From a virus: a stretch of DNA of 37,935 bases. Below, one piece after another: positions 1 through 37,935 of this stretch. The position numbers were made by a program, and so were the translations under genes. Every line of letters starts with the position of its first letter. The stretch's first letter is position 1. The notes beneath the pieces were generated by a model. The model did no database searches, had not been told where the DNA came from, and was given only the letters and a program-made list of their open reading frames with translations. The stretch lies in the IMG/VR virus record IMGVR_UViG_3300029258_003251, one strand, 5' to 3'.

Positions 1-144
1 ATGTATGAGGTAGAATTACACAGGAATGGGGAAAAATTACTCAGTCACTATAAAACTGAGTTTGAAGCTAGATATAAGGCTGAGCCATATACCACAGACA
101 AGGATGCCGAGATTACCAGATGGGCTGTGAAAGCCTTAAAGCCA
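1..144. repeat. Terminal direct duplication, copy 1 (identical to 37792..37935). Signature of a circular or circularly permuted genome assembly.
   Basis: Base-by-base comparison of the first 144 nt with the last 144 nt shows identity. Confidence 0.95.
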
Positions 145-420
145 GATCGGGCCATGGATCTCATCACAGAGTATCTTGGCATGAGTGATGAATGGTTTTT
201 AAAGCAGTCACATTCGCTCCTGTGCTTTCAAAAGAATGTGAATAGGGTGCTGGGCTCACTCGGGGCTAAAGAACACCGTACAGGCCAATCTAAGAGAAAT
301 ATGATCCGCACCATAGTCTCTTGTGACAGATGCCATAACCATTACTGGTTAACATGTAGCATCAAAGATTTAGATGATCCTGGGTTTGAGAGATTGTGTG
401 ATAATTGTGCTAACTCTTAA
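1..420 (+). CDS. Hypothetical protein with a C-terminal Cys/His zinc-ribbon-like motif. The true start is at 37783 across the junction, giving 142 aa.
   Basis: Open frame with CDRCHNHY...CDNC near the C-terminus. A hairpin follows the stop. Confidence 0.7.
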   Translation: MYEVELHRNGEKLLSHYKTEFEARYKAEPYTTDKDAEITRWAVKALKPDRAMDLITEYLGMSDEWFLKQSHSLLCFQKNVNRVLGSLGAKEHRTGQSKRNMIRTIVSCDRCHNHYWLTCSIKDLDDPGFERLCDNCANS

Positions 421-442
421 AGGGTGGATGAATGGGAGACTA

Positions 443-472
443 GCGGGCCAGTGCATTGGTGTACTGGCCCGT
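443..472 (+). terminator. GC-rich hairpin after the first gene, a possible intrinsic terminator or RNA-stability element.
   Basis: GGGCCAGT (445..452) pairs with ACTGGCCC (463..470). The stem is extendable on both sides around a TTGG tetraloop. The downstream tract is U-rich but has no clean U-run. Confidence 0.35.
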
Positions 473-499
473 GCTATTCTATATCTAAAGGGGGGTAAT

Positions 500-655
500 A
501 TGGAATTACACGTTTTAGAAAGAGAGATTCAAGAGTATGCCATGGTAGTGGTTAAGGCCAAATTAGAGAGACTCAAAGCTAGACGCTTTGTGTTATTCCC
601 ATGGCTGCGTGCCAGGCGGTTATTAAAGCTGGTTAGGCATATTAAAAAGGGATAA
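500..655 (+). CDS. Small basic hypothetical protein (51 aa).
   Basis: An internal ATG of track ORF 374..655 is preceded by the AAAGGGGGGTAAT ribosome-binding motif used repeatedly in this genome. Confidence 0.55.
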   Translation: MELHVLEREIQEYAMVVVKAKLERLKARRFVLFPWLRARRLLKLVRHIKKG

Positions 656-680
656 AGTGCTTTCCTATAGGGGGTAAAAA

Positions 681-1022
681 ATGAGAGTTTTAATCGCTTT
701 ATTACTATTGTCTGGCATTGCCTATGCTGGACAAACTGCTATCAGAGATGCCACGGTTACTGCCATCCCAGCTAATTATGCTGATGCTGGATCAGAGCTA
801 ATGAGCGGTGTTAGGGCTAATAGCATATGCTGTGAAAACAGAACAGGGGCAGATATTTATATTTGTCTTAGGGCAAATGGGGCTGCTGCCTGTGGTGATG
901 ATTGGCGCTATGCTAATGGCACAGGTACCTGCCTAGATATGCACGCATTAGCTAATAAAGTCTTTATGAGGGGTGTATCTGGGGTAGTTAATACCGGATA
1001 TTTCCAGTGCCGGGTTTGGTAA
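681..1022 (+). CDS. Small secreted Cys-rich protein with an N-terminal signal peptide.
   Basis: MRVLIALLLLSGIAYA signal-like N-terminus, a GGGGGTAAAAA RBS and 6 Cys in the mature part. Confidence 0.7.
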   Translation: MRVLIALLLLSGIAYAGQTAIRDATVTAIPANYADAGSELMSGVRANSICCENRTGADIYICLRANGAAACGDDWRYANGTGTCLDMHALANKVFMRGVSGVVNTGYFQCRVW

Positions 1023-1032
1023 GGGGGGTAAT

Positions 1033-2463
1033 ATGAAATATCTATTTTTAGCTTTAATGCTTTTTGGGCTAACCGCCCATGGCTCTGGCTTTCTTGGCGT
1101 TAGTGGACCTATTGGGCAATTATCAGGTGATGAGATTACCTTTACCCCTGGAGATACCACATCAGAGAAGCAGTTTTTTTACCTGGCCTATGCAGCCACC
1201 TCAGGTACTTACAAGCTAAGATATAGCGGACAAGACACCGCTACCCTAAATTGGAATGATGATGCAGCCACAGTTCAGGCAGCCCTTGAAGCTTTATCTA
1301 ATATTGGCTCAGGCAATATCACAGTAAGTGGTAGCCTTACAGATGCTACCCCCCCAAGCGGCTGGACTTTTACTTATACCGGAGATCTTAAGGGCCAGGA
1401 TTTAGTAGAGATGCAGACCACAAGCTTTGCCCTTAATTGGAGTGGTGGCGCTTACCCCGGATGGGCCGTGTGGTTTGAGACTATCCAAACTGGTGGCAAA
1501 GGCCCCACTATATTTAAGCTGGCTAGAGACTGGTCTATTCTCCCGGGAGATGATGATAACTCTATTAGGTTTATGGCAGATGATGCTGCAGAGCCCTCTT
1601 TATGGGAATTTGTGGGTAAGTGGAATCCGGCACCAGCCGGTGCTTATCATGGTTTAAGAGTGCGATATAAAGGCCAAAGAGTATCTGATATCTATCTCGG
1701 CTATGGCCCATGGGATGCCAATCAACCAGGAGTAATTACACCGGCAACTGTTTGGCTAATGTTAGGTGCTGGTGGTGGCGGCAGATATCAAACTACTATT
1801 TACCTTGACCCGATTAATAAATATGCCTATGGCAGTGATGGTTTGGTATATACGGGCTGGGGTGGATCTGAAACAAACCCGCCCCAGATCGGCATTTCCC
1901 GCACTAGCGGCAGATATCAAGAAGCTCACTTTATTGATGAGGTATCAGTGGGCGGTGGTGTAGTGCTTTTACCAGACGGTGTAAAAGGTATCGACGTTAA
2001 CCAGCCAAGTAAACCTGGTGATGTAGTGCTTCAAGGCATAAATAATCTTGATGGCGCTGGTGGTGATGGTGGCGATGTTTATTTAAAACCCGGCACTGGG
2101 GCTGCCTCTGGGGATTATGGCAGAATTAAAGTTGATGGCCGTGGCTTTCAAAGGATTATTAAAGCTATGAGCCAGGTAAACCTTACAGCAGATAATACTC
2201 AACTTGACGTATCAGACACCTCATTTATTGAGATTAGCTCTGATGATGCTGTGGCTGCTAATAGGACTTTCAACTTTGGCGGTGGTACATATGTTGAGGG
2301 GCATGAGGTTACTATGTGCTGGACAGGGGCCAATGCCGGGGAATTATTAGATGTATCAAACCACAAGTTATCTGCTGCCTGGATACCTGGAGATCATGAC
2401 TGTATTACTCAAATTTACAGGTCAGGAGATGGCTGGCTAGAGACCGGGAGATCTGATAACTAA
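1033..2463 (+). CDS. Secreted Gly-rich protein of unknown function (476 aa).
   Basis: MKYLFLALMLFGLTAHG signal-like N-terminus, a GGGGGGTAAT RBS and Gly-rich tracts (GAGGGGR, DGAGGDGGDVYLKPGTGAASG). Confidence 0.75.
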   Translation: MKYLFLALMLFGLTAHGSGFLGVSGPIGQLSGDEITFTPGDTTSEKQFFYLAYAATSGTYKLRYSGQDTATLNWNDDAATVQAALEALSNIGSGNITVSGSLTDATPPSGWTFTYTGDLKGQDLVEMQTTSFALNWSGGAYPGWAVWFETIQTGGKGPTIFKLARDWSILPGDDDNSIRFMADDAAEPSLWEFVGKWNPAPAGAYHGLRVRYKGQRVSDIYLGYGPWDANQPGVITPATVWLMLGAGGGGRYQTTIYLDPINKYAYGSDGLVYTGWGGSETNPPQIGISRTSGRYQEAHFIDEVSVGGGVVLLPDGVKGIDVNQPSKPGDVVLQGINNLDGAGGDGGDVYLKPGTGAASGDYGRIKVDGRGFQRIIKAMSQVNLTADNTQLDVSDTSFIEISSDDAVAANRTFNFGGGTYVEGHEVTMCWTGANAGELLDVSNHKLSAAWIPGDHDCITQIYRSGDGWLETGRSDN

Positions 2464-2467
2464 ATAG

Positions 2468-2496
2468 TTGACTATCTTATAAACCATTTATAAGAT
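2468..2496 (+). promoter_or_regulatory. Candidate sigma70 promoter overlapped by a perfect 10-bp-arm palindrome (operator-like).
   Basis: TTGACT (2468..2473), a 17-nt spacer, then TAAGAT (2491..2496). The palindrome ATCTTATAAA-cca-TTTATAAGAT spans 2474..2496. Confidence 0.45.
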
Positions 2497-2503
2497 CCAG
2501 CCC

Positions 2504-2767
2504 ATGTATAGCACAGAGCAGCATACTGCATATATGGGTTTTTGGGTACGTCCATCTTTTAGATCTGAGTGTCAGAAATATAACCTGCCAGTATCTCAAA
2601 TCTGCAGACAAGCCCTTAATAAAGAAATCATTAAAATAAAAAAGGCCCTAGAAAAATCTAGGGCCACGGAGAAAACAAAAGGAAAGACAAAAAATGTCTA
2701 CAAGCACAAAACTACCAGAAAAAATAGATCAGTCAAAGCCTATTCCGTTTACTCAAGATCAGCTTGA
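2504..2767 (+). CDS. Small hypothetical protein with a Lys-rich tail, possibly a DNA-binding regulator.
   Basis: ORF directly downstream of the promoter/palindrome. It overlaps the next gene by 74 nt, so the true extent is uncertain. Confidence 0.4.
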
Positions 2768-3701
2768 CCTTATCAGGACGCAAATTTGTCGTGGGGCTAG
2801 TCCTGATGAGTTAAAGCTTTTTCTAAACCAATGTCAACGCACCGGGCTAGATCCCTTCTCTAGGCAGATATATGCCATTAAGCGCTGGAATTCTAAAACC
2901 AGAAAAGAGGAAATGCAGATCCAGGTATCTGTAGATGGCTTAAGACTTTTGGCAGAAAGATCTGGGAAATATGAAGGCCAAACAGATGCGGTATGGTGTG
3001 GTGCTGATGGTGCGTGGGTAGATGTGTGGCTAGAAAAAGCCCCACCATTAGCTGCTAAAGTGGGTGTATACAAGAAAGGTTTTAAAGAGCCTCTGTGCTG
3101 TGTAGCCAAGTGGGATAGCTATGTGCAAACAGATAAGCAAGGGGCTCCCATGTTTATGTGGGCCAAGATGCCAGAGGTAATGCTAGCCAAATGTGCAGAG
3201 AGCCTAGCCCTTAGAAAAGCATTTCCCACCGAGACCAGTGGCCTATATTCAGCAGAGGAAATGGCACAGAGCACACCACAAGAGCCAGCCCCACAAGCAG
3301 TAGATTCTCAGCCTGTAGATGAGGGAGATAATCCAGAAGAATGGGTGATTGAATTTGGGAAAAAATATAGAGGCAAAAAGTTTCAAGAAATAGAGAGTAA
3401 GGACTTAGCTAGCATGAGGCAGTGGTTACATGAGCAGCCACAAAGATCCCAATACGCTTTAAAATTTATGGCTCAAATAGATAGGGTGCTGGCTTTGAGG
3501 CAGCAAGGTCCTGCTGAAGAAGATCAAGAGATGCTTAAAGAAAGAGCCCAAACTATACTTGAGGTAGCCCAGAAATGTGGCTGGGATATGGCAGAGGTAC
3601 AGGATGCTATGAGCAGCCTTTGCGGCTGTACAAGCCTTAATGAATTGACTGTGAGGCAGTTTGATGAATTATGCAGTCATATACAGGAATTTAAAAAATG
3701 A
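2694..3701 (+). CDS. bet: Single-strand annealing recombinase of the Bet/RecT family, with a C-terminal extension.
   Basis: [39 protein letters not shown] and [16 protein letters not shown] parallel the conserved blocks of lambda Bet-type proteins (recognised from memory). Confidence 0.8.
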
Positions 3702-4285
3702 AAACTCTAACTGGCAAATGGCTCAAAAAACAAGGCGCATGTCAATCTGCCATTGATTGGCTTGAGACCCAGCCTAATAAAGATATAGAAGCTTTATTTA
3801 AAGAAGGCTTTAGAAAGAAAGAAAGGCTCGGATGGGGCAACTGGATAATAGTCAGGCTATTAAACAAAAAACAAAAACTACAATATGCCATTTATGCGGC
3901 AGAGCAGGTTTTGAATATTTATGAGAAAAAATATCCCGAAAATAAAATTCCAGGGCGGGCAATAGCCTCAGCCAAAAAAGTATTAAAAAGAAACACTAAA
4001 AAGAATAGAGCTGCTGCTTATGCTGCCGCTGATGCTGCTTATGCTGCTTATGCTGCCGCTGCTGCTGCTTATGCTGCCGCTGATGCTGCTTATGCTGCTT
4101 ATGCTGCCGCTTATGCCGCTTATGCCGCTTATGCTGCCGCTTATGCCGCTTATGCCGCTGCTGCTGCCGTTTATGCCGCTGATGCTGCTTATGCTGCCGC
4201 TGATGCTGCCGCTGCCAAAATACAGATACGGATTAAAATATTAAAATATGGCTTTAGGCTTTGGAGAAGCAGAATTAAAAAATGA
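3698..4285 (+). CDS. Hypothetical protein with a globular N-terminal domain and a ~70-residue Ala/Tyr/Asp tandem-repeat tract.
   Basis: The start overlaps the bet stop (ATGA). The C-terminal half reads [44 protein letters not shown]... Confidence 0.75.
4010..4216 (+). repeat. In-frame coding microsatellite-like tandem repeat built from GCT GCT TAT, GCC GCT TAT, GCT GCC GCT and GAT GCT units.
   Basis: Directly visible reiteration of 9/15/18-nt units, all multiples of three. Confidence 0.9.
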
Positions 4286-4512
4286 CAAAAGAAGAAGTAA
4301 TTAGAGCTATGCAGAGTAAAAACTATGTGGGTGGTATGCACATACTAGTCAAGCGTGGCAGGCCAGATCCTAAAAAGTTTTCAGAGATTATATGGGAAGA
4401 CCCTGCTAAAGATCTCATGTTTGAGATACTGACACATTTTTCCGAGTGGTGGCAGGAAATGGAAAGCGCTGCTAAGGAGTTAGCCGATGAAAAAAATAGC
4501 CGCACACATTGA
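4282..4512 (+). CDS. Hypothetical protein (76 aa).
   Basis: ORF whose start overlaps the upstream stop (ATGA), in a co-directional gene chain. Confidence 0.6.
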   Translation: MTKEEVIRAMQSKNYVGGMHILVKRGRPDPKKFSEIIWEDPAKDLMFEILTHFSEWWQEMESAAKELADEKNSRTH

Positions 4513-4771
4513 TGGCGCTGTATGGCTACTAGCCATTTTAGCTGTGCTCTTTAGCCTTATGGTATTTGCCAAATCCAAAACACAAGAGGCAGAATGTACT
4601 TGGACACTGTGCCATTACTGTTCAGAGCCCATATGCCCATGTGAAAGAAAACGCATAGAAAAACTTAATACCCAGGAGATGAAAGATCTGGTTAAAATGA
4701 AATATGAGCAGTATCCAGAATCACATTTGATTTTAGACTGTAAGCCCGTATACAGAGGTAAAAAGAAGTGA
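4487..4771 (+). CDS. Small membrane-anchored Cys-rich protein.
   Basis: Hydrophobic segment AVWLLAILAVLFSLMVFA followed by CTWTLCHYCSEPICPC. Confidence 0.6.
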   Translation: MKKIAAHIDGAVWLLAILAVLFSLMVFAKSKTQEAECTWTLCHYCSEPICPCERKRIEKLNTQEMKDLVKMKYEQYPESHLILDCKPVYRGKKK

Positions 4772-5043
4772 TTATAGAGCCAAAAGATTTGGCAGGAATT
4801 GAGGTGCTAGATCATGATGAGACTAGACCACTATATCCTGATGAGCTTAAGGTTATTTGTCTCCGCATCAATGAAATATTGGGCGAACCTCAAACCCTTT
4901 TTTCTAGTGATAGTGTTATATGGGCTCCTTTTACTACTAGCCATACTCAGTTTGAGGGTTATCTGATTAGGAAAGGTTATCCAAATGCCGAAGGATCAAA
5001 GCAGATTATTGAAAGACTTGGCCAAACAGGCACTGAGGGATAG
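4768..5043 (+). CDS. Hypothetical protein (91 aa).
   Basis: GTGA-type start/stop overlap with the upstream ORF. Confidence 0.55.
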   Translation: MIIEPKDLAGIEVLDHDETRPLYPDELKVICLRINEILGEPQTLFSSDSVIWAPFTTSHTQFEGYLIRKGYPNAEGSKQIIERLGQTGTEG

Positions 5044-5173
5044 TGCCCTAGAAGATCCTAAGCTGGATTTGGGAGAGAGATGGCTTATAGCGCTTGCCAA
5101 ATTAATAGCCCAGGATTATTTAGCCAGAATGCAGGCTTTTGTGAATTTGGTTTTCAAATACATGAAAGACTAG
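4985..5173 (+). CDS. Hypothetical protein (62 aa).
   Basis: ORF at the end of the + strand block. It overlaps the previous ORF by 59 nt, so the start is uncertain. Confidence 0.4.
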   Translation: MPKDQSRLLKDLAKQALRDSALEDPKLDLGERWLIALAKLIAQDYLARMQAFVNLVFKYMKD

Positions 5174-5376
5174 GGGGTGACGGACCTACCCCGGTTGGCC
5201 CCCTCACGTAGTTTTTTGATACCGAGCAGAGCCAGATGATACCAGCCTTTATGATAGCTAGTAATGGGCGGGCAGCCCATAGCCTTAAGTTGGTGATTCA
5301 ATATCTTTAGAGCCTCTATCATATCATCCTGCTCTGCCCGGTTTATCTTAAAGTGTATGTCTCTATCACGCTTCAT
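5170..5376 (-). CDS. Hypothetical protein (68 aa), last gene of the leftward operon.
   Basis: ORF with a 4-nt overlap to the upstream gene. Confidence 0.55.
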   Translation of the reverse strand: MKRDRDIHFKINRAEQDDMIEALKILNHQLKAMGCPPITSYHKGWYHLALLGIKKLREGANRGRSVTP

Positions 5377-5660
5377 TTTTTCCGCCGCCTGTGTTTAGCT
5401 TTTTTCTCTAATTCGCCATCTACTATTTTAAGATTTGATAGCAGCCTGGAAATCGAATTAGTTCCGTGTGCCCAGAAGTAAAGGGTGTGTAATCGGCCTA
5501 TTATCTTAGCTAAACGCAGGCCATCATCTATATCCTCTTTATAAGCCAGGTCAAGGCATTCATTAAGCAGATTCTTAACAGTTTTGGGTGCCGCCACTTT
5601 ATACCCCCTATAGTAAATGCTCATTAAAGGGATAATACCTATTATACCAATACTCATCAT
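5373..5660 (-). CDS. Hypothetical protein (95 aa or shorter).
   Basis: ORF in the operon. Its start overlaps the lipoprotein gene, so the start is uncertain. Confidence 0.5.
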   Translation of the reverse strand: MMSIGIIGIIPLMSIYYRGYKVAAPKTVKNLLNECLDLAYKEDIDDGLRLAKIIGRLHTLYFWAHGTNSISRLLSNLKIVDGELEKKAKHRRRKK

Positions 5661-6093
5661 CCCATGATTCTGTGGTGCAGTTTTGGAAAGTAAACTCAGC
5701 GGGTATCATAATGGGCGGATTACTACCAGGATCTTCTTCAGCCACGCCACCCACATGCTCAGCTTTCATATCCGCGCCATTTCTGGTAAAGGCCCAATAA
5801 GAGGTGGGGGATCTTTGCAGAGTGCAGGCATTCTCCCTGGCCCAGTGATGCTCATTACTAAGATATAATCTATTCTCCCCAAGCCAGTTTAAACCACAGT
5901 ACACATCACTATCCCCGTTAGGATAAATGATAGCTATGTACCGGAAATAGGTATTCCCATAGTCCTGCCTACAAGCTACTTTAATCATAGTGATACCCTC
6001 AGATGTGGCGTCATTACTGCCAGTATCACCGATAGGGGGTAAGTGCTCCCTGCCACAGGCAGAGAGTAATAGTATGATAAGTAAGTACCTCAT
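5608..6093 (-). CDS. Putative lipoprotein.
   Basis: MRYLLIILLLSACG signal with a lipobox-like LSAC. It is preceded by AAAGGAGAAAACAAATG. Confidence 0.7.
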   Translation of the reverse strand: MRYLLIILLLSACGREHLPPIGDTGSNDATSEGITMIKVACRQDYGNTYFRYIAIIYPNGDSDVYCGLNWLGENRLYLSNEHHWARENACTLQRSPTSYWAFTRNGADMKAEHVGGVAEEDPGSNPPIMIPAEFTFQNCTTESWDDEYWYNRYYPFNEHLL

Positions 6094-6350
6094 TTGTTTT
6101 CTCCTTTCCTATTCATGAATACAGGGCCAGCAGTATTAAGGCGGTGCAGGGTAACTAAGCGGCACACAGAGGAAAGCCTTAACTTTTCCATTAGCCCTAA
6201 GCACCTAGCACATATAAGCACATCAGCCCTGCCATGCCCCTTGGCAGAATCATCCCATGGCATATAGCCACCTCTACTTCTAGCCCTAATCTTATTACAC
6301 CCACTACACCTGAAATTTCCTTGAAACCTAATAGGCCCTTTCTTTTTCAT
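6090..6350 (-). CDS. Small zinc-ribbon protein.
   Basis: CSGC...CARC pairs, a GAAAGGAGACAAGAAATG start context and ATGA overlap coupling. Confidence 0.65.
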   Translation of the reverse strand: MKKKGPIRFQGNFRCSGCNKIRARSRGGYMPWDDSAKGHGRADVLICARCLGLMEKLRLSSVCRLVTLHRLNTAGPVFMNRKGENK

Positions 6351-6706
6351 TTCTTGTCTCCTTTCATAATATGATCCTCAAACCTCATAACCTTGGCCGG
6401 TCGCCATGCTGTATTTTTACTAGAAAAATTATCTATGATACCTACCGTGGCGTGCTCAATGGTGACAGGATCAATGAGAGATTGATACAGGTCACCCAAT
6501 TCCTCAAAGGGTTCAAAGGTATAGTTTTTCACATCCTGAATAAAGTACTTGGCTGGCTCTTTTAACTCACAGCCCTCAACTATCATCTCTACCAGGACAT
6601 CTTTTTCCTGATAGAGGGGCTTGAGGGCAGCCAGCACGTGATTAAGGACTATGAGCCTTTTGGCCATAGCCTGCAGGTCTTTTTTGGTGAATGGTTTTTT
6701 ACTCAT
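6347..6706 (-). CDS. Hypothetical protein (119 aa).
   Basis: ORF preceded by AAAGGAGAAAACAAATG. Confidence 0.7.
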   Translation of the reverse strand: MSKKPFTKKDLQAMAKRLIVLNHVLAALKPLYQEKDVLVEMIVEGCELKEPAKYFIQDVKNYTFEPFEELGDLYQSLIDPVTIEHATVGIIDNFSSKNTAWRPAKVMRFEDHIMKGDKK

Positions 6707-6921
6707 TTGTTTTCTCCTTTCTTGTTTTCAGCAGACAAATCCTCTAATAGCCACTCACAGGTATCTTTAATTCCGGTAATAAATTCTGTGCCACAAGAGA
6801 GGCAATAGATTCTATTAAATGCGTATAGCACCCTGTCTCCCTCTTTAATGAGGCATTGGCACTCATAGCACTGCTGTGTAGATGAGCCATAAATATATAA
6901 CTGGAATAGCGTGTTATTCAT
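6703..6921 (-). CDS. Small zinc-ribbon protein. The start is moved to the internal Met (MNNTLF).
   Basis: The AAAGGAGAAAACAAATG motif sits exactly at 6921. It carries CYECQC...CLSC motifs. The longer track ORF (to 6960) would overlap the upstream gene. Confidence 0.65.
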   Translation of the reverse strand: MNNTLFQLYIYGSSTQQCYECQCLIKEGDRVLYAFNRIYCLSCGTEFITGIKDTCEWLLEDLSAENKKGENK

Positions 6922-6937
6922 TTGTTTTCTCCTTTCT

Positions 6938-7402
6938 TTATAGGATTTCAAACCCACCACAGGCTTTTAGAAATTCCACAAATTCCTGCACATTCTCTAC
7001 ACTGAATGGATAATGTGTCTCATAGCTTTTTCTCATGCCTTTCCCGTCACAGCCATTACACCTCATATCTCCTGGCCCAATGTCTGGTGGTTTTTTTCTC
7101 ATCCCCTTGCCTTTACAGATCTCACAGGCTTCAAGGGGCAGGTTTTCTAGGTGCTGCTCATAGCCTTTTTGAAATTCTCCAGTTGATCCGATATCAATGC
7201 GATCTTGAAGCTTTTGGGCTAACAGTAAAGAATCCTCTTCATTCAGGCCATCACCATCATTTGTGTGGCCCATTATCCCAGCGCACAACTCTGGGGCTAC
7301 ACTAAGGCAGTAATCCCAGAGTGGCCGCCACCACCACACATTATTTCTGAAATATTCACCCGTTTTGTTTTTTGGATTTTTTCCGTATACATCCATTCCC
7401 AT
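6938..7402 (-). CDS. Hypothetical protein with a DnaJ-type double CxxCxGxG zinc finger.
   Basis: CEICKGKG and CNGCDGKG motifs. It is the first gene after the promoter at 7426..7455 and is preceded by AAAGGAGAAAACAATG. Confidence 0.75.
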   Translation of the reverse strand: MGMDVYGKNPKNKTGEYFRNNVWWWRPLWDYCLSVAPELCAGIMGHTNDGDGLNEEDSLLLAQKLQDRIDIGSTGEFQKGYEQHLENLPLEACEICKGKGMRKKPPDIGPGDMRCNGCDGKGMRKSYETHYPFSVENVQEFVEFLKACGGFEIL

Positions 7403-7425
7403 TGTTTTCTCCTTTCTATGGTTCC

Positions 7426-7455
7426 ATTATAACACACTGTGTCAGTATGTGTCAC
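7426..7455 (-). promoter_or_regulatory. Near-consensus sigma70 promoter for the leftward operon 7402..5170.
   Basis: On the - strand: GTGACA (7455..7450), an 18-nt spacer, then TGT-TATAAT (extended -10, TATAAT = 7431..7426). It lies about 23 nt upstream of the ATG at 7402. Confidence 0.55.
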
Positions 7456-7529
7456 AATTGTGAAGCGGATCACACAATGTTTCATAGTGTGTCAAAAGTT
7501 TAGACGGGTTGGTGATGCCCGCTGTGTCA
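7438..7529. promoter_or_regulatory. Cluster of four direct TGTGTCA motifs plus inverted variants, candidate operator sites.
   Basis: TGTGTCA occurs at 7438, 7448, 7488 and 7523. Two copies overlap the -35 element and spacer of the leftward promoter. Confidence 0.4.
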
Positions 7530-7595
7530 GGTGGTATTAGGGTGGTACTGGGGTGGTACTGGGGTGGTACTGGGGTGATACTGGGGTGGTAGGAT
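7530..7595. repeat. Six tandem copies of the 11-bp unit GGTGGTACTGG (iteron-like).
   Basis: GGTGGTA (GGTGATA in the fifth copy) starts at 7530, 7541, 7552, 7563, 7574 and 7585, an exact 11-bp period. Three central copies are identical. Confidence 0.9.
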
Positions 7596-7620
7596 ATAGG
7601 GGAGACTTGGTTAGGGATGG

Positions 7621-7863
7621 CTACCTGGGGGGCTGGGATACCTTGACGTTATGCTGGCCCCCCAATCTTTCCCAGGTAATAGTAAACATTCCGCCATCTG
7701 GGCATTTCCGTTTTAAATAGTCAGCAGCATTACATACTCTGCAAAGCACATTTAGCCCAGCAGGATTTCTTTTGCCGGAAAGAATGGCATCTACTAAAGA
7801 ACCGCCCATGGCTTTTATTTCAGTAGTCCCGCCCCCATTAATATGATTAATCTCAAGAATCTT
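7621..7863 (-). pseudogene. HNH-endonuclease-like remnant. The ATG-initiated part is 7621..7809.
   Basis: The frame open after a TAG reads KILEINHINGGG...GLNVLCRVCNAADY, an HNH-like H...N...CxxC core with no N-terminal half. It is in the same frame as the methyltransferase gene. Confidence 0.4.
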
Positions 7864-7926
7864 CTAACCCTTTCTGGGTGACGTTTTCTGTAATTCCTGG
7901 TGTTTTGAGTTTGGCGCGTGCGTTTT

Positions 7927-9156
7927 TCAGCCTTTGTTTCCATTTATTAATTTAGCCTCTTTCCCTGTGAATGTTTCCCATCTTTCAATTATGATATTGC
8001 AGTAAGCGGGATCTATTTCCATGCCAAGACAAGTGCGGTTTGTTTTCTCACAGGCTATGAGGGTAGAGCCAGAGCCTAGAAAGCCATCCCAGATAAGCAT
8101 TCCTTTTTTACTAGAATGAATAATGGCATGCTCAATAACTGAAATGGGTTTTGAGGTGGGATGGCTTTTATGTGGCGTTTTTGTAAAAACCCAATAACCG
8201 TATGCGTGCCCCTCATCTGGATACTTAAAATAATAATTTGGGGTATGCCCATAGCATATCATTTCAAGACTAGAAAAATTCCATGTCTTCTTTGTTAAGC
8301 TTGGCATAGGGTTTTGTTTACACCAAATTAAATAGCTATAAAAAGAGCAATAAGAGCCCATCCATTCCCATATTTTTGGTGCAACGAATTGTGATGTGAA
8401 AATATAATAAGAGCACCCTGACTTAGATAGAGCGGGCAAATTATTTAGCATTGGATTAATATCAAAATCCTGGTCCCATTCTGAGTTTTTCAATGTTTTA
8501 ACAGCTTTATTAACATCAGAGCCAAGACAGCTTGTTTTCCCACCGCAGTTATACGGTGGATCAGTAAACACCATATCCGCTTTCTTACCATTCATTAGCC
8601 GATCCAGATTTTCTTTTACAGTGCAGTCACCGCATAAGAGCCTATGCTCACCAAGCACCCACAGATCTCCCTCTTTACACCTAGCCTCAGCATTCCCTGG
8701 CACACTGTCCGCATCCTTATCCTCAAACTTATCAGCTATCTCCATCTCAAAATTTTCAAGGCCCAGCATATTCACATCAAAGTCAGGGCCTAAGTTTTCC
8801 ATTTCAGCATTCACAAAGCTAAGGTCAATACCTACCCCTGCCCACTCATGTAGTGAGTTGTCAGCCACAATGTCTGCATATTCCTGATCGGTATTCTCAT
8901 AGTTTTGATAATCCACAGGGGCACTAGGCCAGCCTTTTAGCTTAGCTGCCTCAAGAGCGCCATGCCCTGCGGTGATATAACCAGACTGCTTACTCACTCT
9001 TATAGGCCTACGCCACCCCTGGTATTCAATAATATCTGCCAGACGTTTTATCTGATCATCGGTATGCTTATTGGGGTTTCTGGGATGAGGCTTAAGATCC
9101 TCAATAGCTTTCATCTCGGTATGTTCACACCTAATCGGTATCTCATTGCGTGCCAT
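7927..9156 (-). CDS. ParB-like nuclease domain fused to an N6/N4 DNA methyltransferase.
   Basis: N-terminal KPHPRNPNKH...ITAGHGALEAAKL (ParB/Srx-like), then VFTDPPYN (DPPY motif) and C-terminal DGFLGSGSTLIACEKTNRTCLGMEIDPAY (SAM-binding FxGxG). Confidence 0.9.
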   Translation of the reverse strand: MARNEIPIRCEHTEMKAIEDLKPHPRNPNKHTDDQIKRLADIIEYQGWRRPIRVSKQSGYITAGHGALEAAKLKGWPSAPVDYQNYENTDQEYADIVADNSLHEWAGVGIDLSFVNAEMENLGPDFDVNMLGLENFEMEIADKFEDKDADSVPGNAEARCKEGDLWVLGEHRLLCGDCTVKENLDRLMNGKKADMVFTDPPYNCGGKTSCLGSDVNKAVKTLKNSEWDQDFDINPMLNNLPALSKSGCSYYIFTSQFVAPKIWEWMGSYCSFYSYLIWCKQNPMPSLTKKTWNFSSLEMICYGHTPNYYFKYPDEGHAYGYWVFTKTPHKSHPTSKPISVIEHAIIHSSKKGMLIWDGFLGSGSTLIACEKTNRTCLGMEIDPAYCNIIIERWETFTGKEAKLINGNKG

Positions 9157-9207
9157 GCTTTACCCCCTTTATGAGATACAATATAGGCAAACCCACCAGG
9201 ACACACA

Positions 9208-9450
9208 ATGCCCAGATATGATTTTTTCTGTAAAAGATGTGAGAGAGAGACCACCGTTTTCACTCCAGAAGATCGCCCAATACATCTGCGCAGTGTCAAA
9301 TGTGAGCATTGTGGTAAAAACAATCTTGAGCTAGTAGCCTATTACTATGATGATAAAACCCTTCTCTATGCCATTCAGTATCAAATAGATAGCTTGATAG
9401 CTAAGGTAGATACTATTATAGAGAAGTTAGGCCCAGTAGATGAGGATTGA
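9208..9450 (+). CDS. FmdB-type zinc-ribbon protein.
   Basis: MPRYDFFCKRC...VKCEHCG. It is the first gene of the rightward block. Confidence 0.7.
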   Translation: MPRYDFFCKRCERETTVFTPEDRPIHLRSVKCEHCGKNNLELVAYYYDDKTLLYAIQYQIDSLIAKVDTIIEKLGPVDED

Positions 9451-9486
9451 TCCCACATCCTACTGATTAAGTAAAAAGGGGGGTAT

Positions 9487-10167
9487 ATGCCTAAGAAAAA
9501 AGATTCTGATTATCTAACTGATCCCGCAGAAACTGAAGAGCTAGAGATTAAAAAACCCACGCCTGCCATGCCAGCTGAGCACGAGAGAGCATCAAAAGTA
9601 TTCAAGCATCTTGCCTATAAATTGCACCTTGGCACATTCAAAAGGAATATTTCCTATAAGTACCTAGAGCCCAGCATCCAAACCATTGAGCACGTTCATT
9701 TCTACCACTCGGTAGATAGGTCCGGTAGACCACTCAAATACAGTGCCCCTGTGGGTGGGCATTTCCATGAAGTCAAAGTCCATTGGGATAAGCCAGCCAT
9801 CACAAAAGAATTCAAGGATCCAGATGGCACAATGCGTACTTATTCAGGCCCTCAATTTGAAGTAGGCCCCCCTCTTACCATGGCCAGCATCCGCATTGGC
9901 AGATCTAAAAGATTTGTCAAAAAGCCGGTGCGCGTTAAATGGCCTTTAGTAGATGATGAGGGTAATGAAACCTACATTGAGGATAACCACACCCATTTCC
10001 TAGAGTACATAGGCACCGACATCATAAGCGAAGCTACACAGAAAGAAGCCCAAGAGAGAGATAGGGTAAAGATTCAGCCCATGGTATCCAGACATCAGGC
10101 CACTACCCAGGCACAAGCCTTACAGCAGTTAGGCACAGGCAATTATTCAAATACAAAGCAGGAATAG
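9487..10167 (+). CDS. Hypothetical protein with His-rich motifs (226 aa).
   Basis: GGGGGGTAT RBS, with HVHFYH, GGHFHEVKVH and NHTHF motifs. Function unknown. Confidence 0.75.
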   Translation: MPKKKDSDYLTDPAETEELEIKKPTPAMPAEHERASKVFKHLAYKLHLGTFKRNISYKYLEPSIQTIEHVHFYHSVDRSGRPLKYSAPVGGHFHEVKVHWDKPAITKEFKDPDGTMRTYSGPQFEVGPPLTMASIRIGRSKRFVKKPVRVKWPLVDDEGNETYIEDNHTHFLEYIGTDIISEATQKEAQERDRVKIQPMVSRHQATTQAQALQQLGTGNYSNTKQE

Positions 10168-10356
10168 ATGAAATTCATAACCAAGAAATGTGCTGTGTGT
10201 AAGAAGAAATTCAAAGCTAAAGATTGGGGTAAAGGCCTAAAACAAACAGCCAAGACCTGTTCAGAAAGATGCAGAGCAGTATTAATCAGCAGGTCTTTAG
10301 TGGCATCACACAGGGAAAGACGCAATGCTGCTACTAGATGTGACACAGGAATTTGA
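10168..10356 (+). CDS. Small zinc-binding protein.
   Basis: CAVCKKKF...CSERC. The start abuts the upstream stop. Confidence 0.55.
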   Translation: MKFITKKCAVCKKKFKAKDWGKGLKQTAKTCSERCRAVLISRSLVASHRERRNAATRCDTGI

Positions 10357-10672
10357 TAGGCAGTTAAAAGCCTACTTAGGCCATAAGCCAAATGCCTATC
10401 AATTCCTGAAAACCCATGAGCGCAGGACTTTAGTACTAACCAATCTCTGTGCTCAGGTGCTGGCATATGAGAATGCAGCAGGCCCCCGGGCCACCAAAGC
10501 CCAAAGGAATTTACTCATTAAAGAGGGTGTCAAGATATTCTGCTCTGCAGCACTGCAGCATAAGCATCAGCAGTTAATGAGTGATATTCAAAGGCACATG
10601 GTGGCCAACCCACCAGAGCAGAGAGCTAAAGAGGAAATGAAGGAAATATTTAAGGAGAAATCCGATGAGTGA
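10325..10672 (+). CDS. Hypothetical protein (115 aa).
   Basis: ORF in a co-directional chain. The start is uncertain. Confidence 0.55.
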   Translation: MLLLDVTQEFDRQLKAYLGHKPNAYQFLKTHERRTLVLTNLCAQVLAYENAAGPRATKAQRNLLIKEGVKIFCSAALQHKHQQLMSDIQRHMVANPPEQRAKEEMKEIFKEKSDE

Positions 10673-10862
10673 AAAATACTATTTGGTATTTGCCAGACAG
10701 ACACCACATGGCCTGTATACAGATTTTGTACCCTGTGATGGGAAATGTGCTGCACAGCAGATAGGGGATCACTTAATAAAAGAGGGCCAGGCACAAGACT
10801 TTGTTATAATTAGGGGTGAACTAATAACACAATATGGCCAGACTAAAACCAAAAAAGAATAA
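10665..10862 (+). CDS. Hypothetical protein (65 aa).
   Basis: ORF overlapping the upstream stop by 8 nt. Confidence 0.55.
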   Translation: MSEKYYLVFARQTPHGLYTDFVPCDGKCAAQQIGDHLIKEGQAQDFVIIRGELITQYGQTKTKKE

Positions 10863-11211
10863 GACATATCCAAGGTGTAGCACCAAACATGCCCAAGACA
10901 AAATAGACTGGGATAAGTTTGATTGGCTTCTAGAGCACTGGCTCAGACTTGAGGATATAGCCGACTTCTTTAATATTGGGCATGATACTATCCGCAGAGC
11001 CTGCCTCAGGGAAAAAGGAGAAAACTTTGAGAGTTATGCAGATAAAAAGCGCGTTAAAATGCGGATTCTCCTTATGCAGAAAACCATTGAAAAGATCAAG
11101 GCTGGTAATAACACAATGATCATATTTGGCCTAAAAAATATGATGGATTGGCATGATAATGTAAAAAACCAGCTAGAAGCACCACAGGGATTTACCTTTA
11201 AGGGAGTATGA
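10834..11211 (+). CDS. terS: Terminase small subunit.
   Basis: Sits immediately upstream of and overlapping the large terminase. It has the HTH-like LEDIADFFNIGHDTIRRA and a C-terminal MIIFGLKNMMDWHDN block typical of small terminases. Confidence 0.7.
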   Translation: MARLKPKKNKTYPRCSTKHAQDKIDWDKFDWLLEHWLRLEDIADFFNIGHDTIRRACLREKGENFESYADKKRVKMRILLMQKTIEKIKAGNNTMIIFGLKNMMDWHDNVKNQLEAPQGFTFKGV

Positions 11212-12491
11212 GCAGGGAAATAGAGTATAAACCCCTCTCTTATCAAAAGCCTTTCCACTTATCTACCAAACCCAAAGTCTACTTATCCTCTGGTTTTGGT
11301 GCTGGTAAGACCTATTCCCTTGTGATGAAGGCCTTTCAGCTTATGCACCTTAATCAGGATATGGCGGGCGGGATCTTGTGCCCTAGTATCAAAATGTATA
11401 AGCGTGATGTCTACCCCACCATAAAAGAAATATGCTATGAGAATGGCATACCTCACCAATACAATAAGACAGACCTGCAATGGTATTTCCCAGATGCCAG
11501 GGCTCTTGTTTACATATTCCACAGTGAGGATGAGGGAGCCAGTATCAGAGGCCCCAATCTAGCATGGGGCTGTATCAATGAGGTAACCCTAGTCAGTGAG
11601 ATGGCCTTTAAAGCACTCATATCTCGTATCAGAAAGAAAGAGGCTAAGCTGCTCCAGTTAGCCATGAGTGGCACACCTGAATCATTCAACTGGTGTTATG
11701 AGTACTTCATACAGGAGCCTAGACAAGACACTGATCTGATATTTGGTAACAGTGCCGAGAATATTTATAATGCGGATAGCTATATCCAGATGCTGAGAGA
11801 TTCATATGATGAGCTAATGCAGCAGCAGTATATTGATGGCAAATTTGTTAACCTAACTGGTAAGAGGTGTGCCTATGCATTCGATAGGTTTAAACATACT
11901 GCGGATGATATTGATAAGCTTGATGGCTTTCCTGTGTATGTGTCTCTTGATTTCAACGTTGATCCTATGGCCGCTACTTTATGGAATAGGCTACCTGGTA
12001 TTACTCAAAAATCAAATAGGCAGAAAACAAGGGGGGCAATACTCAGAGCATGGGATCAAATCAGAATCCCAGGAGCAGACACATACGACGTGTGCAAAGC
12101 CATACGGGAAAAAACATTTAAGACTGATCAGATCGCTATATTTCCCGATCCAGCAGGGGCATCACGATCAACCAAAGTAAAGCACCTCACAGATATAGAC
12201 ATACTAGAAAGTGAGGGATTTACTGATATCCGGTATAAGAGAAAGATCAGTGTCAGGAATTGCCTTAATGCACTCAATGCCATGTTTAATCGGAATGAGG
12301 TTATAATTAATAGGGTAAAGTGTCCTGATGTGGTGGCAGATCTAGAGCAGTGCGTCTTTAGGCAGGGAGTTTTTGAAATTGACAAGACAAACCTTAAGCG
12401 CTCTCACTGGCTTGATGGGTTAAAAAACATGGTAGATTATGAATTCCCCATTAAGGTAGGCAGAGGATTTAGAGAGGTGAGATACAGATGA
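11208..12491 (+). CDS. terL: Terminase large subunit (ATPase plus nuclease).
   Basis: Walker A SSGFGAGKTY, the right size (427 aa) and a position directly upstream of the portal gene. Confidence 0.9.
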   Translation: MSREIEYKPLSYQKPFHLSTKPKVYLSSGFGAGKTYSLVMKAFQLMHLNQDMAGGILCPSIKMYKRDVYPTIKEICYENGIPHQYNKTDLQWYFPDARALVYIFHSEDEGASIRGPNLAWGCINEVTLVSEMAFKALISRIRKKEAKLLQLAMSGTPESFNWCYEYFIQEPRQDTDLIFGNSAENIYNADSYIQMLRDSYDELMQQQYIDGKFVNLTGKRCAYAFDRFKHTADDIDKLDGFPVYVSLDFNVDPMAATLWNRLPGITQKSNRQKTRGAILRAWDQIRIPGADTYDVCKAIREKTFKTDQIAIFPDPAGASRSTKVKHLTDIDILESEGFTDIRYKRKISVRNCLNALNAMFNRNEVIINRVKCPDVVADLEQCVFRQGVFEIDKTNLKRSHWLDGLKNMVDYEFPIKVGRGFREVRYR

Positions 12492-14224
12492 GCCAGCTTA
12501 TTAAAAACGAATCAGACATATTGCAGCAGAGTATTAGGGCAGAGGTATTGGATGAGATTACTAATGGCTGGGAGAATAAGCAGCGCAGATTCTGGGAGCT
12601 AAGAAAGCATGAGATATACCGGGATAAAAACAGTAAATGGGTAATGCAAGCTCTCATGAATGAAGGATTTCAGGATACCACCCTTTTTCAAATGCAGAAT
12701 AGAGCCTCTAATATAAGTATCTGTAGAAAGATAGTAAATAAGCTAGCTCAGGCCTATACAGGGGGTGTGGACAGAAAGGTTGAGGATCAGAAGTCTCAGG
12801 AAAGCATTGATGCTTTAGAGAGAGAGATAGACGCCACCACCCTCTTTTTAAAAAGTGATCGGTACAGGCAGCTATTTAAAAATACCATGATGCAGATAGT
12901 GCCTGTGATATCCAGAAGGGAAAGCCTACCCAATAAAGCGGTATATGATTTATTGGCCAGGGTATTAGCTCCTTGGCAGTACGATGTGATAGAGGATCCT
13001 AATGATCCCACTAAGCCCATGGTGATAATCCTGTCCGATTTCCAAGAGCAGCACCAAATGCTATTTGATTGGTTTTATGATCAGCTTAGAGGTAGCCAGG
13101 GCAGAAGGCCTGCCAATAGAATACCACTAAAAGATGGCTCTAATAGGCGTGATGATAAGATAGCTGATACCCGCATTGATAAAGGCATGGGAGATAAACC
13201 CAGACGCTTTATTTGGTGGTCTGATAATTTCCATTTCACCACCGATGCCAAAGGGGCAGTTACTAAAACCCCATTTGATGGTGGGGTAAATAGCCCGCAA
13301 GAATTGGCTAAGTCCGGGAAAAACCCCATTGAGATAATGCCTTTTGTCAATATCACAGGGGATCAGGACGGCTTTTTCTGGGCTGCTGGTGGTGAGGATG
13401 TAGTAGAGGGCAGCCTATTAATCAATAAGATATTGACTGATATCAACTATGTGACCTTTACCCAGGGCTTTGGCCAGTTGGTTATAGCGGGTAAAGATTT
13501 GCCCAAAAAGATAGTGGGTGGCCCCGATAGAGCCCTCACTTTTGATTTGAAGCCAGACGATCCTAACCCGCAGGTATTCTATGCGTCTAGTAATCCGCCT
13601 GTGGCTGAATGGCTGCAAACTGTAGTCAGCTATCTTGGTATGCTGCTTAGCACTAATGATCTGAGCCCCAGAAATATCAGCGCTAAGCTTGATGTGACAA
13701 ATGTAGCTAGCGGCATAGCTATGCTCATTGAGCAGAGCGAAAGCACTGCTGATATTCAAGTGATTCAGAATCTGTATAGGGATAAGGAACCCCTGTTTTG
13801 GGAGATCTTAAAGCGGTGGCATGAGCTATATCACAAGACAGGCCAACTAGTAGAAAACCTACAAGAGATAGCCCCCTTTACTGACAGTGATGTGAAACTC
13901 AAATTCCACCAGCTTAAGCCTGTGATCACAGAGAAAGAACAGTTAGAGAATATCAAGCTTAGAAAAGAGTTGGGGCTTAATACTATTGCGGAATTACTCA
14001 TGATCGATAACCCCGATCTGAGTGAGGATGAGGCTAAAGCTAAGGCTGAGGAGATCATGAATGAGAAGAAAGAGCGCAGAGATCAGATGGTGGGTGATAT
14101 GATGAGTAAAGTACCAAGCAATCTTAAGCCAGGAGAAAAAGAAGATGGCCAAGAAAAAGTGCAAGAAAAAGAAACCCAAGAAATAGGAGCAGAGGATGCC
14201 AGTCAAGAGCAGGGCACAAGCTAG
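12488..14224 (+). CDS. Portal protein.
   Basis: 578-aa ORF overlapping the terL stop, with an acidic Glu/Lys-rich C-terminal tail. The call rests on canonical position and size. Confidence 0.8.
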   Translation: MSQLIKNESDILQQSIRAEVLDEITNGWENKQRRFWELRKHEIYRDKNSKWVMQALMNEGFQDTTLFQMQNRASNISICRKIVNKLAQAYTGGVDRKVEDQKSQESIDALEREIDATTLFLKSDRYRQLFKNTMMQIVPVISRRESLPNKAVYDLLARVLAPWQYDVIEDPNDPTKPMVIILSDFQEQHQMLFDWFYDQLRGSQGRRPANRIPLKDGSNRRDDKIADTRIDKGMGDKPRRFIWWSDNFHFTTDAKGAVTKTPFDGGVNSPQELAKSGKNPIEIMPFVNITGDQDGFFWAAGGEDVVEGSLLINKILTDINYVTFTQGFGQLVIAGKDLPKKIVGGPDRALTFDLKPDDPNPQVFYASSNPPVAEWLQTVVSYLGMLLSTNDLSPRNISAKLDVTNVASGIAMLIEQSESTADIQVIQNLYRDKEPLFWEILKRWHELYHKTGQLVENLQEIAPFTDSDVKLKFHQLKPVITEKEQLENIKLRKELGLNTIAELLMIDNPDLSEDEAKAKAEEIMNEKKERRDQMVGDMMSKVPSNLKPGEKEDGQEKVQEKETQEIGAEDASQEQGTS

Positions 14225-14354
14225 GTTATTTGGTGCTGTGGCAGGGGGCAGAAAAACCAAAGCCAAAACCTTGAGTAAGGCCAAAGCAAAGGAAAGCCTC
14301 AAAGGCCAAAAACTTAAAAAGCTACCTGAGAGAGTAAAGAAAAAAAAGAAATAG
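14196..14354 (+). CDS. Small Lys-rich protein (52 aa), missing from the ORF track because it is under 60 aa.
   Basis: AGGAG lies 5 nt upstream of the ATG at 14196. It reads MPVKSRAQARLFGAVAGGRKTKAKTLSKAKAKESLKGQKLKKLPERVKKKKK, which resembles short KSKAQ..GA..GG proteins (DUF3008-like, from memory). Confidence 0.45.
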   Translation: MPVKSRAQARLFGAVAGGRKTKAKTLSKAKAKESLKGQKLKKLPERVKKKKK

Positions 14355-14364
14355 GGGGGTAACC

Positions 14365-14463
14365 ATGTATCATCCAGGAACCAAAGTAGAGGATTTGACC
14401 TTGCATATTGCCAACCCGGCTGACTTGGTGCAGCCAGGAGATACGGTTGATAGCATTGTGTAA
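14365..14463 (+). CDS. Very small ORF (32 aa), translationally coupled to the next gene.
   Basis: TAGGGGGGTAACC RBS motif before the ATG. Its stop overlaps the next start (TAATG). Confidence 0.35.
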   Translation: MYHPGTKVEDLTLHIANPADLVQPGDTVDSIV

Positions 14464-14933
14464 TGGGCAAACAGAAGCCAGTCGAATATCAGTTTGATCC
14501 CTTTGAATTAACCGGGCTTAAAAAACCTAGGGGGGTTGATAAAAGGGAGATACTAAAAGAGGTGGGGGAGTTTGTCCTAGAATCTGTATTAGATAAAGTA
14601 GGCGGGACAAATTCCCCTGTCTCTGGTCACGGCAGATTTAAAAGGCTCACCAAGAAATACAAAGCTAGAAAGGTGGCTCAGGGTGGGGCCCCAGTGCCAG
14701 ATCTTGAGTTAGAAGGGGATCTGCTAGATTCTCTTAGGGCTCCCATAAGAAATGGGAAATTAGTTTTAAAGGTAACCCCATCACAAAACGATAAAGCCGA
14801 TGGCCACAATAATCACAGCGGCAAATCTGAGATACCTACCAGGCGCTTTATCCCTAAAAAGAAAGATGGGGAGACATTCAAAAAAGATATCATCAAAGGA
14901 ATGCGCCGTATCATCAAATCATTTGAGGAATAA
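14463..14933 (+). CDS. Virion morphogenesis-like protein, paralog 1 (HK97 gp10 / P2 gpS-like motif pattern).
   Basis: GDLLDSLRAP...KADGHNNHSGKSEIPTRRFIP, shared with the next ORF. Confidence 0.6.
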   Translation: MGKQKPVEYQFDPFELTGLKKPRGVDKREILKEVGEFVLESVLDKVGGTNSPVSGHGRFKRLTKKYKARKVAQGGAPVPDLELEGDLLDSLRAPIRNGKLVLKVTPSQNDKADGHNNHSGKSEIPTRRFIPKKKDGETFKKDIIKGMRRIIKSFEE

Positions 14934-15472
14934 TGCCTGTTAAATTTAAAGCCGAGGTAGACACAAAAGCACTAGAAAGCATCAAGAAAAAAACCAAACA
15001 ACTTAAGAAGCCTGTGACTAGAGACTTTGCCAGGCAAATAGGCAGAGTAATAGTTAAGGAAATGAAGCGCATTATTAAGCGCGGTGTCAACCCAATTAAG
15101 GGATGGGGCAAATTCCCGGCATATAGGGGTAAGTATAGAAAGCAGATACAGAAAAAAGGCTATGTAAGCGTAGATGGAGAAAGGGTAAGTAAGAAGCTAA
15201 GGCCTGTAAATTTAAAGCTTACTGGCAAATTTCTGAGCACTCTAACCAGTAAAGCAGAGCCCGATAAAACCGGCTTTAGTGCTGTGGTGAGATATAAGAC
15301 AGATTTATCTGAGAAAAAAGAAGACGGGCACAGGACAGGACACAATGAGCAGGCTGAAAGGCCCACTATCCCACAAAAAAAGCTTAGAGAGGATTTCCAA
15401 AAATCTATCAGTGATAAATACATAAGGCTATTTAACAAAGCAATTAAGAGGGTGACTGATAAGAAGCGTTAA
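14933..15472 (+). CDS. Virion morphogenesis-like protein, paralog 2.
   Basis: TGKFLSTLTSK...KEDGHRTGHNEQAERPTIPQ parallels the previous ORF. TAATG start/stop overlap. Confidence 0.6.
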   Translation: MPVKFKAEVDTKALESIKKKTKQLKKPVTRDFARQIGRVIVKEMKRIIKRGVNPIKGWGKFPAYRGKYRKQIQKKGYVSVDGERVSKKLRPVNLKLTGKFLSTLTSKAEPDKTGFSAVVRYKTDLSEKKEDGHRTGHNEQAERPTIPQKKLREDFQKSISDKYIRLFNKAIKRVTDKKR

Positions 15473-15507
15473 ATTTTTATTTAAAAAAACCAAAAAGGAG
15501 TATACTA

Positions 15508-16188
15508 ATGAATAACGGATCCACAAGCGGTGCTGTGGCAGGTGATGGCGGTGCCAATCCTGGTAATCAAGAAAAAACAGGTCAAGAATCAAACCCGAAT
15601 ACCACCCCTAACGAACGATTAGTCAAATGGGAAGATCACAAGCGTGCCATTGATGACATGCTTGATAAAAAAGCCAGGCTAAAAGAAGCAGAAGAAAAAA
15701 TAGCCGAGCTTGAAAGGGGTAAGCTTCAGGAAAAAGAGGAATACAAAACGCTATATGAGCAGACTAAGGCTGATGTGGATAAGTGGAAAACAGAGGCGGA
15801 AAACGGAAAGAAATTATTTAAGCATACCCAAAAATATAACGCGGTTAAAAAAGCAGCCCTGGAATCGGGTATGCTACCAGAAGCCTTAGACGATCTTGAT
15901 CTATTAGACCTTGATTCAATCGTAGTTGAAACAACGGATGCTGGGCGCTATGCGGTGCATGGCGTTAAGGAATTCGTAGAGAAGTTAAAAACCAATAAAG
16001 CGCATTGGTTTAAAAAGGCTGATGGGCCCACGGTTGATAGCGGTGGTGGCGGTGCCCCGCCAAAGGAACCAGGGCCAGTTACAGCCCAAGATGTAATCAA
16101 GGCAGAAAGGCAATGGCGAATGGGTAAGATCACAGAGGCTGAATACCATGAGATTTATACCAAGTACGCTGGCCAGACTGCCCAATAA
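15508..16188 (+). CDS. Scaffolding protein.
   Basis: Charged, coiled-coil-like sequence (KARLKEAEEKIAELERGKLQEKEEYKTLYEQTKADVDKWK) immediately upstream of the capsid gene, with an AAAAAGGAG RBS. Confidence 0.65.
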   Translation: MNNGSTSGAVAGDGGANPGNQEKTGQESNPNTTPNERLVKWEDHKRAIDDMLDKKARLKEAEEKIAELERGKLQEKEEYKTLYEQTKADVDKWKTEAENGKKLFKHTQKYNAVKKAALESGMLPEALDDLDLLDLDSIVVETTDAGRYAVHGVKEFVEKLKTNKAHWFKKADGPTVDSGGGGAPPKEPGPVTAQDVIKAERQWRMGKITEAEYHEIYTKYAGQTAQ

Positions 16189-16203
16189 AGAAAGGGTTAA
16201 GCT

Positions 16204-17049
16204 ATGGCAGATCAAGTTATGCGTGGCTCTGTAGAGCTTGATGCTCTAAAGCCAGAACTATGGAGCGCTGCATTCTTTCCCACTCTCTTAGAGACCTTGC
16301 CTTTTAATGGCGTGGTCGCTAGGGATTATGAGGGAGATATTAGGGCTCTTGGCGATACTGTTAACATTACCGAATTTCCTCAGTTTGATGAGGCAGAGGA
16401 AATTCAAGAGGATCAGAAAGTCGATGCTGATTCTATCACCGCTAGTAACCAGCAGCTGGTTATTAATAAGCAGGTGGTTAAGGACTACATCGTCACAGAT
16501 CGGGCTAAAGTGCAGACTATTGAGCATGCCAATGCTCTTAGGGACTTGGCCTTTCACAGCATCTTTAAAAAGATGCAGAGCATTCTAATTGCAGCCACTG
16601 TTCCCAGCGCCGCTGCTCCCGATCATCAGATTCCTTATGATGCTGGCAGTACTCTGGCCCTGGCAGACATGCTTGAGGCTAAAGAGCTACTGGATACCCA
16701 GAATGTGCCGGACGATGGATCCAGGCAGATGATTCTGGATAGCCCGCAGTGGAATGATATTTTTAATATCACTGGCTTTACCTCAAGGGATTTCATCCCC
16801 ACGGGTAGCCCTCTTTCCACAGGTGCCCTGCCTGCCCAGGTCTTGGGTTTCAATCCCAAGTTTACCACTGAGGCAAGTGCAGTAGCCTATTTCTTTCATC
16901 CTATGTATATGAACATGGCTGTTCAAAAAATGCTGGATGTAAAGGAATTTGACCAGGGGGTTGAGGGTAAGCGCAGTGTCAGGATCAATAGCACCATCCT
17001 GTTTGGTGTTAAGCAGACTTCTGACATTCGGGTGGTTACCATTTCCTAA
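16204..17049 (+). CDS. Major capsid protein (HK97-fold expected).
   Basis: Follows the scaffold gene, is 281 aa, and has an N-terminal LWSAAFFPTLLE...GDTVNI pattern common in phage coat proteins. Confidence 0.75.
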   Translation: MADQVMRGSVELDALKPELWSAAFFPTLLETLPFNGVVARDYEGDIRALGDTVNITEFPQFDEAEEIQEDQKVDADSITASNQQLVINKQVVKDYIVTDRAKVQTIEHANALRDLAFHSIFKKMQSILIAATVPSAAAPDHQIPYDAGSTLALADMLEAKELLDTQNVPDDGSRQMILDSPQWNDIFNITGFTSRDFIPTGSPLSTGALPAQVLGFNPKFTTEASAVAYFFHPMYMNMAVQKMLDVKEFDQGVEGKRSVRINSTILFGVKQTSDIRVVTIS

Positions 17050-17062
17050 TTGGGGGTAAACA

Positions 17063-17500
17063 ATGCCTTTTAAAAACGAACTAAATTATCAGGAATACGT
17101 CTACGACTTTGATGTAGATGGTGGCACAAAAGATGCCGCCATTATTCTGAGTGACAAGGCTGGCTATGCGCCACTACCTGTAGGGGCCATAGTTAAATCA
17201 GTCGTGGCATATGTAGAGGACGCAGTGCTGGGCACTAGCTCTACCTTGATCTGGGGCAATGATGGTGATCCCGATGGGTATAGCGGTGCTACCGTAGCAG
17301 AGGGAGACTTAACGGCTAATTCTCTACATAATGGCTGGGATAATGCTGCAGCCCTGTTATGGGATGATACTAACGATCATCAACTGCAATATTATGTAGA
17401 CACTGCTGCAAATGGCAGTTTTGAAGTACTTATTGAGACTGCCGATTTGAGTGCTGGTAAAGTAATATTCATGGTTGAATATTATCTACCTGCTGCATAG
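17063..17500 (+). CDS. Hypothetical head-associated protein, a possible decoration or head-fibre protein.
   Basis: GGGGGTAAACA RBS, with a position right after the capsid gene. Confidence 0.55.
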   Translation: MPFKNELNYQEYVYDFDVDGGTKDAAIILSDKAGYAPLPVGAIVKSVVAYVEDAVLGTSSTLIWGNDGDPDGYSGATVAEGDLTANSLHNGWDNAAALLWDDTNDHQLQYYVDTAANGSFEVLIETADLSAGKVIFMVEYYLPAA

Positions 17501-17556
17501 CAGTGAGTGGACTGTTCTAAAAACTAAAGAAGCGATCAGACAGACTTGACAGGTTA

Positions 17557-17580
17557 TGCTCAGCCCCATTGCGGGCTGGG
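17557..17580 (+). terminator. 9-bp stem hairpin after the capsid/decoration genes, a possible attenuator or RNA-stability element.
   Basis: GCTCAGCCC pairs with GGGCTGGGC (one G-U pair) around a 6-nt loop. There is no U-run. Confidence 0.3.
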
Positions 17581-17602
17581 CATAGCCACCTTGAGGGTTT
17601 AT

Positions 17603-18406
17603 ATGCCTGCCATACTCAGGAATGTAACCAGGACAGTACTTGATTCTGCAGAGACTACAGCCTATACCAAAAGCCCGTCACAGGATGCACTGACTTTTGA
17701 GTTAACTGCCTCAAGTGAGTTTTACATTTGCTTTAAAAAACCCTTCTCTACTAGGCATTTTAATTTTGACACGGCTAATACGGTAACCGGAGTGGTTATC
17801 ACAGTAGAGTATTGGGATGGCACAGATTGGGCAGAAGTGCTGGACATAGTAGATCAGACTTGGGGCTTTACCAGAAGCGGGTTTTTATCATGGGTAAATG
17901 ATGGCAAATGGCAGCCCAGGAAAGCATCTCCTATTGATGATGTGGAATTGTATTGGGCTAAGATCACAGTAGACCAGGATTTAAGCGCAGGCACTTCTCT
18001 GCAGAGTGTCTTAAATTTATTCTGTGATGAGGATATGCTGCAGGCCTATTATCCCGAGCTAGTGACCGATACTAGATATCTACCTGAGGGGAGATCTGAT
18101 TTCATTGAGCAGTTACATGCAGCTAAAGAGTGGGTAGTGCACCGCTTAAAAAAGGATCATCTCATAAAAGACGAGAATCAGATTGAGGACATCAACGAGG
18201 TAGCCATAGCCGCTACCCACGCTACTGCATGGGTGATACTCAATCCCATAGCTAAAGATGATGGTGATAAAGAGAAGCGTGATGAGGCATTCAATGATGC
18301 CAATAGAGAATTGAACAGAGTTAAGATAGATATTGATTGGGATGAGAGCGGTGTGATTGAGGATGATGAAAAAGATATTGGCAATATTTTTATACCGAGA
18401 TTGTAA
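17603..18406 (+). CDS. Hypothetical head-tail connector/adaptor candidate. The start is moved to the ATG at 17603.
   Basis: The track ORF starts at a TTG inside the hairpin region. The ATG at 17603 has a GAGGG RBS. Confidence 0.6.
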   Translation: MPAILRNVTRTVLDSAETTAYTKSPSQDALTFELTASSEFYICFKKPFSTRHFNFDTANTVTGVVITVEYWDGTDWAEVLDIVDQTWGFTRSGFLSWVNDGKWQPRKASPIDDVELYWAKITVDQDLSAGTSLQSVLNLFCDEDMLQAYYPELVTDTRYLPEGRSDFIEQLHAAKEWVVHRLKKDHLIKDENQIEDINEVAIAATHATAWVILNPIAKDDGDKEKRDEAFNDANRELNRVKIDIDWDESGVIEDDEKDIGNIFIPRL

Positions 18407-18858
18407 TGGCTGATACTGTAGAGCAAATCATAGACGAGACAAAAAGCCTGATAGCTAGTGAATTAGGCAGTAACTATCAGGAATTGAGATTTATCTATGA
18501 TGTGGAAAAAAATAATCTCCGTGATGCCAAATTAGCTTATGGGGTAAGGCCATTAGACGCGGCCAATGCAGCCACTCTCACTAGGTCTTATACCCTGGAT
18601 CATGGCTTTGAGGTGATACTGACTGACACCTTTGCCAGGGGTGATAGTGACAAGCAGAGAGAAGATAGCCTCAAAGTAATGTATGATAAGGCTGATGAGA
18701 TATTTAAGAATTTAGTAAACCACAAGATTAACTTAGCAAGCGTGGTGCTGGATATTCAGGATCCAAGCCTAAGCGAGCCAGAATTTCTAGACGATAGTAA
18801 GTTTGTGATCCTGAGAATGCAGTATGTGGTTAAGTACCGTAGTAATCTAAATCTATAA
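18406..18858 (+). CDS. Hypothetical neck or tail-completion candidate (150 aa).
   Basis: TAATG coupling to the upstream gene. The call is positional. Confidence 0.6.
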   Translation: MADTVEQIIDETKSLIASELGSNYQELRFIYDVEKNNLRDAKLAYGVRPLDAANAATLTRSYTLDHGFEVILTDTFARGDSDKQREDSLKVMYDKADEIFKNLVNHKINLASVVLDIQDPSLSEPEFLDDSKFVILRMQYVVKYRSNLNL

Positions 18859-18878
18859 AAATCCGTAGGGGGGATCAC

Positions 18879-20075
18879 ATGGCTACTCCTATCATTAGGA
18901 AAAATTCAATCATTGGTGTGGAAATCGAGAGCACAGAGGGTACTTATGTAGCCCCTTCTGCAGCTACATCTTATGTGCAGCCTTTGGCTGATGGCTTTGA
19001 GCTAATACCGGCCAGGGAACTAATTGATAGAGGTTTACTCAATGCCTCACCCGGTAAAGAAAGCCCTAGGCTTGGCACTAAATCAGTCACCGCTGCCCTG
19101 CCTGTAGAGTTTAGGGGTAGTGGCGTAGCTGGTGGCGCACCAGACTTTGATCCCCTGCTACGCTCTGCATTAGGTGCTGTAAGGGCATATGGCTCACAGA
19201 CCACAAGTACCACTACGCATACTGCCACTCAGATCAATCTCTCTGATGGTGATGCGGCTAATTACAACGTAGGGGATAGCGTGGTGGTCCTAGAGGCAGG
19301 AGCCCATGAAGTTAGGCCTATCTCGGCTGTGGTTACTACTCCTGGCAGTAATAGCATCTCTTTCCCATTTGCCCTGGATAATGGGGCTCCTAGTGATGGT
19401 GTAGTAATAGCTGAATACAATACCTATCTCACTGCTGCAGATGGCCATCCCTCTCTATCTCTTAGCTACTACTGGGCTAATGAGATCAGACAGAGTGCTG
19501 TAGGCTGTAAAGTCCCCTCTCTGTCTGTAGATAACTGGACCACGGGCCAGGTAGCTTCTTGGAATTTTGGATTAGAGGGGCTCTTTTATGGGGATGAGAT
19601 TGATGGCGTGGCCCCCCACACACCGACTTATGATGATGAGGTACCACCCATTATTCTAAAGGCCTGTGTATATAGAGACGGGCTTCAGATCCCAATCAAT
19701 ACACTCACCCTTTCTCTGGCTAATACGCTTGGATTTACCACTAGCACCTGTTCAGAGAATGGTAGGATTTCCTCAAGGGTAACTGACAGAGAGATAACAG
19801 GCAGCATCAACCCATATAAAGACGATACCCTTACTGATTACTTTGATGATTGGAATGATGGCACAGAATTTTCTCTGTTTGCTTATGCTTTCAATCCGTC
19901 AAGCACTACTGGTGAGTTTGATTTGGGATCGGTAGTGGCCCTGTGGTTACCACAGTGTTTTTCTACTGAGTTTCAAACTCAGGATCTTGAGGGCTTACTC
20001 ATTGACCAGATTTCCTTTAGGGCTACTCGGGGGTCCGATGGAACTAATGAGGAAATGTTTGTCAGCTTGATTTAA
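18879..20075 (+). CDS. Major tail protein candidate.
   Basis: GGGGGGATCAC RBS, with a position immediately upstream of the chaperone pair and tape measure. 398 aa. Confidence 0.55.
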   Translation: MATPIIRKNSIIGVEIESTEGTYVAPSAATSYVQPLADGFELIPARELIDRGLLNASPGKESPRLGTKSVTAALPVEFRGSGVAGGAPDFDPLLRSALGAVRAYGSQTTSTTTHTATQINLSDGDAANYNVGDSVVVLEAGAHEVRPISAVVTTPGSNSISFPFALDNGAPSDGVVIAEYNTYLTAADGHPSLSLSYYWANEIRQSAVGCKVPSLSVDNWTTGQVASWNFGLEGLFYGDEIDGVAPHTPTYDDEVPPIILKACVYRDGLQIPINTLTLSLANTLGFTTSTCSENGRISSRVTDREITGSINPYKDDTLTDYFDDWNDGTEFSLFAYAFNPSSTTGEFDLGSVVALWLPQCFSTEFQTQDLEGLLIDQISFRATRGSDGTNEEMFVSLI

Positions 20076-20101
20076 GCCCTCACATACTGCATAAGGTTCT
20101 T

Positions 20102-20512
20102 ATGATTATCTTAAGGACTAGTGACAAGGTGCCCTGTAAAATTGGGGATCTTACTATTTGGGTGTCTCCCATTTCTTGGGATCAAAAAATCAGCCTATCC
20201 AAACATTCAAAACAGAAATCGGGTGAGGTACAGGAAAATCAAAGCGCCATGATTATGGACACTCTCATAATGTCTATCAAAAAGGTTGATGGCTTTGAGG
20301 GAGAATTCCTTGATGGCACACCTGCTGTTTTGGAATGGGTAGATGGAAAGCTGACAAAAGAAAGCATTGAGATGCTAGTTAGAGCTATTGGGGCAATGCC
20401 CATAAGCAGGCTTTCCAGCGCCATACTTACAGATGCTTTGGCTGGAGATATTGAGGGATTTGAAATTGATTTTGAATCCCTTAGGGCATCAAAAAAAAAG
20501 AATTCCCAGTAA
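20102..20512 (+). CDS. Tail assembly chaperone (G-like, frame 0 product).
   Basis: Lies between the major tail and tape measure genes and ends just after a slippery A-run. Confidence 0.7.
   Translation: MIILRTSDKVPCKIGDLTIWVSPISWDQKISLSKHSKQKSGEVQENQSAMIMDTLIMSIKKVDGFEGEFLDGTPAVLEWVDGKLTKESIEMLVRAIGAMPISRLSSAILTDALAGDIEGFEIDFESLRASKKKNSQ
20494..20500 (+). other. Programmed -1 ribosomal frameshift slippery heptamer A_AAA_AAG.
   Basis: A run of nine A (20491..20499) then G at 20500. I checked codon by codon that the -1 frame is open from here through the ATG at 20569 to 20970. Confidence 0.6.
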
Positions 20513-20568
20513 GTAATGCTCTGTGGTTTCTACTAAGGGCCATAGAGGTACTTAACTACCCCACACTA

Positions 20569-20970
20569 ATGGAATGGGCTAAACTCAAATCCACTCTCAT
20601 TGCCCTGCATAATAATAGATTTCTGTGTGATCATTGCTTAACTCTATATCCTGCCAGGCCCAAACTCCTAGAAAAAGAAAGGCGCGTTAAAGGGTGCTGG
20701 GATATCTATAGCGATCCGATACATAAATTTGATGGCATAGCGTATAAAACCTGTCCTGGAAATTATTATGATAATATGGTGTGTAGCTGGGTTGAGGCAG
20801 CAGACAGTTTTGATAAAGGGGTAATGCCATTTCCTGGGAGCTACTTTGATCAGCCAGCTAAAGCAATCGAAGTACTCCGCATTATCAAGACATATAAAAC
20901 AAACTATCAGCTAGAGAGAGCCAGAGAGAAAGCTGCTAGACAAAAGCCACAGGTAAAACATGGCAGATAA
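20569..20970 (+). CDS. T-like extension of the tail chaperone, probably expressed as the G-T fusion 20102..20970 through a -1 frameshift.
   Basis: It lies in the -1 frame relative to 20102..20512 with no intervening stop. It overlaps the tape measure start. Confidence 0.65.
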   Translation: MEWAKLKSTLIALHNNRFLCDHCLTLYPARPKLLEKERRVKGCWDIYSDPIHKFDGIAYKTCPGNYYDNMVCSWVEAADSFDKGVMPFPGSYFDQPAKAIEVLRIIKTYKTNYQLERAREKAARQKPQVKHGR

Positions 20971-22939
20971 TGAAGTCACAATACGATTAAAGGTAGAGGG
21001 CAATGCTAAGGTTGAGCTAGAGAAAGCCACTGATGCCGTAGAAGACTTCTCTAGGACCACCAAAAAATCCCTTGTCTCTGTGGGCAGAGCCTTTGAGGTA
21101 TTCTCTGGGGTACTTGGGGCACAAGTATTCCTAGGAGCCATCAATAAAGCAGGCCGTGCAGCCAAGCGCCTATTTAATACTTTTGTGACTGATGGCGTTC
21201 AGGCGGCTCAAGTACAAGAGGATGCCATAAACCAGCTTAATACTGCCCTTGTGGCTAGCGGTAAATTCACAGCTGATACCAGTAAAGAGCTACAAGAATA
21301 TGCATCCCAATTACAGGCCGCCACCAAATTTGGTGATGAAACCATCCTACAAACCCAAGCCCTTATTCAAAGCCTTGGCCAGTTAGATAAAGAGGGCCTT
21401 AAACAAGCCACTAAAGCCACCCTAGATCTTTCTGCAGCCTTGGGTGTGGATCTCAATACTGCAGCCCTGTTAGTTGGTAAGGCAGCTGCAGGTGAGATCA
21501 GCACATTCTCTAGGTATGGCCTTATCATCAAAAAAGGTGCCACTAATGCTGAGACCTTTGCCAATACCCTAGAAGCAGTTAATCAAAAATTTGGCGGTGC
21601 TGCTGCTGCCCAGGTAGATACTTTCTCTGGATCTTATGCACAGCTAAATAATACTTTTGGAGATCTCCAAGAATCTATCGGCTTTATCATTACAGAAAAC
21701 ACAGTGCTACAATCTGTATTTAAAGAAGTGGGAAAGATCCTCACAGAATTACAGGATGTAATCAAGGCCAATAAAGATGAGATCTCAGTGGGTTTTTCCT
21801 CTGCAGTTATAGCCGTGATCAAAACAATAAGAGGGCTCATTGCAGCAGTACAGACCGCTATTGTGGTATGGCTTGAATTAAAGAAAGCAGCCCTTACAGC
21901 AGCTACAGGATTGGCTTTTGTAAGTGATTCGCTTGGTATCACAAAAGGCAAGGCAGATGAATTTGCCCAGGCAGTGATAGACGCCAATAAAGCTATAGAA
22001 GAAATTGGAGAAGAGGGCGGGCTAGTCAAATTAGATGAGGCTTTACAGAGAATACAGAACAGCGCAGAAGACGCCAAACAAAAGCAGGTAGAGTTACTTG
22101 AGGCAGAGAAAACAATACAGGATGAAAGAGATGCCCTATTAGAAAGAAAGCTAGCCAATGATGAGGCATTAAAACAAAGCAGGGAATCCCTAACTGAGGC
22201 AGAGCAGAAATTAATAGATACAGTTATTGAGGGCTCTAAAACTGCCATAGAGAAAGAAGAAGAAAAACTCACAGCACTATTGAATGCTACAGCTACCACC
22301 AAAGCCGAGAGGAAAAAGCTTGGCCAGGCCATTGAGAAGCAGGCTGTAAAGATAACCACCCTTGAGAAAAAAGAAGAGCAAAAGCGCACCGCATTTCAAA
22401 AGCAGCAGCAGACTGCAAGGCTCAATGCTGCCAGTACTGCTTTTGGTAATCTGGCCACCCTTAGCCAAAGTAAAAATAAAGAGTTAGCAGCCATTGGTAA
22501 AGCTAGCGCCATAGCTCAGACTACTATTCAGACTTATCAATCTGCACAAGCAGCCTTTAGCGCTTTAGCGGGCATTCCATTTGTGGGGCCTGTACTTGGT
22601 GCTGCTGCTGCAGCAGCGGCTATAGTAGCAGGTTTAGCCAGAGTAGCCCAGATCCGTGGTACTCCACTACAAGAAGGCATTACCTCAGTGCCTGGCATTG
22701 GTACCGCTGATAATTTCCCAGCTACCCTAGCACCCCAGGAAAGGGTAGTAACTGCAGAGCAGAATCAGGATCTCACAGAATTTCTGGCAGAGAATCAGGG
22801 ACAGAATGCTATCCTCATAGATATCAGAGACAGGCTTGATACTCTAGAAAACAGGGTAACTGTCAATGTGGGTGGCACTGAGATTGCCGATGAGTTATTA
22901 GATTTACAGCGTAGTGGCAGAGCCATAGGAGCAGCCTAA
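20960..22939 (+). CDS. Tape measure protein (659 aa).
   Basis: Long Ala/Gln/Lys-rich helical sequence with a hydrophobic Gly/Ala segment (GIPFVGPVLGAAAAAAAIVAGLA), in the canonical position. Confidence 0.9.
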   Translation: MADNEVTIRLKVEGNAKVELEKATDAVEDFSRTTKKSLVSVGRAFEVFSGVLGAQVFLGAINKAGRAAKRLFNTFVTDGVQAAQVQEDAINQLNTALVASGKFTADTSKELQEYASQLQAATKFGDETILQTQALIQSLGQLDKEGLKQATKATLDLSAALGVDLNTAALLVGKAAAGEISTFSRYGLIIKKGATNAETFANTLEAVNQKFGGAAAAQVDTFSGSYAQLNNTFGDLQESIGFIITENTVLQSVFKEVGKILTELQDVIKANKDEISVGFSSAVIAVIKTIRGLIAAVQTAIVVWLELKKAALTAATGLAFVSDSLGITKGKADEFAQAVIDANKAIEEIGEEGGLVKLDEALQRIQNSAEDAKQKQVELLEAEKTIQDERDALLERKLANDEALKQSRESLTEAEQKLIDTVIEGSKTAIEKEEEKLTALLNATATTKAERKKLGQAIEKQAVKITTLEKKEEQKRTAFQKQQQTARLNAASTAFGNLATLSQSKNKELAAIGKASAIAQTTIQTYQSAQAAFSALAGIPFVGPVLGAAAAAAAIVAGLARVAQIRGTPLQEGITSVPGIGTADNFPATLAPQERVVTAEQNQDLTEFLAENQGQNAILIDIRDRLDTLENRVTVNVGGTEIADELLDLQRSGRAIGAA

Positions 22940-23736
22940 TGAGTGAGTGCTTTAAAATTCTGTATGTGAATGAGTTTTTTGACCTGGATAATACTATTAC
23001 CAGCACCACAGAGGATGCAGAATTTCCGGTCTCAAATCTCACTTCTGATAGCAGATCTCAAGTATGGCGATCTGCCAGTGGCACCACTACAGACAGAGTA
23101 GTGATAAACCTTGGCTCAGCTAAAGATATAGATAGCTTTGCCATGTTTTTTGATGCCCTAAATCCCCTACCCCTTACCTCTAGTGCAGTTGTGAAATTAC
23201 AGGCTAACACCTCTGATAGTTGGGGAGCCCCACCAGTAGATGTGACACTTTCCATTGATCAGGTATATAAAAATGCTTATCACTTTTTTACCTCTACTCA
23301 AAACTATCAGTATTGGGCTGTGTCTGTCAGTGATGGCACTAATCCTAATAACCAGATAGAGCTATCTCTGCTTTATCTATCTGAGGCTGCAGGCACTTCT
23401 CAGCCCCCAGAAATTGGCTTTAAAGATGGGATAAAGGATCAGAGTAAACCCAGATCTACAGCCTTTGGCCATGAATACTGGGATATATACCCCAATCGGA
23501 TAAGCTGGGATTTTAATTTCAAGGCACTATCAGAAGCAGACAAGATCCTTTTTAAAGATATATTCACAGAGGTAGGAAAACACGGCACCATAGTTACAGC
23601 CCTTGATAGTGATGAGAATATTTTTACTGATGCCAATGAGTATCTGCTTTACTGCAGATTAACTAAGGACTATTCGGCTAAACACAGGTTTGTTAATTAC
23701 TTTGATTACCCTCTGTCAGTTAGAGAGGCCCTGTAG
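22939..23736 (+). CDS. Distal tail protein candidate.
   Basis: Immediately follows the tape measure gene with a TAATG overlap. Confidence 0.55.
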   Translation: MSECFKILYVNEFFDLDNTITSTTEDAEFPVSNLTSDSRSQVWRSASGTTTDRVVINLGSAKDIDSFAMFFDALNPLPLTSSAVVKLQANTSDSWGAPPVDVTLSIDQVYKNAYHFFTSTQNYQYWAVSVSDGTNPNNQIELSLLYLSEAAGTSQPPEIGFKDGIKDQSKPRSTAFGHEYWDIYPNRISWDFNFKALSEADKILFKDIFTEVGKHGTIVTALDSDENIFTDANEYLLYCRLTKDYSAKHRFVNYFDYPLSVREAL

Positions 23737-26297
23737 TGGCTTTTAGTACATATAGTCAGTTTCAGGATTTAGAGACCAGCGAGAAAGTAGCCCTAGTAAT
23801 TCTTGAGGCATCACGTAGGCTCATGGGCTGGCAGGTGCATTCTGGCTCAATATATAAATTGGATCCCTTTGATCATGCAGTTATAGAAAGCATCCTTGAG
23901 GATGGCACAGCCCTAACAGAGGTGGGGAGTATAGGCGCTATAACCCCAGGAGACTTCTATAATGATAGATCGGCTAAAATACTATATCTTGAGGCTACAG
24001 ACAGTACTAACCCAAATGGCAAATTCCTTGCCCTCACCTTTCAGAATTTTTATTCTAATGCTCTTGGAATTCATGAGCCTCACGATCTGTCTACTGGCTT
24101 TAATGTGTATTGGCTACCTTATGTTAAAGCTACTTCTAGGTTTGGGGTAGAGCTAGACAATAAAGAGTATCTAGGCTTTGCCATTGAGGGGGGCGGTAAT
24201 GTCACCCTCATTAATGATCGGGATTACTGGGATTCTATTTATGATAAGTGGTATTGGGATAACCAGAAGATCTTGATCTATTCCTGGCATAGAGATCTAC
24301 CTATTACTGAGGCTAAGCTAATATATAGGGGGCTTACTCAAAAGCGCACCTGGACAGATGAAAGCATTAAGTTTGCCCTAAAAGACCAGCTTAAAGCCCT
24401 TAGGCAGCCGGTACCTCTAACAGATTTATCTGAAGCATCGGGAGCCACGCTTAAGCCCAGTAATGTAAACAGAAAACAAAGGATCATATATGGCCGTGTA
24501 GTGGGCCATATTCCCTCTAATATTGATGAGACATTGCCCCTGGGCAATACTATTACTGGCACTGCTACCACTGCCAATGGCAGCACTTCTGTTACTGGCA
24601 GTGGCACTCTTTTTCTAAAAGAAGTAAGCCCAGATGATAATCTCATATTCGGAAATGATACTACTGAATACACAGTAGAATCTGTTACCAGTGACACAGT
24701 GCTAACCCTTACAGAGGATTATGGCGGATCTACAGGATCTGGGAAAGCCATAAAGATCAAAGGGGGGCATCCTAAGCGTTACCAAAACAGAGTACACCTC
24801 ATAGCTGGCCACGCTCTTAAAGTACCAGCTACTACAGTAGCCTCAGCCAATAAGATTGATGTGATTACAGTAGTAGATGATGCGGATTTTTTTGTGGGGG
24901 CAGAAATCACAGTAGGCTCTGATATCACCAATATCTCAAGAGTATCAAGCAATGTGATAGAAATGAGACCTGCCCTACCCACCATCCCTAGCCCTGGCAC
25001 AGCAGTTACCTTAAGCGCCATATGGGATGTGTATATCAATGATAAAAGGCTTAACCTCACAAGAGACTATACCTTTGATGCTTCTACGGCCAAGCTTACT
25101 CTAGATGAGCTAGCAGAATTCAATGTGGCTGATGTGCTTAAGGTTAATGGCTCAGTGACTTTTAATTCAACCCGCACAGTGACTGGCACAGGATTACAGG
25201 AGCAGTTTAAACCAGGTGACTGGATCAGAAATCAAAACCAAAGTGATTGGTTTGAGGTGCTATCTGTAGACAGTGATACCCAGATTACTTTAAGGGTAGC
25301 AGCTACCTATAGTGTCTCAGGCACAGCATTAAAGAAATCCCCTCAAGTCTATGCAGATGGGGAAACCACTATTTCCTTAAGGGCTATGGGAGCTACAGAG
25401 GATGGCACTACTACCGGGGATTTTATAGGCACAGGGCCACTGGCCGCTAAAGACATACTAAAGCGGGCTGGGCTTACTGATGATATTACAGAAAGTACTT
25501 TTGATACAGCCAGTGAGGTAGCCCCACAGATCATAACTTTAGCTGTGCCAGATACAGTATCAGCCACAGAATCTAAATCTGTTCGGGAAATTATCAATAA
25601 AATAAATGAGAGCATATTTGGCAGTGTCTATCAGAGTAATGATTTCAAGCTTGAGTATAGGGTGCTAGATCCGGGCAGGACCACAAGCTATGTACAGTTT
25701 ATTGAGGCAGAAGTGTTAAAGCTATCTGTCAAAAGTGATAGCTCAAAAGTAATAAAAGACTGTCTTATTGAGTATCTTTTTAAAGAGTTTGATCCTGATA
25801 GCCTTGAGGAAAGCTTTGCCATTGAGACACAGAGCAGCCAAGTAGCAGAGTATCTGGGCAAGACCGATGAGCAGTTTAGACTTAGGACAGTGCTGCAAAG
25901 CCAAGGTGATGCCAAAGTATTTGCCCAGAGGTGGGTATTTTTAAGGGAGATAGTATCTGCTGTGATAAGCATCAGCACCTCTCTTAAGGGAGCCAGGCTA
26001 CAGATCCATGATAGGATAAAGCTTGTGCATAGAAAGCTTTATGAAAGATTTGGGGCCCCAAGTGAACAGGTAAAGCTAGCAGGCATTACAGCTATCAAAA
26101 GAGACTTTGCCAGTAGTGATATTCAGATTGATGATTTGGGTAATGCCTATAATAGAGCGGGCACCATTACAGATAATGCGGCTAATATCTGGGCCAGTGC
26201 CACAGATACTGAGAAGCTTTTAAATGGGTTTATTACCGATAACTTTGGGATGATAAATAATGATGCCAATACCTTTGGTATCAACGTGATATGGTGA
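23736..26297 (+). CDS. Tail hub or tail-associated large structural protein (853 aa).
   Basis: The largest tail-module ORF, following the distal tail candidate. The call is positional only. Confidence 0.6.
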   Translation: MAFSTYSQFQDLETSEKVALVILEASRRLMGWQVHSGSIYKLDPFDHAVIESILEDGTALTEVGSIGAITPGDFYNDRSAKILYLEATDSTNPNGKFLALTFQNFYSNALGIHEPHDLSTGFNVYWLPYVKATSRFGVELDNKEYLGFAIEGGGNVTLINDRDYWDSIYDKWYWDNQKILIYSWHRDLPITEAKLIYRGLTQKRTWTDESIKFALKDQLKALRQPVPLTDLSEASGATLKPSNVNRKQRIIYGRVVGHIPSNIDETLPLGNTITGTATTANGSTSVTGSGTLFLKEVSPDDNLIFGNDTTEYTVESVTSDTVLTLTEDYGGSTGSGKAIKIKGGHPKRYQNRVHLIAGHALKVPATTVASANKIDVITVVDDADFFVGAEITVGSDITNISRVSSNVIEMRPALPTIPSPGTAVTLSAIWDVYINDKRLNLTRDYTFDASTAKLTLDELAEFNVADVLKVNGSVTFNSTRTVTGTGLQEQFKPGDWIRNQNQSDWFEVLSVDSDTQITLRVAATYSVSGTALKKSPQVYADGETTISLRAMGATEDGTTTGDFIGTGPLAAKDILKRAGLTDDITESTFDTASEVAPQIITLAVPDTVSATESKSVREIINKINESIFGSVYQSNDFKLEYRVLDPGRTTSYVQFIEAEVLKLSVKSDSSKVIKDCLIEYLFKEFDPDSLEESFAIETQSSQVAEYLGKTDEQFRLRTVLQSQGDAKVFAQRWVFLREIVSAVISISTSLKGARLQIHDRIKLVHRKLYERFGAPSEQVKLAGITAIKRDFASSDIQIDDLGNAYNRAGTITDNAANIWASATDTEKLLNGFITDNFGMINNDANTFGINVIW

Positions 26298-26301
26298 GAC
26301 T

Positions 26302-26808
26302 ATGGCTTTTGGATCTATACCCTCAGCATGGCTAGATATTGGTGATCCCACCAAAAAAGAGCTATTTGATCTGATAAAAGATAACTTTGATGATCTGGAT
26401 AGCAGGATAAATTCAGTTGAGGCAGCAGTTACCAATGAGACACCCATACAGTTTTCTGTAATTGGCAGATATTATATCGAGACTATGCCATTTTTAGGGG
26501 CAGGCACTACTATTAGAATCCCATTTGATATTGAATTAACTAGTGCGGTATTGCATGTAATAGATGATGGTACGGCTGGCACGCTTGATGTAGATGTGAA
26601 ATATAAAAGAGGTGCAGCTGCCTTTACTACCATTTTTTCCACTAGGCCAAGTCTTACTTTTGGTAGTGGTAATAATAGCATTGCCACTAATGGCGCGATT
26701 TCTATTACTGATTTAGATGCCGGGGATTTTATTAGGCTTGATATTATTACCCCGCAAACTAACAATGAGAAATTTAATTTGTATCTCACATGGGAGATTA
26801 GGGCATGA
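26302..26808 (+). CDS. Tail fibre or receptor-binding candidate (168 aa).
   Basis: Positioned after the hub gene. No diagnostic motif was seen. Confidence 0.5.
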   Translation: MAFGSIPSAWLDIGDPTKKELFDLIKDNFDDLDSRINSVEAAVTNETPIQFSVIGRYYIETMPFLGAGTTIRIPFDIELTSAVLHVIDDGTAGTLDVDVKYKRGAAAFTTIFSTRPSLTFGSGNNSIATNGAISITDLDAGDFIRLDIITPQTNNEKFNLYLTWEIRA

Positions 26809-27278
26809 TTAGTTTTGGAAAGTTTCCTTATCATGGGGCTGGGAATACTGTATTTACTGGCACGCTTAATTATTCGACCACTTCTGGGTGGGCTACTGTT
26901 ACTGGCTCTACTATAAATATTACCACCAAAGGAAATCTAGTAAAATTAGGCGCGCAGGGAAATGGTGTGGGGCAAGGAGAGTGGCGAATAGAAAATTTTG
27001 TAGGGCAAACCACTACCATAGGGCAAATTAGAATAATAAGAGATGGATCAATAGTTATAAACTATTCAAATCTTGGCATTCAATTGGATACTGCAGCCAC
27101 AGCGCTTAGAGTATTTAGATATCCATTGGGCATAATTAACTGCCTTGATTTACCACCAGCAGGGCCACACACCTATATTATCCAATTAAATATAGCATCA
27201 GGAGTTGGTAGAATAGCTCTGGCTAGCGGCTTGTTTTCGGCGGTTGAATTGATTCTTGATAGTGTAGAATTAACTTAA
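26805..27278 (+). CDS. Tail fibre or receptor-binding candidate (157 aa).
   Basis: ATGA overlap with the upstream ORF. The call is positional. Confidence 0.5.
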   Translation: MISFGKFPYHGAGNTVFTGTLNYSTTSGWATVTGSTINITTKGNLVKLGAQGNGVGQGEWRIENFVGQTTTIGQIRIIRDGSIVINYSNLGIQLDTAATALRVFRYPLGIINCLDLPPAGPHTYIIQLNIASGVGRIALASGLFSAVELILDSVELT

Positions 27279-27290
27279 TAGGGGGTAACA

Positions 27291-27629
27291 ATGAGCCAAT
27301 ACGGCGTACAGGAAACTAAAGAAGTTCTAGACCTAATGTTTGCAGGCGGTGGTGCAGTCAAATCTGCCCTAGCAGATGGTAAGCTTGATCTCAATGATTT
27401 GGCCTATCTCATGCCTGTGGTGATGAGTGCAGGCCCTGCTTTCCAAGACATCTCAAAAGTGCCTAAGGAATTAGGCGATCTTGATGAGGATGAGGCTAAA
27501 GACCTAGTGGCCTATATGAGCCAGAAGCTTGGGCCTTTGGTGCCAGAGCCTGTGCTTAAGGAAAAAATCGAGAAGGGTTTAAAATTAGCCCTTTCTCTGG
27601 CTGAATTTTTGATAGTATTAAAAAAGTAA
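27291..27629 (+). CDS. Hypothetical acidic protein (112 aa).
   Basis: GGGGGTAACA RBS. It is the last ORF before the lysis genes. Confidence 0.6.
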   Translation: MSQYGVQETKEVLDLMFAGGGAVKSALADGKLDLNDLAYLMPVVMSAGPAFQDISKVPKELGDLDEDEAKDLVAYMSQKLGPLVPEPVLKEKIEKGLKLALSLAEFLIVLKK

Positions 27630-27663
27630 GTGTTCATTATTTTCTTTCTCCTACAGTGTGCAA

Positions 27664-27712
27664 GCCAGGGTGAGTAGACCTAAGGAGCTAGGACGGAATT
27701 ACTCACCCTGGC
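27664..27712 (+). promoter_or_regulatory. Perfect 13-bp stem hairpin directly upstream of the endolysin start.
   Basis: GCCAGGGTGAGTA (27664..27676) pairs with TACTCACCCTGGC (27700..27712). The 23-nt loop contains TAAGGAG. The stem ends 6 nt before the ATG at 27719. Confidence 0.5.
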
Positions 27713-27718
27713 AATACT

Positions 27719-28225
27719 ATGAATATCTGGCCACAGCTTAAGCACTTTAAGAGATCTGAGAATTGGGGAGATCCCAAAAAGGTAGATCACAAACTCTTAT
27801 TCATCCTTGACGCATACCGAGAAGAATTAGGCATACCCCTCTATGTCTCTAGATCAGTAAGTTATGATAGAGAGCAGAGCCCACACTATCCAAATGAACA
27901 GGGGTTTTCTGAAGCGATAGATCTGTTCCCTCTGCTCTCCCATAACCCCGACTTAACGCTATGCGATTGTTATTTACTGGCCACCAGGTACCCGTTTTCA
28001 GGTATAGGCATCTATCCCTACTGGAGACTTACAAGACGCACCGCTCAGGGGCCTTTAATTGAAAAAGGGGGCATTCACCTAGATATATCAACCCGTAGGC
28101 CCCTGGGCCCTTATCGCGCAGCGGGCCATTGGATCGGATTACCACCTAGGCCAGAAGATCCAGAGAGAAAAAAACAATATGTGGAATTAAACTTATGGGA
28201 ATTAAAAAAGCATGGTTTGGTATAG
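27719..28225 (+). CDS. Endolysin candidate, a zinc peptidase of the M15/LAS (YcbK/VanY-like) fold.
   Basis: SPHYPNEQGFSEAIDL (H...D), SGIGIYPYW and GGIHLDISTR resemble M15A motifs. It sits in the lysis position. Confidence 0.55.
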   Translation: MNIWPQLKHFKRSENWGDPKKVDHKLLFILDAYREELGIPLYVSRSVSYDREQSPHYPNEQGFSEAIDLFPLLSHNPDLTLCDCYLLATRYPFSGIGIYPYWRLTRRTAQGPLIEKGGIHLDISTRRPLGPYRAAGHWIGLPPRPEDPERKKQYVELNLWELKKHGLV

Positions 28226-28908
28226 CCCTATTTCTATTTGGCTGTAGTGAGTATCAGCCCCTAGAGAAAGACTTATTTTATCCAAGGGATCTCCAATTTG
28301 AAGCTAATGGCACGGTCTATACAGGGGCAGCTACCCTACCAGAAGCTAAAGAGTATAAACTCATCATTGAGCCTAAAGATGAGGTGCCGGAGCTATTCAT
28401 CATGCGCACCTGCCACAGAGAATTGACTTTTGAGAAAGATGAAAAAAAGCTGGGCTTCATTCCTCTGGGCAGTAACAAATATGAATACACCTATATACCA
28501 GTGCCAAACTCAGAAACTAACAGGGTATGCCCACTGAGAATGTCGGCCTTTGATAGTGATCATAATCAGCACAGATGGGCTCACGTCGATTTTGATAACC
28601 CCTATATGTACAAGCTTACAGACTGGGATCTCATTTGTGGTGGGGAATTCAATAAAACAAAGCACGGCGGAGTGGGGGTATGTCAGCAGAGAGTGGGCAC
28701 GCTACAGGTGGTAGAGTTTAAAGAAGAGGTGCGGTGGGCCAGCCCCAAGCCAGATTACTGCAATGATCCCGTTTTGAAATATGGCCATAGATGGGAAATC
28801 AAACTCATTGAGAAAGAGTGCCTTTATCATGGCTATAATAAAAAACGTGAGCTAATGAGGCTTACCACTATTGGCTTTAGCGGAGTAAGGGTAAATCGGC
28901 CACAGTAA
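28195..28908 (+). CDS. Cys-rich lipoprotein (237 aa).
   Basis: MGIKKAWFGIALFLFGCSEY with lipobox-like LFGC. It overlaps the endolysin 3' end. Confidence 0.65.
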   Translation: MGIKKAWFGIALFLFGCSEYQPLEKDLFYPRDLQFEANGTVYTGAATLPEAKEYKLIIEPKDEVPELFIMRTCHRELTFEKDEKKLGFIPLGSNKYEYTYIPVPNSETNRVCPLRMSAFDSDHNQHRWAHVDFDNPYMYKLTDWDLICGGEFNKTKHGGVGVCQQRVGTLQVVEFKEEVRWASPKPDYCNDPVLKYGHRWEIKLIEKECLYHGYNKKRELMRLTTIGFSGVRVNRPQ

Positions 28909-28918
28909 GGGGGGGCAT

Positions 28919-29110
28919 ATGTGGAGTGTAATCATTACCGTAGTATTGCAGATAGTGGGCTTTATCTTAGAGCGGATCAATGCCAGTAAAGAGACAAAAC
29001 AGAAGTTTTTTGAGTTTGTGAAAGAGGCTAGCAATGATGTGACTAGCACCAAACTGGCTGAGTGGGGAGAGCAGCAGCTAAAAGAAATTCATGAGGCTAA
29101 GTGGGATTAG
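28919..29110 (+). CDS. Small single-TMD membrane protein, a holin or spanin-like candidate.
   Basis: GGGGGGGCAT RBS, an N-terminal hydrophobic MWSVIITVVLQIVGFIL and a charged C-terminus. Confidence 0.5.
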   Translation: MWSVIITVVLQIVGFILERINASKETKQKFFEFVKEASNDVTSTKLAEWGEQQLKEIHEAKWD

Positions 29111-29339
29111 ATTCTTTTTTTACTAGCTTTTCTAAAAGTCCGGTCTGCTTTACTGATTCTGTCTTTAACTCAATCAAAGTCTCAAACATTTTGGCGGTGA
29201 TAGATCCCTTGAGCCCATTACCATTTCTGTTCTCATTTCTGGTTTTCACATAGCCGAATATCTCTTTAATGATGAGATAGACCGCAAATATCCCAAGGCC
29301 CACAGGCCCTGCCGTTTTGACTATTTCAAATTCAGACAA
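29097..29339 (-). CDS. Small single-TMD membrane protein.
   Basis: AGPVGLGIFAVYLIIKEIFGYV hydrophobic segment. It lies downstream of the VRR-NUC gene on the - strand. Confidence 0.55.
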   Translation of the reverse strand: MSEFEIVKTAGPVGLGIFAVYLIIKEIFGYVKTRNENRNGNGLKGSITAKMFETLIELKTESVKQTGLLEKLVKKESNPT

Positions 29340-29689
29340 GAGAGATCCCCCTGGTATAGCTGCCTAGTGAACAGAATGGCATCGTCAAGACTTCTGGCCA
29401 CCCCTACTTTAGCCCCGTGTTTTTCTTTAAGCTTTAAGAATTCCCTTTGAGCTACTGTCAGTTTACCACCCTTTTTCTTAACCTCTAAATAACCCATATT
29501 GCCACGGCACAGTATGGTGAAATCTGAGTGGCCTATCTGATCTTGATTAGGGATGAATTTCTGACTAGGCCCATTGCCATAGATCTTTCCGGTAGTAGTT
29601 ATTCGGTTAAAAGTAAGAAGATCCCGGTTTTCCTGAATAGTGAAATAATGCTTGATGCTTTTTACCAAAGCTTTTTCTGATGGATTCAT
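29321..29689 (-). CDS. VRR-NUC domain nuclease (PD-(D/E)xK fold).
   Basis: GHSDFTIL...GYLEVKKKGGKLTVAQREFLKLKEKHGAKVGVARSLDDA matches the VRR-NUC D...E-x-K...Q pattern. Confidence 0.7.
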   Translation of the reverse strand: MNPSEKALVKSIKHYFTIQENRDLLTFNRITTTGKIYGNGPSQKFIPNQDQIGHSDFTILCRGNMGYLEVKKKGGKLTVAQREFLKLKEKHGAKVGVARSLDDAILFTRQLYQGDLSCLNLK

Positions 29690-29719
29690 GAATGGGAATT
29701 TTAGCAGGAAAAAAAGGGA

Positions 29720-29999
29720 GCTACTAGCCGTGAAGGGCCAAGCCAGATTCTATCGTCGGGAGAATTATGGCTTTACTAGTAGCCCCCTCTAAGTGAGCTA
29801 ATCGATGTCAATACCCTGTAACACGATCTTGCGTATTACTCAAGACCGTGTTATAAGAATATCACTGAATTGACATACTGCAATATAGCACCTCTCACGA
29901 TTTCTATGCAAGCGTCAATTCAGTAAAATGCTCATGGCAGATAGGGGCTAGCCACCAAAAGCACCAAACTCCTTGATGCGTTAGGGAGTGGCTAGCCCC
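29720..29999. promoter_or_regulatory. Inverted-repeat-rich divergent control region.
   Basis: Four inverted repeats. GCTACTAG (29720) pairs with CTAGTAGC (29776). AACACGATCTTG (29820) pairs with CAAGACCGTGTT (29841), with 1 mismatch. ACTGAATTGAC (29864) pairs with GTCAATTCAGT (29914). GGGGCTAGCCAC (29944) pairs with GTGGCTAGCCCC (29988). Confidence 0.45.
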
Positions 30000-30030
30000 G
30001 CTTAAACAATGTTAAAAAGGAGAAAAACAA

Positions 30031-30336
30031 ATGGCTAGACATAAGAAAATATTCAGAGATACCTCTGAAAAAATCGAACTATTAAGTAAATGGAAAAATC
30101 TACAAGATCAAGGGCTCAGCGCTTATGCTGCGGCTAAGAGGCTTGGAGTGCCTGCCCCCAGTCTTTTTGGCTGGGATAGGAAAGGTATTCATAAAATAAA
30201 GGGAAATAATGGCAATAGCCGAATAGTGCCCAGGAGCACTCAAAAGATACCAGCCAGCATTCTCCTCATGTTAGAGGATGATGATGTACCGCCCACTAAA
30301 AAGATCGCCCTTATGGAAACCTACTTTGGCACCTAA
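30031..30336 (+). CDS. Helix-turn-helix DNA-binding protein.
   Basis: AAAAAGGAGAAAAACAAATG start context and the HTH-like GLSAYAAAKRLGVPAPSLFGW. It converges on and overlaps the E1 gene stop by 4 nt. Confidence 0.65.
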   Translation: MARHKKIFRDTSEKIELLSKWKNLQDQGLSAYAAAKRLGVPAPSLFGWDRKGIHKIKGNNGNSRIVPRSTQKIPASILLMLEDDDVPPTKKIALMETYFGT

Positions 30337-31058
30337 GGCATGGTTTGGGGGGCATCCAAGAGGTGCCCCCTCATTTGATTGGCCCCCACATGCCACTCAA
30401 CTATCCGGTAATAATTCCTATGGCACAGCCTGTCCTTTATGATCTTACATATGAGCCCGCTTATCAGCAGCACAGTATAAATAGTGCTCCTGGCTGTACA
30501 GGGCTCCTGTATTGAATTCTCATCACTATGCAAGGTCTTCTCATACATCTCCTGGTCTTGGGGCATATCTGGCCTTATGGCAAATACCCTCAAGTATTCT
30601 GATGCCATCCTGGGATCTATGAGTAGTTCAGCCTCAGGGTTATTTTTTTGGTTTTCCCAAATCATTTTCCTCACAGCCATAGAATCTACAGCGCTTATAG
30701 TTATACCAGGCCCTAATCCCTGCCCCGCATAAAAGTCTGGGGCATAAGAAATAGATCCACCCCCCATTCTGAGCACTGTCTCATAAAGCTTGGCTACTTT
30801 TTTATGGCCCACATCTTGGCCCCCATAAAACTGGGCATTGAGATTTTCTATTTCCACATCATCCCCATCCCAAACATCTATATTAATAAATCCCATCTTG
30901 GCCAGAGATAGAGTAGTAAAGCTACCCACAGCCCCTGCCCCAATAATAGTAATGGGTGTGCAAAGTATCTGCTCAGGGATAATATCAAACTGCCTAGTCA
31001 ATTCTTCTCGCATCTCCGTGCCACTCCTTATAGTCATAATAATATTCAAGCCACTCAT
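30333..31058 (-). CDS. E1-like ThiF/MoeB-family adenylyltransferase (short form). Alternative starts are at 31037 and 31013.
   Basis: ITIIGAGAVGS (Rossmann GxGxxG), DGDDVEIENLNAQ (ThiF D-x-D...NL-x-x-Q block), AVDSMAVRKMI and a candidate catalytic Cys in EPCTARS. Confidence 0.85.
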   Translation of the reverse strand: MSGLNIIMTIRSGTEMREELTRQFDIIPEQILCTPITIIGAGAVGSFTTLSLAKMGFINIDVWDGDDVEIENLNAQFYGGQDVGHKKVAKLYETVLRMGGGSISYAPDFYAGQGLGPGITISAVDSMAVRKMIWENQKNNPEAELLIDPRMASEYLRVFAIRPDMPQDQEMYEKTLHSDENSIQEPCTARSTIYTVLLISGLICKIIKDRLCHRNYYRIVEWHVGANQMRGHLLDAPQTMP

Positions 31059-31923
31059 CTATCTCTCTATCATCCATGCCATTAATATCTGCATTTGTGA
31101 AACTTAGGGCATACAGAATATCTAAATCACAAGGATCTAATGTGCGGTGTTTAGTACGCTGGGTATTATTGCGGTTGAGGTTTTCCCATTTGTAATCTTT
31201 TTTAGCTGCCTTTTTTTGTTTTTTAAGGGCATTGAAAAACTGCTTTCTGGTATATACCACAGCCACCCCATCAAAGGAGATTCTGATCTTGTTTTCTTTA
31301 ATTTCTCCTGGAGATACATACTGAACACTATCCCCTATAGCATAGTATCCACCCTTCAAATCTGCCTGTGTTTTGATCTCATCATTTATAGGCGCTCTCC
31401 AAGATCCCCCACTATAACCTGCCCAGGTTTTGGTTTTTACATTATCATCATATTCCTTATTCCATTGCTTCTCTAACTCACTATCATAATAAAAGACTGG
31501 TCTTGTGGGGATTTCATCTACAAAAATGGCAGGTAGCCCCGTCACTTTACCCTGGTAATAGCAGGATTTGATTTCTGCTTTAGTATTAAAGACAGAAGCT
31601 ATAAACCAGCCATTACTACCAAGATCTTTAACTGTCTCTTTATCTGTAGCACTCCAAAACACAGTGCCTTGTCCGTGGCTATGCCACCAGAAATTGAGGT
31701 GCCCAGGATCATCTTTTAACTCAAACATTGCTTTAGACAGATCCTCACCATCAATATCAGTGGCACCTCTTGAGTTTTCCTGAGGCAGTAGCATGGCATT
31801 GATCACCCTAAAACCATCCTCAATAATGACTACTTTACCCAAACCACTTACCTCTTGTGGTGATGCTTTCCTCACCCAGTACATTATCTTTTGGTAAACC
31901 AGATTATCGATTGTTATCTGCAT
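30994..31923 (-). CDS. JAB/MPN (JAMM) metalloisopeptidase with a ~170-aa C-terminal extension. The start is placed at the Met with a GGAGAG RBS.
   Basis: EVSGLG (conserved Glu) and HSHGQGTVFWSATD match the JAMM motif HxHx7Sx2D exactly. Confidence 0.85.
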   Translation of the reverse strand: MQITIDNLVYQKIMYWVRKASPQEVSGLGKVVIIEDGFRVINAMLLPQENSRGATDIDGEDLSKAMFELKDDPGHLNFWWHSHGQGTVFWSATDKETVKDLGSNGWFIASVFNTKAEIKSCYYQGKVTGLPAIFVDEIPTRPVFYYDSELEKQWNKEYDDNVKTKTWAGYSGGSWRAPINDEIKTQADLKGGYYAIGDSVQYVSPGEIKENKIRISFDGVAVVYTRKQFFNALKKQKKAAKKDYKWENLNRNNTQRTKHRTLDPCDLDILYALSFTNADINGMDDREIDEWLEYYYDYKEWHGDARRID

Positions 31924-32941
31924 TAGCTTCTCTCCGGACAACATTGTTTATAAGAGTATCGACTGCTATCCTGTCAATTTCTCTGCCTACCTCTGAAATA
32001 TTAGAGCCAGCATTTTTTTTTATTCCATTTTTTTGAGAGAGCATCCTCTCGTATTTCTCCCTAAACTTATATAGCTGTATATAAGGGCCTGCAGGTTTAT
32101 AGACGGTAAGCATGATCTGAGTTAACTTTAATACGCCATAAATATCAAACTTGGCATAACAATCTAGAAGGGCTTCACGTTGATTACCATAACAGAGATA
32201 CCCATCTCTAGAGCAGAATGGATGAATTCCGCCATCTACTAAAATATTATCTTTTCCCTTTTTTATTTGTGTGTGCATATCTTGAAACCAAAGCAGCACT
32301 CTATATTGGCCCATTGGCACAGAATAGTTTATAGCTTTAGCTGGATCTTTTTCACTAAGTACTATATGAGGGGTATTTAGCTCTAGGTGATCTTCGTATA
32401 GCCTGTGTATAGAGTAAAACCCCTCATCTATTATTTTAAATATCTGCTCACCCAAACTTTGCCCGTTAACTTTACTCGACAACTCCTGGAAGCTAAGCAT
32501 TAGATTGCAGTAAAGCGAGTTAAGGTCCCTTTGATGCCTGTCAATTCTACCCCTAATATCTCTAATATAGCTGTTTGATTGCCACGTCTCACTGGCATCT
32601 AAGTCTAGCTTTTTAAATTTGGTGTGGTAATAAGTAAACACCCTATCATCTAAGCTTTTTTTAAGGCTCAGATCTTTAAATTTCCCAGCTTCTTTCTCAT
32701 GCATAAAAAGCCTATTAAATTTTTTGGGCGGGAAAGGAATAAATTTCGAGCTAAAGTAATTCAGATAAAGGAACGCCATAGAGTCCAGCATATGCCCGCT
32801 GACTACGGTAACCATGTGATTGAGATTATCTGTAGCTTCTGAGACCTTATCCTCATCTAAATTTCTCTGTATCAAAAAATAAAGATCATCTATTGAGAGC
32901 CTATTCCCATATTGGTAAATAATATCGCTTTTTAGAGACAT
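31904..32941 (-). CDS. E2-like (UBC-like) protein with a large N-terminal domain of unknown function. An alternative upstream start is at 32992.
   Basis: The C-terminal region GIHPFCSRDGYLCYGN resembles the UBC HPN...Cys active-site block. It sits between the Ubl and JAB genes. A GGGGGATTCTT RBS precedes the ATG at 32941. Confidence 0.55.
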   Translation of the reverse strand: MSLKSDIIYQYGNRLSIDDLYFLIQRNLDEDKVSEATDNLNHMVTVVSGHMLDSMAFLYLNYFSSKFIPFPPKKFNRLFMHEKEAGKFKDLSLKKSLDDRVFTYYHTKFKKLDLDASETWQSNSYIRDIRGRIDRHQRDLNSLYCNLMLSFQELSSKVNGQSLGEQIFKIIDEGFYSIHRLYEDHLELNTPHIVLSEKDPAKAINYSVPMGQYRVLLWFQDMHTQIKKGKDNILVDGGIHPFCSRDGYLCYGNQREALLDCYAKFDIYGVLKLTQIMLTVYKPAGPYIQLYKFREKYERMLSQKNGIKKNAGSNISEVGREIDRIAVDTLINNVVRREANADNNR

Positions 32942-32961
32942 AAGAATCCCCCAGATAATTA

Positions 32962-32989
32962 CCCGCCCCCCATAAAGCAGAGGGGCGGG
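32962..32989 (-). promoter_or_regulatory. Intercistronic GC hairpin between the Ubl and E2-like genes.
   Basis: CCCGCCCC (32962..32969) pairs with GGGGCGGG (32982..32989), an 8 G-C-only base pairs, around a 12-nt loop. Confidence 0.5.
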
Positions 32990-32998
32990 CATAATGGA

Positions 32999-33199
32999 TT
33001 AGGCTCCCTTAGCATTAGGGGCAAAGGATACGTAGCAGAAATCCTCTAATTCCTCATCCCCATCCGCAGGCACACCATTGATAGAGGCAGAGTAATCATC
33101 TCCTGCTTTGATCTTTTCCCTAGCATCCTCTACCGTATTGAGCCCGCTAAATACCTGAGGATTGCCCCCAGCTACTTGAACAGTTACCTTTTTAGCCAT
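32999..33199 (-). CDS. Small ubiquitin-like (beta-grasp, ThiS/MoaD/Prok-Ub-like) protein of 66 aa, ending ...NAKGA.
   Basis: First gene of the E2/JAB/E1 operon, with an AAAGGAGAAAGCAAATG start context. KVTVQV...SINGVPADGDEELEDFCYVSFAP resembles the ThiS-like ..NG....L.DGD.V.... pattern. Confidence 0.55.
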   Translation of the reverse strand: MAKKVTVQVAGGNPQVFSGLNTVEDAREKIKAGDDYSASINGVPADGDEELEDFCYVSFAPNAKGA

Positions 33200-33241
33200 T
33201 TGCTTTCTCCTTTATTCAGTTGTTTTTTCAGCTAGTACAGA

Positions 33242-33307
33242 GTGTAATACTCCTGTAAAACAAGATATTACAAGCCTTTTTTAGAGCTTGACAAAGCGTG
33301 TAATACT
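33242..33307. promoter_or_regulatory. Divergent control region with three TGTAATA sites and a TTGACA -35 box.
   Basis: GTGTAATACT occurs at 33242 and 33298 as a direct repeat, with an inverted TATTACA at 33266. TTGACA is at 33288..33293, and the third site lies in its spacer. Confidence 0.4.
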
Positions 33308-33323
33308 GCATACTTATAAGGCC

Positions 33324-33527
33324 ATGAATACAATACTTAAAAGTGTCAGAATCACTAAGCAGCAGGATGAGGCTATCAAAAAAACGGGGGTAGAATTCTC
33401 ATTTTTAGTGAGATATGCGCTTGATAGTCTTTTGGCTAAAAAATCTTTAATAAAAAGACTGGCTGTACAGAAAGGGGGCAAGAGTAATGAGCCAAAAGAT
33501 ATTCGCCATAGGAGATGTGCACGGTAG
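33324..33527 (+). CDS. Ribbon-helix-helix (CopG/Arc-like) DNA-binding protein. The start is moved to the ATG at 33324.
   Basis: SVRITKQQDEAIKKTGVEFSFLVRYALDSLL fits a beta-strand/helix/helix RHH pattern. The track ORF begins at a TTG that is itself the TTGACA box. Confidence 0.5.
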   Translation: MNTILKSVRITKQQDEAIKKTGVEFSFLVRYALDSLLAKKSLIKRLAVQKGGKSNEPKDIRHRRCAR

Positions 33528-34248
33528 GAAAGATTTATTAGATGACCTGTACTTTACTATTAACCAAAACTCAGACGACAAGTTTGTTTTCTTGGGGGAT
33601 CTTATAGACAGAGGGCCACAGTCTTGTGAAGTAATAGATACTGTAATGGGCATGATGCACAATTACTCTAATAGTGTTTTCTGTGTCTTGGGTAATCATG
33701 AAAGGCTTTGTCTTAATGCCTGCTTGAGAGCCAGCATAGAGGATGAGATCCTCTGGCAAATAAATGGCGGAGATGCCACTAAAGCGAGCTATCCTACTGC
33801 CAAGGTCTTTCAAGAGCATTTAGAATGGATGCTGCGCTTACCTCTTTACCATAAAGAGCAGGGCTTCTTTTTTTCTCATGCCCCCGTGCCAAGGGAAAGC
33901 TTTAGAGATCCACATATGAAGGGGAAAGAGTACTCAGAGCAAGAGCTAACTTGGACATATAACCGGGATGAGTTTGGTGTGGCTAAAGATTTTAAAGATG
34001 GCACAGTGGGTGTGTGTGGCCACATTCATATGCTGCACAGGGGAGTAATGGCCCCAAGGTTTTATCCGCATTATATTTATGCTGATTCTGGCTGTGGCTG
34101 TAGCTCTAATGCACCATTAGTGGCGGTTGAGGTAACTACTAGAGAGACATACTGGGCATGGCCAGAGGGAGTTGATGAAGAGACTAGAAATAGGATTGAA
34201 AAACAAACTTATATTGTGGCCAAAAGAAGCTTAGGAGAAAGTGCATGA
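33487..34248 (+). CDS. PPP-family Ser/Thr protein phosphatase (lambda-phosphatase/ApaH-like metallophosphoesterase).
   Basis: GDVHG, GDLIDRG and GNHE motifs in canonical order, plus a later GHIH. Confidence 0.9.
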   Translation: MSQKIFAIGDVHGRKDLLDDLYFTINQNSDDKFVFLGDLIDRGPQSCEVIDTVMGMMHNYSNSVFCVLGNHERLCLNACLRASIEDEILWQINGGDATKASYPTAKVFQEHLEWMLRLPLYHKEQGFFFSHAPVPRESFRDPHMKGKEYSEQELTWTYNRDEFGVAKDFKDGTVGVCGHIHMLHRGVMAPRFYPHYIYADSGCGCSSNAPLVAVEVTTRETYWAWPEGVDEETRNRIEKQTYIVAKRSLGESA

Positions 34249-34439
34249 TTAATAGATCAGAAATCCAAGTGCAGGATAAAGACTTAGAGAATGCTATCAA
34301 CTTGATTTGTGATACTCTTGAGGAAAACAAGGTTGATAAGGTGGTCGGGGCAGTAGCAATGGCTACCCTATTACAGGCGCTAAAAGAAGAGGGAGTAGAG
34401 GTGTGCTGCCAAGTGGTGGCTGAACAGGATCCCGATTAA
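34245..34439 (+). CDS. Small acidic hypothetical protein (64 aa).
   Basis: ATGA overlap with the phosphatase gene and TAATG coupling to the next gene. Confidence 0.55.
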   Translation: MINRSEIQVQDKDLENAINLICDTLEENKVDKVVGAVAMATLLQALKEEGVEVCCQVVAEQDPD

Positions 34440-34651
34440 TGCCATATAAGTATGTAAACATTGTTAAAGACGTGAGGAAAGCAAGGGGCTTAAGACAGAA
34501 AGATTTAGCTAAAGCTACAGGCATAAAACAATCAGAGATTAGCATGATAGAAAATACTGCTACTAAGCCTTGTGTGTATAAGGCCCTGCTTATAGCTAGG
34601 CGCTTAGGTATGTCTGTAGAGAAATTGTTTTGGGTTTTTAAAGATGAATAG
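34439..34651 (+). CDS. XRE/Cro-type helix-turn-helix regulator.
   Basis: LRQKDLAKATGIKQSEISMIENTATKPCVYKALLIARRLGMSVEKLF is a typical HTH_3 pattern. Confidence 0.8.
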   Translation: MPYKYVNIVKDVRKARGLRQKDLAKATGIKQSEISMIENTATKPCVYKALLIARRLGMSVEKLFWVFKDE

Positions 34652-34846
34652 ATTTCGCGGGCTTTGTGGGGCGATGGTACCTAACGCCGAATCGGGAATG
34701 CCCGGCCCGCGAAATACCCACCTATCGTTTTACGGTAGGTTACCCCCGGCCCGTGGCAGCGGGCGTGTTGAGTGAGTCAATAAAATAGGCGCTGTCATCC
34801 CTATTTGAGGCCTGAGAGGACCTGGGTGGGGAATCCAGGCGGGGGT
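34652..34846 (+). ncRNA. Candidate structured non-coding RNA or DNA element (GC-rich, multi-stem). The strand is inferred from the flanking genes.
   Basis: An 11-bp perfect helix (34652..34662 with 34705..34715) encloses two short hairpins. Further hairpins lie at 34720..34740, 34749..34764, 34783..34806 and 34821..34839. A 7-bp long-range pair joins ACCCCCG (34742) to CGGGGGT (34840). Confidence 0.4.
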
Positions 34847-34889
34847 TAAATATTTGGAGACGTTGCCTAATCTGTATTGAGGAAATATC

Positions 34890-34994
34890 ATGAGGGTCCA
34901 AATATTACTCTGTAATAAATGCGGACAGTGGGGCTATGTCGTATTTAAAAAAGGAAAAGCGATCTGTATTAAATGTCTGAAATTTATTTCATAA
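34890..34994 (+). CDS. Small zinc-ribbon ORF (34 aa), not in the ORF track.
   Basis: GAGGA lies 6 nt upstream of the ATG. It reads MRVQILLCNKCGQWGYVVFKKGKAICIKCLKFIS, with two CxxC pairs, and overlaps the next gene by 22 nt. Confidence 0.4.
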   Translation: MRVQILLCNKCGQWGYVVFKKGKAICIKCLKFIS

Positions 34995-35461
34995 GCGATC
35001 TGCACTTTGGCCACCTGAACTATAAAAGATTTGTGCCCTGGATAAAGGACATGGATCACGATGAGTACATAGAGCTAATGGTGGTAAGGTGGAATTCCGT
35101 AGTCAAAAAAAATGATGTGGTATGGGTGCTTGGAGATGTGGCCTTTAATGCTAAGGGGCTTATTACTTTTGATAGGCTCCTGGGCATTAAGCACCTGGTA
35201 AGAGGTAATCACGATAACTTAAGCACGCTCAGCTATCTGAAGTTTTTTAACAGTATCCAGGGTATTGTGAAAAAGCACAGCTACTGGCTTTCTCACTGCC
35301 CTATACATCCAGAGGAATTAAGAGGCAAGAAAAATATACACGGCCATGTACATCAGAATGAGTTAAAAGACAGAGATTATATTTATGTGGGGGCTGATAA
35401 GCTTGAGGGATATCCCATTAGCTTGAATCAGATTAGAAACCAGGAGAAAACAAATGAATAA
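34973..35461 (+). CDS. Calcineurin-like metallophosphoesterase (162 aa).
   Basis: SDLHFGH, LGDV, RGNHD and HGHVH motifs in order. Confidence 0.85.
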   Translation: MSEIYFISDLHFGHLNYKRFVPWIKDMDHDEYIELMVVRWNSVVKKNDVVWVLGDVAFNAKGLITFDRLLGIKHLVRGNHDNLSTLSYLKFFNSIQGIVKKHSYWLSHCPIHPEELRGKKNIHGHVHQNELKDRDYIYVGADKLEGYPISLNQIRNQEKTNE

Positions 35462-35708
35462 ACCTTTTATAATGTCACCAAGAGCCAATGAAATGGGCAA
35501 TCCAGTTAAGGGCAGTGTGAGAATTCCCTGCTCAAGATGTAACCAAGATTTATGGGTAAGCCCAGCCACCAATAAAACCAGGATAAGATTAGATGCCCAG
35601 GTAATATGTATACAGTGTTTATCTAGAGATGCTGAATTGGCCCAGCAAGTAACCTTTACTATGTCTAAAGAGCAGATGGCAGAGGTAGCTGAGCATGTGG
35701 CGGATTAA
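35454..35708 (+). CDS. Small zinc-binding protein.
   Basis: CSRCNQ...CIQC. It overlaps the upstream stop. Confidence 0.6.
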   Translation: MNKPFIMSPRANEMGNPVKGSVRIPCSRCNQDLWVSPATNKTRIRLDAQVICIQCLSRDAELAQQVTFTMSKEQMAEVAEHVAD

Positions 35709-35986
35709 ATCTCTTTTATCTTAACCAGCTTTTTAATCTTGAGTATGGCGGGCTTAAAGACACAATAGCTTTCACTATTATCATCATCTGGATTGCCATT
35801 AGTACACCAGGTAAGTATGTGCAGATAGTGCTCGGCCTCAGCCCATAGAATGCCCCATATCCTGCACTTCATAGGTAAAAGATTAGAGCCCCCACATTGG
35901 CTATGATCATAAAAGTCTACCTCTACCAGCCACTTATCTTTTTTGACTGTATAGCTCGCCATTAAAGACTGCCTTTCCTTTATCAA
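35705..35986 (-). CDS. Hypothetical protein (93 aa or shorter).
   Basis: ORF downstream of the - strand phosphoesterase. The start overlaps that gene, so it is uncertain. Confidence 0.5.
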   Translation of the reverse strand: MIKERQSLMASYTVKKDKWLVEVDFYDHSQCGGSNLLPMKCRIWGILWAEAEHYLHILTWCTNGNPDDDNSESYCVFKPAILKIKKLVKIKEI

Positions 35987-36674
35987 TGTTTACTATCTGT
36001 ATTGTGTAACCCCCCCTGTAAAACCATCCAATGGCAAAGGCATGGCACCAATCAGGCACATCCTCTACATAGGGAGCGGCTTTTTTAAAATCTCCAAGCC
36101 AGCCAATGTTATAGGCTTTGAGCACTTTCCCATCCCATGTGCGGGTAGTGTAGATCTGTACTCTATGAGTATGCCCAAACAGCACATCTGCGTGATATTT
36201 CTGGATCATATTAAAGCAGACGTGTTTAGAGCAGAGCGTGCCATGAGTGACTATGAGATCACGGATCTTGTAATAGCCCCCCTGGCCATATGGTATATAG
36301 CGCCATTTAGGATCAATGCCGAGTATGTCACGGGGCTTTAGGTAATTGATAAAGGCCGGGCATTTTTCTTCTATATACTTTAAGATTCTCTGTTCATGGT
36401 TACCCTCTAGGAAAGTGACTTTCCGACATTTTGAGGCTGCTACTATAGTATGGAGTAAATCGGTACAAGGACGCACCTCTTGATCAAAAAGGGCGTAGGC
36501 TTTTTGTGGGTTTTTCCGATATCGAGATAAGGAGTACACATCAAAAAAGTCACCCAAAAATACTATTTCCTTGGCATGTACCTGGGGAATAATATTCAGC
36601 AGGCATTTGATACTAGGCCAGTGTGGCCATTGGGCATGCACATCAGGCACAAATATTACAGGATAAGTATTCAT
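35934..36674 (-). CDS. Calcineurin-like metallophosphoesterase (246 aa).
   Basis: VPDVHA, LGDFFD, EGNHEQ, THG and FGHTH motifs in order. Confidence 0.85.
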   Translation of the reverse strand: MNTYPVIFVPDVHAQWPHWPSIKCLLNIIPQVHAKEIVFLGDFFDVYSLSRYRKNPQKAYALFDQEVRPCTDLLHTIVAASKCRKVTFLEGNHEQRILKYIEEKCPAFINYLKPRDILGIDPKWRYIPYGQGGYYKIRDLIVTHGTLCSKHVCFNMIQKYHADVLFGHTHRVQIYTTRTWDGKVLKAYNIGWLGDFKKAAPYVEDVPDWCHAFAIGWFYRGGYTIQIVNIDKGKAVFNGELYSQKR

Positions 36675-36700
36675 TGTATTTAGTGGTTTGGCTTGGGATA

Positions 36701-36730
36701 TTGCAGATCGTTAGATGCTAGTAATATGAT
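36701..36730 (+). promoter_or_regulatory. Weak sigma70-like promoter candidate for 36776..37051.
   Basis: TTGCAG, an 18-nt spacer, then TATGAT, in a divergent intergenic region. Confidence 0.3.
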
Positions 36731-36775
36731 ACTGGGAAATAGGATTTATTACCATCACACCGCATAGGGGGTTAA

Positions 36776-37051
36776 ATGGCTCAATATAAAAGAATCACAG
36801 AGACAGTAGAAGCTAAGAAATATGGTGCAGGCAAACCAAATGATATAAAAACCTGGCTAGCCCAGCTAACAATTTCCTTTGATCCTACTGCCCAAGTCAG
36901 TGAAACAGATAATATTTTCTTTAGGCAGGTAGGGGCCCTTGATACAGAGCAATTTTTTAAATTAGCAGAGGGTGAGTGGTTAATATGGGATGGCAGCAAT
37001 CTTTTTAAAATGTCTGATGCTGATTTCCTAGCTACCTATGAGCCTGTATGA
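36776..37051 (+). CDS. Hypothetical protein (91 aa).
   Basis: GGGGGTTAA RBS before the ATG. Confidence 0.6.
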   Translation: MAQYKRITETVEAKKYGAGKPNDIKTWLAQLTISFDPTAQVSETDNIFFRQVGALDTEQFFKLAEGEWLIWDGSNLFKMSDADFLATYEPV

Positions 37052-37120
37052 TTTGAGGTGTCAAGTTTTATCGGCAAAGGCCGGGGAATTTCCCTGATCA
37101 AAAATAGGGAAAAAGTTAAA

Positions 37121-37170
37121 GCCCCTATGAGATCCTATTGACTGTCACTCACAGGGGCTTACAATTTTTT
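37121..37170 (+). terminator. Candidate intrinsic terminator.
   Basis: GCCCCT-a-TGAG pairs with CTCA-c-AGGGGC (37121..37158), followed by TTACAATTTTTT. Confidence 0.4.
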
Positions 37171-37275
37171 CTAGGCTTAGGTGAATTCATTTCACCATTC
37201 ACGCCGCGTGTTATCAAGTAAAATCTTATGAGAGGTTATGATATTGCATGACACTCCATAGTAACAGGGGAACAA

Positions 37276-37413
37276 ATGGCACCACGTACTAGTCTTCAAA
37301 AGCAAGGCGTGGTTTCAGACAGCATGGGGGTTACCCGCAAGGGGAGAGGCAGAGCCTTTTGGAAATCCATTAGGAGAGTAATTAAGGACACCGAGCTAAT
37401 ACTTGGCTACTAG
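37276..37413 (+). CDS. Possible small basic ORF (45 aa) inside the large non-coding region.
   Basis: ATG preceded by CAGGGGAACAA. It reads MAPRTSLQKQGVVSDSMGVTRKGRGRAFWKSIRRVIKDTELILGY. There is no other support. Confidence 0.25.
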   Translation: MAPRTSLQKQGVVSDSMGVTRKGRGRAFWKSIRRVIKDTELILGY

Positions 37414-37520
37414 CTTTGGCTAGTGCACCTATGCCATCCTTGATAACGCAGTGTTCACATACCCCCCGTAGTGAGTGAGGTGTGCCCACAAAGGTTTATA
37501 GTCTTTTGTTAGTTTAAAGA

Positions 37521-37574
37521 GAGAGAGCCGGGGAGAAGGAGAGCGTTAGCACTCTCCCATCTCCCGGCTCTCTC
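37521..37574. repeat. Long imperfect inverted repeat (about 21 bp of pairing) with a polypurine 5' arm.
   Basis: GAGAGAGCCGGGGAGA..GGAGAG-cgttagca-CTCTCC..TCTCCCGGCTCTCTC. The outer stem has 15 bp with one bulged G, and the inner stem has 6 bp. Confidence 0.8.
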
Positions 37575-37782
37575 AATCTTTCTAATAGAGAATGAGGATG
37601 ATTCTATAGGCAGAGACATATAGAAAAAGAAAGGGCCTAACCGAGACAGTGGCTAGGCCCAATCGAGAGTTACCCGTTAGGGTATTCGGCACCCGTACTA
37701 ACCCCGTTATACTACGGGATATTGTGTCAAGTCAAAACAAGGGACAGTAAGGTGATACACACCGCGTCAAAGGAGAAAACAA

Positions 37783-37935
37783 ATGTATCAGATGTATGAG
37801 GTAGAATTACACAGGAATGGGGAAAAATTACTCAGTCACTATAAAACTGAGTTTGAAGCTAGATATAAGGCTGAGCCATATACCACAGACAAGGATGCCG
37901 AGATTACCAGATGGGCTGTGAAAGCCTTAAAGCCA
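37783..37935 (+). CDS. 5' part of a wrap-around hypothetical gene that continues as 1..420.
   Basis: ATG at 37783 is preceded by AAAGGAGAAAACAA. It reads MYQ then MYEVELH, in frame with position 1. Confidence 0.7.
   Translation, partial: MYQMYEVELHRNGEKLLSHYKTEFEARYKAEPYTTDKDAEITRWAVKALKP
37792..37935. repeat. Terminal direct duplication, copy 2 (identical to 1..144).
   Basis: Same comparison as copy 1. Unique genome length is 37935-144 = 37791 bp. Confidence 0.95.

Follow-up and report, generated by a model that had tools for sequence, protein, structure and literature searches.

Does a tailed phage encode a ubiquitin-like conjugation system of its own, and for what might it be used? The question is raised by four co-oriented minus-strand genes (30333-33199) encoding, in this order, a ubiquitin-like protein (Ubl), an E2-like protein, a JAB peptidase and an E1 in the virus record IMGVR_UViG_3300029258_003251, whose whole 37,935-nt stretch is hereafter called the window. 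An exact 144-bp terminal repeat at the contig ends indicates that the contig is a complete phage genome (~37.8 kb), and genes for the terminase, major head protein, tape measure and tail fibre are all found in the window, in agreement with the complete phage genome proposed in the first-pass annotation. The cassette is phage-borne and lies apart from the structural module and on the other strand, with tail/lysis genes on one side and a regulatory region on the other. All four open reading frames were recovered at the coordinates first assigned to them, and every motif quoted in that annotation occurs in the translations. The overlapping starts and stops that it described are present only at the E2/JAB and JAB/E1 junctions (20 nt each), whereas the Ubl and E2 genes are most likely separated by a 57-nt spacer with a GC-rich hairpin.

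The first gene (32999..33199, minus strand) encodes a 66-aa protein ending in ...NAKGA. Its AF2 model (pLDDT 87.8) is a single beta-grasp domain of beta-beta-alpha-beta-beta-beta topology, which Foldseek matched in the PDB to MTH1743, ISG15, ubiquitin, MoaD and Urm1 (probability 1.0, TM 0.7-0.77), while the best PDB sequence match of its profile was SAMP2 of P. furiosus (5lda_B, E 0.006), aligned through the C-terminal GG. These matches bear out the ThiS/ubiquitin-like beta-grasp pattern originally proposed, and identify the protein as a ThiS/MoaD/SAMP2-type Ubl, whose nearest counterparts are beta-grasp proteins of the sulfur-carrier type. K64 is invariant and all C-termini read K-[GA]-[GA] in a five-sequence alignment; across the cassettes, the C-termini consist of V-K-[GA]-[GA] followed by 0-13 further residues. 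Each of the 36 Ubl relatives lies inside a cassette. Neither the Ubl nor the window's E2 has a direct match in Pfam, NCBIfam, PHROG or PADLOC, and both calls rest on family profiles and structure prediction.

The E2-like gene (31904..32941, minus strand) encodes 345 aa from the ATG at 32941, in keeping with the length first given. The first ATG of the frame, at 32992 (31904-32992), gives the 362 aa chosen by gene callers and is located at the base of the hairpin; a GGGGGA Shine-Dalgarno sequence precedes ATG 32941 by 7 nt, and the latter is the likely start. The N-terminal domain (32477..32941, minus strand; residues 18-172 in the 362-aa numbering) is all-helical in the AF2 secondary structure (pLDDT 50-90) and measures ~155-170 aa rather than the ~200 aa first estimated. 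Its Asn93 (FNRLF) is nearly invariant, at least 90% of 81 sequences retaining it, and its PDB profile matches are coiled-coil-like only. This domain could serve to bind a partner or as a substrate adaptor, and may be the latter since no E3 is encoded.

It is followed by a predicted UBC-like catalytic domain (32003..32476, minus strand; residues 173-330), modelled with pLDDT >90 over residues 180-325 in an alpha-beta-sheet-loop-3-helix topology. It includes the UBC-like block GIHPFCSRDGYLCYGN, with H257-P258 (32219-32224, minus strand) upstream of the candidate catalytic Cys267 (32192-32194, minus strand); G228, H257, P258, C267 and G269 are invariant in the 81 family sequences. PF00179 (UQ_con) is matched by 7 of the 81 members, and hhalign aligned the E2 with eukaryotic E2s at a probability of 93.5%, placing HPx on HPN and C267 on Cys85 of UBE2D2, in the register expected if the originally proposed E2 assignment is correct. 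A PDB profile search returned weak matches to E2 enzymes, and the full-length Foldseek search against the PDB was not significant (best E2: Ube2W, probability 0.8, E 0.25). The Asn of HPN is absent, being replaced by Phe here and by His in most relatives. Relatives of the protein number 437 among 1.84 billion protein-cluster representatives, with no match in 50,697 GenBank phage records.

The remaining two proteins are matched more directly: Pfam searches returned Prok-JAB and ThiF above threshold. The third gene (30994..31923, minus strand; 309 aa, or 316 aa if it starts at 31944) matches Prok-JAB (PF14464; 6.2e-6, 26.5 bits, gathering cutoff 25), and its catalytic domain occupies approximately residues 1-140. 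An exact HxHx7Sx2D motif, HSHGQGTVFWSATD (31642-31683, minus strand), and the Glu24 motif EVSGLG (31837-31854, minus strand) can be read directly, so that the JAMM peptidase named in the first-pass annotation holds; the JAMM motif is kept in homologous cassettes. The C-terminal ~170 aa gave no match and form a large, variable extension.

The last gene (30333..31013, minus strand) encodes a minimal E1, a single ThiF-type adenylation domain of 226 aa (241 aa if it starts at 31058), containing ITIIGAGAVGS, DGDDVEIENLNAQ and EPCTARS. Its GxGxxG lies at 30921-30944 (minus strand), and the Cys of EPCTARS, initially listed as a candidate, is the invariant Cys172 (30498-30500, minus strand); Asp110 and Lys72 are likewise invariant in the alignment. 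R7-Q8 (a candidate Arg finger) and R135 are further features. In N57...Q61, however, Ala stands where Arg is usual; this Arg of the nucleotide-binding motif N-x-x-R-Q is missing throughout the clade, so that activity in adenylation cannot be taken for granted. CxxC zinc motifs are absent from the protein, as are a separate Cys domain and a UFD by which an E2 could be recruited. It matches Pfam ThiF (PF00899; 7.1e-15, 55.2 bits, cutoff 28.1) and phrog_15670 (5e-20), and among profile matches UBA5 (5.5e-13) is followed by PaaA, MccB and Uba1, with MoeB also matched. Its best NCBIfam matches are ThiF models, the ThiF and MoeB equivalog scores being far below their cutoffs.

The Ubl gene is preceded by a strong AAGGAG ribosome-binding site (33207-33212), read directly, and by a weak candidate for a sigma-70-like promoter (33265..33294, minus strand; TTGTCA-18-TAATAT), 65-95 nt upstream of the start, which matches 9 of 12 positions, the count of such sites in the region not being above chance. 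Directly after the Ubl stop codon lies the GC-rich hairpin (32960..32990, minus strand), with a 12-bp stem and a folding energy of -34.8 kcal/mol for 86 nt (z -2.5). The corresponding hairpin falls in the lowest 5% of windows of its own locus in 22 of 35 distinct cassettes; its position is shared among cassettes and its sequence is not conserved. It may act as a partial terminator, an attenuator or a 3' stabiliser, and its presence after the Ubl stop in most cassettes suggests that the Ubl is made in excess.

A search of phage and metagenomic sequences for the four-gene arrangement, foreseen in the first-pass annotation, recovered it, with the gene order unchanged, from at least 33 other metagenomic phage contigs. 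The full order is present in 25 of 56 metagenome loci, two are permuted and nearly all others end at contig edges; 8 further full cassettes were found in addition to these 25. The homologues are intact open reading frames with 20-58% identity and invariant catalytic residues, and all complete cassettes but one (L079) include a UBC-like E2 with the invariant Cys. The contigs are diverse, some deriving from probable jumbo phages; they include IMG/VR contigs, terminase or portal genes lie near the cassette in L013 and L037, and all BFVD matches are uncultured phage proteins. Close relatives were absent from 185,579 species-representative genomes in a scan limited to short peptide patterns. The cassette is a conserved, widespread phage module that has escaped annotation in uncultivated phages; it is not unique to this phage. 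No published description of it was found, and none of the four proteins reached the thresholds of PRTRC, CBASS or other named models in PADLOC and NCBIfam.

The resemblance noted initially to the bacterial Bil operons is exact as regards gene order, Ubl-E2-JAB-E1 being the published order of BilA-B-C-D. BilABCD, of which Type II comes nearest to the cassette, is an antiphage system conjugating its Ubl to a phage central tail fibre; in Type II BilA, conjugation is blocked by the Ala that natively follows the Gly, the residue after which BilC cleaves (Chambers et al. 2023/2024, PMC10557695; Hor et al. 2023/2024, 10.1101/2023.09.04.556158). Both systems comprise four separate genes without an E3 and with a catalytic Cys (candidate in the phage) in E1 and E2, and in both the Ubl C-terminus has a conserved Gly, which short overhangs follow in some members; V-K-[GA]-[GA] followed by 0-13 residues parallels Type II BilA with its Ala after Gly. 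Nevertheless, BilD combines an inactive and an active adenylation domain with a mobile helical Cys domain and a Zn site, whereas the phage E1 is a single 226-aa domain. BilB has a conserved His downstream of its Cys, whereas the phage E2 has H-P upstream, as in eukaryotic E2s, and adds the ~155-aa helical domain. The phage Ubl is a single 66-aa domain, in contrast to the tandem Ubl of Type I BilA, and there is no model-level sequence match between the two sets of proteins. Bil is bacterial defence cargo, whereas the phage module resides in phage genomes. The cassette, with Bil's parts in Bil's order, would work like Bil, yet is a distinct family.

Archaeal sampylation (SAMP1-3, UbaA and JAMM peptidases) shares with the cassette a small ThiS/MoaD-type beta-grasp modifier, a small E1 of MoeB/ThiF size and a JAMM peptidase, which in archaea processes and removes the modifier; it has no E2, unlike the phage module, and the NCBIfam model for the SAMP-activating E1 scored the phage E1 at 20.7 bits (cutoff 450). 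Eukaryotic E2s (PF00179) have, like the phage protein, H-P-x 8-10 residues before the catalytic Cys (candidate in the phage) and a P-x-x-P-[YL]-type motif after helix 2. UBE2W, which is among the weak profile matches and is the best E2 in the non-significant Foldseek search, has HPHV...G.IC, resembling the family consensus HPHV...G..C. The phage E2 differs in its replaced HPN Asn, additional beta-strands and large helical N-terminal domain. PRTRC cassettes of plasmids and ICEs (TIGR03734-03742) also combine a ThiF-family protein with a JAB-like PRTRC_A and small partners, but PRTRC_ThiF (5.6e-5, 22.6 bits, cutoff 144.75) and PRTRC_A (0.052, 13.1 bits, cutoff 101.8) gave weak local matches, other PRTRC components gave none, and no ParB partner lies beside the cassette. 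The sole ParB-like domain in the window lies 22 kb away, in a fusion with a methyltransferase. The likeness to Bil and PRTRC lies in the architecture and not in family membership.

Taken together, we think it probable that the four genes form a self-contained Ubl conjugation cascade used during infection. The Ubl would accumulate in excess, the hairpin limiting read-through into the enzyme genes, and the JAMM peptidase would trim residues beyond V-K-[GA]-[GA] in the relatives that carry them, perhaps also Ala66 of this phage's Ubl. The E1, which probably forms a homodimer as ThiF, MoeB and UBA5 do, would adenylate the Ubl C-terminus and capture it as a thioester on Cys172; the Ubl would then pass to Cys267 of the E2 and be conjugated to amino groups of target proteins, a reaction that the peptidase might also reverse. 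We favour the view that the cassette modifies host or phage proteins in the service of the infection programme, be it takeover, counter-defence or the control of phage development, over a role as defence-island cargo, because the module is kept across very diverse phages, among early/accessory genes. Viruses, and not just bacterial defence systems, appear to use Ubl conjugation chemistry.

The same biochemistry might instead serve defence or superinfection exclusion, Bil-like tagging of competitors' structural proteins, such as tail fibres, spoiling their assembly. We regard this as rather improbable, even though the parts and order match BilABCD, whose target is a phage central tail fibre, and the cassette, between tail/lysis and regulatory genes, occupies the kind of accessory region that often holds defence cargo. 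No PADLOC or NCBIfam defence model was matched except by the generic nucleotide-binding part of the E1; the module co-diverges in dozens of unrelated phage contigs rather than occurring sporadically, and the pattern-limited scan found no close relatives in bacterial species-representative genomes. Lysogeny, the usual setting of phage-borne defence, is not evident either, as no integrase was found among the window ORFs scanned. Hosts are known to use Ubl conjugation against phages, and a peptidase of this class encoded by a phage would make an obvious antagonist: the JAB might remove Ubl or CD-NTase conjugates made by the host (Bil, CBASS type II), its large variable extension recognising foreign substrates, or the Ubl, E1 and E2 might act as saturating decoys. 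This is unlikely, since an eraser needs no Ubl, E1 or E2 of its own, yet the four co-occur almost without exception; the JAB shows no sequence affinity to Cap3 or BilC, and no matching host system can be named.

A sulfur carrier is another conceivable role, the Ubl being adenylated by the ThiF-like enzyme and turned into a thiocarboxylate that supplies sulfur for a cofactor, a tRNA base or nucleic-acid modification, with the JAB merely exposing the carrier's C-terminus as in the CysO/Mec+ and QbsE/QbsD systems (Iyer et al. 2006). SAMP2, MTH1743 and MoaD are among the best Ubl matches, the E1 is of ThiF/MoeB size with ThiF models as its top NCBIfam matches, and crAss and FpV4 homologues bear a thiamine-biosynthesis label in GenBank. 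Such a role is likewise unlikely: an E2 with an invariant Cys, useless to sulfur-carrier pathways, is obligate except in L079; the window yielded neither a rhodanese nor a cysteine desulfurase, a thiazole or molybdopterin synthase, or a thiouridylase; the equivalog scores are all far under cutoff; and the excess-Ubl signal suits a consumed tag better than a recycled carrier. That four unrelated or decayed frames with look-alike motifs lie together by chance has next to no probability, the missing direct database matches of E2 and Ubl notwithstanding, and is refuted by the conservation of the same families in the same order with invariant catalytic residues.

Similar genes occur in other phages. 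CrAss-like phages (Kehishuvirus, PhiCrAssBcn) and Flavobacterium phages of the FpV4 group have a ThiF and JAB pair in the shared gene order, with the JAB immediately upstream; their E1s belong to the same clade (29-32% identity over ~80-87% of the length) and share the invariant Cys, the lost NxxRQ Arg and membership of phrog_15670. Upstream of the JAB, these loci carry a ~420-aa protein that the E2 profile does not match, and a Ubl was not detected in the vicinity. GenBank labels the pair 'thiamine biosynthesis protein' and 'metalloprotease'. In the tail-assembly pair of lambda and T1, TAPI is a Ubl and TAPK combines JAB with NlpC/P60 (Iyer et al. 2006, PMC1779556). As in the present cassette, a phage-encoded Ubl with a C-terminal Gly adjoins a JAB peptidase; that pair, however, sits within the tail gene cluster without E1 or E2, whereas the cassette lies outside the structural module and includes both enzymes.

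The four genes lie on the minus strand of the window, between positions 30333 and 33199, and each could be read as an intact ORF: the ubiquitin-like protein (Ubl; 66 aa, 32999-33199), the E2-like protein (31904-32992; 362 aa from its first ATG, which is the numbering used here), the JAB peptidase (30994-31944; 316 aa at its longest, with a start at 31923, giving 309 aa, favoured by gene callers and by the homologues) and the E1 (30333-31058; 241 aa at its longest, with a favoured start at 31013 that yields 226 aa and begins MREELTRQ as in its relatives). The first-pass annotation, made from the sequence alone, had placed four minus-strand ORFs at these positions, and all the motifs it quoted were found in their translations. 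Its description of the genes as packed with overlapping starts and stops holds for the E2/JAB and JAB/E1 junctions (20 nt each), but not for the Ubl/E2 junction, where there is no overlap. It had also assigned the E2-like protein a length of 345 aa, which is indeed the product of a second ATG at 32941, preceded by a GGGGGA Shine-Dalgarno sequence. We regard the observation of the cassette as confirmed, and the interpretation then given to it as supported.

The cassette is conserved as a unit. Local HMMs of the four families recovered Ubl, E2, JAB and E1 in this order and on one strand in 8 further contigs, while a metagenome scan with the E1 yielded 56 loci, 25 of which display the full order, some of them with a second E2 paralogue; two of the 56 are permuted, one is without a detectable E2, and nearly all others end at contig edges. 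The permuted order, E1-Ubl-JAB-E2, was found at loci L045 (2394-5287) and L042 (906-2612). The settings include terminase and portal genes and contigs classified as viral in IMG/VR, and contigs of 169-314 kb whose neighbouring genes match phage protein families carry the cassette as well. At the nucleotide level, blastn of the cassette against GenBank phages returned nothing. A scan of 185,579 species-representative genomes for the E1, based on short peptide patterns, retrieved generic ThiF N-terminal matches of ~45 aa from unrelated bacteria and, having given generic matches only, offers no clue to the host and constitutes weak evidence for the absence of the cassette from bacterial genomes. 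No earlier account of a Ubl-E2-JAB-E1 cassette in a phage turned up in the literature, the nearest precedents being the tail-assembly pair TAPI/TAPK of phages lambda and T1 (Iyer et al. 2006, PMC1779556) and the E1-like genes of an Asgard archaeal virus. In one related locus (L035), an HNH endonuclease gene (PF13392; 3018-3491) and two small ORFs are located between E2 and JAB; this insertion looks like a homing endonuclease.

The window, which corresponds to the JGI metagenome contig Ga0310068_1001734, possesses an exact 144-bp direct terminal repeat (1-144 and 37792-37935) and therefore represents a complete genome of ~37.8 kb, either assembled as a circle or terminally redundant. Its gene products include a large terminase (~30% identical to the terminases of ~42-kb siphoviruses of Gammaproteobacteria), a major head protein, a tape measure protein, a tail fibre, RecT and a ParB-like N-terminal domain fused to a DNA methyltransferase (7927-9156, minus strand; phrog_498, 2e-89). 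No integrase is evident in this phage, and a promoter scan gave a site count not above chance. The same phage was assembled from several further samples, with an identical E2 protein. The cassette occupies an early or accessory part of the genome, where three calcineurin-like metallophosphoesterases are encoded within 3.5 kb of it: a NinI/lambda-PPase-like Ser/Thr phosphatase (33487-34248, plus strand; phrog_246, 3.5e-43), a second enzyme at 34973-35461 (plus strand) and a third at 35934-36674 (minus strand). A VRR-NUC nuclease is also found near the cassette. Since the NinI-like phosphatase gene is divergent from that of the Ubl, a second protein-modification enzyme directly adjoins the conjugation module.

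Direct family scans with Pfam, NCBIfam, PADLOC and PHROGs returned nothing for the Ubl or the E2-like protein, and word-indexed homologue searches with either retrieved only the query proteins themselves. Homologues of the Ubl were instead taken from the gene upstream of the E2 relatives. The AF2 model built from a five-sequence alignment (pLDDT 87.8, pTM 0.73) has a beta-beta-alpha-beta-beta-beta topology followed by a floppy, low-pLDDT tail, and Foldseek matched it in the PDB to MTH1743, ISG15, ubiquitin, Caldiarchaeum ubiquitin, MoaD and Urm1 with a probability of 1.0 and TM of 0.7-0.77; the beta-grasp fold proposed for the 66-aa protein is thus borne out. The top PDB match of the Ubl profile was SAMP2 of P. 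furiosus (E 0.006), aligned up to the C-terminal GG, and a distant Ubl relative (L037) has a weak precomputed match to Pfam ThiS, while hhalign comparisons of the profile with single sequences were uninformative (MoaD 42%, ThiS 2.7%, Ub 0.6%). The C-termini of 36 Ubl relatives read V-K-[GA]-[GA] followed by 0-13 residues, mostly VKGG plus a tail; L016, for instance, has KGNAAL and L074 has KGG plus 13 residues. The window Ubl ends in KGA, aligned with KGG, and thus shares with ubiquitin-like modifiers a C-terminal Gly, exposed or exposable, on a flexible tail. According to published work on the Bil systems, Ala98 of Type II BilA must be removed; going by the alignment, Ala66 of the phage Ubl may likewise be removed or may itself be the activated residue.

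Directly 3' of the Ubl stop codon is a 12-bp GC-rich stem-loop (32960-32990, minus strand), at whose base lies the ATG that opens the long E2 ORF; this argues for translation of E2 from the ATG at 32941. Six other cassettes inspected show a hairpin of unrelated sequence but equal strength in this position, in two cases together with a U-tract; besides the window, the hairpin loci comprise the related contigs L012, L013, L017, L033, L035 and L037 and 28 metagenome loci. When the 63 nt following the Ubl stop were compared with same-length windows of their own locus in 35 distinct cassettes, permuted ones included, they reached the most stable 5% in 22 (median percentile 0.026). Both permuted cassettes, L045 and L042, keep the hairpin after the Ubl gene (-34.8 and -33.9 kcal/mol, respectively). 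What is conserved is the position of the hairpin, not its sequence. The hairpin probably acts as a partial terminator or 3' stabiliser, which would render the Ubl more abundant than the enzymes; such an excess would fit a tag that is consumed.

The E1 clearly exceeds the threshold of the Pfam ThiF family (PF00899; 7.1e-15, 55.2 bits against a cutoff of 28.1), in agreement with the ThiF/E1 call made from its motifs. In the PDB, the profile of its clade matched UBA5 best (5.5e-13), as well as PaaA, MccB, Uba1, ThiF, MoeB, Cap2 and, more distantly, BubCD (2.4e-6). The protein consists of a single adenylation domain of 226 aa and contains no CxxC motifs. The GxGxxG motif (IGAGAVGS), D49/D51, K72 and D110 are invariant in five members of the clade, the homologues from crAss and FpV4 among them; R135 and the N-terminal R7-Q8, a candidate Arg finger, are also kept. 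Cys172 (EPCTARS) is invariant in all clade members examined and may be the counterpart of ThiF Cys184 or MoeB Cys187, the PDB alignments ending before this region. The Arg of the ATP-contacting N-x-x-R-Q motif is absent from the window E1, which reads NLNAQ (ENLNAQ at 30831-30848), and in our alignment of the clade (A4) the same position, which aligns with the Arg of UBA5 NMNR, reads NAQ, SCQ, GGQ or SGQ. Judged from this alignment, none of the phage E1s of the clade retains the Arg, although the other catalytic residues are kept; for an active adenylating E1 this is unusual.

This clade corresponds to phrog_15670 and extends to crAss-like Bacteroides phages and to the FpV4 group of Flavobacterium phages. 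In these viruses the E1 directly follows a JAB and a ~420-aa uncharacterised protein in the replication region (L009, Flavobacterium phage FpV4, 59962-68495; L010, the crAss-like Kehishuvirus 'tikkala', 67588-76214). The ~420-aa neighbour did not match the E2 profile, and neither an E2 nor a Ubl could be detected in the surroundings. The E1 is annotated there as 'thiamine biosynthesis protein' and the JAB as 'metalloprotease', both probably mis-annotations, and we suggest a re-annotation of the genes that carry the name 'thiamine biosynthesis protein' in crAss-like and in Flavobacterium phages.

The E2-like protein of the window has no Pfam match at E<=1, and no hit was obtained among 50,697 GenBank phage records by tblastn with three members of its family. 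An exhaustive HMMER search retrieved 437 relatives (39 below 1e-10), always matched over residues ~170-320. In an alignment of 81 sequences, G228, H257, P258, C267 and G269 are invariant within the consensus yHPHVsssGevCWGN...LTtYNp.nPY, and 7 of the 81 match PF00179 (UQ_con) on their own (best 6.1e-6). The family profile produced weak PDB matches to eukaryotic E2 chains across the active-site region, and a comparison by hhalign between the C-terminal domain and six eukaryotic E2s gave a probability of 93.5% and an E of 2.4e-7, in a register that places HPx on HPN (H75-P76 of UBE2D2), Cys267 on Cys85 and PxxPY on PNPDDPL. In the numbering of the 345-aa form, Cys267 is C250. The Asn of HPN is replaced by Phe in the window protein and by His in most relatives; HPH also occurs in UBE2W. 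In the AF2 model, residues 180-325 (pLDDT >90) form a helix, a sheet, an active-site loop and three helices, plus extra strands, while the N-terminal ~170 residues are helical and of lower confidence. Foldseek of the full-length model gave no significant match in the PDB (Ube2W ranked highest among the E2s, with probability 0.8 and E 0.25), a comparison in which the helical N-terminal domain, being long, probably outweighs the rest of the protein; against BFVD it returned only uncharacterised proteins of uncultured phages. Within this otherwise variable helical domain, N93 is nearly invariant (FNRLF, residues 92-96, 32705-32719; family consensus INKxFF) and is a candidate functional site.

In some cassettes a second, shorter E2-family paralogue precedes the main E2 or follows the E1 (L043 6670-7485; L049 7064-7909; L040 2759-3502; L060 2880-3737; L077 2700-3560; L089 2526-3515). 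It might be a UEV-like cofactor or an extra conjugating enzyme.

The JAB scores just over the gathering threshold of Pfam Prok-JAB (PF14464; 26.5 bits, cutoff 25). Its motif HSHGQGTVFWSATD conforms exactly to HxHx7Sx2D and Glu24 lies upstream in EVSGLG, both as claimed for the third gene and both legible in the translation. The JAMM motif is intact in the JABs of other cassettes. No match was obtained for the C-terminal ~170 residues, and a sequence search of the PDB with the JAB gave spurious matches only.

In gene content and order (Ubl-E2-DUB(JAB)-E1) the cassette is identical to the bacterial BilABCD antiphage systems (PMC10557695; 10.1101/2023.09.04.556158), a likeness on which the first-pass annotation had drawn. 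Published BilD combines an inactive and an active adenylation domain with a mobile helical Cys domain, whereas the phage E1 is one adenylation domain of 226 aa; in BilB the catalytic Cys is followed by a conserved His (CEHH-type in Type II), whereas in the phage E2 H257-P258 lie upstream of the Cys and no invariant His occurs downstream of Cys267 in the 81 sequences; and Type I BilA is a tandem Ubl, unlike the phage protein. The sequence models gave no match either: PADLOC (version 2.0.0, taken to include ISG15-like/Bil models) matched neither Ubl, E2 nor JAB, and no Bil chains were present among the PDB profile matches of the Ubl or E2, nor among the 60 of 69 E1 matches listed. Membership in the PRTRC systems could be rejected on the scores for TIGR03735 (PRTRC_A; 13.1 against 101.8 bits) and TIGR03736 (PRTRC_ThiF; 22.6 against 144.75); no other PRTRC model of NCBIfam matched and no ParB adjoins the cassette, while the ParB-methyltransferase fusion, located 22 kb away, does not make it a ParB-related PRTRC system. 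A CBASS Cap2-type fusion was likewise rejected, E1 and E2 being separate genes. The PADLOC matches to CBASS E1-E2 are confined to residues ~10-95 of the E1, its nucleotide-binding part, and no nucleotidyltransferase was found among the cassette neighbours scanned. According to Ye et al. (2024, PMC11601596), Bub systems employ oxyester (Ser) intermediates, an E1 without a catalytic Cys and a Ser-His peptidase rather than a JAB; Bub-type chemistry was rejected for the phage cassette, in which Cys is invariant in both E1 and E2 and the peptidase is of the JAMM type. A tail-assembly role like that of TAPI/TAPK was also rejected. The cassette is a new family-level variant of the Ubl-E2-JAB-E1 kind, notable for its residence in phages, its minimal E1 and its eukaryote-like E2 motif.

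The best-supported mechanism is a thioester relay. The JAB would mature the Ubl where needed; the Ubl would then be adenylated, form a thioester on Cys172 of the E1, be handed on to Cys267 of the E2 and be conjugated to targets, with the helical domain of the E2 as a possible adaptor and the JAB as the eraser. A role of the Ubl as a sulfur carrier is unlikely, since only one complete cassette is without an E2 and there are no sulfur-transfer enzymes near the cassette. As for the benefit to the virus, our preferred reading is that the cassette serves the infection of the phage that carries it, because the module has been conserved in phages of great diversity, was not detected in bacterial genomes by the scan with short peptide patterns and resides, in the window, in a phage with no evident integrase. 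For the same three reasons we place this reading above carriage as defence cargo, which we consider less likely, as we do a counter-defence role. Tentatively, and as a possibility to which we give somewhat less than even weight, tailed phages ranging in size from siphoviruses of ~38 kb up to probable jumbo phages may own a minimal ubiquitination lineage, in which a SAMP-like Ubl with a KGG end is combined with a JAMM peptidase, a single-domain E1 and an E2 that has a eukaryote-like H-P...Cys arrangement and a helical adaptor of its own, and may use it offensively to tag host or phage proteins and control infection. Ubl conjugation would then be two-way in the phage-bacterium conflict, and the E2s could form a branch near the root of the canonical UBC enzymes that has gone unrecognised.

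To our knowledge, experimental work on Ubl conjugation in prokaryotes has so far dealt either with antiphage immunity (CBASS Cap2/Cap3, Bil and probably Bub) or with archaeal sampylation. Eukaryotic viruses use protein tagging, and a phage-conserved, essentially unannotated Ubl-E2-JAB-E1 module would show that bacterial viruses do so too. Its four small genes form a compact system for asking what a virus gains by tagging proteins in a bacterial cell, and raise the questions of how the E2 would choose its targets without an E3 and how it would be charged by a 226-aa E1 that has neither the canonical Arg for ATP contact nor a Cys domain or UFD. Since the Lys preceding the terminal [GA][GA] is invariant, a diGly-like remnant is expected after trypsin digestion, which should allow targets to be identified directly from mass spectra.

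A minor observation concerns one of the related loci, L012 (a Logan contig from SRR17165180), where the database gene calls at 320-568 and 579-1559 read through stop codons: P0152 has a Q where translation table 11 has a stop, after ...KAGA, and the call P0004 does not translate to the query protein. Either the phage in question may recode stop codons, or the calls were made under the wrong genetic code.
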